From NCBI GenBank assembly GCA_951406725.2, contig OX597815.1, positions 142,228,001-142,292,000 of the forward strand: a stretch of 64,000 nucleotides of DNA, given 5' to 3'. Both the position numbers and the translations under genes were made by a program. Numbering within the stretch: position 1 is the stretch's first letter; every line of letters starts with the position of its first letter. Below are positions 1-64,000 of this stretch, one piece after another. Source of the DNA: Octopus vulgaris. Its lineage: Eukaryota. The notes beneath the pieces were generated by a model that was not told where the DNA came from, made no database searches, and was given only the letters and a program-made list of their open reading frames with translations.

Positions 1-1999
1 CTCTTCTCTTTATGCTTAAAAATCTCAAAGAAGGAGTTATCTTGGATAAGAGAATTCATTTCGATAATACCAGATGCATGTACACCTCTTAAAAATAGCA
101 GAACCCACTCAGTCACGTTAAAGCGAAATTAAAATTTTACCCAAGATCATAAATCTTTTTCACTGTCAACAAGTTACAGTAACTCTTCGGTTCGTTCCTT
201 CTGTGTGGGAAGGAACCCAAAGCAATGTATCTGCAAAGAGAACGCCTTCAAGAAACTACCATTACTTCATTGTAATAAAATTATGCCCGAATTCTTAATA
301 GTTTTGCAATTACGATACCAAAAGATAAACGGCTTGCATATAACAATATTTTATCATTTTACAACTTAGTATTTATTGTGTCCTATAAATGTGATATTAT
401 TGACATTTTATATAGAAATCTACGTTACTGTTTTATCGACCCTCGTCAGAAATATCTCAAGTATAGGTTTGCTAGGATATATATTGAAGGCCTTAATACA
501 GAGTATACCAAGTTAAATCTATTAATTCATCATAAGTGGTGATCAGTCTGCCCAAATTCAGTCGAATATGTTTTAGAAGGTGATTTCTCCGGCCACTTAT
601 TGAAATGATATTACAGAAAGAACCAATTTATCTCGCTACTATTTCAAGTTGCTGCAAAATATGGTCTGTGATATTAAGAAATTCTGCTTGGTGTTGGCCG
701 GCTCAGATATATAAATCAGTTTTGGGTTTCATTGTGATACATTCAATATGTCAATACCGAAAAGCTTATTCATATCAGAACTGACTTTGATAAATGCTCT
801 GTAGTTAGAGTTACTGTGGGTGGTATTACCGTTTCCCATACAACATAGAAACATGCAATTACACATACTTCACATTGACAGAATATTGATTGAAGAAATA
901 TGTTCATATACTATGTATGTGTGTGTTAGAATTTTTTTCAATGTGATGTTATTGATGTTGCCCCATACATCTGCATCTACATCAGTAGTTTTTTCAAGTT
1001 ATGTTTATCCGGAGAAATTTGAAAAAGTCAAGAAAAAACTAGCAGACGTTTAGAATCAATATTCTGTGAATTCTCAAAGTGACATTGGCATATACTTATA
1101 GGCGAAATACTTTCACCGAAACAGGCGTATAACTTTCGATTTTGCTTTCATTTTGTTTTTCCCCCATTTTTTTCAGACAAAAATTCGATAGTCAATTCTT
1201 CGTACAAAAGAATATATATAAAATAAAAAATATGATAAATAACTTATCCAGTATTATACGCAGGTGAGCGTTGTGAACAAGCTTTGCATTTGTTTATAAA
1301 TTCGATTTCTTTCTTGAACATATTACCTCTTAAAATATGAAGCTTGTCTTTCAATAAAGAAAACTATACATGTAATGTGAGTAGTATATGCATTGAAAGA
1401 AAATCGATTTCCCCTTATCTCTTAGTCTGAAGGGTAGACTAATATGGTTATATCCTTTTCAGGAAGACCTACAGTAATCAGGTCAAACAGAATAATATAT
1501 TCGGATGACAATGTTTTTGTGCTCGTAATGAATATATAGTAGACATTCTACACGCAGTACATTACATTATAAGACTTCAAAATCAATGCATTATAAATAT
1601 ATGGATGTACATATGTGAATGTATGTAGTGTATGTATGTATATAAATATATAAATATACATACATACATACATATATATATATGTATATATATATACATA
1701 CACGCATGCATATTTGCATCAGCGCGTGTGTGTGTGTCTTTGAGTATTTGTGATTGTGTGTCCGTGCGTGTGCGTGCATATATGTAAATATATTCTGCTA
1801 AAGGTTACAGTAATTAGACTACGGCAATGACAGGTTATTATATTCAGAGGGTTAACCACTTATTCGGTTCTCTTACGGATTTAATCATTAATATTTATCG
1901 AAGGAGAAAAGTGTTTCTGGACGTAAAAGCATACAAGCTTGCCGTTTAAAAAATTAGTATAGACAAGAAGGTTGTTTTCTTAAAGAATCACAACGTATG

Positions 2000-2137
<138 letters not shown>

Positions 2138-2154
2138 AGAAATATTAAAATTAT

Positions 2155-2399
2155 TAAAGCTGTCGCTGATTAGCTCCAAGAGGCCATCGCCTCTAGCTAG
2201 CTATATGACACACGAACTTGCGTCCATTACAACCTTCGAACAGGAGAGGTCAGCTGCTTCACCTTGCTAGTCAGATATCTGCAGACATGTTTCAGGGTTG
2301 TTGCTCTTTATCAATGCAGCGTAGTCAGACCCGCAGGTTCGTGTGTCATATAGCTAGCTAGAGGCGATGGCCTCTCGGAGCTAATCAGCGACAGCTTTA
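2155..2399. repeat. Fold-back element: 68-bp inverted arms around an HHR-containing spacer (probable PLE pseudo-LTR relic)
   Basis: 2155-2222 is the reverse complement of 2332-2399 with 2 mismatches; (TA)n tracts lie on both sides; the left arm and spacer recur at 57003-57210. Confidence 0.9.
2279..2319 (-). ncRNA. Minimal type I hammerhead ribozyme motif, U3:A8 variant
   Basis: Minus-strand RNA CUGCA-UUGAUAA-AGAGCAACAACCCU-GAAA-CAUG-UC-UGCAG: 5-bp helix I, 4-bp helix II with one mismatch, palindromic loop III, GUC triplet. Confidence 0.78.
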
Positions 2400-2662
2400 G
2401 TCTTATATTTATAGACTACCATATTAGTATGGCGATAACTATTAATATATATATATATATATATTAGAAGGTTTGGAGATGATGTACAAGCATTTTATAT
2501 TAGAAGAAATGAGGTACTCAGAAATTCGGAAGGTTTTATATTTACAGATATTTATTTGGATAATACATGTTTTTATACATCATATAACTTATATCATATA
2601 TCAGGTATTAGCACTTTCGTCCATTTTGGTGGATTTTTCAAATATATGTATGTATATATATA

Positions 2663-2941
2663 TATTACGGAGATGTACTTGCATACCAAGTGACTTGATC
2701 TGAGATCGTGTGCTGGAACGAAAACAATTGCAGCGTGGAAGTTGTGTATAAGCCATTTAAGAAACGCACAAAAAGCGTTAGATTCACTGACAAAACTTTA
2801 TGCTGTATTTGTCAGTGAACAGGTCGCGGTCTCAAAGCGACGAAAATATTTTGACAACTTAAATTTAAATGTTGAAATGAATCTAACGGTTTTTGTGTGT
2901 TTCTTAAATGACTTATAAACACCTTCCACGCTGCAATTGTT

Positions 2942-2942
<1 letters not shown>
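2663..2942. repeat. Second fold-back element (65-bp inverted arms) between (TA)n tracts
   Basis: 2722-2786 matches the reverse complement of 2878-2942 at 60/65 positions; unrelated in sequence to the 2155-2399 element. Confidence 0.9.
2809..2857 (+). ncRNA. Minimal type I hammerhead ribozyme motif, G3:C8 variant
   Basis: UUGUCA-GUGAACA-G-GUCGC-ggucucaaa-GCGAC-GAAA-AUAU-UU-UGACAA: perfect 6-bp helix I, 5-bp helix II, palindromic loop III. Confidence 0.78.
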
Positions 2943-2980
<38 letters not shown>

Positions 2981-3048
2981 GGGGAGAGAGAGAGAGAGAG
3001 AGAGAGAGTGAAGCGTAGGAGAGGCTATAGACACAGGTATATCTTATA

Positions 3049-3167
3049 GACGCAGGAGTGGTTGTTTGGTAAGGAGCTTGCTTTCAAACCACGTGGTTCC
3101 AGTTTCAGTCCTGCTGAGTAGCACCTTAGATACGTGTTTCTATTATACCCACAGGCCGATCAAAGCC
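3049..3167 (+). mobile_element. tRNA-derived SINE 5' fragment (family of 33456-33900)
   Basis: gacgcaggagtggttgtttggtaaggagcttgc...ggccgatcaaagcc aligns with the head of the 33456 copy. Confidence 0.75.
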
Positions 3168-5379
3168 ATATGTATATATATATATTACACTAATGATTTT
3201 TACATGCAGAACTATATTTCATCAAAATTTTCTCTCCAAAATTGAATGTTTAGAAAAAAAAGGAAAAGATGTGATAGTACATTTTGTATTCTAAATATAC
3301 CACAAGGAGGAGAAAAATAAAGAGAGAAAAATGAAGGAAAGAGGAAGAGAGAAAGAAAGCAAAAAGACTCTCAGCGATGACACTCTGGTTAATAACTAAG
3401 TAAATAAATCAATGGTGAATAGCAAGGGGGTCGCCATCTTCTCTCTCTCTCTCCCTCTCCCTCTATCTATCTATCTATCTATCTGTCAGCCTAACTATGT
3501 AGGACTATTTCTATCTATCCATCTCAATTGTCATGGAACCTCACCCTCCCACAAAAAACAATACAAAAGCAATGTTCTCTTCTAAACAAAATCCCCAAAA
3601 CAGGTTTCATATAAATGAACAAGTTTGTTTGTACATTCACAAAGTATTACTTGACGAGTTCGTGAAACGAACGAAGGCGCTAATAATAATGAAGAAATGC
3701 AAATGAATTTTCTCCAAAATACTGACGACGTTTTTTTCTCAACATTTAATTTCTGTACATCAAACCTAACACATTATATATATATATACATGTGCTTGTG
3801 TGCATGCAGAAATTTGATGTGTAATCATGGTATGTGATAAAATGTTGTTCAATGATCTATTGCAATTTAATTGTTCTCTGAAGAAGTTTTAACAGTACAG
3901 TCGCATTTGTATTACTTGAATATACCTTGTTGAAAATCCATTTTCAGATGCTGATAAGTTTTTAGTTCTATATTTGTGACGTAGCTTATTGATTATTTGC
4001 GTTAGGATTCATGTATAACTTTATTATATTTGAAAACCAAATTATAACTTCTTGATAATCCTACGAATATCATATAAGGCGGTATTAATTTTAACATTTC
4101 AAATATATTTTATATGATTTTGTTTAGTTAATTAACTAATATTTCTGGTAAACACTAATTTTAATTTCCAAGATCAGCGGAAGCTTTCAGAACAAATATT
4201 TTATGAAATGTATACAAATCCTCTACAGTAATGAATAGTGTGCATTGTATAGAATGCAAATCCTCGATTCGTCTAATAACTGTATGTTAGTAGAGAACAA
4301 AATATTTTGATTATTTTATGTATACACTTTTGATCTTATTTTGTACTTAATAACTCTGTACACTTTAGTTTACATGTTGAGGTGCCTGTATCATAAAATA
4401 GTCCATAACTTGTACTGTGTGATTATTTTGTATATTTACGATGCCTGAGAGACTACCGTGAAAAGTAATATCACTGATATGGCTGGCTATAAATGCAAAA
4501 AAGAGACATCAGAAAAATCGTTATATGAGAGAAACTATTGATGCTTCATTTTTACATGAAATTGTGGTAGACATTGCCATTTTTATTGTACGTTATTTTG
4601 AGTTGGCTGAAGATTATATTTCAAAAGTGAAACCATATGTGCATGGTTTGTTGCATCCCAAAGTAAAGCACGCTGACGGGCCCAGCAATCGTTCTCCATA
4701 GTGATCTGAAGTTTAAGGTCTCCAAATCAATGAAGATATACGTTAAAATACCTTACTAAATAGCCTTAAATCTATCTCTCCACGTGCTACTTTCTCGTAA
4801 TGAACATCCGTACGTTTTCTCAGAGCCATTGGAAACCTACTCTATTACCGTCACTCACTATAAAATCGCGTTTTATAGACATTTTGGGAAATACAGTTTG
4901 CTCTGGGAATCAACCATGCAGATGGCCTATCAAACGTTCCTACCTAAACGCTTCCTGTATCTCTCATTCTCTGAATCCGTAGCTTTCGAACTAATGGCAT
5001 CATTGTAATATTTATCGATAGCGTTTCACTGCTCTATTATCAGATTGTCTTGTTCCTTATGTTTTGACTCTCAACAATAATGATTGTCACCCAACTAGCC
5101 GCTACATCGAAAATTGTTCCTCTTGTTGTAATCACCTGGCCCTTCTGTCCTTTCTAATCTTCCGCAACAATGCAATATCCACACGCTATTTAGACACCCC
5201 TACCAATGCTACATCAATTACATTAACAGACCTTGAACGAATTCTCTAGTTAATGCAAACCAATTTTGTTTTATTTTGTTAACAGGAAATACGTGAAATG
5301 CTATGAATACAAGAAAAAGTGTACAACACTACACACACCCTCTAATCACAAAGATAACTTTAATAGAGTCCACAAAGTT

Positions 5380-5530
5380 GCTCCCATATTGAACCTTTCT
5401 ATGATATTAGGACATGACTTCTGACATTCTAGGAGGCTTAAATGAGAGAATATTTGAGTACTGCAAACGCATCTGAAATAGGGATGCAGCTACGGACATT
5501 GACGTCTTGGACTGCATCTAGAGGATGCCT
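5380..5530 (+). mobile_element. Degraded LINE RT C-terminal relic
   Basis: Reads IFEYCKRI*NRDAATDIDVLDCI*R, resembling the RPILEY...W.P...DI..LE.VQR motif of the LINEs in this window. Confidence 0.45.
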
Positions 5531-5699
5531 TCTTTTTTATGGAGGTCATTTTCCAAGCGTTGCCTCGCTAGGTAAAACTGCTGTGGATAATAATTAAATG
5601 TAATCAATTTTTGCTTCAACTTGAATTCATTTGCAACTGGTTTGTTATTGCTGTGCTAGAAATTGGGGAAACATTTAAGGAAAAAAATATATCAAAGCC

Positions 5700-6125
5700 T
5701 ATTAACTAATTCGAAGAAGTTTTTAGGCTCAATTCAGACAGTTAAGTGCTGGGGTCATTGATCAATCCTAGAGATGGTTGCTGCTGGAAGAATATATGTG
5801 TACGGTAGCAGGATTCGGGCTCCTTGTCATACCTGCAGAAAGACCACAGGTGGCTGTCAGAGAATTTCTACAACTCCACAAACACCAATTCCTGTCTTCT
5901 TATTTCACCTCTCTATAATCCCATATATTACTATGTGAGGGACACTGATGAGAAAGACATCAATCAAACTGCCTACAACGTTGAACTCGAGCTGATGACT
6001 AAAATCGAAGAGGTGTTCAAGAAGCTTCCTAGTATGTAGTGAGGAAGGTATATGCTAGATTTCAGAGTCGTCTGAAGGCCGTGGTGGAAGCTGAGAACGG
6101 CTGTTTGAATAAGCTATTATCTCAT
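5700..6125 (+). mobile_element. Tc1/mariner-superfamily (maT/DD37D-like) transposase relic
   Basis: Frameshifted QDSG..CHTCRKT..WLSENFYN...ISPLYNPIYYYVR...EKDIN, matching QQDSAPCHT...WPPNSPDxNPxDYYVW. Confidence 0.7.
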
Positions 6126-6128
6126 CTC

Positions 6129-6168
6129 CTTAATCTGGTGGATATTATCTTAATCTGGTGGATATTAT
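6129..6168. repeat. Perfect 20-bp tandem duplication
   Basis: cttaatctggtggatattat x2. Confidence 0.95.
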
Positions 6169-6306
6169 CTTTTTTTTTTTTTTGCTTAGAATACATTAAT
6201 TGGCAGATGTGATAATGTGTTTTGTTTACCTTTTATGCAAAATATCAAATTTATCTCGAATGCGTGTGTGTGTGTGTGTGTGAGGGGGTGAGTGTGTGCG
6301 TAAGTG

Positions 6307-7712
6307 TTTTTAAAACCAAGGTGCGTACCTCCCGTAAGTACTCTAGGAGCTGTTTTACCAAGATGCTGCCTACATTTGGACAGGTGAAATACGTCAATCA
6401 AATATTTACATTTGAAATATTCAAATTAAATTATTTTCGATAAATGTAAGGAAATCGTGTAATTAGATGACTGACCCTGGAGGAAATTGCACCGATGAGG
6501 ATGAATAATTGCATACAGAACAATGTGCATTTGCTACAGTAGAATCATATCTTGATCATTGTTATATATGCTGTAGAAGACATTTTAAAAAAGTTTTGGA
6601 TGTGTATAAATCACAACTCTCTTCTTCGTTTTCAATTGTATTTATATATGTATATGTGTCTGTGGAAATTTTGTTATACTAAGTGTAGTTAAACTGATAT
6701 TCATTTCTTTATTACCCACAGGGGCTAAACATAGAAGGGACAAACAAGACATAGAAATTAAGTTGATTACATTGACCCTAGTGCGTAACTGGTACATGTT
6801 TAATCGACCCCGAAAGGAGAAGAGGCAAATTCGTGCTCGGCGGAATTTGAACTCAGAACGAAATAGCGGCACATGAAATACCTATTTTTTACTATCCACA
6901 AGGGGCTAAACATAGAGGGGACAAACAAGGACAGACCAACGGATCAAGTCGATTATATCGACCCTAGTGCGTAACTGCTCCTTAATTTATCGACCCCGAA
7001 AGAATGAAAGTCAAAGTCGACCTCGGCGGAATTTGAACTCAGAACGTAACGGCACATGAAATACCGCCAAGCATTCACTCAGCGTCCTAACGATTCCGCC
7101 AACTCGCCGCCCTGTGTATTTATATTTATATTGCACTAGACCACGTTACTCAGCCAAGTGAATTCTGTGAGGTAACTAGAGGTGACAGAAAGAATTAGAA
7201 AGGATAATGTTTTCTCGTAAAGTCATCGCATTAAAACTTAATCCTCTCGAATTGAAAATATATGGCATCACACTTCTTTAATTCAAAAATTTCAATTCAC
7301 ATTTAATTTGATTTTAAGAATGCGTACCAAACAATTTTCTGACATGACAAAAAAAATTATACATTCATCATCCGTTTTTCAAATTTCACATAACTAATTG
7401 CATCAAATTTTTGTTGAAGCTAACGACGAACCTTACCTTAGTTACATTTATTTATATATATCTCTGATCCCTCTCGATTTTTGTTTTTTATGTCCTTTTT
7501 TATTTTAAAAAATATGCTGAGTGAGGCATTGCTAAATAACAATCAACCCATTTGATTCATATTTTAAAACGTGGATGCGTACTTCCCGTAATTTTTGGCT
7601 GCTTTGCATACATTTGGACAGGTGAAATAAGTCAATCAAATAATTACATTTGAAATATTCAAATTAAACCTTTTTTGATAAATGTAAAGAAATATTTTAT
7701 CGCGTAATTTAA
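6307..7712. repeat. Pair of ~150-bp diverged direct repeats (6307-6463 and 7562-7712)
   Basis: Shared tacatttggacaggtgaaata.gtcaatcaaata.ttacatttgaaatattcaaattaaa...gataaatgtaa. Confidence 0.85.
6695..7113 (-). mobile_element. Two tandem copies of a tRNA-derived SINE (octopus-type)
   Basis: Minus-strand head ggcggcgagttggcggaatcgttag with B-box-like gagttcaaattcc; body repeated at about 6695-6880 and 6880-7113; same family at 30530, 36270, 38210 and 61530. Confidence 0.85.
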
Positions 7713-9789
7713 TCTAAAGATATAAATTATTTCAACCCATGTACGAGTTCCATGCAAAATATATTAAACAGTGTTTTAATGTGTACCTTCTATCTATCAA
7801 ATGAAGGAGTGTTTCGAAAGTTAGAAGCGAAACCGGAACAAGATCGAAGAATCACATTAGAAGGTATGGATCATTTACCATTCCACCTCCTGCCACATCT
7901 CCCTACCTAATCAAGTTAATCAGTCGTGCACATTCGTAAACCATTGATATAACAAGTTAATGTGAGTTCTCTTTTGAGAAACCATTACTCTTCATCTAGA
8001 ATACATCTGAGAATATTGTACATAATGAACTAAATTTGTTGATTAAAAGGATCAGACAATCTTTATGGCCGTCTCTTTTACAAAGATTTGATTTATTATT
8101 GGACAAAAAATAATTTCCTTTGATTGTCTGATGGCTCATATATCAAAATCAATATTATATCTTGAAAAATTTCGTTAAAAAAATCGTAAAAACGCAAAAT
8201 CTTTCTCTTGATTTGAGATTTAACACACCTCTCGATCCATTAACTTTCTTTAATAACCACTTATAACTTTAATGCATAAAGTTAACGTTTGTTGTGGGAA
8301 GGATTAATTCAAACCTAATTATGTATGTGTCAAATATATTAATAAATCAGAACAATCTGACTTCTAACATTTCATGGTTTATTGAACAGAGAGGGGTAGA
8401 TTACCAATAGTCTTTCAAATTTCCTTTTGAAAATCAGTCTGAAGCTACTGGTTCTCATATTCCGACTCAAAATATCATCATAAATAGAACAAAATTATTA
8501 TCTTAGGTACATGAATTGGGACAACCGGAAAGAAAGAGTGGATTTTATAAAAGAAAGTAGGATAAATGTATAAAGTATGATACCGTTTTTTATTTGTATG
8601 GGTCTGATGAATGTACTATCATTCTATGTTTATTGTGTGAGGTATTAAGCTGTTACAGTGTTTTAATTTTCTTCACTGTTCAAAATGCAGGAACGGTAAC
8701 TGAAATGGATACGTTTTCTATGTAAGTTTTTATTGAATTTTCAAACAAATCTCTCCTGAATCTAAAGTAGCAACTTAACGTTTGTGATAATATTATAGTA
8801 ATGTTCCAGGCGTGCGATCCTCCACAAAGATATTCAAAGATTCTAAGATTTTCAAATTCGTTACAATGGTAAAGCATTTGTGATGAGATCGTCCTAAGTA
8901 TCTGCTTAGATTTGCTTGGATGTACCCTTTCTATATATGATCACTGTAACTCAGTGAATTTGAATAATATAGAATACTAATATCTGTATGTGGCAAGGGC
9001 GTAATGCATTCGATTAAGGCGATGTGTATGTGGTAACACATGTGTAGGATATCGGAAGAACAGGTATTAATTTTAGGGAGGTAAAATGTGTTAATGGTGC
9101 TTGAAGATTGTACCCTCAAGAAAAAAAAAGCCATGAATGAAAATATTTGGCACACTTTATAAAATGCATATTACGCTCCTGTGAAAATTCCTTTTATACA
9201 TACTGATTCATAGTTAACGTTTACAAGAGCCTGAATTCTGTTTATGCAGCAAAGTAGAAAATACTTAAAGATAGCAAAATATTATAGTTATAGAATATTC
9301 TCAGTTATTCTCAAGACTTCTCCAAAACTATGTGAATATAGTAACTTGAGATATATTTCAATTTAATTTCTTTCCCCACTACAGTAAGCTTGAAGTAAAT
9401 GCAAATCCACTTATTTTCTGGATGATAACAATTCCAAAGTGTATCACTGAGAAGTATAACTGAACAGACAACAGCTATTACTAGCAAATTCTCTGCTACT
9501 TCAGCTACACATAAATAAAAGTTTTCATGACGGATGCAGGTCTTAATTCCCGATGGTTGTTTAAAAATACAGCAGTGTTCACATGCCCCTACTTATACAG
9601 GGATAAGATGAAAATACCAATATTTCTGTAACAGCAATTACATTCAACACTTTATTTCTAAAATGAAAACAGTAACATTCTATAAGAATTCCTATGTATT
9701 AAAGAAAGTCACGTGTATATATATGAGAGATTTCCACGCACATGTATTGAGTATAATAATATTCATTTACACACTCAAAAGCATACGCA

Positions 9790-9790
9790 C

Positions 9791-9879
<89 letters not shown>

Positions 9880-9933
9880 CACATATACATTTACACAGAC
9901 ACACACACATATATATATATATACATACACACA

Positions 9934-9966
<33 letters not shown>

Positions 9967-9968
9967 CA
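9790..9968. repeat. (TA)n/(CA)n compound microsatellite
   Basis: Direct reading. Confidence 0.95.
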
Positions 9969-12900
9969 TGTTTATAATCGTAAGACTGTTAGGGCCATTA
10001 TAAGAATTTACTGCTCCCAAAGAGAGTGGCTTGTTTTACAATAGGTTTAAATGAAGAAATATATTTCGTATATAGCTTTATTGATTCGATACGTTATTCA
10101 GCCTTTAATGGCGGCTTTATGTTATTCTGGCGTTTGGAATTGCTATTGTAGGCATTTTATTCATCAGTAAGTTCTATATTATAACGCCTTGGATACTAGT
10201 TCCTATACGCTAGTATGTTATTATTGTATTTTACACTACATATTAAATAAAATCACAAAAATAATTATATTATAGGAGAAAATATGCATGAAAACCATTT
10301 ATATACATCATTAAACGAAATATAATACAGCTCAGAGGCAAACTTAAATATATTATCTAGATGGAAATATGCGTTTTGCATCAAGCTTAAACCTTTTCAG
10401 ATATCTTTGTTAGCTTTATAACAGTTCCCTGAAGTGACACAAGTTGTAAATTTGCAGATAAATTTAATATGGAGTTAGTTTTAGGAATGTCTATATCAAA
10501 TTATATTTCTGCCAAGGTAAATATATGAGCACTAGTAGGGTACCACTGGATCATTGATAATTGTGTTCTAAAAGTAGTAATACACAAACCTATAAGAATC
10601 CATGTGTATATGTACGTACATACGTACACACACATGCATATACACACCCGCAAACATATATACGTACATAAATGTAAGAAATCTCCATTTTACTTATCAG
10701 TATTAATGGTATACGCACACACATACATATACACACATACAGGAAAGCAAAAGACGAGGACAGCAAAAGACGAGAACAGAAACTCTAGTCAGTGTGTAAC
10801 ATGTAAAGCTAGAGAAGGGAGCGATGTTCTCCTCGTGCAAATATTAAAGGGTTCCCTCTTCTCATCACAACAAACAATAATAATATGTGTATATAAATGT
10901 ATATAATTATCTAAGCTGTCACAAAGATTATGAATTATTTTTAATATTGTCTAATCTAAATGCTGGCTCAAAAGGACGATTGATTTTCGAGTACCTCAGC
11001 CTCAAGTTTTTACGATAATATTGATAGTTTCAGTGAGAATTTGAAAACAGAAGGAAAATTTATGAAAAAAATAAGAGACACGACTTCACAATACAAGGGA
11101 AGAAAAAGGAATGTATACAAACTAGACAGATTAGTAAGGTGTATTTTGATCCACTAAACAATATATATTAGATTATTAAGTTTTAACAACAAACAAGATG
11201 TGGACAAATATCCGTCAAATATAAATAATGTAAATAATGTGCATAATTCCTCATCCCTTAAATACGGAACTGTATTATAAATTTTCACGTTTTTTCGAAA
11301 GTTTCTTTAATTCCCATTTGCATCCCGTATCGTTATCGCTTGCATTTTTAACTTTGTATATCCCAAGTTTATTCTGCTTTCTTACATTACTTATTAGTGT
11401 ATTCTCCCACTTAATTTCCCCTTCTCATTTATATTCTTATATTCATTGATATTCTTATATTCACTGATACATTATGGATTTCTTTTTTAGAGTGATTCAT
11501 AGGAGTAAGGTGTTGATCTAATTGAAAGCGCTATGTCCATGGCCAGTGGATATTTGATATTCGTTCACGCTTCCAATACCTTTGCTTTTTATTCTTTCTA
11601 TCCAGCCTTTATTTGTAGTTTTAGCTAAACTTCTTTGGACGGCAATTAGTATGAAGTGGTCATTTGAGTGATTACTTTTCATTTCATTGGGCATTTCGAA
11701 CGCAAATATGGCATTGGCTACGTCGCATTATAGGGTTAAAACTCAACTGCTGTATTTATATAAAAACCTATCCAGACAGATAATTATTTTATTCATGTTT
11801 GATTGATAACGGGCATTGCACTATGTTCTAAAATAATGTTAATAATGGCATGATTGTGTCGTATTTGATATCGTTGCGTGGCAGAAAGAGATTAAGCGTA
11901 CATCTAACTCCATAAATATGTCTATAATTATGTGCAGCATTATCACTGTAACTAGTATCTAGATTACTACCAAACGTATGGTACGAAAATAAGACGTTAC
12001 GTTGATTATAAAATTGGAAAAATTAGTATGAATGTCTTAATATTATTTACAAAGGTCGTCAGCCACTCGAAGTAACTAATGAATGTTGTTCAGGAGTTTG
12101 AATCGGCCATCAAAATGAGCACAATGTCAGGAAAATATGCCAAATCATTTTATATAGATGTAAAGTAATTAACGAAAGAGAAATTCAATAAGATGCACAA
12201 ATTAAAATAAGTGAATTACAAAAGATCCTTTCAAATAGCAATTCAGGTTAATGTAACTAACAGGGCGGAGAACATAGAAATCAATAAAAAGAAGTTAATT
12301 TAGAATGATTCCCGCGAAAACATTATAGGAATGTAAAAACAAACAATTCACTCAAACTGAACAATGAGTTAATAGGTATAATTTTTCTAGCAATCAAATG
12401 GTATTTTACAGCAAAAACAAATTATATTGGACGTTAATTCAATTGACGAGCTGGGATAAGAAAGCAAGAATATACTATTATGATCTGAATCCATCTCTTT
12501 AACTTTCATAGAATTAGAATTTTTTGGCACCACATTAATATAAGTCGATGCCTAACACAAATTACAAACGAACAACAGTCTGGAAAAATAACTAGAAAGA
12601 ATAATTTGGAAACCAATTACCATAGAAAGGAAACAAGAATAAAAACATTTTCACTTATAACTAAAAAAATGCAGTGTAATCTCGAGACTATCTATGCTCC
12701 AAATTTCCGTGGTAACAAAACTGTACGAAGAACGTAAGTCTCAGAAAGAGATGTAAATTGAAATTGAATTTGAAGAGGTAATAAACAACAAATGAAAGGT
12801 AAACATTTTGCTTTATCAAATACAAGCAATATGGAGTATTATTCAGCGCATCAATGACTAAAATCTTTCGACTAAATGACAACTGGAGACATTGATATTA

Positions 12901-15276
12901 GTGGTGCAATAGCAATGATTATAACCAAATAGCGTAGAAATCTCGAAAAGTGAGACAAACATTTTACAATCAGGAAAGCAATTAATTCACTACTCCATCG
13001 TTACGGGTACCCAATACGGGCAAAGGTTTTATAAGTAGACACACTAAACGGGATAGACGGAGGAAAATGCTTAAACCTATGTCTGAAAACCGAAAATAAA
13101 CATAATTAGCACTTATCAAACTTGAAATATGAAAACCAGATATAGTAATTTGGTTTACATTTATCTAGACCGCCAAAGGGGATCAAATTAAATCCCAAAA
13201 ACATAGTCATAGAAAATTAAAATTAAAAACATGGTCATAGAAAATTAAAATGCATGAAATCTAGATATATATTCATTTTGACGACTATATCATCGCACAA
13301 AAATACGTTAAAATTTATCCTTGTATAAGGGTATTGAAATGGAACGAAATAAGTTTTTAACAATGAGGGAAAGAACGTTATCAATATCAAATAGAATAAT
13401 ATATGATTTAGAAAAGCATTAAAGGAAGAGCATATATATTACAACTGCACACAGAAACCAACGTATGTAAATCAATTAAACTCAACGCCCAATATATGAA
13501 AAGACAGGCGCTTACATTTCAATTCCCAATTGAAAACTCGCGAAGTACACTTTCCGCACCATCAGCAACAAAATTGGCGCTGACACAACGCATATTCTAG
13601 ATAATCGTCTTTGAAAAGTGCATTATGTTTATTTTACTACAAAGATTGCAATGAACAATGCAGCAATGTAGTGAAATAATTCTACTGTGACAATGGAGAT
13701 AATAAAATAACACTTCAGCAAAGACATTACACGTAACTACTCTCCTATACACATAAAATGCACTGTAACATGTACTTGAAAGGCAAGGAAACGCATCCAA
13801 AACTGAAGTCAGATAATGTTGATTATTTTTATTGCTAAATTTATTTCTATTTATTAATTTTACTGTAACCAACAATGTTTTTGTTCGATTTTGTTTTAAA
13901 TTATTATTTTAGAAGTATGAATTTATATACTTATATTCTCTTCAAGAAGAGTAAAGATACTTATATTTTGTTTATTCAGCGCTACAAGATAGTACTCGAT
14001 ATTCTGTATATAATTACAGAGGCATAGATAACACACATTGCAAGCAATGAGTCCCAAGTCACTTCTTTTATATTACTGAACAAGGTCACCTGTAAATGTT
14101 CAAAGTGTATACGTTATACTCTGTTAAATATAAGGTGATAAATATTCATCAGGTTTCAAATTATAGCATTTTCCCCAACACTCCAGCCATTATATTTGAG
14201 CTGAGTTAGACAAGTCCTAAATTGTACAGAGTTATATATAATTATTTCATTAATTTAACATAAAGTCAGTATGCAATTACTTTGAAAAATGTACGGAAAT
14301 GGAAATTTTCCGTAAGAGAAGCGGCGGGAGCGCTATTCAAAACTTTGCTTATACATTTGATGTTATTTTTAGAAAGATAGATAAAATCATAAAATCCTTC
14401 CTTTTTTTTATTGCAAAAGTTGTGATGAAAGATATAGCTACATTCAAAGTAAATATCTAAAATGTGACAATAAAATTCTATTGATTTCAATAATCCACAC
14501 AATAACCTCGATAATATATTGGACATTTACAATATTACAACCAATATTTCGACTGCAAGACACTATATACGTTTCCTTTCACATCATTGCTACATTCGAT
14601 TTTCTCAGGAAACAAAATGCAATCAGATTAAAACATTTATATGAAAAATGAAATAAACATGCAATATGTGTTTTTATATTCTAATATCCCAGGTTTATGG
14701 TATGATTTCAAAGAATTCCGAGAATAATGAACACATTCAACAGGATGACATTCTACAGTGTTTCACAGAACTGACATATATTACCAATAAAAAAGTGTAA
14801 ATTAAAGAATATTTGTCTATGGAAAGTAATTTCCTGGAATTTAAAAAGTGAAGTAAATTTCAGCAGCATGTATGAAGTAGATAGGCTAAATGCTACTATA
14901 TGATAATAGATATGAATTATGAACATCAATAAGCAATGCATGCAGGTGTTGATTTATTGAATTAACTACGAAGACTAACATGCAACAAAAGTGTACTCAA
15001 TAAACAGGTAGACTATCATATTAAAATAATTAGCACCAAATGCAATATTATTAATCAAATAATCTCAATAATTATTGTTTTGAATCTTTGGCAGTATACA
15101 TATATATCCATACACACACATACGCGCACACGCGCACAGAGAAACACACAGATTCACACACAAACACACAAACATACAAAGAGACACATATGTATGTATA
15201 TATATATATCGGTTTGCTACATCCTTACATCCGAAACTCTCGGACTCTGTGTCACTCATTTGCTTCTGCTAAATAT

Positions 15277-15311
<35 letters not shown>

Positions 15312-15484
15312 TTGTGCTTGTGTGTGGGTGTTTGCATGTGAGGGTATACATATGTATATATATATATATATATATATTTATGTACGTATACATGTATATA
15401 CACACACAAACATATATATATATAATGTTCTGTAATTCTTTTATCCTTTTATTCTTTTAGACGTTTCAGGTTTGAGTCTGTGGC

Positions 15485-15563
15485 CATACATACATACATA
15501 CATACATACATACATACATACATACATACATACATACATACATACATACATACATACATACAT
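15485..15563. repeat. (CATA)n microsatellite
   Basis: Direct reading. Confidence 0.95.
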
Positions 15564-15699
15564 GCATATATAAATTATCAATAATGATAAAAGGGTAAGA
15601 TTATTTCATCAATTTATAATTAATAGTCTTATCAAGTATTTCGGTATGTTAAAACAACCATTATCGGTAAATTTCGACAAAAATTATTATTATTATAAA

Positions 15700-18130
15700 C
15701 ATAATTATACTTAGGGTTTAGCAAAATTGCTTCACCACTTACCACTCAGGTGGTATATCTGGTTTTGATTAAATTCGTCCAGATTCTGTTTAAAGGTAAT
15801 AGGATCCTTTTTCCCCTTTGATCAATTTTGGGTCATTGTTAAACTGGGCAAGGCCTGTTGAAGAAAAGAAATTGTGTTGCAGTGTACCTATATATTTTGA
15901 TCCTGAATTGGGCAGGAGACGTATGGCCCGTGGTCCCAGCCTTGGATGAACCTTGTAGCTAATGTCCTGGTCGTTTGGATAATGATGGCGGTATATTCTA
16001 CACGTCGTGCAAATAATGTAACGCCAAAGACGGGGCTGGAGGTAGTAGAGTTTCAAGTCTTTAAGGTGGTCCCAGTAATCGAGGTATGTCATGACCTTAA
16101 TTCGTTTAATGAATGCCCTCTGGGGTGATTTAATTTTCGAGATGTTTTGTTTTGTAAGGGGAGACAACAGGGGGCAGCAGTATTCGAGATGTGGCCGTAC
16201 AAAGGAGGAGAAAAGTGTTCACTGGACCGGAAGGTTCTTAATATCCAGCAGCTCATCCAACGAGCTATATTGACCTTATTGTTGATGTGGGCACTTTAAC
16301 GGAGATTGTTATCAACAATTATTCTTAGGTCTCTAATATTATTAGATACTGTGAGCGGTTCCCCTGAATGAAGAGAGTAGGGCTGTTTTAGTATAGTATT
16401 TTTTCCAAAGCCCAAAAGCTCAAATTTTCTCTCGTTTAGTTGCATTTTGTTTTTGTCTGTCCATTGACTCACTGAATACATATCAGACCGGAGTTGAGTT
16501 CGGTCTTCTTCATTGATGATTTGCTGGTGCTTAGTGTCATCAGCAAATATTTTCACTTTCGAATGTTTTACGACGTTGGAAAGGTTGTTTATGTAGATTA
16601 TAAAGAGGAGTGGGCCCAAGATAGTCCCCTGAGTGACACCCACTGGTGACTTTTGCTGTACTTGGGTGGACTCTATCGACTACAACATGTTATGTTCTAT
16701 TTACCAGGAAGTAATCTATCCAGTATAAAAGTTTTCACAGATTCCAACATTTGCCAATGGTCAACCCCTTTGAACGCTTTACTGAAATCAAAATATATGA
16801 CATCGTATTTCGAACCTGTTCCCAAGGCTTTCAGCATATACTCAATGTGGTGTAAGAGCTGTGTTAGACAGTCCCTGACACAGCGGAAGCCATGCTGATT
16901 TGCATTTAAGAGTTTGTGAATCTCCAGGAAGCCAGCTATTCTTGATCTGACCACTCTTTCAAACACTTTAGTGATGTGGCAGGTGAGTGAGTTTGGGCGA
17001 TAGTTGACTGCAAGGGATCTGTTTCCCTGTTTGAAAACCGGGCTGACAGACTGGGATAGGAGCTGTTTCGGTATATTAAATGGGTCTAAAGAATTTCTCC
17101 AGAGGGTGGTCAGAGGGACTGCTAGTTGATGTCTACATTCCTTCAGGAGACTAGCTGGGAATCTATCAGGGCCTACGGCAGAATAGTATTTGTCCTCGTT
17201 TATTGCTGCTATGATGTCTGAGGCAGTGAAGGTTATGTCAAAGATTTTATGTTGGGAATCAACTTCGTTCGCTTTTCTTACGCCAATATCAGTGGGATCA
17301 TTAAAGACAGAACAGTACTGTTTCTGCAGTATTTCCGTCATTTCTTTAGCATCGTGTTGGGGAATGCCGTTATCACTGATCAATAGCCCAATGGGTGAAA
17401 CATCGGTTCTATGCTTATCTGCGTAAGAATAGAACACTTTTGGGTTCTGTTTGATTTTTTTTTATTACCCACTGTTCCTCTGCAGCGCTTTCATTTTCAA
17501 TGGAGGTTTTCATGTCGGCCTGCAGACGAAGTTTTTCCAACTCTAGACTTTTCATTGTTGTTGAATGTGGATGTTGTAAAAGGGATTATTTTAATTGGTT
17601 GATTTTTTTATTGAGTCTTTTGATGCGCCTGGAGAGTGTTTTGTTTCTTTCTAGGGAACCGGTTTCTTTTCTGTTAGTGGATTTCCTAGCAGCGTGTTTT
17701 GAGCATGTATAGGTGACACTGTTCTCAAAGTGCTGCCATGCAGTCTCAATGTGAGTGGAACAGAGAGTGGCCGTTTATGTTATCAAATAAGTGCAGTGGA
17801 GTGGGATTGGCTGGTTTGGTTTTGATATGCCAGGAATTAAAATTGCAGAGTATCATTTCGTTGACTGAGAGGAGAATTTATTCCACTGAAATACAGTGAA
17901 CGGAGCTAGAGTGATTGGTTAATATTAGATCCAAGATTGTTTTATTCTGTCTTGGTTCGAGTAGCAGCTGAGTCAGGAAAAAATTATCAATTAGATTAAA
18001 GAGTAATACTGCTGCTGCATTTTCTGATGTAGAGCATTTGCCTAACCTCAGAATAATTGTGGGCCAGTTTATCTGAGAGAGGTTAAAATCACCCATCACT
18101 AGTGTTTCCGGAGTTGTATTTTTGGAGGAA
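15700..18130 (-). mobile_element. Disrupted CR1/L2-group-like LINE (APE C-terminus + RT)
   Basis: ORF pieces GDFN...LDLILTN (endonuclease), NYRP..LT, DFSKAF, GVTQGTILGPLLF, IFADD, HPRLGPRA; several frameshifts; same family as 61780-64000. Confidence 0.93.
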
Positions 18131-18293
18131 GGAGTTGACTTTAGACCTCAAAAGCTTTAATTCATTTTCTTTCTTTTATATGGTGTGGTGTTCTCGGAGA
18201 ATTTATGGTGGTAATAGTGTCTTTTGGCGTCTATTTTTCAGTGCGTAGTGAACTGCAAGTCAAACCCTTATTATAATTATGTTAGACAATCTT

Positions 18294-18295
<2 letters not shown>

Positions 18296-18338
<43 letters not shown>

Positions 18339-18395
18339 TATATACACATACGTATATATATATATATACATATGTATATATATATATATACATAC

Positions 18396-18490
<95 letters not shown>

Positions 18491-18515
18491 GTATGTATGT
18501 ATGTATGTATGTATA
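18296..18515. repeat. Long (TA)n compound microsatellite
   Basis: Direct reading. Confidence 0.95.
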
Positions 18516-18789
18516 ATTTTATGTAGATACGAGTTCCTTTCTGTGAAGTTTTTGTCTAGGGGGACTTTTATAACACACTCGGTGTTTCCACGCGCCTCTC
18601 AGACGCTGAATGCATGGTCTTTTTTTTTTTTAAATCTAGATGTTTTTTTTAAAGAAATCATGAGGACAAATTCAAGAAGATGATTAATGCAAAAAGCACG
18701 AGGGTGAGTAAAAACGAAAAAGAAAAGAAAGACAGAGTTTCGCCTTCTTCGACCGCTAATGACAATGTTCTTGTCCATTTGGCCAGGTG

Positions 18790-19100
18790 CGTATGTTAAA
18801 CTCTGTCGTCCATGAGGAAGAATCCACAGCCGCGCTTCATGATCACCTAAGTGAAAGGAAACATTACATCGGTTTATACGAAGTTGAATTCAAAAGTCCT
18901 TATGTAAAGCATATATTTTCTTTTCGGCACATCAACAAAAGTAAACCACGAATTTGGTTAGCTATGTATGTGGTTTGAAGACCACATATACTCAAGGGGA
19001 AAATCTTAGGGAAATACGTGCCATGTGCAAATAGATCTAAGAAATGCAACTTGTGCTTAGGTGGAATATTGCTCATTCTTATTACATTTGAGAATTCCAG
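18790..19100 (+). mobile_element. Penelope-like (Neptune-type) GIY-YIG endonuclease relic
   Basis: KHYIGLYEVEFKSPYVKHIFSFRH then, after frameshifts, KILGKYVPCANRSKKCNLCL; matches the recalled YIG.TE..FK.R...H..SF...WKIL....Y....K.CNLCL pattern. Confidence 0.72.
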
Positions 19101-19560
19101 TTCTGTACAACTCGCTTCTTCAACCAGACCAGTACAGAAAAGATATCCGAAAACACTGAAAGGGGACGCTCCAGCATGGGCCCAGCCTTTTGCTGAAGTC
19201 TACTGTCATAGAGTATGTAACTCTATTGTTTTGTTTCTCTACTTTTCTTTTTCCATTTTTATTCATACTCACTTTTTGAATCACCCTTCTGGTTTTCACT
19301 TCACGATTTCTCATGTATCGGCATCGTGAATTTCAGACAAAGCATATCAATTGCACATATGATGAGGGTTGCTTAGAGACACAAAGCGTGTTATAAAACC
19401 CTACGTAGACACGCGTCTTCACAGCAATAATGCAAGAAACCATTAATAGCTCGTATCTTTATACAATGCATACTAATATATATTTCTTACTCACTGGATA
19501 GAGTACGTATTTGTTGATCTTAATTTAACGAAACAGTAAACAATATGTGTGTGTTTAAAC

Positions 19561-19591
<31 letters not shown>

Positions 19592-19959
19592 GGGAGATGA
19601 GAGAAATGAGTTTAGTGCGTAGTTTTGTTTTCTTTTCGCTTACAGCTGTTTCATAATCTTGTTCTTTATGTAATAGATATTGTATCGACATTAACACACA
19701 TATAAAGTCTACATATAAAATATATGCGTGTGAATGCCCACGTATACAATGGCTATGAGAAGGGAAGTAACAGACAATTGGTCATTTCGATTCATTGTAT
19801 TTAAAAATATCAGCTCTACTACAGTTTGTTGCTGACGCTATATGTGTGTATATACGCTGACACAACGGACACACTTAAGAGAGTAATGGTCACAGGCCAA
19901 TACAATTTCAGAGAAAGATTCATTAGATAAATATACTAAAGTAAAATATTGAAGTTGGT

Positions 19960-20437
19960 AGGGGTTCCCTCGCTTGCTTGCACTATGCATCGAATAACCA
20001 GTTGGAAGAGGCGTCCTCCTGAGGTTAAATTTACAGTAACGTTGGTTGCTACGGAACAGCGATGTTTTGCTGGCAATGAACATTACTTCGTAGTATAGTT
20101 GCTGCTTTCATCCGTTAAAGTGAATTTATCTGTAGCTACTTTGCTTCTTGCAAGTTCGGTGACTGGGTTTCACTTGATTTTTGTATATTGCCAGCTGGAG
20201 TGAACTAATGCTATCTCTATATTCACCACCGAGGATGACCACTGCAGGTCGAATCGGCACGACCAGGTGGTCTCATGGCTGGAGGATGGTAGGGGCTCAC
20301 TCTCCTGCTTGCAATATTTATCGGGTGTAGATTACATCGCATAACCAGCTGGAGAAGCCGTCCTTGTGGGGTTAAAAATAGCAGTAAGATCGGTCTCTAC
20401 GGAACAGCCACGTTTAAATGGCAATAAACATTACTTC
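19960..20437. repeat. Diverged ~130-150-bp direct repeats (19960-20088 and 20291-20437)
   Basis: Shared gggg.tc.ctc.c.tgcttgca.tat...ataaccag.tgga...cgtcct...ggttaaa...cagtaa...ctacggaacagc...tggcaat.aacattacttc. Confidence 0.8.
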
Positions 20438-20611
20438 TCACTAATCCTTTATACAGATTATCTAACTAAAAAAAAAAACGTATCTAAAAAAATCAAAGTA
20501 TTCAGAAAAATATAAATATAAATAATGAGATAGGTTTATCTAGAAATTTGCTTCGAAGGAAAATATAGTTAGAATGATATAATGGTTGATCTTTAATTCA
20601 GAGGAATATTA

Positions 20612-20614
20612 GAA

Positions 20615-20665
<51 letters not shown>

Positions 20666-20668
20666 ATA
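20612..20668. repeat. (AATA)n microsatellite
   Basis: Direct reading. Confidence 0.95.
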
Positions 20669-22184
20669 CTGAAATGACAAATGATCAGGGAGAAGAGAAA
20701 GATAAAGAGAAAACAAAACAAGATATGAAAGAATATTCAGAACCCGGAGTTTGAGTTGTAGGAATTTCACGCACTGCTACCTTTGAGAGATGCCAGTGAA
20801 TTTTCATGAACATCGGCATAGTATCAGATGCACACATATTTCCGTTACGTGAATAGTCACGACCTCATTAGCACGCACGTTCATACATTCGTGAGTATTA
20901 GCTATGTTCATGTGCTCGAACAAACACATACATATACACGCGTGAATACACGTTTCACATAAATGCATACACATATCTTACATATACGAATACACACGCA
21001 TACAATATAACACAGAACAGTAATTTCAAAGTAATGACATAATAGTAGAAAGTTAATATTAACTAAAACAGATTATAACCATATTCTTTTGCCACAATGA
21101 CTAGAACTTACTACAAGCAAAATGTATTCAGCGAGACAATATTCGCGCATTTATACTGATTCACACGGAGTTAGGCTTAGTGCATTAGCGATTATACGAG
21201 TTAAGATATCTTCACTATTACATACGTCGTGAATGGAGACAGTGAACTTTAGTTCAGTGTCTCATCAATAAGCAAAGCAAATAGTAAATGAATAAAGAAG
21301 GTATGATGGAAACGAAGTACAGGAAATAAAATCCAGGGGCAATCTAAAGGGTCAAATATAGAAAAAGTTATTTGAATTGTTCAAGCTTGAGACTATATGC
21401 TAGTGGGAAAATAACAATAGAGGATGATTAATGGTATCAAATGGACATTGTATCACACATTTAACTGAAATATTTATAGTTAACATGTTGATATATTAAA
21501 TATATGCAGGAAATCCCAATGCATACCTATCGTTATTACCCAAGGGTAATACTAATCTGCTGAGCGGATTTGTGCAGTCGCACTGAGATTAGACGAACTA
21601 ATTAAGTTAGCGTAAGTTAGAAAGAAGTAGAAGCCCAGATAATATCAAGATGGAAGTTATAGGATCAATCGAGGGATATACCTGTAAGGATTTTGGCTAT
21701 AGTAATGTTAAGGAAGTGATTTAGCTGAAGCTACTACCTTATTTGTAGTAATGTGTAGGGTTCACATGCGGTCAAATGCGACCAATTCCATCTCATCTGT
21801 TGCTATATTTGATTTGCGCTTAATTATTTCATAGAATTCATATATTCTAGCAGCCTTGTCACATTTGTACGGTTGTGCCTTGCATTTAATGAATCATGCT
21901 TTTGTGTACTGGATTCCTTTATCATAAGCATCTAGAGAAAACTAGCAGATATATGCTTGTTAATTGCAAATAAGTTTCCAGCCACTTTCCCCACACATGC
22001 ACTTGTTGATATTTTGTAGTATATTGCGCATAAAAGACAGAATTATAATCATTTTGAATCTTGAACGGCTACAAATTCTATCAAACAGGCCCCATCGTTT
22101 CCAACATACACGCGCACACACACACAGAAAGACACTTCTGTATAAAGGCACGCAGCTTATTTTTCAGAGTGTTGCAGTCACAGT

Positions 22185-22453
22185 CGCAACTCGTGGTTTC
22201 GATTCTCAAGCTGGCGGTGCATTGTGTTCTTTATCAAATACTTCATTTAAAACACGCTGTGGTTGACTCCACCGGGATTGACTTTGCCTTTCATTCTTTC
22301 GAGGTTGATAAGTAGCAGGTGGGTAGTTGACTCAATGTCATCGACTTATCCCTTCCCCCGAAAATGCTGACCTTGCACCATAATTTGAAACCAATATTTT
22401 ATTTGGGTAAGTGCCTTCTACTATAGCCTCGGACAGACCAAAGCCTTGTGAGT

Positions 22454-22458
<5 letters not shown>
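22185..22458 (+). mobile_element. SINE fragments followed by (TA)n
   Basis: ggtttcgattc B-box-like motif; gactttgcctttcattctttcgaggttgataa; gggtaagtgccttctactatagcctcgga...gccttgtgagtgga matches other SINE copies. Confidence 0.65.
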
Positions 22459-22483
<25 letters not shown>

Positions 22484-22486
<3 letters not shown>

Positions 22487-23594
22487 AAAGTTTGTTTGGT
22501 AAAGCACGTGGGTGAATATATAAGAAAATAGTAAAGAGTGAAAAAACGACAGAAGGCTTAAATGTTAAAAAATATATATATTTGCGTCAAAATGTCTGGA
22601 GAATATTGGAAAAAATTTTTTCCCTCCTTAAAATGACATAATTTTATAATTTTTAAAGAAATACCGGTTTCGCAGTTAGCTCTTCAAATTTCTTGTGACT
22701 TAATGTTTATTTTTAATAACGTAATCCTTGTATTTTTGCTACGGAGAGTTCTAAATAAGGGAAAGTAGTGAGTGATTTCTTCCGGTGTAAGGGAGATAAT
22801 CGCTTAAAAAAATTTTTTTCCTTTAGTGTGAATTTCTCTGTATTATTGAGTTCGGATAGTTGAGTCTGGGTTTGTACTTTCCAATGAAGAATGTTTCCTT
22901 ATTTAGTCTAATTTGTGATGATGATCCGAAAGCACATTGGTAAAATGGAAATATTAAAAATTGTGGTTGTAGTTGCTTTGCGCATTTCTCAATGTGTTCA
23001 CTAAAAGGTATCATTCTATATTCTGGGAATGCAATCTGTTGTCGATGCAGTGTGCATCTACGTCTGAGTGATAGTCCCGTGGACCCCACGTAGTCTTGGT
23101 GGCAGCCCGAGCATTTAATGACATAAATTATGTTTTCAGAGGCACAAGTAAAGTTGGATTTGATCTTGAATTTCTGTCCCTCTTTAAAGAAGAATTCTGA
23201 TCCTTCCAATAGTTTAGGACATGTTGCACAGTTCGATCTACCACATTGTTTTACTTTTGCATCCGTAATTTTAGAAGACAATTTTGCCTTTGTGAGAATC
23301 TTTTTAAGTGATTTAGGCTGTTTGTAGCTTTTAATGATTTGGTGTATGTTTAGAATTTCCTTTAATTTGGGATTTTTATGAAGTATTGGTAAATTCTGGG
23401 TGATGATGGTGAAAGCTTCTTTGTTTCTGGGGTTGTATGTAGATATGTAAGGTAGTATTTTCGGGGAAGGTGTGTTGTTGTGTTGAACTTTTCTTAAAGT
23501 TTCTATGTTGATTTCTGTTGCACGTCTGATCCCATCCTCTATGAGTTGAGTTGGGTAATGTCCTAACCTATTGGAAGGATCAGAATTCTTCTTT
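22484..23594 (-). mobile_element. 5'-truncated Penelope-like element (RT thumb, CxxxxCxxC linker, GIY-YIG endonuclease, 3' pLTR)
   Basis: ORF 22823-23599 contains CGRSNCATC, FTCASENIIYVIKCSGCHQDYVGSTG..LRRR..LHRQQI and ETFFIGKYKPRLN; 3' end abuts (TA)n. Confidence 0.92.
22656..22694 (-). ncRNA. Minimal type I HHR motif in PLE pLTR (U3 variant or degenerate)
   Basis: AAGAAA-U-UUGAAGA-GC-uaacu-GC-GAAA-CCGG-UA-UUUCUU, ~130 nt after the PLE stop codon and on the same strand. Confidence 0.72.
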
Positions 23595-26500
23595 GACAAT
23601 TCTGAAAAGGGAGGATTAACTGGTGTTTAACTAGTGTAATTATGGTTCATTAATATATCGTAAATATTCCCTCTATACATCGTTATTCACTGCCAACATC
23701 ATCTTCATTTAACTCTTGATTTGCTGCTAGTGAAACATGGCCTGTCTTGCTGCTGTTGGTTAGGAACGAATTAATCTTCTCTTGAGGCATTGCTTTAAGC
23801 ATTCCATTAAAGTGTTTATATACCATAGTGTACTCCATCATGTTACATGTATGGATAGGGCACATGTATTATATGGAGAGTCGGTGAGATACTAACTGGT
23901 GCATTGTCTTACATCGAAATAGTTTAGTCCAGCTCAGAGTGATTCCAAGTATATTATATTCCATCTAAAGTGTCACACCATGCATCAGTTCTGTTATTTT
24001 TTTCTGTTATATATATCATTGTTTAGTACAAGTGTACTTTACAGTACACATTATTCTAATATATGATATTGCTTATATTTTCCAATGCTGAGTTCTTCGC
24101 CAGTTTTGTAGGCGTTGCGGTCCTACTGTAGTGAATCCAGATTTGAAACAAATATTGAGTATGGTCAGCGTTAAACTTGCTATTGAAATATTCAGGTGAT
24201 CTTCACAGTAATGTTTCAGACGGAAGTTTCTCGGCTCGAACTAATTGGTCAACAACGTGTATAGGTCTAATCACACCCACTGCCCATATGCATGTACGCA
24301 TGAATATATATTTATATCTAAGCATGTATATGTGGGAGTGTAGATTTTATGACATAGAATATGTAACAATATAATCTAGATTATGTATGCTTTGATAGAG
24401 ATTAAATGCATCATACATTGAAGCATATTGTGACATGCATCAGATGATTTCCGTCTGCTTCAATTTGTTGTTGGGCAAGATTATTATGTATATTTAATGT
24501 TCGTGAATTGCATAGAAAAGAAAAACAACGGGGACATAAATCAATATGGTAACTAATTATAACCTATATAAAAGATCTAACAAAATAGACGAAACAATTA
24601 CGAGATGTCAAGAATAAAAAAAATTGTTGTCGCAATTACGCCATGGTAATACCCGTTAATTGAAAGACATTTTAGTTACAGTCTTGTACTGTATTCATTT
24701 AGATACTGTAGGAGTGCAACCACAAAGAAATACGTATTGTATATTCTGAGATAATTACATGTGTCTTTCTTTGTATCCATACCATGCAAATAGAATAATA
24801 TCGACTAATAACTTCGTTTTACACACCTGTACGCGAGGCGATTGTGGCTGTATCATTATCGTTACTTTCGAAATGTTTTTTCTTATGCCGCATATATTCC
24901 TCTCCTATTGACTAATTGTTCTTGAAATATAGCTGCTACTGCTATACATACAATAATAGAGATATAATACACAGTAATGGAGACTACTTCAACGTAACAA
25001 AATGTTAAATTTTTGCAGCAAAACTTATATTCAACAAATTGCCATTACATGAAATAGATATTGTCATTTATACCATACTTATTGTACATTGCAAAAGACC
25101 ACCGATGTTTTATGGGTTCTACTGACAAGATCTGTAAGTGCACAAGGCTGTTTGTAATCTGTAAAAAATATTCAGGTGGTGATCGCTAATGTTTGGCGTT
25201 ATATACTGCAGGTTCTGTGCAGAAGAGAAAATACTAGTACATTCTTTACTTTCTCGCAATTTCACAGAGACTGATCAACGAAACGACTACTATTAACTGT
25301 TCCTTCTAAAACCTCTTCTCGACAGACTGAATCTGATTCAAATGTTAGCTTGTTTTAGATATGTCAGGTCAGAAGTCTGGTTTGCTAATTGATCCTGGAA
25401 CTTTCAGCTTGGGACTCAAGCTTGATAAGTATCATGTTTTCAAACAAGTTATATGGCAGACATGGCTGAGCGATCAAGAGAGAAGTCTTTCCATACGCTT
25501 GATAACTGTTCAGTTTAAAATTAGAGATAATGCTGTTTTTTAACTCACTGCAACTCCAAGAAAATGCGCAAGCTTTTCCTTTTCCATAAAATTGTTCAGA
25601 ATCCAAACCTGTTCTACTTATCAACCATGAATTTTCTTCGCAACGTTAATGTGAATATAATGGTTGTAATATTGATAGCAATACAAATGCGATGTTATGG
25701 CATCATTATCAGCGCTTAAATGATTAGTTTCTTGCATATGATCATTTGTATTGCCTAGATTTGAAGGTTCTTTTAACTGATGGCATCGGGAATCGGAATT
25801 TACTTACTGTTTTAACACCATGTTTTTGCTACTGTCGACTGCCTGTTACCAAAATATAACGAAATGATAGCTCTGCAAACCAGCCTTCTGTTGCAAACAA
25901 AATTTAAACAGTTTATCACAAAAATGCACTTGAAATATAGATAATAATATATTTTTCTTTCATGGTAGAAGTACCCTTCGCAGGTTGTACCAAGCAATAA
26001 TTTTTGGGCATCGGTCACGTTTGGAAAAATCATTCTCTTGATGTGCAGCAATGAAAGAAAGTTCTTTGGCATATAGTTAGTTGTCTGCAATTAACCAAAA
26101 ACAGGTAATCATCTCAGGTATTGTCGACAATATAGTGTAATTCTGAATAGTGACTATCCAGTCGAGGTGAGAAGCATTCCAAACGATTAAAGTCACTTCA
26201 TCAAGAATTGTACATCACTGACTTAACAGATAATGCAAGATATGTCCTTTCTCAGATAGATAAGAATTTTCTCTTATTGCCCACGGATTCACGGATTCCC
26301 TTTTTCTACACTCATAATCAATTAGCTCAGAGCCCACCACGACCAAAATACTCACCCATGTAATGACAAGATCTTTTTGAACAAATGTTGCTCTGGTCAG
26401 CTGACTCTATAAGTTAATCGATTCCGCTTTCGAATGCGGCGAACAAAATTAGATTATTTCTTACTCATATCGCTCACTGTTATATATAAACTGCAGGGGA

Positions 26501-29353
26501 AATATCTACTATGACAAGACATAAAAACTATGTGGAAAAGTGTTACTAGGTTGTTGGATTGTTTGTTTTAAATAATTAACTGATATTTAGTGTATTACCT
26601 TGGAATGCATATGAGGAATTAACTACAGTGTGTCTATACTTATATATTAATTGCTTTCAAATGCTTCATTTTGGAATTCATTTGTCAATTATAATTAAGC
26701 TTATTTTATCAATATGAAACTAGTAGCAAAATCAATGGTAGGTCTGGTGCTTCATCGCGGGATTTGAAAATAAAATATTGTGTTATAAGTTTGAAAGTAT
26801 ATTTACTTTAAACGTATACAGTTTTCAGTCCGTTTTTAAATTGTTGCACTTATTTGTTGCTATTTTTTGATGAAATAGTTTTCAGTTTCCCTACATTACT
26901 TATAGCCGCTGTGTTCTACGTAATATTAGATTTCTATCTGTATCTGATTAGTTGTAAGCGCTATTGGTTTCTTTTATTTCTCATATCACGATACTTAATT
27001 TTCTTTCGAAGCTATTAGTATTTATTTTCTAAATTTTCAATTTTAGTCAAGAAAATTTCCTCCGTAAACATGTGTAAAAATGTCTTAGTTACTTAACGGT
27101 ATCATCTATAAATTTATATTAGTTATGTTTTATCAATAGGCAGTACATTATCAAACAAGGGAAGTGTATAAACGTCCACGGGTTGCTGATGATAACAGAG
27201 ACTCATCTAAGTTTTAGAAACCTAGTTTGCGTAATGTTTAACTATTGATGCGTATCTCTACTTCGTATAGTGTAACAGTTGCAAAAGCAAAACTACTAAA
27301 GTATTCTGTTTTCCTTTATCCGTAGGAGTATTTTACCCATATTAAAAACACTAGAAAATCTGTTGCGAAGCAGTTTTAAAATGTATCATTTCTAACCGCC
27401 AAAGCTTAGCGGTTTGAAATTATACAAGTAATGATACGAAAGATACGTGTCAATTGAAATGATACGAAGTAATCCATTACCCTACCTTCTATTCCAAGTA
27501 ACTGTGATTCTAGGAAATTGGTAAATGAATACTGAGTGATCGTGTCACGCACAAAGAACTAGTTTCTCTAAGGTATATAGCTGAAATTTTTCAGACCAAT
27601 TTCAAGCAGTTGCTTTTAAATATCCACATAACTAAATACATTTTACTCTCTAGTTGTATCTTAGGAAGTAAAAGAAAACGATAAGTACAGACTGAAATTG
27701 ACTATACTCTAAAACACCAATTCTTATATCATAATCTATATAAACAGTATAAGTTACGGCCCAATACGAAATTAAGAAAAAACACTTCCACATAAAATTC
27801 AGATACAAAGAATATCATTTTAATGTCAGTCCACCCACGTAACAAAATATTATCAAAAATTCTACATAAAGTCAAATGGTAATCAGCCTATTTTCTATAC
27901 GTATTTCCATGTTAATCTACATATCCACTAAAAAGTACGAAATGATATCATACTTACGCCTACTTCATATTGTCGTGCAAACATTTGGCAAAATGGAGAG
28001 TGAGAGAGAAAGAGTGAGAGGCAGAACGGAGAGATTGAGAGAGCAACAATTTGTTAAACGTTCCAATTTATATTTGGCTTTATTTCGATCTAGTGTGTGT
28101 GTGAAGGTTTGCTCTTACTATATATGGATACATGTGTACTGTGTGGGGTGAATTTTATTTTTTCATAATCGCAAATTGCTAATAATTACGCATTGCATAA
28201 TTTTTGTATATTTCTTGTTTACTACCGTAAGAAGACTACGCATACACAAACAAACACCTGCACACATGCATATATTTAAGTGCATCTGAGTATGGATATA
28301 TATATCTGTGAGCGCGTGTGTGTGCATATATATGGATGGATGGATGTTGATGTGCATTATTGAAGAACTTTTGAATATACATAGCTTATCAAACCCCAAA
28401 TCAAAACATTTAATGAAGTCACTAATAAACTTAAAACTACATGTCCAAAAATGTTAAAAGGTTAGATCTATAACTAACGTTTGTGAAGAAAAAGTGTTGT
28501 AGAAAATATAAAATTACACGTCCATAAACTTGAAAATCTATGCAATTTCATGGGGGGGGCCGATCATGACGTAAATTATATTACCACTGCAAAATCAATT
28601 CTTATAGAATAAATTTTGCCAGCATTCTAATGAACAATGAATGATTTTAATATATTATTTACTATTATCTCGTTTGCATGCGTATGTTGGCATGGATGTA
28701 TCTGCAAATAATGAATGTATCTGTATAGCTACCTTCGCCCTCACACAAATAATCTGATCGACTCGACTATTCTTTACGTGTACAAAGCCAATGTGTATAC
28801 ATCAATCAAATGGTGTAGTAAATACACATATCATTTTGTTTCACATTGAACTTAAAACTTTAACTTATTAATCGTAATTCTGTTTCTTTTCTATCTACCA
28901 TCTCGGATCTATTCTATTCTTTGACCAATGCTGCTAAATATGTCGTTAATAAGCCCACGACTGGACTTGGACAACCAACTAAACTATCAAATACTTCGGT
29001 TAAAAGTATGCATATTCTGGCAATAACAGCATATAACCTCCTAATACTAACCCCGACACTAAATAGTAATGTTTGTACAGTTATCTTGTTTTCGTCAGAT
29101 AATAAATATAACGATATAAACAGAACGCTGAATAGAATACCCAAATGTCTAACTGAATATATGGTAAGTCATTCTTCAAACAATACAATGCCCTTAGTGT
29201 AACCTTTCTAAATTATCCTCGTTTCCTTTCTACAGTTCTTTGTAAAATGCCTCCTACAATAATTCGATTTACCTCTCCCGTCTCTCTAGAAAAATACCCT
29301 CAAAGCCATTTTTTTCTTTTAAAATAGTTTACCACGCGATAAACGATAAACGT

Positions 29354-29876
29354 CGCCCTTTTCAAGCCTAGCCAGGCTCATGGGCCCGGTTTCCCGGTTT
29401 CTACGGCGTATGTGCTCCCCCCCAGCTGGACGGGACGCCAGTCCATTGCAGCGTTACTCAAGAAACAGGAAGAGAGAGTGGGAGAAAGTTGTGGCGAAAG
29501 AGTACAACAGGGGTCACTATCACCCCCTGCCGGAGCTTCATGGAGCTTTTACTTGTTTTCGTTCAATAAACACACACAACGCCCGGTCTGGAAATCGAAA
29601 CCGCGATCCTCTGACGCGAGTCCGCTGCCCTAACCACAGGGCAATTGCGCCCTTTTAAAGCTAGCCAGGCTCATGGGCCCGTTTCCCGGTTTCCATGGCG
29701 TATGTGTTCCACAGCCGGGGCTGGACACCTGTCCATCCCGGCGTTACTTATCTTTGCCAGCTGAATGGACTGGAGCAACGTGAAATGAAGTGTTTTGCTC
29801 AAGAAACAACGCGCCGCTTGGTCCAAGTATGGAAACCACAATCTGACACCCTAACCAGTAAGCCACGCGCCTCCAC
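29354..29876 (-). mobile_element. Two head-to-tail tRNA-derived SINEs sharing a 3' tail (29354-29651 and 29650-29876)
   Basis: Head ggcgcaattgccctgtggttagggcagcgg...ggtttcgatttcc (A/B boxes); atggactggcgtcccgtccag central motif; both copies carry ctagccaggctcatgggcccg. Confidence 0.8.
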
Positions 29877-30529
29877 AGTTTACCACTCGCTTAACCTATT
29901 TCATCATTCACCAGCTGTAAGGACCTACTTTCCTCTGCTTTCCCCAACACACGTACTTTACTACCCAACCTACTGCACTGATTTCTGTTCGATAACATGT
30001 TCTTCACACATTCTGTTAATTATATTAAAGTATTTTAAAACAATTATCCTATTATTTCATTGTTCAGATACTTTTAAAAGAATCCCTTTTATTTAAAGCT
30101 AATTATTGTTTTATTAGACTGTCGTTTGTCATCGCCTCAAAATACAACAATCCTTAATTATGTTCTTGCCTATATATAACCTAATTACTTAAGCAGTTTA
30201 AAAATTAATAATCTTACTTAATACAATAAAATGTTATATACACTACCTTATTGGAATCTAGGTATTCATTTCATCCTATAGAGTTAGTCATTCGTTCATT
30301 ATGTAGTTGATTACTTTTATTAACGTTCTTCTGTAAGAGTCCTAAATAACCTGAAATACCTTATCTGGTAGGTATGACCTAACTACACTGTTCATTTATA
30401 CCACCTTTATTCAACCCCTACTTTCATTTTTCAAATTTCACAAAACACACAGCCTCATTCATTCTATTAATGCAAGATTAATTTCCCTTATATTATTATA
30501 TATTTCATCTAATATTTTCTAGCTTTTAA

Positions 30530-30742
30530 GGCGGCGAGCTGGCAGAAACGTTAGCACGCCGGCCGAAATGCTTAGTAGTATTTCGTGTTCCGCTACGTTC
30601 CGAGTTCAAATTCCGGCAAAGTCGACTTTTCCGTTCATCATTTCGGGGTCGATTTAAAAAGTACCCGTTATGCAATGGGGTCGATATAATCGACTTAATC
30701 CGTTTGCCTGTCCTTGTTTGTCCTCTCTCTGTTTAGCCCTTA
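30530..30742 (+). mobile_element. tRNA-derived SINE, near full length
   Basis: ggcggcgagctggcagaaacgttagc...gagttcaaattcc; same family as 6695-7113. Confidence 0.85.
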
Positions 30743-30910
30743 TATACACTATATATAGTTTGTTTATTAATTCCAGCTCACGGCGTTCTGTCGAAATTGC
30801 TGACTTCAACCGTAATCGGTAAGGGAACCGATAATATTGTTAGTGAGTCGGTTAAAATAATTTGTGTAATTCTTCAAATCCTGTATGTTGAGAGTTCATA
30901 TATATATATA

Positions 30911-31019
30911 TCCACTCACAAGGCTTTGGTCTGTCCGAGGCTATAGTAGAAGGCACTTACCCAAAGTGCCACGCAGTGAGACTGAACCCGGAACCATGTG
31001 GTTCGTAAGCAAGCTACTT
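30911..31019 (-). mobile_element. SINE (family of 33456) split by an insertion; head resumes at 32604-32630
   Basis: tccactcacaaggctttggt...aagcaagctactt continues as aagcaagctacttaccacacag at 32604. Confidence 0.85.
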
Positions 31020-32603
31020 TATTTTGTCAAATTTGCCATAAAGGCAGTACAAAGATCGGGAAGCTTTGCGGGCTGGACAAACACATTAATGAAATAAAAT
31101 GAAAAAATGAGAGACGAAGCTCAACACCCGCCGATTGGATGTTTCTCGAAAACATATTTTCTTTGTTTAAAAATCAATATGAGGTTTCCAACAAAAAGGA
31201 GGCACTAAAACCTCTTACTTAACAATTTTTAAAAACACAATTGAGGTTATAAACCACTACAAATATAATACAGTAAGATGAGGTTTCAAACCCTCTAACG
31301 AGGCTTTTCACCTCCTTCTCATCGATATATCCATCAATATATCCATCATTATCTTCAATGCCGCTTGAGTTCCTGTATCCCGCCATTTCCCATGCCTCAC
31401 ACATGTAGGACACGTAAGTCGTGTAAGGGCCACCCGGCCATATGCGACACTCCTCTCCAAATCCTTTAAGCCTTTCTCACAAGGGAAACCTTACGACCTC
31501 CACAGCTATCTGTGGAGGCCATTCGGGATCTCGGGTGGAGGGCATATCTACTGTCTCTTTATGTTCTTCTACTATTTGGTCCACCTCCCCGCCTTTGTAG
31601 AAAAAGATAATTAATTCGTCATCTTTAATGGTGGGAGTCGCTTCTTCCACCGTTGGTGGCACAACTTCGAGACAGGCAGACGGCACATCATCTCTCAACT
31701 TCAATGAACTGCTCTTCTTTCTTTTTTCTTTTTTTTCTTTCCTCCCTGACTTCGGGAGAGTAGAGCTCTTCCGCTGTGTCCGGAATTTTCTCCTCCACCT
31801 CCCGAAGCCTGAGGGTCCTTCGGCGGGCAACCATTGTTGCCAGTCTTCTTCCTTTTTAATCCTTTTTGGGTTGCATGCTTGACACAGCGGAATATGTATT
31901 TCACAGAAGACAAATAGTCTTTCACTTCATTTTCTATAACTGGTTTCGGGAAGACGGTGATGCTATCAAGAACTTTAGAATACGTTCTAACCACCACTGT
32001 CCTCTCCTCCATATCTTTTAACTACTGCTTCGGTGGGACAATCTCCCACTTCAAAGCAGCGGCACCATTCTTTATCGCCACGAGGAAGAAGGTTCAATGT
32101 CCACAAAAATAGAAATACACTAGAAAGAAAAAAAAAGTCCGAACGAAAAATATACAGTAAAAAATATGACAAAAGAAAACCAGAGGAACAGTTCAAAGAA
32201 CAGAAGGAAAAACACGGAAGAAATAAAAATATGGTTCCAAATGGCAACTACACAATTCCGGTCACAGGTACTCCTGGTCCTCTTCTTTGGCTGATACTCC
32301 AAGCTGGAATCTTAAATCCACAGAAGACAATCTTCCCCACAATGGGCCACAAAATTTTCAATGACTGGAAGAAACTTCAAAATTTGGGCAGAGATATGCC
32401 CCCCAAATTATTTCAACAAGCCAAAATCACAATAGAGAGCAGGCGAAATTGTCCCAGAGCTGGGCGAAATTTACTGAAAAAAATTCCAAAACATTAAATC
32501 ACGCCCAGCTCATAACAAACAAAATCACCTGCCGGAACGGACTTCTTAATTTCCTGTTTTAGGATGGAGCACACTAGCTTACGTCCTCCTTATTCAAGTA
32601 TTG
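31020..32603 (-). mobile_element. 1.58-kb RT-less retro-insertion with 13-bp TSD (probable non-autonomous L1/Tx1-like derivative)
   Basis: aagcaagctactt at 31007-31019 and 32604-32616; minus-strand end caaaata(aa); ORF1-like fragments 31701-32012 and 31477-31830. Confidence 0.75.
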
Positions 32604-32865
32604 AAGCAAGCTACTTACCACACAGTCGCTCATTTATTATTTTTATTATTATTATTATTAATATTATTATTATTATTTTTTATTATTATTATTATTATTA
32701 TTTTCATCCTCATTGTTAGTGTTGTTATTTGTTGTTTTAATAATTGTTCATGTCATCGTATATCATAGCCATAATATATTGTTATAATAAAGATAAATCA
32801 TTGCATTGTCAATTGTATTCTCTATTTAATTTATTATTTATATTTATATATGGAACAATCAGATA

Positions 32866-32918
<53 letters not shown>

Positions 32919-33020
32919 GATCGTTCCAAGATGTAAGTACACGTGAACTGTTGGTGATTTGTTTTTTCGGGTTTTTTTTGCCTCCTTCTTCCTCTTATTT
33001 TGGACTTTCCTATGTCTCTT

Positions 33021-33050
33021 GTTTCTGAAGAAGAGCTTTGCTCGAAACAG
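33021..33050 (+). ncRNA. Partial HHR motif (canonical core, 3' strand lost) in a short (TA)n-flanked element 32916-33160
   Basis: CUGAAGA-A-GAGC-uuu-GCUC-GAAAC; no UH or helix I 3' strand follows. Confidence 0.5.
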
Positions 33051-33156
33051 CCGATCATTCTTTCTTTCTCTGGGAGCCTTATTAATAAATTTGCATGCAC
33101 CACGACCTCGCTTCGTTGTTTTTCCTGTTGTCTTTTTTGCTCATTTTAAAAAAATA

Positions 33157-33214
<58 letters not shown>

Positions 33215-33219
33215 TATAC

Positions 33220-33430
33220 ATTTTTTTACGTGTTTCAGTCATTTGCCTCCGACCATGTTGGATTTGTTCAACTTACCGCCTTTGAGGGGATGTAAGTTGA
33301 ACAAATTTACCCCCATCGACTACTTGTATCATTAAGCCTAGTAATTATTCTATGTTTCTTTTGCCGAGCCTTTAAATTACGGAGATGCAAACGCAACAGC
33401 ACCGATTGTCAAATATTGCCGATGGGGAAA
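33220..33430 (-). mobile_element. Old SINE 3' half
   Basis: Reverse complement resembles 33700-33900. Confidence 0.65.
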
Positions 33431-33455
33431 GCTTGCACATATACATATATACATA

Positions 33456-33613
33456 GGCGTAGGAGTGGCTGTGTGGTAAGTAGCTTGCTTACGAGCCACA
33501 TGGTTCCGGGTTCAGTCCCACTTCGTGGCACCTTGGGTAAGTGTCTTCACCTATAGCCTCGGGCCGACCAAAGCCTTGTGAGTGGATTTGGTAGACGGAA
33601 ACTGAAAGAAGCC

Positions 33614-33680
<67 letters not shown>

Positions 33681-33900
33681 CGTGTTTGTGTGTCTGTGTT
33701 TGTCCCCCCACCCAACATCGCTTGACAACCGATGCTGGTGTGTTTACGTCCCCGTAACTTTAGTGGTTCGGCAAAAAAGAGACCGATAAAATAAGTACTA
33801 GGCTTACAAAGAATAAGTCCTGGGGGCGATTTGATCGACTAAAGGCGGTGCTCCAGCATGGCCACAGTCACATGAGTGAAACACGTAAAAGAGTAAAGAG
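33456..33900 (+). mobile_element. Full-length tRNA-derived SINE with internal (TA)n
   Basis: ggcgtaggagtggctgtgtggtaag...ggttcagtccc...; tail ggcggtgctccagcatggcc...gtaaaagagtaaagag. Confidence 0.85.
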
Positions 33901-33904
33901 TATA

Positions 33905-35431
33905 CAGACAGGCATACACAGGCCCTGACGGCATACACCCACGGGTTATCAAAGCGTTGGCTCCGGTCATCTGCGAGCCCTTAACACGACTATTCAATAT
34001 GTCATTGGCGACGGGTGTTATACCTGCAGACTGGAGAACAGCGATAATCTGCCCAATTTTCAAGACAGGGAGCCGCGAAGACCCGCTTAACTACCGACCG
34101 GTTTCCCTTACATCAATAATCAGCAAGATGTTCGAAACCATCCTTAAGAAAAGTATGATGCTCCACCTCCTAAACACAGCCTCTATCTCTGATTCCCAAC
34201 ACGGCTTGACCAACTTACTAGTAATGGAAGAATTGGTGACGCGCATCCTCGATGATAGTGATGCTGTTGACATCGTTTTATTGGACTTTGCCAAAGCTTT
34301 TGACTCGGTAAACCACCGCCTATTACTTGTCAAGCTTCAAGCATATAGTTTCCATCCAGATATTATACGATGGGTTGGTGCCTTCCTCTCAGATCGCTCC
34401 TTCCAAGTCCAAGTTAATGGTTCGCGGTCCGACGTCTCCAGTGCGAGCAGTGGCGTGCCTCAAGGTTCAGTGCTTGGGCCCTTGTTGTTCTTAGTCTTCA
34501 TAAATGACTTGCCCGACGACCTCACGCAACACACCCTTCTATTTGCCGACGATATCAAACTGGTCGCTCCTCGCGGTAATATAGAGGATCTTCGTTGATG
34601 CCTTCACCACATTTGGAAGTGGTCTAACGATTGGGACCTGTGTCTGAACGTGTCAAAGTGCTGTCATCTGCCTGTCGGCTCTACTCCTGCAACTCAACTT
34701 GATTTCGAGCCGGGTCGTCTGCTGCTGGAGAGGACCGATCAGGTAAAGGACCTGGGGATCTTGGTGGATTCCTCCTTTTCGCCTTCGGCCCAGTGCGTCC
34801 ATGCTGCCAGCAAAGCACGCGGAATTCTGTTCTTGATTCGACGGTCATTCGGAATGCTCACAGCAGCCATATTCCTACCACTCTATGTCACGCTGGTGAG
34901 ACCCATATTGGAGTATGGGATTCAAGCCTCTCCTCCTTATCTCCTCAAAGACATACAGCATCTCGAAAGAGTCCAGAAGCTGGCTACCCGCATGGTTCAT
35001 GGTCTCAAAAATTTGTCCTACGAAGAAAGGCTGAGGACGCTCGACCTTTATTCTCTTGAAAAACGCCGCCGCCGTGGTGATCTCATTCTCGCCCACAACA
35101 TCATAAGCGGAAAGTGTAACCTCTCGAAAGAGCTGTTCTTCACTCCTGCTCCAGAGCGTCGGCTGCGGAGTCATTCCGAAAAGCTCTACCTGCGACGATT
35201 TCATCTCAATCGAAGGAGAGGAGCTTTCTCTGTCCGGGTTGCGGATCCGTGGAACAAGCTGCCAGACGAGATGGTGAAGATGCCGACGACCGCTTTGTTC
35301 AAAGCCTCCCTGGACCTCAAGTGGCCTGAACTCTTTACATGAACACCACCCTGTACTTAACACCATGTCCCCCTACATGGCCTTGCTATTTGCTTTTGAG
35401 CCAAATTAACTAACTAACTAACTAACTAACT
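33905..35431 (+). mobile_element. 5'-truncated CR1-group-like LINE with (TAAC)n tail
   Basis: GPDGIHP, NYRPVSLTS, DFAKAFD, GVPQGSVLGPLLF, LFADD, RPILEY; ORFs 33957-34598 and 34650-35342 share a frame across one TGA; short deletion after QHG; tail (TAAC)n at about 35407-35431. Confidence 0.95.
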
Positions 35432-35853
35432 GTATATCATGTTATGCTTAGAAGCGGTGCATAGTACCAGAGTTTTTCACTCGAGTCTATGTAACAAATA
35501 CTCCTATTCGTTTTTCAAAGTGTTTAGCGTATATGTGACAAGGAACGGCCTGATTGTACTTTCATCGAGTCCTATAATTTCTAATATCGAATGCAAACCA
35601 AATAAGGATATTTTAAAAGAATTTGATACGTAGTTTTCAGACTTGCATAATATATTAAACACTTAAATTACAATGTAACTATTCAAATATCTAATCTCCC
35701 TATGCACTTGGTTTTCATATATTCCACGCATTTACTCACGCTTTATCAGTCATTATATTCACACATACGCACACGCTCACACACACACATACACACACAT
35801 ACATATATATATATATACATGTATACATATTGATATATATATACGATATATAT

Positions 35854-35903
<50 letters not shown>

Positions 35904-36269
35904 ATATATGCACCTACTGAATGATATGTAAAAAACTGGTATTCGAACAATGGAGTTGTTTGGTGCTATATTGTGCTATAGAAGTTAACTGTTTAATTTT
36001 TTAGCCAATACTTTATGTTATGAGATATGTAAACATGTTTATATAAATCATGCTTTCTGGGAAAAAATGCATGAATAGCTGTTCAACTTACTTAACTAGA
36101 CATGAACATACTGCGTTAAGCACCCACTGAATTTAGTGAATAAATGCTTTGAATAGACAGATTGCATGGAAACATTTTCTTAGTAATTCTTCTGTATTTT
36201 AATTTAGCTATGTATTAAAAGTGTTTCGTTTCGCAGGAGCAATGTATTATAGAATATAATTTCGTGAAT

Positions 36270-36480
36270 GTGGTAAGCTGGCAGAACCGTTAGCACACCG
36301 GGCAAAATGCTTAGTGGTGTTTCGTCTATCTTTGCGTACTGAGTTCAAATTCCGCCGAGGTCAACTTCGCTTTTCACACTTTCGTTGTCGATAAATTTAG
36401 TACCAGTTGCGTACTGGGGTAGATCTAATCGACTGACCCTTCCCCCAAAATTTCGGGCCTTGTACCTAGAGTAAAAAGAA
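36270..36480 (+). mobile_element. tRNA-derived SINE
   Basis: agctggcagaaccgttagcacaccgggcaaaatgc...gagttcaaattccgccgagg. Confidence 0.85.
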
Positions 36481-38209
36481 CATAATTTCATGCATAACAT
36501 TATAATGTTATATAACGACCAAACCCTTATGAAACTCAGAAAGCCGCTTTCTTTATTCCCGATAGAAAACTGAAATCAAGAAAAGGCCATGGCATTGTAG
36601 GCGCAGGAGAAATAAAGCCAGGTAGCAAAGCAGTTAATGGAGAAAGGAGATTGGTGCAAATGTTCTCTATGGCATATGGCATAAATTGTTAATTTGCATT
36701 TTTTCGGATGAAGTTGCATTTGAATTTTGAAATGTTTAATCGGACCTCATGTTTTACGATTTATACTGTTAATCGCACACACGTGATCCAAATGAATCTT
36801 GCCTCAATCTATGAGAGGAAGAAAACTTTGTTAGATTCCAGTATTTTCATATCTACAGCATGTAGGCTTGATCTCCGCTATATTTAATATTCATATTTTT
36901 AGATGTATCTTGTAGATTAGGAATAACTGATAAAAGATGTTGTGTAGATTTGTATTCCTTGGTTAAAGTGTTCGTATTATTAGCAATGACATTGTCTTCG
37001 TATTTAAGATCCCAGCTGATTTCCTCACATAAATAATTGGTTGCTCCACACTTCTCATTCATTCTGCAACGATGACATCTACCAGCAACATTAAAATTCT
37101 CTAATGACACGCAAATTGTATCCGTATGTACTTACATACACGTCCAACGTAATGTACAGAAACGTTTCTTTCTGCATATCTCTGAATAGAATAACGTGAA
37201 GTTAGAGTTCATTATTGTTAGTAATGAAGAAACATATATCAAAATTCAATTCATTTGACATTTAAGAGTCAAGTAACAGAATTCACAAATTCATGATCGT
37301 AGAATTTCTATAACATACGATAATTTGTGTCGTGGTATCACTCGTTTATTACTAACTACATTTCCTCATTTAAAGAGAAATATTCGTCAGCATTTAAGAT
37401 TCGTTTGACAATTGTTTCCTTTATATTCATCAATGTTTACCCCAGCGTAGTAGTTGCTTTTATCGGTTTGCGTCATTACTAATATAAATAATTGCTTCTG
37501 CAACGTTTAGGGGAATATTCTATCCATTTTTTATTTTATTACTAAAGTGTATAGAAGACTGTCTTAAAGAACATATTAACTACAAAACAGATTTAATACC
37601 AAAAGGGTAAAATCCACAAACGAAAGAAAATATGGTGTAATCCATCTCAGTTTTTAAAAATTTTATAATTCTTTTCAACGCTTTCCTAAAAATTACAAAT
37701 AAACACCTTCTCTTTGTCCCTATACATCATTTCCATCTATGGTGCTGTCATATTTGTAAGACTTGTAGCGTAATATTCGCTGCGTCTGTAGCAGTGTATA
37801 TGGAAGATATACTCACATGTATAAACATGCACATTTTTCTTTATTTCATTATTTCATCATTAATACCAACCCTCTCAGCGGCGTATGTTTTCCTAAAGCA
37901 TTAATTTATGAAGCTACTGTTGCTATTCCAAACACCAATTATATATGAGTGGTGAAAAAACTCGGAAATAAATATTTACTCTCCGAAATATTCCTCCCCA
38001 TCTCACTCTCTGAATATATCTGGAGATTAAAATTGATTGGCTGATTATAGATAACGCTTTGTCTTACAATGTTGCTATTCATCGCATTACAACAGTATCC
38101 CTCATCATATTACACACCACTAGATTTCAAAGATTGTAATTGGTAAATTCCTTAGACACTTCCTTTGATATCTCAATACCGCAAATACCTTAAAATAGCT
38201 AACATCGAA

Positions 38210-38430
38210 AAAAGTGTTGGTTTCAAACTTTGGCACGTGACTATCAACTTTGGAGGAAGATGCAAATCATTACAACGACCACATTGTGCAACTGGTATCT
38301 ATTCTATTGACCTAGAGATGATGAACGGTAAAGTCAGCCCTAGCAGCATTGGACCCAAGAACGTAAAAACGGGCGAAATGCCGTTAAGCGTTTCTACCAA
38401 CGTGCTGATAATTCTGCCAGCTCGCCGCCT
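38210..38430 (-). mobile_element. Diverged tRNA-derived SINE
   Basis: Minus-strand head ggcggcgagctggcagaattatcagc. Confidence 0.75.
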
Positions 38431-39853
38431 AGATATCGATAGAATTATTAACTAGTTAATGTAGTTTATTTTTTCTCACTCTGTGCTTAACATAACCCGC
38501 CTGTGTCCATATGAACTGTTTCTCTATTCAGTCAACACTGTCATTTGTCGTTGTTATTTGAATCTATATTACTGGGCGTGAACAAATCTTTTATATAAAA
38601 GAAACTAACTTCCAACACGTTTAGAGCCGAAATAGTAGAAAATAATAAGTAATGGACACCTTATGATCTAGATAGCTGAGCGAAAGCAATAACGCGTGGA
38701 TACTCTTGCGGCATTAGGCTGACGAAGAGATTAAAGAAAGCGTACTTTCACTACGTAAACATGGGAGAAGAAAAAGTCAGGTGAAAATGGGTATAAGACA
38801 GAATTTAGTATCAGGCGAGTAAAGGTAGTGATTATCATAAAGTGAGGCTGACGAAGTGAGCAATGCTGTTCTATCTATTTATTTCTTTCTTTCTTTCTTT
38901 CTTTCTTTCTTTATTTATTTATTTAATAACCGTTGATATTAACGCAAAAATATCGCTGGCTGCGGAGAAAGTTTTCTAGGAATAGCTATTCGACAACAGC
39001 AATAGATGCACCTAACAGTAGTCAATCGGACCTCATCAAAATTTCGTCATGTAAGCCAATATTGAGTATTTCAAACGATATTCTACGACCCATGGAGTTG
39101 TAAAATAATGGCTAGTGCGCGTGGGAACCTACCAAATTTAATGTCCGTCCCCCAATGAAATTCCTGGCTTGGCGTGGAAAAACGTATCATGGTCAGAACT
39201 GTTAAATAACTGAATGAGTATGCATTCATATGAGCATAACACATGTACGTACGTGTCTGTCTATATGTATGTCTGTGTGTATTAGAAACAAGACTATACA
39301 ACCCCTTACTCATTTTTCAAAGGCAAATTACCCTGACGTATACAATTATAACAAAGTACACTAATGACATGACATCAACACAGCTAAAGTCATATAATGG
39401 CAAGATTTTTTAAATTCTGAAGTGCGTATCAAGTTATTAAACAATCCAAGGTAAAGGTGAAGGCATTTAATGCATCTTACTGATTCTGAATATGCAAGGA
39501 TGTTTAGAGAAAGGGGGAATGTCATAAAATATACTTGGTGTATTGCAGCAACTGTAAAAGGAATTCGCAATAGAAATTTCTTTGCACGCACACATAAAAA
39601 AAGCCTAGCAAATGTACGATTCAATCCTGCTTTTAAGTGATTCCCATATCACTGGAAGTATTTTTTATGATTGAAAGATAACATTTGCAGATAGTAATTC
39701 TTACATAAGTATGTACGGGAGTATGTGTGGATTTGTACACGTATAAAAATTATATAGAAATATATAGGCATATATATATGAAGGAGTACATATCTCTATC
39801 TATATGTGTATACTTATACATACATGTACCCCTATTTGCATATATATGTATGC

Positions 39854-39899
<46 letters not shown>

Positions 39900-40739
39900 T
39901 GTATGCATACATATACACATATATGTGCATGTGTATATTTTCATATTTAAGTAATTACATACACATCAAGTAAAGAAACACACAAGTACACACATTGGCG
40001 TACACGTATTGCATTTTTTCACAGAAAGTCCTTTTGCTAAAAAGGGAGTAGAAATCGTAAGTATATATAAATTTCTTTCAACGTTGGTCGTTTACTGGAT
40101 ATATTTTATGGATCTCTGCTATATTTTTATGCGCTTATGCAAAGAGACAAATCAAATAAACATTTCAGAATACATTTTGTGATTTTTTTTCGTTTTTTTT
40201 TTTTCTGTATCTGCATCTATTTCTTTCGATGGATTTTAAGATACAGCAATTCGCTTCCATTTTGAAAGTTTCTGGTATAAAATATATCGCTTAAGATATT
40301 AATGTTGCTTGCAGTTTTTGGTTTTACATACCTATGCATTTTTTGTTATTTATTCTTCCTCATAAAAACATTCAAATATACCACTTTTATTTCTGTTTCT
40401 TTCTTCTCAACAGGAGGAAGAACATTACTGCAAAACTTTTCAGAGACGGTCCATTGTTAGTTTATAAAGGAAGTGTTTATGTTTCTGTATCACTCAAACT
40501 GGGCTTCAAGACTAATGATATGGTTCATTCGAGATCAATATGTCACCCACTAATTATGAACAGAAATGTGCTGCAGACATTGAAACAGAAACGAGATATT
40601 CTCTGCTTAAAGGAATGCTGAAATATTTCAATGCGTGTGTGGGGAAGTGGTGCTGGCTTTGGTACGGAAGTACGCATTATTTTCACTAATCGCTTGTTAT
40701 TGACTAGTGAGAGAAAATTATCTATCTATCTATGTATCA

Positions 40740-40770
<31 letters not shown>

Positions 40771-41262
40771 CAGAGAGAGAGGGAGGGAGTGTGAGAGAGA
40801 GATACACAAATACAAGTGCGTGTCGGTGTGTGTGTGTGTAGATGTATGAGTCTACATACGATGTATAAACACTTTGAATAAATTAATACGCAATTTCAAA
40901 AGTTCAATCTTAGGCATAATTGCATGCGAACGATTTCAAAAGATAAACGTTTCCAGATAATGAATATTTTCAGAATATCTCGACGTTAACATGGAATTAA
41001 ATTTTGGTAGTTGTTTCTGTTTGCATACCCAAAGAATTAGCTATGTTCGTCTCTGCGTTATATTCGAAGCTAAATACGTTTTATCAGGGAAACCAGAAAA
41101 GAACCAAAAAATAAAGACCATTGATGTTATTTATATTTGTGTGTGCATATGTGTGTGTTTGGGTATTCATGAATATTCGTCGTTTTGTGTCAGCCATACA
41201 TACAAACATACATACATAAGTAATCGCAACTATTATATATCTACATATCCAAACCACCACCA

Positions 41263-41344
<82 letters not shown>

Positions 41345-43564
41345 GTATACAAAACGATCAAACAATAATAATTAAACAAGCAGATAAAGGTGGTGCAATT
41401 GTTAGTATGGATACCGAATACTATAAGGATTTGGTTGAAGACCAACTGAAGGATACAACCTTCTATTGTGAAATACCCGCAAATATAGACCACCACATCA
41501 TGAAAAAGATCAACAACCTGATCTCAACACACCACAACTCACTTATGGATAATGAAAAATACTACATCACCAATTTCGAACAAAAACCCAGCAACTTCTA
41601 CGGCTTACCAAAAATACACAAATCAAAAAATATTCAACAGACAGTAAAAGAACAAGAAAGTGAGTACATAAAATTATTACATCCAAAAGACCTAAAACTT
41701 AGACCTATTATAGCTGGTCCAGCATGCCCTCCACACCGCCTAAGCAATTTTATTGACATTGTTTTGAAACCACTATGTACTTACATACCAAGTTTCATCA
41801 GGGATGACATCGACTTCCTGTCCCATCTTCCCAAAACAACAGAAACAAATTCAGTTTTACTAAGTTTTGATGTGGTAAGCCTCTACACCAATATTCCACA
41901 CGATTTAGGAATAAAGGCGATTAAATACTGGTTAGTAAAACATAGAGACGTGATTCCCAGCAGATTCACAGTGCCATTTATATTAGACACAGTCAAACTT
42001 ATTCTAGAAAATAACACATTCTTCTTCAATGGAAAGAATTACATCCAAATTAGAGGCACGGCGATGGGAACGAGGTTTGCTCCCGTTTACGCCAACTCTG
42101 TAATGGGATACTTAGAACAACAACCCTACCAAGAGGTGGAGGTAAACTATGGCACTGGATTTAGAAAATATATTGAAAAGGCATGGAAGAGATACCTAGA
42201 CGACTGCTTCATAATCTGGACAGAATCTCTAAATACTCTGAAAGAGTTCAATATCCTCCTGGACAACCTACACCCATCTCTCCAATTTACAAAGGAGATG
42301 AGTAGTACCAAATTACCATTCCTGGATATAATGGTAATTAAAAAAGACACCACCATCACCACAGATATATACTATAAACACACAGACACACATCAATACC
42401 TAAATTTTAAGTCGTGCCATCCACCACATACAAAACGTAACATCCCATACTGCCTAGCCTGAAGAATTTGTACCATTGTAGAAGATGCAAATATCAGGAA
42501 CAAACGCCTAATAGAACTAAGAGAATTTTTGCTCAAACAAAAATACCCATCTCTACTTATAGAAAATGGCATACAGCGGGCTATAAAAATACCCATACAA
42601 CAACTTAGGACAACCCAAGGAAGAGGAAAACAAGAACAAGTCATACCATTCATAGTGACACACAACCCATGTCACCAGAATATCTTCAACATTGCCAAAG
42701 CAAACCTACCAATCATAGCCCAAAGTAATGAATTAAAAGACATAATCACGGATCGAGCTATGGTGCTTAGTAAAAGACAGCCTAAAATCTTGAAAACATT
42801 ACTAACAAAGGCAAAATTTGACCTCAGCAACATTCACGGTATCAAACCAAACATTCACGGTATCTAAATGCAATGATAGCCGATGTGGCACATGCCAATT
42901 CATACATACCGGTCAATATATAAACACAAAAACCGGGAAAATATTCACAAACGCGAATATGAACTGCAAAAGCAGAAATTTAATTTACTGCATCAAATGC
43001 CCAAATTGTGAAGAAATATATGTAGGTCAGACGGGAAACGCACTATTAGAACGCTCACGTGTACACCGGCAACAGATTAGAGACCCAGAGGTCCGTCAGA
43101 TACCTTTGAGTAACCACCTAGCAACATGTGGCCGGAAAATGTATATAATATTTCCGTTCTACAAATTACACAGCCCAAGTGAAATCGAGAGGAGAATCAG
43201 AGAAAAGAATTTTATTGATAAATTCGAACCCAAGCTAAATAAGCAATAATAATAATACTTAGAGGTATTACTTCCACTGCTACGACCATGACCACTAACA
43301 ACAACAACAATACTAAAGGTGATCAAGATGAAGATAGCAGGAAAATTATCTTATTTAGGGTTAAAAGTTCTATTGCCACCACCATCACCACTAGCAACAA
43401 TAATTAAGGTGCTGACAATGATGATGATGACAATTGAAATATAAAAATATAAAAATCCCTGACAAAGGATATTTACAACATTTCTAAAAATAACCCAACA
43501 ATTGCTGCTTCGGCCAGGGTCAATATACAGGACTCTTGACATGTCCAACAAAGCGTGATGCCTA

Positions 43565-43710
43565 AACCAATCAGCTCAACCAACCAATCAGCTTAAGTAA
43601 TTGAGTGATACTACACACTGATTGGTCAGAATACAGTTTGCAAAACCTAGCACTCTGGAGCCTACCCAGCTGTATTTATAGCACAGAATCAATCATCTTG
43701 CTACAGTCAA
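43565..43710 (+). promoter_or_regulatory. Putative pLTR Pol II promoter (three CCAAT boxes and a TATA-like box)
   Basis: aaccaatcagct at 43565 and 43582, ctgattggt at 43618, tatttata at 43673, upstream of the HHR. Confidence 0.5.
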
Positions 43711-43743
43711 AAATTGTGAAGCATGACTGTCAACACTACTACA

Positions 43744-43788
43744 TGAACCCGAAGATTGCAGAATTCAATGCATGAAAGTACTAGTTCA
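43744..43788 (+). ncRNA. Minimal type I HHR motif in PLE pLTR (U4C)
   Basis: UGAAC-CCGAAGA-U-UGCA-gaauucaa-UGCA-U-GAAA-GUAC-UA-GUUCA. Confidence 0.78.
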
Positions 43789-43917
43789 ATCAGAATGAAC
43801 ATTTAACATTCTACTATTTCATTTTATTTTATTCAATTATAATATATTATCTTATAATATATCATTATAAGATTGTAAATAAAATGTGAAAATCAGACAA
43901 GGTTGGAATTCTTTTTA

Positions 43918-43957
<40 letters not shown>

Positions 43958-44110
43958 ACGAGATTTATCTACGTGTCCAAACCACCACCAATATATATAT
44001 ATATATATATATATGATATATCTACAAATATGAAACGTTATATACCTATGTTGGCTGCGAATTTGCTTCGCAACAGTTGGAGTCTGGGATCCCACTGCGA
44101 GGTATCTTTA

Positions 44111-44156
44111 GACACCTACAGAAGGCTGGATGGTATATCAGCCCAAACGTTGTGTT
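44111..44156 (+). ncRNA. Degenerate HHR relic
   Basis: GACAC-CUACAGA-A-GGCUG..CAGCC-CAAA-CG-UU-GUGUU; helices retained, core mutated; downstream 44165-44226 recurs at 11193-11262. Confidence 0.5.
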
Positions 44157-45489
44157 AACAGCAGACAAGATGAGGACAAACATCCGTCGAATGTAAATAA
44201 TGTACACAATTCCTCATCTCTTAAATATATTAGGGTTTAAAGGTACATCAATTTTACCTTATCAGAAAGCAGCATTTGGAAGCTGGCATTTTCAGCATGA
44301 ATGTTGTCTATCACAAAATGAAATCAAAATCAAACAAAAGCGAAGCATTACAACGACTAAAGTTGTAAGAATTCCTTAAGTTTGAATGTTTTAACGAATA
44401 AAGTCATATGATACGGTTGAATAAACATGTAAATAGATTTAAAAGGAAAAAGATCGTCAAGGGATTATTTTGTGAAAAATTACACAAACTTGGCCTGATC
44501 AAGAGGCCTATCTGTCAGGGAAGTCATGGTCTGACATGGGATATATATATAAATTTATATTGAAGCATTCTATTGTAAAAAAAATGCTCGACAACGGCGG
44601 GCTATTCACGTATGGAAGAAAAGGAATAACATTATCTTTAGTTTTATTTTCTCAGAACGTTGGTTATGTTTTAATAAATCTTAATACGGTGATTTGAAAA
44701 CAAATATAAAAACCTTTACCTTTTACTTCTTAGTTTTACATCTGTTGTTGGATATACTGTTAAAATTTTGACTGAGCATACGATAGTTAATACACTAAAG
44801 CGAATGCGTTAATTAATAGGTAACTTTTTTTTTTATTCGCTGTTCCGTTCAGTAAACACTTTCTCTCTCTCACTCTGTCCTTGTCTCTCGTTCTCTCTCT
44901 CTCTCTCTCTCTCTCCCTCTCTTTGCCGGTCTACTCCTCCTACCTGATATTAGCAAGCCTCATTACAACCTTACAATCCTTGCACCCTTCTCATTTTATC
45001 ATATATTATCTCAACCCATATCAGAAGGGTGGATTATCGGTCCTTACTGAAACCTAATTCGTCTATAATTTAACTGGATATAAGTTTAAAATGTCTCGTG
45101 AAGGTTGGTTCACTGGTATAGGCAGCAGCATAGTAAAAAACGTAAAGGCGGACAGAAAGTGCCATTATATATATATATATATATATATATATACTCATGG
45201 CCAGTTGCTAACACGTTTGTAGCATTGTAAGGGTAATTTACACTCTATTTCTGTTTCAACAGCAGATCTGGGTTCAAAAAATATCTTTCTTATTTGTATC
45301 ATACTACGATCATGTCGACGCTTCTATTAGAAATAAATATTTGTTCATATTTATACACATATGTTGCACACACACACATACACACACACATATGTGTTTG
45401 TATTAAATAAATGTGTGTGCGTTAAATAAAATGAGACAACAAAGCCAAGGCAGTATGTAATTTTTAGGACTTTTATAAAGTGAAAGATA

Positions 45490-45536
45490 GACTTACAGCT
45501 GTTTCAGCGATATAAAGCTATCCAAACATCAGAGAC
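45490..45536 (-). ncRNA. Degenerate HHR relic
   Basis: GUCU-CUGAUGU...GAAA-CAGCUG-UA-AGUC; cttacagctgtttc also occurs near 19640. Confidence 0.4.
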
Positions 45537-45930
45537 GATATGCGAGAACTAAATAGAAGAGAATAGTAGATTTCAATATAAGAAGTTACTTTCGAAAAGG
45601 AGAGATATAATAAGTACAAAAGAAAGTATGAGGATAAGAAAACTATATGCTGGATGTTAAAGTTGCTGCTCCATTATAAAAGGAATGTGCTGTATAGAAA
45701 GGGTAGAGAGTCTTTTTGTCCACGGGATGTAAGTGCCGATAGGAATTCATATTTCGTTATTAGAAATGAATAGTTTGCAGATATTAATTCTATGTGCTGT
45801 TCATACAAAATGATCCTGTAGTGTTAATGAAATTTTGAGAATATAGAGTTAGGAGGAAGTAGATAGAGAGAAGAAAATAGTGAAGTATTCTGCCAGGAAG
45901 GAAATGGCATCGGTCAAAAGGAATAGGGGA

Positions 45931-45935
45931 GGAAA

Positions 45936-45972
<37 letters not shown>

Positions 45973-45974
45973 AC

Positions 45975-46017
<43 letters not shown>

Positions 46018-46041
46018 ACAGAAAAGAAAGAAAGAAAGAAA
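45931..46041. repeat. (GAAA)n microsatellite
   Basis: Direct reading. Confidence 0.95.
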
Positions 46042-47120
46042 GAGGAATAGAAAAGGAAGAAAGGAGTGCCGGTTTCATCTGCAAGAAAAGCAATTTAGGT
46101 GATGAGCTGACTCGCTTCATAGTTTGTGGAAATTTTCTTTGGAAAGGGGATTCATAGTTAGAGACTTTAATGTTCCTATTCATAGGGGGTATATCATTTT
46201 CGAATTTGTCAAGTTGCCGACTGTGTGGAGCATTTTGTAGGACCGAAGATTGTATGTGTTGGTCTTATTATCCCTACGGTGGTTACGGTTGTCATGGAAG
46301 GAGGATTCCACCTCGTTCTTCTGATGAGAAAAGGTTTTTGTGAATCGGTATGAACTTAAGAAAAGTGCCAGGTTTATCTAATATTTAAGTGTCACCTGTA
46401 ATTACGTGCTTATATTAGCAGGAAGCAATAATGTGAGAGGTTATATATACCTATGAGTAGGCGTACTCGTGTCTGTGTGTGTGCACGCATGGGTATATGC
46501 ATGCTCGCATGGATGAAAAGATACTGAAATGTTAAAAAAAAAAATATGAAATACAAATGCAACAATAATTTTAACCGTTTCTACTCTAAGACTCTCGTGG
46601 CTTTGCGCATAAAGATTTTTCATAGCTTATCATGTTTTATATGCATGTGATAATAATATAACTCCATAGTTTTATGGATTTTGGATTAAGGGAAGTAACC
46701 CTCAACTCAAAATCCGACACAAACAGATAACGTGTAAGCTACTAAGCATTCTGTAGACACGTGCAATCTTAATGCAAGATTTGGAAAGATTTGAAGCTTC
46801 TAGTACTGAGTGTTGTCAGTGTGTTGTGTATTTATGCACCTTATAATCTGAATTGAAACTGAGTTTTAATGCAAAATGCATACATGCTTACTTCGCTAGT
46901 GGGGTGAGAAAAACCCCATGCTTGAATATATATTCTAAAGGAACATCCACATTTAAATGGGAATAAATATTACCTCTTGGTATTAGTACTGCCTCTGTCG
47001 CTAATACATATTTCTTAAAAAGGTCACTGACTTATCGCAACACCCAATGCCTGTTCTAGCACTATCTTCTCTATATCGCTGGCGGGTAGGGGTTCTTGGT
47101 ACTCTAGCCGTCGAGCGTCC

Positions 47121-47210
47121 ATCACTGACGAGACCAATTAAGTCGAATTTAGTGATCTGTTGGTCTCAGCATTGGAGTTGATGAGGTTTTATCTCCATGT
47201 GACCGAAATA
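47121..47210 (+). ncRNA. Two adjacent HHR-like cores (degenerate)
   Basis: AUCA-CUGACGA-GAC-caauuaa-GUC-GAAU-UUAG-UGAU, then UUGAUGA-GGUU..GACC-GAAA. Confidence 0.45.
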
Positions 47211-47328
47211 AACAAGCGGGCATCTTGCATCCAGATCCTCTATGAGAGATTCTCTCATAGTATCAAATGCAGTAAAATTTGTTTTAATAGAACTTCCACG
47301 TTTAAGTGTGAATGGACATTACCTCTCG

Positions 47329-47402
<74 letters not shown>

Positions 47403-47516
47403 ATAGGTATGTACGTATGTATGTATGTAAATATGAATGACATTTACTAAATTTTGATGTGCCCTTTCAAAGGAATATAATCACAATATATGTTTAGTAT
47501 ATTTTGATATACTGTT

Positions 47517-47636
<120 letters not shown>

Positions 47637-48962
47637 AAATTGAACACATTGATGGCAATGTAACCTTTTGTGGAACAACTCTATGCAGCCTTACGTGTAA
47701 CTGAATAGGGATGTCGAAAGTTTTATAAAGGTTGCGTTAAAAAATATTTTTACGTTTCTAAAAGGTAAAAATGTCATGCAATCGAAACGCTGTTTGATAT
47801 TCCGAACTGCTTGTTGCAACGCTGAAATCCAACCACGCTTCCAGCATTAACATAATGCAACGTGTAATGTGAACATATTAAAATGTAAATGCTAAAAATC
47901 AAAAAAATTGACAACCTCAATAAAGTCCTATAACCCTTTAGAGTTAATACAGTTACAAACAAAAATGTAGAATCGGTTTCGCTATTAAACTCATTCAGTC
48001 CACAAATTGTATCACTCATTGCTGAACTTAAACTGATTATGTTTCAGTAGCAAACAAGCCAAAGATTAAATATGGATTTAAATGCAAATTTATGTGTTTA
48101 TTTCTGTTTAGAATATCAAGAAGAAATAATTCTGATTTAAGACCCCACTTTATCAAAGTAGAATTAATTCTGTATTCTTTTCAGTAATATTTCTTCGTGT
48201 AAATTATTCATATATTTAATGCGCTGTCAAGAACGGAGGTCCGTATCTCAGCTGAGAATCTGCGCATTTCTTTAAGATTTTAATAGGAGAAGAGCAAAAA
48301 AAAATACATATTGTAGTTTTGTATAATTTTCTTCCTATTGATTAGGACCTTGATAAAATCATTGATAATGTTATTTATGAGTATTAATAGCAATTACACT
48401 GTATTTCCCATCAACTACTTACGTTGAAATTAGCTGTAAATTACTATCATAATTATTTGCATGTACTTTAATATTCGTGGTCAAATAGGAAATATCTTTA
48501 TCGGAAAATTAAATGATACTTTCTCAGTTTACAGAAAGAATAATCAACACGAATCATCCACAACTTTTGCGAATCTTCTGCTCGGCTCTGAGATCGGAAG
48601 GAAATAATACTTAAATTTACCGCGTAATAAATTTAATTCAATCAAATTTACTCCTCTGAACGCCGGAACTATGAGCAATATCCTTTTACTGTCAATGTAC
48701 TTAAATCCTCCTCAACCTTCGTATATTAAACCGATGGTAAATTGGCAGTAACACACACAGGAGGTAAAAAATATTTATCTTGCTTTACAAATCTGGGCTT
48801 CTGTAAAATATATCGAATAAATTATTCCTGGTTCAGGCTCATAGCGTCCCGCCTTAAGCAACTGTACCATATTATAGCCCTAACCAACAAAATGCTACTG
48901 AAAGGAACCCCTTATATGTGTGTGTATGTGTGCATGTATGTATGTATGTATCTATCTATCTA

Positions 48963-49032
<70 letters not shown>

Positions 49033-49044
49033 TATATATGCATA

Positions 49045-50220
49045 TATACACGTCGTAGGAATAGCAAGGAATAACTTTATTCATCAACGTATGCACCCAT
49101 ATTGCCAGTGCACTTTAACATTTCAGCGGTAGCTTGTCCAGCATGGAACTGTAAAATCTTGGAAGGCTTGCTTTACAGCATCGTCGGAATTAAATTTTCC
49201 CTATCAAAATGTTATATAAATTCTGGATGAAGTGGTGGTCAGTGGGGGCAAGATCAGCGGAGTATGGTGGATGATGGAGAACTTCCAACTCCAACTTCTA
49301 TAGTTTCGCCGATGTCATTTGCGCGATGTGTGGTGTGAATTTGTCTTGCAATAAAACTGGAGTAGATTTGTTGACCAATCTAGGCTGTTGTTACAACTTT
49401 CTGCATCATTTGGTCCAGTTGGCTGCAGTATACTTCGGCCTTGATTGATGAGTCAGGTTCAATGAAATCATGAAGGACCACACTTGCGCCAGACCACCAA
49501 ACACATACCGTCAGCTTCGTTTGATGAATTTTGCCTTTTGGACTGTTTTAGTAGCTCGTCTTTATCCAGCCATTTTGGTGAACTTTTACGGTTGTTGTTT
49601 TAGATTCATTTCTCATCACATGTTACAATTCGATTAAAAAGTTATTCGTTTTGCTATTTCTGATTTTCATTGAATTCATATGGAGCCCAGTTATCCAAAT
49701 TTTTCACTTTACCGATTTGAACTAGGCGAGTAAATATATTTTGCTTGCTAACACCAAACAACAACGATAATTCACGGGCACGTTGAGGTGGATCTGATTC
49801 AACGGTGGCTTTCAGTTTGTCGTTACCCACCTTTGTTTCTAGTTGACCGCGTTGACCATTTGTGAGGTCAAAGTTACTAGAACGAAATTTTGCAAAGCAA
49901 TTTGATGCTGACTGCGGTGTAATAACAATAGAATGAAATAGTCCATTAATATTCCAAGCTGTCTGGCATGCTGTATTTCCAATAAAGCACTCATATTTCA
50001 AAACTGTACGAATTTCCGATTTATCCATCTCTAAACAAAAATAGCAATAAAAGATTTATAGATGCTTTATGAAGCGCAAAATGAGTTAGAATAAGAAAAC
50101 AAATGTGTCCGCTTTCTCACAAAATATAAAGAGTGTCACCATATAATAATGGCGCTAAATGAGAAGCTGTCAAAGTTTACCATATACCTTAGTAAAAATG
50201 TCCTACTTGACCTAATTTAT
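49045..50220 (-). mobile_element. Mariner (DD34D) transposon relic
   Basis: MDKSEIRTVLKYE HTH region, WAPYEF (WVPHEL), IVTCDEK, HHPPYSADLAPTDHHF; stops and frameshifts; TIRs decayed. Confidence 0.9.
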
Positions 50221-50484
50221 ATGATCGTTTATCATTTATTTCCTTGAAACATCTGTAAGACAAACTTTCGCTTTATAAACCTCCTAGCAATATCACATTA
50301 CCTCGTTCTTGTTATCTTATTTTATTTAATATATACACGGTGAAACACGACCCACCTTAGACTCTTCATTCATACGATTATTGAACCAGGAGTTTAACAG
50401 CGGTGCTTCCGTAGTACTTACATAGCTTTACCTGCCATTTGGGTCTTCTGGATACAAAAATATTTCATATATATATATATATAT

Positions 50485-50532
<48 letters not shown>

Positions 50533-52059
50533 GAAACTTATGGAGCTAGCAGTCAATATGTGTATTATATATATATATGTGTGTGTGTGTGTGTATGTAC
50601 ATAACTATCATGTGTGTGTCTTTATGCATTTGAGAGAGAGGGACAGAGAATAAGTGTATGCGTGTGTGCATGTGTGTGTGTACACCAGACGAATATATCC
50701 CTAAGTGTCATGAGATTTACGACACCAACTGGATGTTCACGGTTTGAAGACCTTTGCCTGTATGTATGCTAAACGATGGTGGATCAGGACTAAGATATAA
50801 AATCAAAAAATGATGTTTTCATTTTTCATTATGAATGAATACTTGAATTGTATTATTCATCTTTGAATGAACCTCTCAGATAAAACTACTTTTAGATTTT
50901 ATACGAACTAAATGTCTAATCCAGACTGCCGTATATATAAACATGGTAATTTCCTGATGAAATTTTCTTTTCGATTTACGCTATATTATTATAGCGATAG
51001 ATATTTCTTATTAAAAGATATTTCTTCTAACTGGTTGATTAACCAAAATGAGATTTGTCCTTCATGTTGTACGCATTATAATCGTTTTTATGTGACCTTT
51101 CTCTCTCTGTAGTTAACATTGTGCAGCTACTCTTATAATGCCCGAAATACAAATACAATCTGATATATGAGTCGTGTTAAATTATATATTTCATCCAGAA
51201 GCTGTAAATGAATTCATGAAAATACTGATTTCAAATCCTTAATTTACACTTTTTCAACATATCTCTATTCAATTTCACCTCTCCTGTTAAGCTGTTTCAG
51301 TATTATTTCTACACCGTAAGCCTAACACAGTATTTCGTATTGTTTCCAGTTGTAACTTTTCTATCTCTACTTCGCAGCAACGTATTGCTCTATGAAGCGC
51401 TATTGGCATGATTGTAAATACGCTAAAATTACTTCAATCTCCCATCCTACTGAAGAGAATTTAATTGATTCAATAAATCAATTGGTGTAGACAGTTAAAT
51501 ATATCAGATATCCACTTACTTGTATTATGAACAGACGCTATAATTTCTCAATAAATAATTCACATCAGGGATTGTAAATATCGTAACAGATACATTTAGA
51601 GACGTCAATATAATGCATCTTATAGGACGTGAATGATGTATTATACGTAAATAGATATAATAAAGATGCAACTAAAGTCAGAGTAAATTGTCCTGTCTGT
51701 CCTTCCCAGTAGTAACATATCCAGTTATGTAGAAATACCACTGACTGCAAAATGATTCAGAAACATTAAGTATGCAGTAATTTTTAGTACATCATTAATC
51801 TCTAAACAGGATAAATATAGTGTGTCATGTTTTAGGTCCTATATTTTAGAGCTCAAAATACACACCTGAATTTGCAGTGAACTTCCTCCAATTAGAGACC
51901 ACATGATGCTCTAAGTATGCATATTTATAATATAATTTGCAACTCTATTTTGAATAAACATTTCAGAAGAACTTAAAGTAATCGTCCTGCTCTGCTAGTA
52001 CAGTATATACTTTCTTTATCATTTGACACAAAACATATTTAATAGTATTATTATGTTTA

Positions 52060-52620
52060 TTTACCAGTCTCCCTTGTTCTTTAACGGCAGCTGCGATTCA
52101 AGCATCCAATTAAGTTTTCTGCTTCCCCTCATGAATGAATACGGAACGACCAATTTAAACTCCTCCACTTGCCTCTGTAACGTCCCAATACCATGACGAG
52201 TACGCAGAAGAGACTTTCTTGAGAAAATCACAATCTCAATCTTTGGAACACTAATTCTTATATTTATATTGCCGCACTCTGTAACGAATCCATTCAGGGT
52301 ATAAAGGATATCATCTACTGATAATCCAAATAGCACCATGTCGCCTGCAAATATTAACCGACCGACCCTACACTCAGAGACTATAATGCCACATCCGCAA
52401 TGGCTGTGCATATCAGCCCGGTTCATAAAAAGACAGGTGATGATACACACATCTGCAGACCTCCAATAGCCATGCTAAAGCGTTTTCACTTAAAATAATT
52501 TACACAGGGATTTGTATAAGGGATTTCACAACAACCTGAATTTGCTCATTAATCCCTCACTTCATCAAAACCATTCCGCGATAACTGGTCACATGCCAAG
52601 GTCTTAATATTCAATTATGG
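52060..52620 (-). mobile_element. Old RTE-like LINE RT relic
   Basis: LFMNRADMHS...RLIFAGDMVLFG...ECGNINIRISVPKIE, resembling LLFADDLVL...MKIS..KTE. Confidence 0.6.
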
Positions 52621-52849
52621 CCTTAAACGCCGGGTATTCTATATCAAACTACATCATTTGAGAGAGAAATTAATAAAATAATGTCATGTAGTTGGGAGAT
52701 CTCTCCCCATACACACCATGATATCTATTAATACAAAAATTCGTAACACAGCATTGTAACACAGTCAAGAAATTGACAGTTGAATGGAAGCGTTTATAGA
52801 ACACGAGAAATTTCTGTTGTCATACATAACATATCCACAGTTGCTTTCA

Positions 52850-53110
52850 TGCCCTGAAATTACAAATAACCCATTATATTTTTGAATTCCATATGTCAAA
52901 CACTCGTGGATATGCTCCTAAATTAAAAGCAATAATACGACACACATTACTTTCGGAAACATTTTTTCACAACTCAGAATTGTTGAAGCATGGAATAAAC
53001 TAACCGCATCAGTCGTTAGCTGTCGAGGCACTACATCCTTCGAAACTTCCATGCTTCCTGAAATACACATGATAGAGTTTATTGTCTCAGCTGTAGTGTA
53101 CCTGTGAACT
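52850..53110 (+). mobile_element. CR1-like LINE 3' fragment
   Basis: NTRGYAPKLK..., FRKHFFT, RIVEAWNKLTASVV across frameshifts. Confidence 0.65.
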
Positions 53111-53334
53111 GTGGGCAACAATTTCTTTCATATAAGATAATATTGAGAAAAACTGCTGAACTCACTTTTCTAATACAAAGGGTTCTCCCAGCAAGGCAAC
53201 GAAATCTTTCACATGACAATTATTTACTAAAACTTATTCCATCGGTGTTAGAATCCCTGATTCGTCGTATTGTCTCTGCATGTAGAACCCAATTCTTTAG
53301 CATGAAATGACTAATATATATATATATGTGGGTT

Positions 53335-54371
53335 CAACAGAAATTTAGATTCAGATGAATATTGTACTTAAGTTGAGGCACCAGTAGTGGAAATAAAGGC
53401 AACATGTTCTTTGTCTGTCTCCTTAACTTCTTGGAGATTTCAGGCAAAATTCTACTAATGTGTCCATCTGTTATAATTTAATTCATTTCTATTCTTTGTG
53501 CAGCTGTGGATTGTTCTGCATTTAAATTGATGTAATGGCTGCATTGTTTAATTAAATGGAGTTGCGTGAAATAGCGGCATTGCAATACCGCTGGATATCC
53601 TTGTTGCTTATTTATTCTAATATATATATATATATATATGCATACATACATACATACATACATACATACATACATACATACATACATACATACATACATA
53701 CATACATACATACATACATACATACGTACGTACGTACATACATATATCCTTATATAAGATACTAATATTTATTGAAATTCATAATATAGAATTTGGCTGT
53801 TAAATGGTAAGGGACTTTGAAAACCTCTAGAGCATTAGTAGTCTCTATTCTCCCTACCCCACTAACTTCAGTCTACTAGCTCTTTGCTATAATACATTCA
53901 AATATGTCTAAACTGAATTCCTCAAAATGAGGATGGGTTTATGGTTTTGACATTTGTACTACCCCTTCCTCTATCTATAAAAAAATTCTTGTTTGTCTCC
54001 ATTCAACCAATAATAAAAAACCCTCCCCACTGATAGATCTAAATGACAAATAGCTAAAAGCGGATTTAGTGATAAAATCTACAGACCAGAATGAACATAC
54101 TACCATCAGGTTCTTAATGATGAAATTAACCTCTCTGTCTATATATCTACCCTCTTTGTAATGTTGGCAAATGAAATAAGTAAAATAATGTGCATTGTCC
54201 GTTTAATTGAAAATTTCTATATGTGATTGAAGATTGCTCGACATTTTAAAACTGATGTAATACTTACCGGGTTTAATAAAATGAAGTAGCATGAAACAAT
54301 TGTACTACTCTACCTTGGATATCCTTGTTGCTTATTTTGATTATATACATATACACACACACACACACACA

Positions 54372-54435
<64 letters not shown>

Positions 54436-54745
54436 CATACATATATAGATTGACACCTCTACCTCTTTGTTACTTTTATTTTATTTACCTTTCCTGGAAT
54501 CTACTCTTCGTAAATATTATAGACAGTATTTGTAATATAATGTACATGTGTGAATAGCTAAGAGCGGATTTCTTCACTCTCCTGGTTCTTATTATCGGCA
54601 TACACAGCAAGAATATCCTGTGATCAGCATTTATGCAGCAAATCTGATATTCTCTTAATATTGTTGAATATGCATATTAATCAGACCGAACAAGATGCCT
54701 CAATTTAAGTACCGAACTCATCTGAAACTTAATTGCATTTGTATA
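53335..54745. repeat. Three pieces of one repeat family: 53335-53620 (+), ~54200-54340 (+), 54600-54745 (-), with an HHR-like relic
   Basis: ggatatccttgttgcttattt twice; ttcagatga...gtacttaa.ttgaggca on both strands; CUGAUGU...GAAA-CAAUUG-UA at 54252-54304. Confidence 0.6.
53641..53723. repeat. (CATA)n microsatellite
   Basis: Direct reading. Confidence 0.95.
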
Positions 54746-56959
54746 TATATATATCGAATGCGACCCACATTATTAGGCATATCAACCTTCTCTCAATAAA
54801 TGTATAGTCGTTCAAAACCATTATCTTTTCACCAACCGTTGGCAACACCTATCTGCGCACTTTCTGTTAAAATAAATTGGATCAGCGCTGACGAAAACAA
54901 ACGGCGGCCATTATCGTGTAGCGGCAACATTTCTGCTGATCCACATTATTAACAGGTACCCAATTTAAGTGACGTTATAGGGCAGAAACGTGATCTTACC
55001 TGGAATGAGAATTCTACATCGTGACAGATCTTGAAAAAAGGAAAAAACAAACATAGAAATATCCCAAATACTGGGAAAAGAGTTCCGAACAATAATGAAG
55101 TTTGTGCAGTCTCCTATTTCTATCCGATTGAGGATTGTCGAGGGTTGCTTCGTATCGTACATTTTCATGTTACACCAAATATATGCATTAGTATATTTAT
55201 ACTACTGTTTGAAATTCACGACTAAATAATCATAAAATTATTGTATCTTGACAATTTGAATAGAAATATGTCTGTGCTGTGTTTGTGCGAGATATTGTTA
55301 TAATGTTAGCAAGAGGTGTGTTTTCCTTAAAGGCCAGAGATTTCATTCAATATGTTTCGTTAGAATTGATTTTCTATTCATTTTCAGAATCTTTCAGGAA
55401 TTCTTTCTTGCTTATATCTAAATTGATAAATTTAATATTGTTAATATCTAATTGATACTTATTTACATGGTGGTGTTAATAAGATCTTATTTGTGTAAGC
55501 TGTTAAAAAAATTGATTTCTTATTCTTTAGAAATTAATGTGTTAGCATTGTTTCTATGTTTAAGTAGATTACAAAACTAATATTAGATTCCTACCAGTTA
55601 TTTGTTCATTGATTATATCCTTCAAAGAGAAGGTTGTTATTTTTTAAAGTATGAATATAATATAGTTTGCTCAAAATGCATTATGCCTAGTTGTATTGAA
55701 TTCTAAAAATGCGGCATTATCGCCATCTCTTTGAAATATATGGCTCGCTGTTTCGAATTGACCGTACGTGCATATTCTACTTAGTTATTAAAAGTACCGT
55801 AGTGTTTCATACTGCCAGATTTACCTATGATTTTATATGGCTCATAGGTAACAAATCACTTTTGAATTCTGAAATAACTGAAAATATTTGGTACTACAAA
55901 ATTTCCGATTACAATATTTTATAACATTTTTCTTAAGGTAACTGTATTTTATGTTTGTATACAATTATCGTATATAAATGTTGGAAACAGCTTTCATAGG
56001 GAACATAATGTGTTGGGTGATTATATGGAAATTTCAATATATAATTTCGGCAATTTATACTCTGCACCTATTAAATGTGATTGTCGTAATATATTTGTGA
56101 ATATGATACAGTTAAATGATATTGAGGGTATTTATGAAAGTCTAATTTTAAATTGATTTTAACTCTACAATATTTACATGAGAGAATTTACTATGAACGT
56201 ATAAAGTTAGATATTACGTACGAAAAATTACAATATGCGTTTGATTTAAAGTGTTGAAAAGGTTTTCTAATTTTATAGCTGATGGTTCTGACATAAGCAG
56301 AACTAATCTATTACTGCTTTCGAAAATCGCATGGAATTAAATGTCATTTTCTAGAAATTCATCATTTTGCAAGTAAAGGTTTATATTTGAATATTTGCAC
56401 TGTAGCCTTCATTTTTCTTTCCTTTGGTGGCATTATATTTTGGTTGGTCATTGGTCTTGATCACATGTGATATTCGTTTATGCAGCTGTACGTATTTTGA
56501 AGTGCATTTCACTGAATAGGATATGGTAATTATGGCCAGTGTAGTATATATGTGTATGTATGTGTGTTTATGCATATGTGTGTATGTGTAATCATGTGTT
56601 TGCATATGATTGCATGTTTTCTAATATGCCATTTTTATTTGTTAGATGTGCATGAAGAGGAAAATAACCCTTTGAAACTGTCAGGCTGGGTTATAATGAT
56701 GTCACTAATTTTTTATGTGAAATGACGCAAAGTCCGGTTGTAGGAGTAATGATATTTATTCAGGTGTAATGGACTGTTATTAAATGTTTTTTTCAGAAGG
56801 CTAAGGAAGTATCTTGGAGAAAACTTACATCACCCACGCATTTATGTTCCTTGTCTGTATCAATGTATGAGCAAGAATATATACATACATAAACACACAC
56901 ACACATACACACACACATACACACACACCCACGCATATATATATGTATATATAATATTT

Positions 56960-57212
56960 ATTGCCAAACTGACATGGCAGTCCATAGAAATAGGACGAAT
57001 ACTGCTGTTGATTAGCTCCGAGAGGCTATCGCCTCTAGCTAGCTATATGACACACGAACCTGCATCCATAAACCTTCGAACAGGAGAGGTCATCAAATTC
57101 CTCTTGCTGCCCTTGGCAACCACAGACCGATTTCGGAATAGTTGCTTCTTATCAATGTGGAGCAGCCGTGTCTAGCAGGGGTCACTGATCACCTTTCGTC
57201 GAAGGTTTCGTT
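56960..57212 (-). mobile_element. Second member of the 2155-2399 family (probable PLE pLTR fragment), bounded by TA-rich tracts
   Basis: tgattagctcc.agaggc.atcgcctctagctagctatatgacacacgaac.tgc.tccat...aaccttcgaacaggagaggtca shared with 2167-2252. Confidence 0.85.
57120..57160 (-). ncRNA. Minimal type I hammerhead ribozyme motif, U3:A8 variant
   Basis: CCACA-UUGAUAA-GAAGCAACUAUUCC-GAAA-UCGG-UC-UGUGG; same spacing as 2279-2319 with a covarying helix I. Confidence 0.78.
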
Positions 57213-60200
57213 TATATATATATATATATATATATATATGATATATATATATATGTGTATATATATATACAGATAAATAGAAATATATATGTATGCATAT
57301 GCGTATATTCATGCAAATATAAATATATATGCATGTATCTATAAACATATATATACATATATATAAACATACATACATACTCACTCACACATACAAAAAG
57401 CATATATACAAAAGCTTGTATGCTTGTATTTATATGGATACGTCATTTGACACAAGAAAATATTTCAGTGACGACTTCAGCATAATTACATGGAGCCTAT
57501 CATAATTAGCGCAGTGAATTGAACATGTTTTTAATCGAGATATATTCGAAATGAGTAGAAACTCATTATCACTCCGGGTAACTCAAGGGGAACAATCCTG
57601 AAAGTTCACTTCTTAAAATACTGAGAGAATATTGCAGGGGGAAATGACGTTGATCTTTGTGGTATGTATAGTGAGAACGCCACTCATGTTTCGCTTCGTT
57701 TAAAATGAATTCAGAATCCTGTGTTTACTCCCGCACCTTCTTAGATAAGAATGTTAATGAATTTTCTATCCATTACGCTTTAAATTACTCTAATTAAAGT
57801 TAGTATATTAGTCCGCACTTAACCAATATCATTAAGCAATTACCATATTTCTGCGTATGTGTGCTTTTGTGCAACAGGCTACAAATAAACGTGACGGAGA
57901 TTTTTTTTTTCATTCGTTAGCAATCGACGGCTCCAAACCACTCATTTATCATGCACGAAAATCTGAAACTAATCAAATTCTCATTAGTCTCGCTGATGCT
58001 ATGAAAGATTTCCAAATTGCCTTCGATTTTGATTTCAGCAAGGCCTTTCATCGCAGTTAAGTTGATTGAATTTCAGTAATATCGCAGATATAACTATCAA
58101 CGTTTCTCCCGTGTAACCCTGTTTAACTTCAACATATTTTAAAGAAAGCAGGTGTGTATTATGTGGCTGTATCAACCTAACATTCATGTTTAGAGATATT
58201 TTTTTTTTCATTGTACGTTATCTCACTACTTGAAACATAATTGTGCCAGAACGATAACTAATTATTTTACCTCTCTTATCTATTGGAATGAGCCAGCATA
58301 GGATTTTATATATGTGTGTGTTGCATATGTATGTATTATATCAATGAGGCATGGGAGGCAATAATGATTCAGTAAAATACTTCAATCGTACTCATACTTA
58401 CCGACCGATCCTCAGAATATACGTCAACTTCAACCGATCCACAGTTCGAATGTCATATGTCAAGGAGAGTAGTTAAATTATAATTTTTAAAACATTGACT
58501 TTTTAGCTTTATACTTGCCAAATACTCGACCATGCCTGTTAAAGTGTAAACTTGAAATTTTAATGTGTGTGTGTGTCTACCTATCTTCATCTCTTTATGT
58601 CTGTGTGCTCATATGTGCGCGTGTGTCTTTGTATATGTATACGTAAACATCTCTGACATTGGGGTGACGTAGACATTTGCAGGAGAGAGTGTGCTAAAGT
58701 GATACCATTGTATTTTGTTTTTAGTCTTTATAAATAAACCAATTATTTTATTTGAAAACAAGGAATGCCAAATATATTTCTGGAAACCTGGTGCTTACAT
58801 TCCTCCCTCGTCGCCCCACAAAGCAAATTGTCTCGCCGTTAATTTATCTGTCGCATTTTTATTTCTTTCCTTTAAAATGTTATCTATATAATCCAAACAA
58901 GAAACATTTATGCTGTCTTACACTATGCCAAAAACAGGAGTCAATTGCCTTGCATACCTCATGATTTTCTAAGAAAAAAAAACAGAACTATGATGTGGTG
59001 GTCTTAAATCGACTGAAGAAAATTAGTAGGAGTCCACATAAAGGTAAATGTTAGCAAGAAATTGAAATGTTTATGTTCATCGACAACAGAGCAAAACCAA
59101 AAGGCCTGGTTGATAAGATAGTTTGAGGATTTAAAAAAAAATTAACGACTGAGACAAAACACCTCCGCAGCAACAGTGAAGTATTGCTTGACTTAAATAA
59201 AAAATAGGTGAGGACATAAATCCAATAAATTAGCGATGGATGCAATCTGCGAAAATGACAGTCCAAGTGAGTAGTGTTAAACATACACTGGTTTTCTTTC
59301 CTATCTAAGAACCAATGTAAATACTGAAGTAATACTTTTCTATGGCACTTCCCACCTATCTCACTAATATTCAAAACGAACGTACAATTTTTCCTTATTC
59401 TAATTTTTTATTCTAATAATTTCTTTATTATTGGCAGATACTACAAATGCCTTTAATATTGAATGTACTTTTCTAACAAATCTAATTAAGTAAATACTAC
59501 TTTTCATGATGCAATTCCTTTTCCTACCTCTGAAACTAATAGTATTTCCCGAGAGGATTTAATGCTTCAGAGCAACAGTTCATATTCTCAATATCCATAA
59601 GGTACATTATTATAGTTACCGTTAAGGGTGCAGGTGAAAAAATGAAAATAACATGAAATATAAATTCGAATATTCTCAACCAGTCTACCTACTGCAAATA
59701 CGATCGTATTAATCACACAATATTAGTAGCGTATTCTGTTTCATTCTTATGATGTAGAACAAATACTTTTGTAATATTATTTAAAACTAATTCTTGAAAC
59801 TTTTTTTATCAAATAGCCATATGAATAACAGAGATATAATTGCATTGAATCAGTATATGCATGTTTACTATTTTGAATAAAAATGTATTTGTCTAGCTAC
59901 TACGTTAGTAGATTTAAAGAAATAAAAGCAAGATGACATTTCAAAAGTCTCAAGTAAAAAGACGCTTGAATATATTCGATCTGAATATCAAATGCTTCTA
60001 TACAATGATTGTCAAAATTTGATTCCTGATAACAATTTATCACTCCAAATTCTTAATACCTTAAGAGGAATTTCATGTTTGTATATCAAAGATTATGTAC
60101 TGATGAACAGAAGAGTCATAAATACCAAATTCAATTTCTTGGTATCTTTTAAAACACAATATACTAGCTTCGATGCATCGAACAGTAAAATGTTCGAGAT

Positions 60201-60579
60201 TATTATCACTGAACATAAAACTCCAAAGTTTGGGTCACACAAAAGACTCACAATCTATCTTAAGAAATATAAACCATTGTAAAGATATGTCATGGCGATA
60301 TGGATGCAGATGAGAGGAATATTCCAACATGAGACCGAGATGAAATTAGATTTTCAAGAAGGTTGCCTTTCAAAAGAGGATTTCATGAATACCTAATACA
60401 AGAGTAACAAGTGATATAAGATTGCATATAGTTGAAAGTCGATAAATCATTCAGAGCGGTACATAATCTTTAAGTCTAACTATCTGTGGAATACATTGAA
60501 ATTGTACATCCAACTAATGAACGCATCATATGTATGTATGAATGTTTGTGAGAACGAGAGAGATGATACCTACATATAT

Positions 60580-60649
60580 ATATGTGCACAAACACAAACA
60601 CACACAGACACAGGCACACACACACATACACACGCACACTCATACATAC

Positions 60650-60704
<55 letters not shown>

Positions 60705-60738
60705 CACATATATGTATGTATATATTTATATATGTATG

Positions 60739-60783
<45 letters not shown>

Positions 60784-60796
60784 TAATATATATATA
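60580..60796. repeat. (CA)n/(TA)n compound microsatellite
   Basis: Direct reading. Confidence 0.95.
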
Positions 60797-61487
60797 GCAA
60801 AGTGGCAGCATCAGCATTGTTAAGCAAGCTTACTTCAGGAACACGTCAGGCAAATAGTATGTGCACGAACAGAGATCAAATCTGATACAAGCTCTTCCCT
60901 GAAATATAAGACTTGTACACTAGACATCAGCGAAACTCATAGTCTTTTGTAACTCTCACTACATAATAAATATCCGCTCAATCACTAGTACAAAATTCAT
61001 TTCCAATGCTGTTCTATTTGTTTGAATTAGAAATTGACCTACAGGTATTCATATCATATCCAGCAACGCATATATGTTTATGTAATTTGGTGACAGTTAA
61101 AATATTGACAATATAGTCTCTTTTTCCTAATATAGCTACTGAAAAATACTCTTCGTAAATATTATCTATTGATACACGGTAGGGATGCATTTCTCTACCA
61201 TATATTCACTGCCATTAATATTAAGGTAGCAGGTTTAATCTGTAGTCAGAGGATTCAGCTTTCCCTTACGAATATTTGTCTGCAAAGCAAGTACACGGAT
61301 ATTGAGTTTACCGTATATGTATTAGATGAAAGCAATTTTATGAAAGATACGTTTGTGAAGGATACGTTTTATATTATAAAGACCTAATACTGCATTACAA
61401 CAAATTATAGACAATTGCAAAGCAAAATATAGGCCATGCAAATTAATGCACAGCTGTAGGGATAAAGTACCGCAAAAACATAGAGAA

Positions 61488-61528
<41 letters not shown>

Positions 61529-61532
61529 CACA

Positions 61533-61760
61533 CTGGTGACTCGGCAGAACCATTAGCACGCCTGGTGAAAAGTTTAGGGGTATTTCGTCTGCCGTTACAT
61601 TCTGAGTTCAAATTCCGCCGAGGTCGAATTTGCCTTTCATCATTTCAGGGTCAATTAAATAAGTACCAGTTACGCACTGGAGTCGATGTAATCGTCATAA
61701 TCCCTTTGTCTCCCCTTGTTTATCCCCTCTATGTTCAGCCCCCTATGGGCAATAAAGAAA
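61533..61760 (+). mobile_element. tRNA-derived SINE
   Basis: ggcagaaccattagcacgcc...ctgagttcaaattccgccgagg...aagtaccagttacgcactgg. Confidence 0.85.
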
Positions 61761-61779
61761 TATGTATATATATATATAT

Positions 61780-64000
61780 ATATAACTTAGAATAACTTAG
61801 AAAGGTTTTGGCCAGTATTGGCCCAGGCCATGTCTAACTTAATAGCACCACCTGGTGAAGTCTTTCAGTTCAGGATTTGGGCACCAAGGCCCATTCGAGC
61901 AGAGAGTTATTGTTTGCAGAGACATATCCGGGTGTGGGTGGTTTGTCCGGTACTGTTTGAAGGAATTTGTCCAAAGACTTCTTGAATTTTGTGTGGTCAG
62001 TTTCTTTTTGACGTGCCCTGGTGTAATGTTGAAGAGAGCAGGTCCAATTGAGGTGAAATAGTTGTGCCGTATTGTCGTTATGTGATGCGATTTAGATTTT
62101 TGTTGTGGACGGATGGCACGTGGTCCAAGCCTTGGATGCATTTTGAAGGTGATGCCAACATCATTCGGACAGTGCTGGTGGAATATTTTCCACATCATAC
62201 AGATAATGTAGCGTTCACGGCGTCGTTGGAGTGAATACAATTTCAGCTTCTCTAGTCTACCCCAGTAGTCAAGGTCTGACATGCCATCTATCTTTTTTGT
62301 GATTGACCTTTGGGGAGCTTCAATTCTCATAATATTTTGTTTTGTGTAGGGAGACCACAGTGGACAGCAGTATTCAAGGTGGGGTCGGGCAAAAGTGGAG
62401 AAGAGAAGGATAATAGCGTGGGAATCTCTCAACTGGAAGGTTCTGATGTTACTGTGTTTGATGGTATCAGTAATATCATTTATGTAGATGATGAAGAGAA
62501 GTGGGCCCAACACAGTGCCTTGTGGGACACCACTGCTGACTTTGGCTGGGCTGGATTTGACTCCTTCGACTACAACATGTTGGGTTCTGTTAGACAGGAA
62601 GCACTTGATCCACTGCAGCAACTTTCCAGTGACACCAATATTGGACAGCTTTCTCAGAAGGATCTTATGATCAACCCTGTCAAAGGCCTTGCTGAAATCA
62701 AGGTAGATGACATCAGTGTTGGAACCTTCTCCCAAGGCTCTCAAGATGTCATCAAAATGATGCAGTAGCTGCGTCAGGCAATCTCTCCCATTACGGAATC
62801 CATGCTGGTTGGGGTTCAGCATATTATGACTCTCAAGGAAGTGAGTCATACGCGATCTCAGCACCCTCTCAAATACCTTGATGATATGAGAGGTGAGTGA
62901 GATTGGACGGTAATTCACGGCAAGCGATTTGTTTCCTTTTTTGAAAACTGGGACAACAGACTGGGATAGAGGGTCCTCTGGTATATATCCAGCATCCAGT
63001 GAGTTCCGCCACAGATTGGCTAGAGGGGGTGCAAGTTGGTTTTGACACATCTTCAAGACACAAGCAGGGAACCTATCGGGACCTACTGCTGAATTATGCT
63101 TCATTTCCTTTATTGCTGCTAAGACATCAGGAGCCTCAAATGTTATGTCCGATAAAGTGTATTGGGGAGTAACATCACTGATACAGCCCAGATCAGTCAT
63201 ATCAGGATTGCTGAAAACAGAGCAATATTGTTTCTGCAATATCTCTCCCATGGTTTTGGCATTGTCTTGAAGAGTACCATTTTCATCAATCAGAGGGCCA
63301 ACAGTAGAACCAGTGACTCTGTGTTTTTTTGCAAATGAAAAGAACACTTTGGGATTGAGTTTGATCTTCTCAATGGCCCAGGCCTCTTCAGCTCTTCGCT
63401 GACTATTGATGATAGACATCATGTTGTTTTGGAGTTTATGTTTTTTAATCTCTAGCGACGAGATGGCAGTCAGGTTGGTGTGTTGCTGTTGCCAGTATTT
63501 CAGCATGTTGATCTTTTTGTTGATTCTTTTAATTTTCCTTATGAGAGATTTTCTATTTCTAGGGATTCGACACTTAGATTTGTTTGCAGATATTAATGGG
63601 GTGTGTCTTGCACATATGTTCATGATGGTGTCTACAAGTGACTGCCAGGACTTTTTAATGTTAGTGGGTGTGTATGTGTGCGTGAAGGACCAATCGACTT
63701 GTGCAAGATCATTATTGATCGCTTCCCAGTTTGCATTGTGGAAATCCATAGTGTCAAATGGATGAACAAGAGGGATGACATTTGTTTTGCATTTTGGCCA
63801 GTGAAATCTCAGATCACAGAGAACCATGTCATGGTCGGAGAGTAGGGTTTTCTCCACTGCAATATTGTGGATAGTATCAGTGTGATTGCTGAAAATTAAG
63901 TCTAAGACGTTTTTGTGACATCTCGTTGGTTCGAGTACCAGTTGGGACAAGAAGAAGTCATCCATGAAGTCAAGAAGCGATTCCACTGCCTCCCTGTCAG
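61780..64000 (-). mobile_element. CR1/L2-group-like LINE with an in-frame deletion of the RT catalytic motif; runs off the window end
   Basis: 715-aa ORF: LDLIF..SDH (APE end), NYRPISLTS, DFSKAFD, GVPQGTVLGPLLF, then jumps KHSNIRTF/QLRDSH with no ADD; tail ctaagttat repeated. Confidence 0.95.

Follow-up and report, generated by a model that had tools for sequence, protein, structure and literature searches.

The analyzed window is a 64,000-nt stretch of the Octopus vulgaris genome. A strict scan for type I hammerhead motifs on both strands, with five Watson-Crick pairs required in helix I, returned three matches in these 64 kb: two on the minus strand (2279-2319 and 57120-57160) and an unrelated one on the plus strand (2810-2856). 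The first match (2279..2319) lies in copy 1, a member of the young subfamily A of a repeat family, and has U3 at 2314, A8 at 2309, a palindrome at 2290-2285, a predicted minus-strand cut at 2284/2283, and one broken helix II pair. When unit positions are numbered from the base directly 3′ of the predicted cut, the main arm of copy 1 (2155..2338, minus strand) covers unit positions 307-362 and 1-129, with 94% identity to a tandem unit. Past an internal deletion, it ends in a 3′ tail (2135..2157, minus strand; unit positions 213-235) that terminates beside the second of two 3′-end hot spots of the family (see below). A (TA)n/(CA)n microsatellite follows at 2010..2133, the putative target site. 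A second, inverted and 5′-truncated arm (2332..2448, plus strand; unit positions 62-178) terminates at the first hot spot, is followed by (TA)n at 2449..2465, and forms a 68-nt inverted repeat with 2155-2222. Copy 1 thus consists of two arms joined 5′ to 5′, both of which terminate at (TA)n.

Copy 2 (56952..57221, minus strand) is a single truncated arm of the older subfamily B between (TA)n runs; it covers approximately unit positions 264-360 and 1-172, with 84% identity to a subfamily B tandem unit. Its hammerhead (57120..57160, minus strand) has U3 at 57155, A8 at 57150, and a predicted cut at 57125/57124 and bears private mutations in helix II and in the palindrome. The segments 57070-57079 and 57199-57208 belong to the long stem by which helix I is prolonged. 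Neither window copy is tandem, and each has broken helix II pairs; the predicted helix II pairing probability is at most 0.03 in both compared to 0.97 to 1.0 in two intact copies. An Rfam scan of the window gave no hammerhead family among 106 matches at an E value of ≤1; those matches were rejected as microsatellite-driven miRNA/snoRNA noise. The Rfam miss reflects how poorly the library covers variant cores and decayed copies and is not a defining property of the family.

These motifs agree with the original prediction in their minus-strand position, helix I letters, UUGAUAA, 14-nt spacing, GAAA, and GUC, in the exchange of the first helix II pair (A-U versus G-C), and in both cut coordinates. 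The assignment of the two copies to one family also held, but the shared stretch is not confined to a flank of ~90 bp: homology extends over ~270 nt with 73 to 74% identity. The differing letters CAUG and UCGG were read correctly, but they do not form a loop III; they are the middle of a 6-nt palindrome, and UCGG carries a private C-to-U change of CCGG.

The family is a non-coding repeat with a unit of 352 to 362 nt (mostly 360 to 362 nt), a GC content of 0.39 to 0.42, and one type I hammerhead per unit. Its copies are tandem, permuted, and often inverted. Three ribozymes at 362-nt spacing were found at locus L028 and two at 360-nt spacing at locus L034. Four family loci in an even 1.2-Mb sample of the 2.8-Gb assembly extrapolate, roughly and with a wide error, to ~9,000 fragments. 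Pattern searches detected at least 469 intact subfamily A ribozymes genome-wide. Since the family patterns gave 469 and 1,544 genome matches compared to 0 and 5 for reversed controls, the motif is more abundant than expected by chance. Subfamily A is young (2.3% divergence from its majority sequence), subfamily B is older (11%), and the two majority sequences share 80% identity. Literature searches on cephalopod hammerhead retroelements returned no description of this ~360-nt family. We have placed it as a new family within a known class, the U3-A8 variant itself having been published already (PMC3088659 and PMC4209133).

U3:A8 is the fixed state of the family, whose core carries the Watson-Crick 3:8 pair, the GAAA, and the NUH triplet of a type I hammerhead. 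With positions 3, 7, and 8 left free, 99 of 100 among the matches listed of the 469 were U3:A8, and one was C3:A8; with the looser frame (1,544 matches), the proportion was 86 of 100 among the matches listed. An alignment of 126 distinct variants, obtained after 8 of 150 alignments had been dropped as chimeric, showed U3:A8 in 118 and C3:G8 in none, with the other core positions kept in 114 to 126 of the variants. Many of these variants came from ribozyme-containing queries, but loci retrieved with flank-only queries still had the full core intact with U3:A8 in 39 of 44 rows. Among the rows listed for contigs of four runs with four organism labels, no variant reached 10% at position 3 or 8. 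The same frame gave 42 C3:G8 matches. With the ribozyme masked, no flank homology to the family was detected in the 12 of these that were examined or in 6 other outliers. A C3:G8 ancestor inside the family was accordingly ruled out, the 42 matches being older repeats with no shared flank in those examined. Decay from CUGAUGA, the explanation that the original prediction had argued against, is likewise ruled out, since U3:A8 is fixed across the family, none of the 126 aligned copies is C3:G8, and the core is the same in both subfamilies.

Comparison of the subfamily majorities revealed how the fold has been maintained. None of 12 core positions differs between A and B, and 7 of 18 named hammerhead pairs changed on both sides without a single one being broken, as expected from selection on RNA structure rather than decay. 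The proposed helix I covariation was borne out in a more detailed form: pairing persisted through two separate compensatory changes, between which an intermediate subfamily stands. Helix I passes an internal loop and continues as a long interrupted stem that joins both ends of the unit. When each majority was folded as a circle and its pairs were read in the other majority, the whole-unit folds contained 9 and 10 compensatory pairs, compared to 1.7 to 1.8 expected (0 of 5,000 permutations), and 12 and 7 broken pairs, compared to 24.5 and 19.2 expected. A set of 49 sequences (52 representatives less 3 that were dropped, plus window copy 1 and minus one further row) paired in 87% of the cells versus 31 to 42% in slid controls, with 124 double-change cells versus 55 in shuffles, the cell counts being sequences and not events. 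Counted by pair, double changes in these 49 sequences (13 versus 12.3) were not above shuffles, nor was the pair-type count, and RNAalifold gave no consensus structure on the same alignment. Covariation of helices I and II is supported by the pair tests on the alignment and on the subfamily majorities. Circular folds of five subfamily A units had z scores of −3.8 to −9.0; the antisense strands also folded well (−2.5 to −5.3), and the single subfamily B unit folded weakly (−0.85). Selection on the RNA fold would act on the few master copies; it acted on the master lineages behind the subfamilies and not on the two decaying window copies.

The segment in the place of helix III is a 6-nt palindrome with four forms in the family (ACAUGU, ACUAGU, ACGCGU, and ACCGGU). 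Among self-complementary states, its inner pair was C-G in 21 cases, A-U in 14, U-A in 4, and G-C in 2. The predicted probability of helix III in a monomer was 0, and part of the core mispaired with the palindrome in monomer folds; this mispairing showed no covariation between subfamilies and is not put forward as a switch. Pairing of the palindrome with that of a second copy was predicted at −4.6 to −8.3 kcal/mol. A forced double hammerhead lay 0.4 to 2.3 kcal/mol above the minimum in four of six tandem dimers and 4.9 to 6.2 kcal/mol above it in the other two. Because the palindromic helix III is predicted to be unstable in the monomer and the double hammerhead lies near the minimum in four of six dimers, the folding models mark the palindrome as a sign of a dimer-acting hammerhead and the ribozyme as one of the dimer type. 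The available text of PMC4209133 and PMC6765202 describes a palindrome-based dimer as a known architecture of hammerheads of Penelope-like elements (PLEs) and retrozymes.

The ends of the inserts were mapped in 55 distinct arms obtained from queries lacking the cut site (5 of 60 were removed as duplicate loci). The 3′ ends fell at unit positions 177-178 in 28 arms and 237-238 in 17 (45 of 55 in total), both AT-rich sites, mostly followed by (AT)n; the 5′ ends were scattered. None of the 55 arms had a 3′ end within 10 nt of the cut. Thirty-five arms exceeded one unit in length, 28 had an inverted partner, and 7 could hold two ribozymes. Of 30 testable arms, 27 ran through the cut site, and 3 started just after it, an enrichment too weak to use. 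The genome thus carries little direct trace of cleavage. Such copies cannot be produced from a linear monomer running from cut to cut, and the template should be a circle or an uncleaved multimer. The ends point to internal priming where AT-rich sequence shares microhomology with a nicked (TA)n target. Both fixed 3′ ends lie far from the cut, so the inserts were not primed at the cleaved end; their placement bears on the role of hammerheads in Penelope-type transposition. The family combines partial tandems, inverted 5′-truncated copies, microsatellite targets, and fixed 3′ with ragged 5′ ends, as in non-autonomous Penelope-like elements, with a tandem non-coding unit in the range of 170 to 400 nt, a GC content below 45%, and one type I hammerhead per unit, as in non-LTR retrozymes.

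Taken together, the data make it probable that the two window motifs are decayed single copies of a family with fixed U3:A8, the hammerhead of which likely cleaves itself only as a dimer and the mobility of which likely depends on a PLE reverse transcriptase (RT)/endonuclease acting in trans. Read-through of tandem copies would yield an RNA with two hammerheads, which the long stem of the unit would bring together so that the two palindromes could pair as a shared helix III. Cleavage after GUC would then free the unit, which would circularize. After nicking of (TA)n by a PLE endonuclease, reverse transcription would start from the nick at either of the two internal AT-rich sites; copying would pass the ribozyme and exceed one unit length, and second-strand priming would produce the inverted arm. 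The ~360-nt element was not detected in any run recorded as RNA. In assembled contigs of two runs that we guessed to be RNA, the element was present in 29 of 29 bins and the single-copy control in 2 and 0 of 30; trace DNA from a repeat this abundant (thousands of copies) could produce the same pattern, which is given no weight as evidence of expression.

A search for a partner found intact 781-aa frames with RT and GIY-YIG domains in the genome. In all four copies of this PLE that were retrieved, the 3′ region combines a U3:A8 core and the palindrome of subfamily A; the hammerhead lies near the 3′ end and has a weak, AU-rich helix I. The flanks of the 781-aa PLE were not homologous to the ~360-nt unit. 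Among 54 loci, of which 34 came from GIY-YIG matches, no PLE shared flank homology with the unit; the sampling covered 30 GIY-YIG places, compared to 148 that were scored and 6,136 candidates. The one strong match proved to be an inserted copy. At L007:384-1260, a subfamily A copy sits in the (TA)n tail of a GIY-YIG fragment of a different PLE type, which implies shared targets. The 781-aa PLE family (L332-L335 and L067-L075) is young and also has a Cys-rich linker and an upstream frame of ~470 aa.

Three other explanations were weighed against the proposed dimer-cleaving, PLE-mobilized family. The fold might be kept for recruitment of a PLE enzyme or for RNA stability, the hammerhead cleaving rarely or never and the inserts being copied from uncleaved tandem read-through instead of circles. 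Such a history would account for the 27 of 30 arms that cross the cut site and for the lack of 3′ ends at the cut, and it fits the monomer folds in which the palindrome mispairs with part of the core, as well as the poor in vitro cleavage of published PLE-type hammerheads (available text of PMC4209133). However, a circular template explains the read-through equally well. Rare cleavage also sits poorly with 12 of 12 core positions unchanged at 20% divergence and with a palindrome that survives double substitutions; a stem alone is insufficient, because core and palindrome are needed for the chemistry and for dimer pairing. We therefore regard this explanation as unlikely.

Alternatively, an autonomous PLE that has escaped detection could have the unit as its terminal repeat (pLTR), the copies being 5′ truncated. 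The anatomy of PLE 3′ ends, in which partial tandems and inverted arms occur and the hammerhead precedes (TA)n by 70 to 240 nt, would agree with this, as would the intact PLE family of this genome with the same UUGAUAA core and ACAUGU palindrome. Upstream of the unit, however, the copies continue into a further unit, into an inverted arm, or into DNA without relation to it, and the junctions are seamless over up to 936 nt; no flank homology to PLE 3′ regions was found in the 54 loci, and one permuted unit has two alternative 3′ ends. A terminal repeat is thus quite improbable. Least probable by far is an origin of the compensatory pairs in template switching or hairpin repair during copying instead of RNA selection. 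Fold-back does occur (28 of 55 arms are paired with inverted ones), and both strands fold well, but such events leave unexplained the invariant unpaired core, the switching of a loop-less palindrome among four states, and the G-U intermediates on the ribozyme strand.

The octopus family resembles several known systems in part. With the metazoan non-LTR retrozymes, as far as they are described in PMC7229834 (Cervera and de la Peña, 2020; notably mussel repeats of 350 to 390 bp), it shares a ~360-nt non-coding unit with 39 to 42% GC, one type I hammerhead per unit, tandem plus dispersed copies, and a highly self-paired fold. It differs in its U3:A8 core (C3:G8 in the retrozymes), and in that most copies are short, dispersed inserts that have inverted arms and end at one of two fixed 3′ sites. 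The available text of PMC4209133 (Cervera and de la Peña, 2014) places a U3-A8 variant in the Cercyon elements of Schistosoma mansoni, with ~1,300 PLE-linked matches. The PLE-associated hammerheads described there are similar in U3-A8 covariation, a small palindromic helix III, dimer architecture, opposite-strand pairs 100 to 700 bp apart, and high between-family variation. Unlike them, the octopus hammerhead has a 4-bp helix II directly after A9 without an extra base, A10.1-U11.1 in subfamily A, and a long interrupted helix I, and it lies in a non-coding unit instead of beside an RT frame. Assignment to the minimal PLE hammerhead class of Cervera (2014) was rejected, as the extra base between positions 9 and 10.1 and the long helix II are both absent. 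Natural U3-A8 hammerheads with the same core covariation are reported as active in vitro by Perreault et al. (2011) (PMC3088659); several examples are described there, compared to a family of thousands of copies in which the variant is fixed here.

According to the available part of PMC8557442, partial tandems, inverted truncated copies, and a microsatellite bias are PLE hallmarks. A recent preprint (bioRxiv 10.64898/2026.07.22.740005), in the portion available, derives retrozymes from PLE terminal repeats as non-autonomous PLEs and reports that eight of nine frog retrozyme dimers showed no cleavage. With the non-autonomous PLEs of these two sources (MRC1 type and frog retrozymes), as described there, the octopus family shares partial tandems, an inverted 5′-truncated copy, microsatellite targets, and co-occurring intact PLEs. 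It is unlike them in that the 54 loci gave no sequence connecting it to an autonomous partner.

Further hammerhead-like motifs were observed beside this family. The plus-strand match at 2810-2856, within an element at ~2665-2935, has G3:C8, an extra base after A9, a palindrome AAUAUU, and a UUU triplet; its repeat is short, (TA)n ended, and often inverted, and 5 of 10 viewed copies begin ~20 nt upstream of the ribozyme. This family gave 2,708 genome matches (control, 0), with G3:C8 in 92 of 100 among the matches listed. An A3:U8 motif (L081 and L311-L320) with a 2-bp helix II and palindrome ACCGGU lies in the 3′ region of GIY-YIG-bearing PLEs and gave 668 genome matches, with A3:U8 in 96 of 100 among the matches listed. 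Of the swapped 3:8 pairs, A3:U8 reportedly has the lowest activity in vitro. Full-text literature searches returned no report of a natural fixation of G3:C8 or A3:U8. Lunse and coworkers (2017) reportedly dealt with dimer cleavage of PLE hammerheads and Przybilski and Hammann (2007) with 3:8 exchanges, and either may include G3:C8 or A3:U8 variants. Families of this kind escape searches that require CUGANGA; in the even 1.2-Mb sample, four of four strict matches were noncanonical. We tentatively suggest, as a possibility rather than an expectation, that the genome offers a mutagenesis series of the hammerhead core made by nature, with separate high-copy PLE-linked families fixed for U3:A8 (the ~360-nt family and the intact PLE), G3:C8, and A3:U8, each having a palindromic helix III, that would all be working dimeric ribozymes and with palindromes and helix I sequences specific to subfamilies serving as a self/non-self code. 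Under such a code, only like copies would pair and cut. Young tandem dimers with the four natural palindromes constitute clean test material for the double-hammerhead model.

Other elements of the window include a 5′-truncated, broken PLE between (TA)n runs (41344-43940, plus strand; RVT_1 and GIY-YIG matches) with a decayed hammerhead near 43749 and palindrome AGUACU and another PLE 3′ fragment (~22560-23626, minus strand), the hammerhead of which lies near 22687 and has palindrome ACCGGU and, in this particular copy, U3:G8. Fragments of other non-LTR reverse transcriptases were recognized by eye from translations at 33897-35339 (plus strand), 61842-63998 (minus strand), and 15793-17461 (minus strand). 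Elsewhere in the genome, old decayed hammerheads (L095 and L321-L331; L091-L093, L102, and L103) have canonical C3:G8 or palindrome AUGCAU and unrelated flanks. A canonical CUGAUGA hammerhead-like motif with a nonpalindromic 7-nt segment occurs in identical form in another repeat, at L025:579 and L035:647 (both minus strand). One more U3:A8 motif lies outside the ~360-nt family, at L008:1268 (plus strand); its helix I has 7 bp, and its palindrome is ACCGGU.

Follow-up and report, generated by a model that had tools for sequence, protein, structure and literature searches.

The window (the whole 64,000-nucleotide stretch of Octopus vulgaris DNA that was analysed) contained a minimal type I hammerhead motif with a G3:C8 core at positions 2809 to 2857 of the forward strand, which was recognized from the sequence, by a relaxed motif scan and by its predicted fold. 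Helix I was formed by TTGTCA (2809-2814) and TGACAA (2852-2857), and its first strand was followed by core positions 3 to 9, GUGAACA (2815-2821), with G3 at 2815 and C8 at 2820, and by an extra nucleotide after A9, a G at 2822. Helix II (2823-2841) had five base pairs, GTCGC (2823-2827) with GCGAC (2837-2841), and enclosed a loop of 9 nucleotides that differed among subfamilies in the copy alignments. The remaining segment (2842-2851) consisted of GAAA (2842-2845), a one-base-pair helix III with the self-complementary AAUAUU, and the triplet U16.2-U16.1-U17 (2849-2851), with the predicted cut after 2851. This layout, including the 6-bp helix I, the extra G and the UUU triplet, was the one described in the first-pass annotation of the window. 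The 49-mer was predicted to form both helices I and II (-12.9 kcal/mol, z -2.4), the descriptor, the fold and the covariation all gave the type I order of these helices around the core, and GAAA and the NUH cut site were both present in the window motif and in the family. A strict descriptor, which required 6+5 Watson-Crick pairs and a pair at 3/8, had one match in the window and none in 60 Markov-resampled windows. The literal CUGANGA core was absent; among 68 core-spanning copies, 57 had GUGAACA and none had C3. An Rfam search of the window reported no hammerhead, a result that was uninformative here because canonical C3:G8 sisters, included in a search of three loci, also had no Rfam hammerhead among the best 150 of 183 matches.

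A 10-nucleotide palindrome (2843-2852) spanned helix III, as had been annotated, and it was conserved across the family. Its full length could not serve dimerization, however; only the inner six nucleotides (2845-2850) were pairable in an active dimer, the outer letters were core, cut-site and helix I positions, and the usable duplex was very weak (about -0.2 kcal/mol).

The motif lay in the right arm of an inverted insertion, a 5'-truncated end piece of a Penelope element without a tail (2807-2942, forward strand) that also included the position of the family ORF start codon (2908-2910). The left inverted arm (2665-2805, reverse strand) came from the same element but had lost its ribozyme in a deletion between a pair of AGTGAA words (joint at 2783-2788). 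Its stretch 2785-2797 pairs, in the right arm, with the core and helix I. The Penelope 'tail' of about 57 nucleotides, which encodes the N-terminus of the family ORF, was found only in the left arm (2665-2721, reverse strand). The insertion target was a TA-rich microsatellite on the left flank (2643-2664) and (TA)n on the right (2943-2960). The predicted probability of helix I was 0 for window-copy RNAs starting at 2780 or earlier, and helices I and II of an ORF-bearing copy were predicted with probabilities of 0.8-1.0. The folding models thus suggest that the window copy is probably inert, misfolded through the upstream inverted arm.

Two other motifs in the window, at 33025 and 44116, had been cited in support of the extra nucleotide after A9. 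Both proved to be unrelated and broken, the former without the UH step and the 3' strand of helix I, the latter with a CTACAGA core and CAAA, and the relaxed scan of the window recovered neither. They represent truncated, decayed hammerhead motifs of other families (33020-33050 and 44112-44158, forward strand). A weak hammerhead-like match with a CTGAATA core occurred at about 10050-10105 (reverse strand). The window also held a Neptune-like Penelope ORF, nearly full-length and split into three pieces, with RT and GIY-YIG (41224-43249, forward strand), which was considered as the ORF of the present family and rejected, being 25% identical and thus of another family, and the 3' part of another Neptune-like Penelope ORF (22823-23626, reverse strand). 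The stretches at 15790-17461 (reverse strand), 33897-35342 (forward strand) and 49654-50055 (reverse strand) are presumably fragments of LINE-type RTs and of a mariner-like transposase.

The 17-mer around the G3:C8 core had 6,746 exact copies in the source genome (2.80 Gb). These made up the G3:C8 share of 7,447 flanked-core matches; 279 others had a different base at position 3, and 422 had G3 with a different base at position 8. A sample blind to the core was drawn with a downstream anchor, which had 8,694 matches; the first 100 listed yielded 95 distinct copies. Sixty-eight of these spanned the core, with G3 in 64, C8 in 63, both in 61 and C3 in none. When 30 upstream-anchored loci were added, the enlarged set, which overlaps the first, contained 91 spanning copies, of which 83 were G3:C8 and again none had C3. 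Since there were 6,746 exact copies and 83 of the 91 core-blind copies were G3:C8, damage to one copy is excluded and G3:C8 is a family trait. The exchange of C3 and G8 relative to CUGAAGA, as first annotated, therefore characterizes the family, while its sisters are C3:G8; GUGAACA and the helices, whose loss among copies had been named as evidence against the motif, were conserved. The UUU triplet was also the family state. Twelve copies with G3:G8 were inspected as a candidate intermediate subfamily and resembled ordinary young-family copies, which lends that idea no support.

Contigs under four organism labels contained the family and its 5' boundary; differences there were apparently readable from about 31 letters inward of the end, a range that does not reach positions 3 and 8. 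RNA reads from organism B (3 runs of one study, about 6% of reads), showed that the family is transcribed on both strands. No major change at position 3 or 8 was seen among the variants listed, although one unlisted C>G could be C8, and there were no piles of read ends in this type of library, which cannot reveal a cut.

Seven C3:G8 matches among the first 100 listed with another base at position 3 all came from a diverged sister family, whose downstream sequence is homologous to that of the flipped family. A young sister had 1,312-residue ORFs (54% identical), many of them near-identical, and, counted with its relatives, gave 4,320 pattern matches. Its core was C3:G8 in all 23 copies parsed from 30 fetched, so that position 3:8 was a Watson-Crick pair in both families, G:C in 83 of 91 copies of one and C:G in 23 of 23 of the other. 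In the young sister (L225:2590-2750, minus strand, and L299-L328), 20 of 23 copies had C rather than A at position 9 of the core. Pairing of this C9 with G12 could inactivate the ribozyme, and the clade is able to spread with a damaged core. Another family was older and more decayed, with a median divergence of 0.19 against 0.07 in the young family. When it was sampled with positions 3 and 8 unconstrained, G3:C8 was found in 12 of 19 copies and C3:G8 in none; N7 and loop II differed from those of the young flipped family. A further diverged sister family (L039, L041, L049, L078 and L079) had C3:A8, U3:A8 and U3:G8 cores among its old copies.

A tree of the downstream sequence separated 25 rows of the flipped clade from 18 rows of the canonical clade with a support of 100/100; it was midpoint rooted, its branch lengths are rough, and its input took in some flank that is not homologous as well as an unrelated row (L248). 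Given this split and the C3:G8 state of other hammerheads, one flip on the stem of the flipped clade is the simplest reading, and the flip likely happened once, to judge from the sequences compared.

The helices covaried among the young families. Pair 10.4 of helix II was G-C versus A-U, pair 15.2-16.2 of helix III was A-U versus G-C and one pair of helix I was U-A versus C-G, with G-U forms of the covarying pairs in other subfamilies. Of 500 shuffles, which take no account of kinship, one matched the covariation score. Shared variants were concentrated in loop II, where they affected 6 of 9 columns, as against 1 of the 42 remaining ribozyme columns (p 3e-5), and the single one outside the loop was a G-U wobble. 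Conservation of the ribozyme columns was not significantly better than that of the flanks, either within the young family (1/42 versus 7/102, p 0.44) or between the old and young families (4/32 versus 40/162, p 0.17). The flip is real and family-wide and looks compensatory, in a known kind of ribozyme.

Position 17 was U in 89 of 91 copies of the flipped young family and C in none; U17 was counted by eye in 18 of 19 copies of the older flipped family, and C17 was present in 15 of 23 copies of the young C3:G8 sister. In the relevant part of PMC3884650, the poor activity of G17 ribozymes is put down to a C3-G17 trap, and a G3-C8 variant is noted to perform less well with C17 than with G17. Mirrored, that trap predicts that G3 should avoid C17, and U17 of the UUU triplet may be what permits G3. 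This link is a lead, since a single evolutionary event underlies it and canonical Penelope hammerheads among the PMC4209133 rows commonly have U17; a listed oyster Penelope hammerhead there also has the UUU triplet.

Copies of the family were 150-210 bp long, often in inverted pairs, and lay in TA microsatellites, with two classes of 3' ends about 58 nucleotides apart. Inverted 5' copies, a one-sided tail and microsatellite targets are traits of Penelope-like (EN+) elements, and the one-sided tail is described as a Penelope signature in the sections of PMC8557442 and PMC11167929 that bear on it. One copy (L222) had an open frame of 1,025 amino acids with an RT plus GIY-YIG at the C-terminus; profile matches were E 2.6e-5 for GIY-YIG on a 97%-type copy and weak for RVT_1 (E 0.052) on a fragment. 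An ATG 92 nucleotides after G3 opens a frame resembling the N-terminus of the sister family, which argues that the tail is the start of the ORF and that the motif lies in the 5' leader. The family appears to be a Nematis-like Penelope element, on a comparison by eye with printed rows rather than an RT tree: the linker resembles the printed Nematis rows, and the Nematis clade, as set out in part of PMC8557442 (Craig 2021), shares the C-terminal GIY-YIG after a short CX3CxxC linker, the TA-microsatellite targets, the inverted 5' copies and the one-sided tail. A head-to-tail array of a 166-bp G3:C8 end piece was found at L298 (G000:C2:17912000-17913100), and the six units seen at its end all had GTGAACA. 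A non-LTR retrozyme, which would consist of non-coding head-to-tail repeats with an extended hammerhead, was rejected, as the copies are single or inverted, the element bears an ORF and the one array includes TA flank.

The 5' ends of the copies indicated how they were made. Thirty-six of 95 copies started within three bases of one point, 20-22 nucleotides before G3, and 1 of 95 started within 3 nucleotides of the predicted cut site. At the fixed 5' end the template has C, and the copies often had a non-template G; of 1,945 matches, the first 100 listed comprised 65 with G, 25 with T and 10 with A. Upstream of this base the sequence was not shared among copies, and the inverted arm could explain the G in 7 of 21 inspected cases. 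The G may reflect cap copying, as in other retroelements. Read in this way, the G implies that the templates were capped and uncut, and we infer that the short copies were made from such RNA. Capped, uncut templates fit the internal initiation and dispensable cleavage reported in the pertinent part of PMC11167929. Cutting is no part of making short copies, and occasional cutting is still compatible with these ends; starts at the cut site might be scarce because cut RNA is uncapped and so perhaps never copied. A branch-point-like and acceptor-like stretch lies just upstream of the fixed 5' end (L222:2464-2520, minus strand; L167-L196) and has 526 exact copies. A spliced exon 1 behind the fixed end is possible but was set aside, as the flanks before the G were unshared and no matching donor was found.

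The closest relatives are the metazoan Penelope type I hammerheads of Cervera and de la Pena (2014, PMC4209133), which share the terminal-repeat position, the extra nucleotide after A9, G10.1-C11.1, a tiny palindromic helix III with the geometry of the D. virilis row, and elements in inverted pairs and mostly truncated single copies. The extra nucleotide is general among them (54 of 56 rows in Fig. S3) and so gives no special support. The difference is that G3 occurs in none of the 56 listed representatives, where natural covariation at 3-8 comprises U3-A8 (2 rows) and one U3-G8, and the descriptor given there would have missed G3:C8. The U3-A8 variants of Perreault (2011), the only natural variant named in the portion of PMC3088659 consulted, likewise covary at the 3-8 tertiary pair; U3-A8, however, takes two transitions with a U-G intermediate, whereas G3:C8 takes two transversions with no paired intermediate. 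The identical swap has been engineered. According to the available parts of these papers, it alone was active among double mutants of the CUGA region (Roberts 2023, PMC9901934) and C3G/G8C partly rescued a Penelope hammerhead that needs the protein of its element (Frangieh 2024, PMC11167929); those are laboratory mutants, whereas here a high-copy family has G3:C8 naturally. No natural G3:C8 was found in the literature searched, including the passages seen of PMC6765202 and PMC11014351; coverage was partial and an earlier report is possible, above all in Lunse 2017.

We favor, with a probability of roughly 0.6, the reading that the motif belongs to a Penelope family with G3:C8 in place of the C3:G8 of its sisters, and that in intact elements it would still cleave itself, weakly and conditionally, the window copy being predicted inert. 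The flip would have arisen once, through an inactive intermediate that could survive because insertion does not need cleavage, and U17 would have permitted it by avoiding a G3-C17 trap. Transcription would start about 23 nucleotides upstream of G3 and place the ribozyme in a capped 5' leader. Cleavage would depend either on a second copy, supplied by the 3' repeat on that transcript, or on the protein of the element, and its effect would be to decap or trim the RNA. [quoted passage not shown] A chance look-alike or a decayed single copy can hardly be credited: the missing Rfam hammerhead in the window might speak for it, but Rfam equally missed the canonical sisters, and the thousands of copies, the core-blind samples, the clade tree and the empty resampled windows refute it.

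Several observations would suit a catalytically dead or irrelevant fold, with helices kept for protein binding, translation control or inheritance and the flip a founder effect: 1) the C9 sister is young and has many near-identical long ORFs, 2) the ribozyme columns are not significantly better conserved than the flanks, 3) the copies derive from uncut RNA and 4) insertion in vitro did not need cleavage, in the experiments seen of PMC11167929. This explanation is nevertheless rather unlikely. The sole two changes in the invariant core hit the tertiary pair and restore its Watson-Crick pairing, the swap is the one that kept activity in the data seen of PMC9901934, G3:C8 persists across old and young families, and helix III stayed self-complementary. 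That the flip is neutral, the motif cutting as well as canonical Penelope hammerheads and tandem transcripts giving unit-length or circular RNA, seems more doubtful still. The long persistence of the clade in the tree, the good predicted folding of the ORF-linked copy and the existence of the 166-bp array would fit, but the engineered swaps rescue only partly (PMC11167929, as far as seen), the copy ends are not piled at the cut site, and TA flank forms part of the array unit, a sign of amplification at the DNA level. Within the favored reading of a weak, conditional ribozyme, a bolder version is possible though less probable than the reading itself: evolution may have crossed a two-transversion valley to give the first natural G3:C8 hammerhead, locked by U17 and tuned as a self-decapping switch in the Penelope mRNA leader, with the A9C sister as a second, independent attenuation in the clade.

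The family confirms the C3-G8 tertiary pair in nature and at high copy number, and does so in the only direction found viable by laboratory scans. Such families escape searches that insist on CUGANGA, and hammerheads have therefore probably been undercounted. In this clade a single scaffold with open ORFs offers matched variants from nature (C3:G8, G3:C8 and A9C), and this set makes the purpose of Penelope hammerheads directly testable. Three direct copies with a G3:A8 core, 3.4 kb apart and with no ORF between them, were also found at C2:171.24 Mb (L197, G000:C2:171239233-171246114), where they are likely a local duplication.
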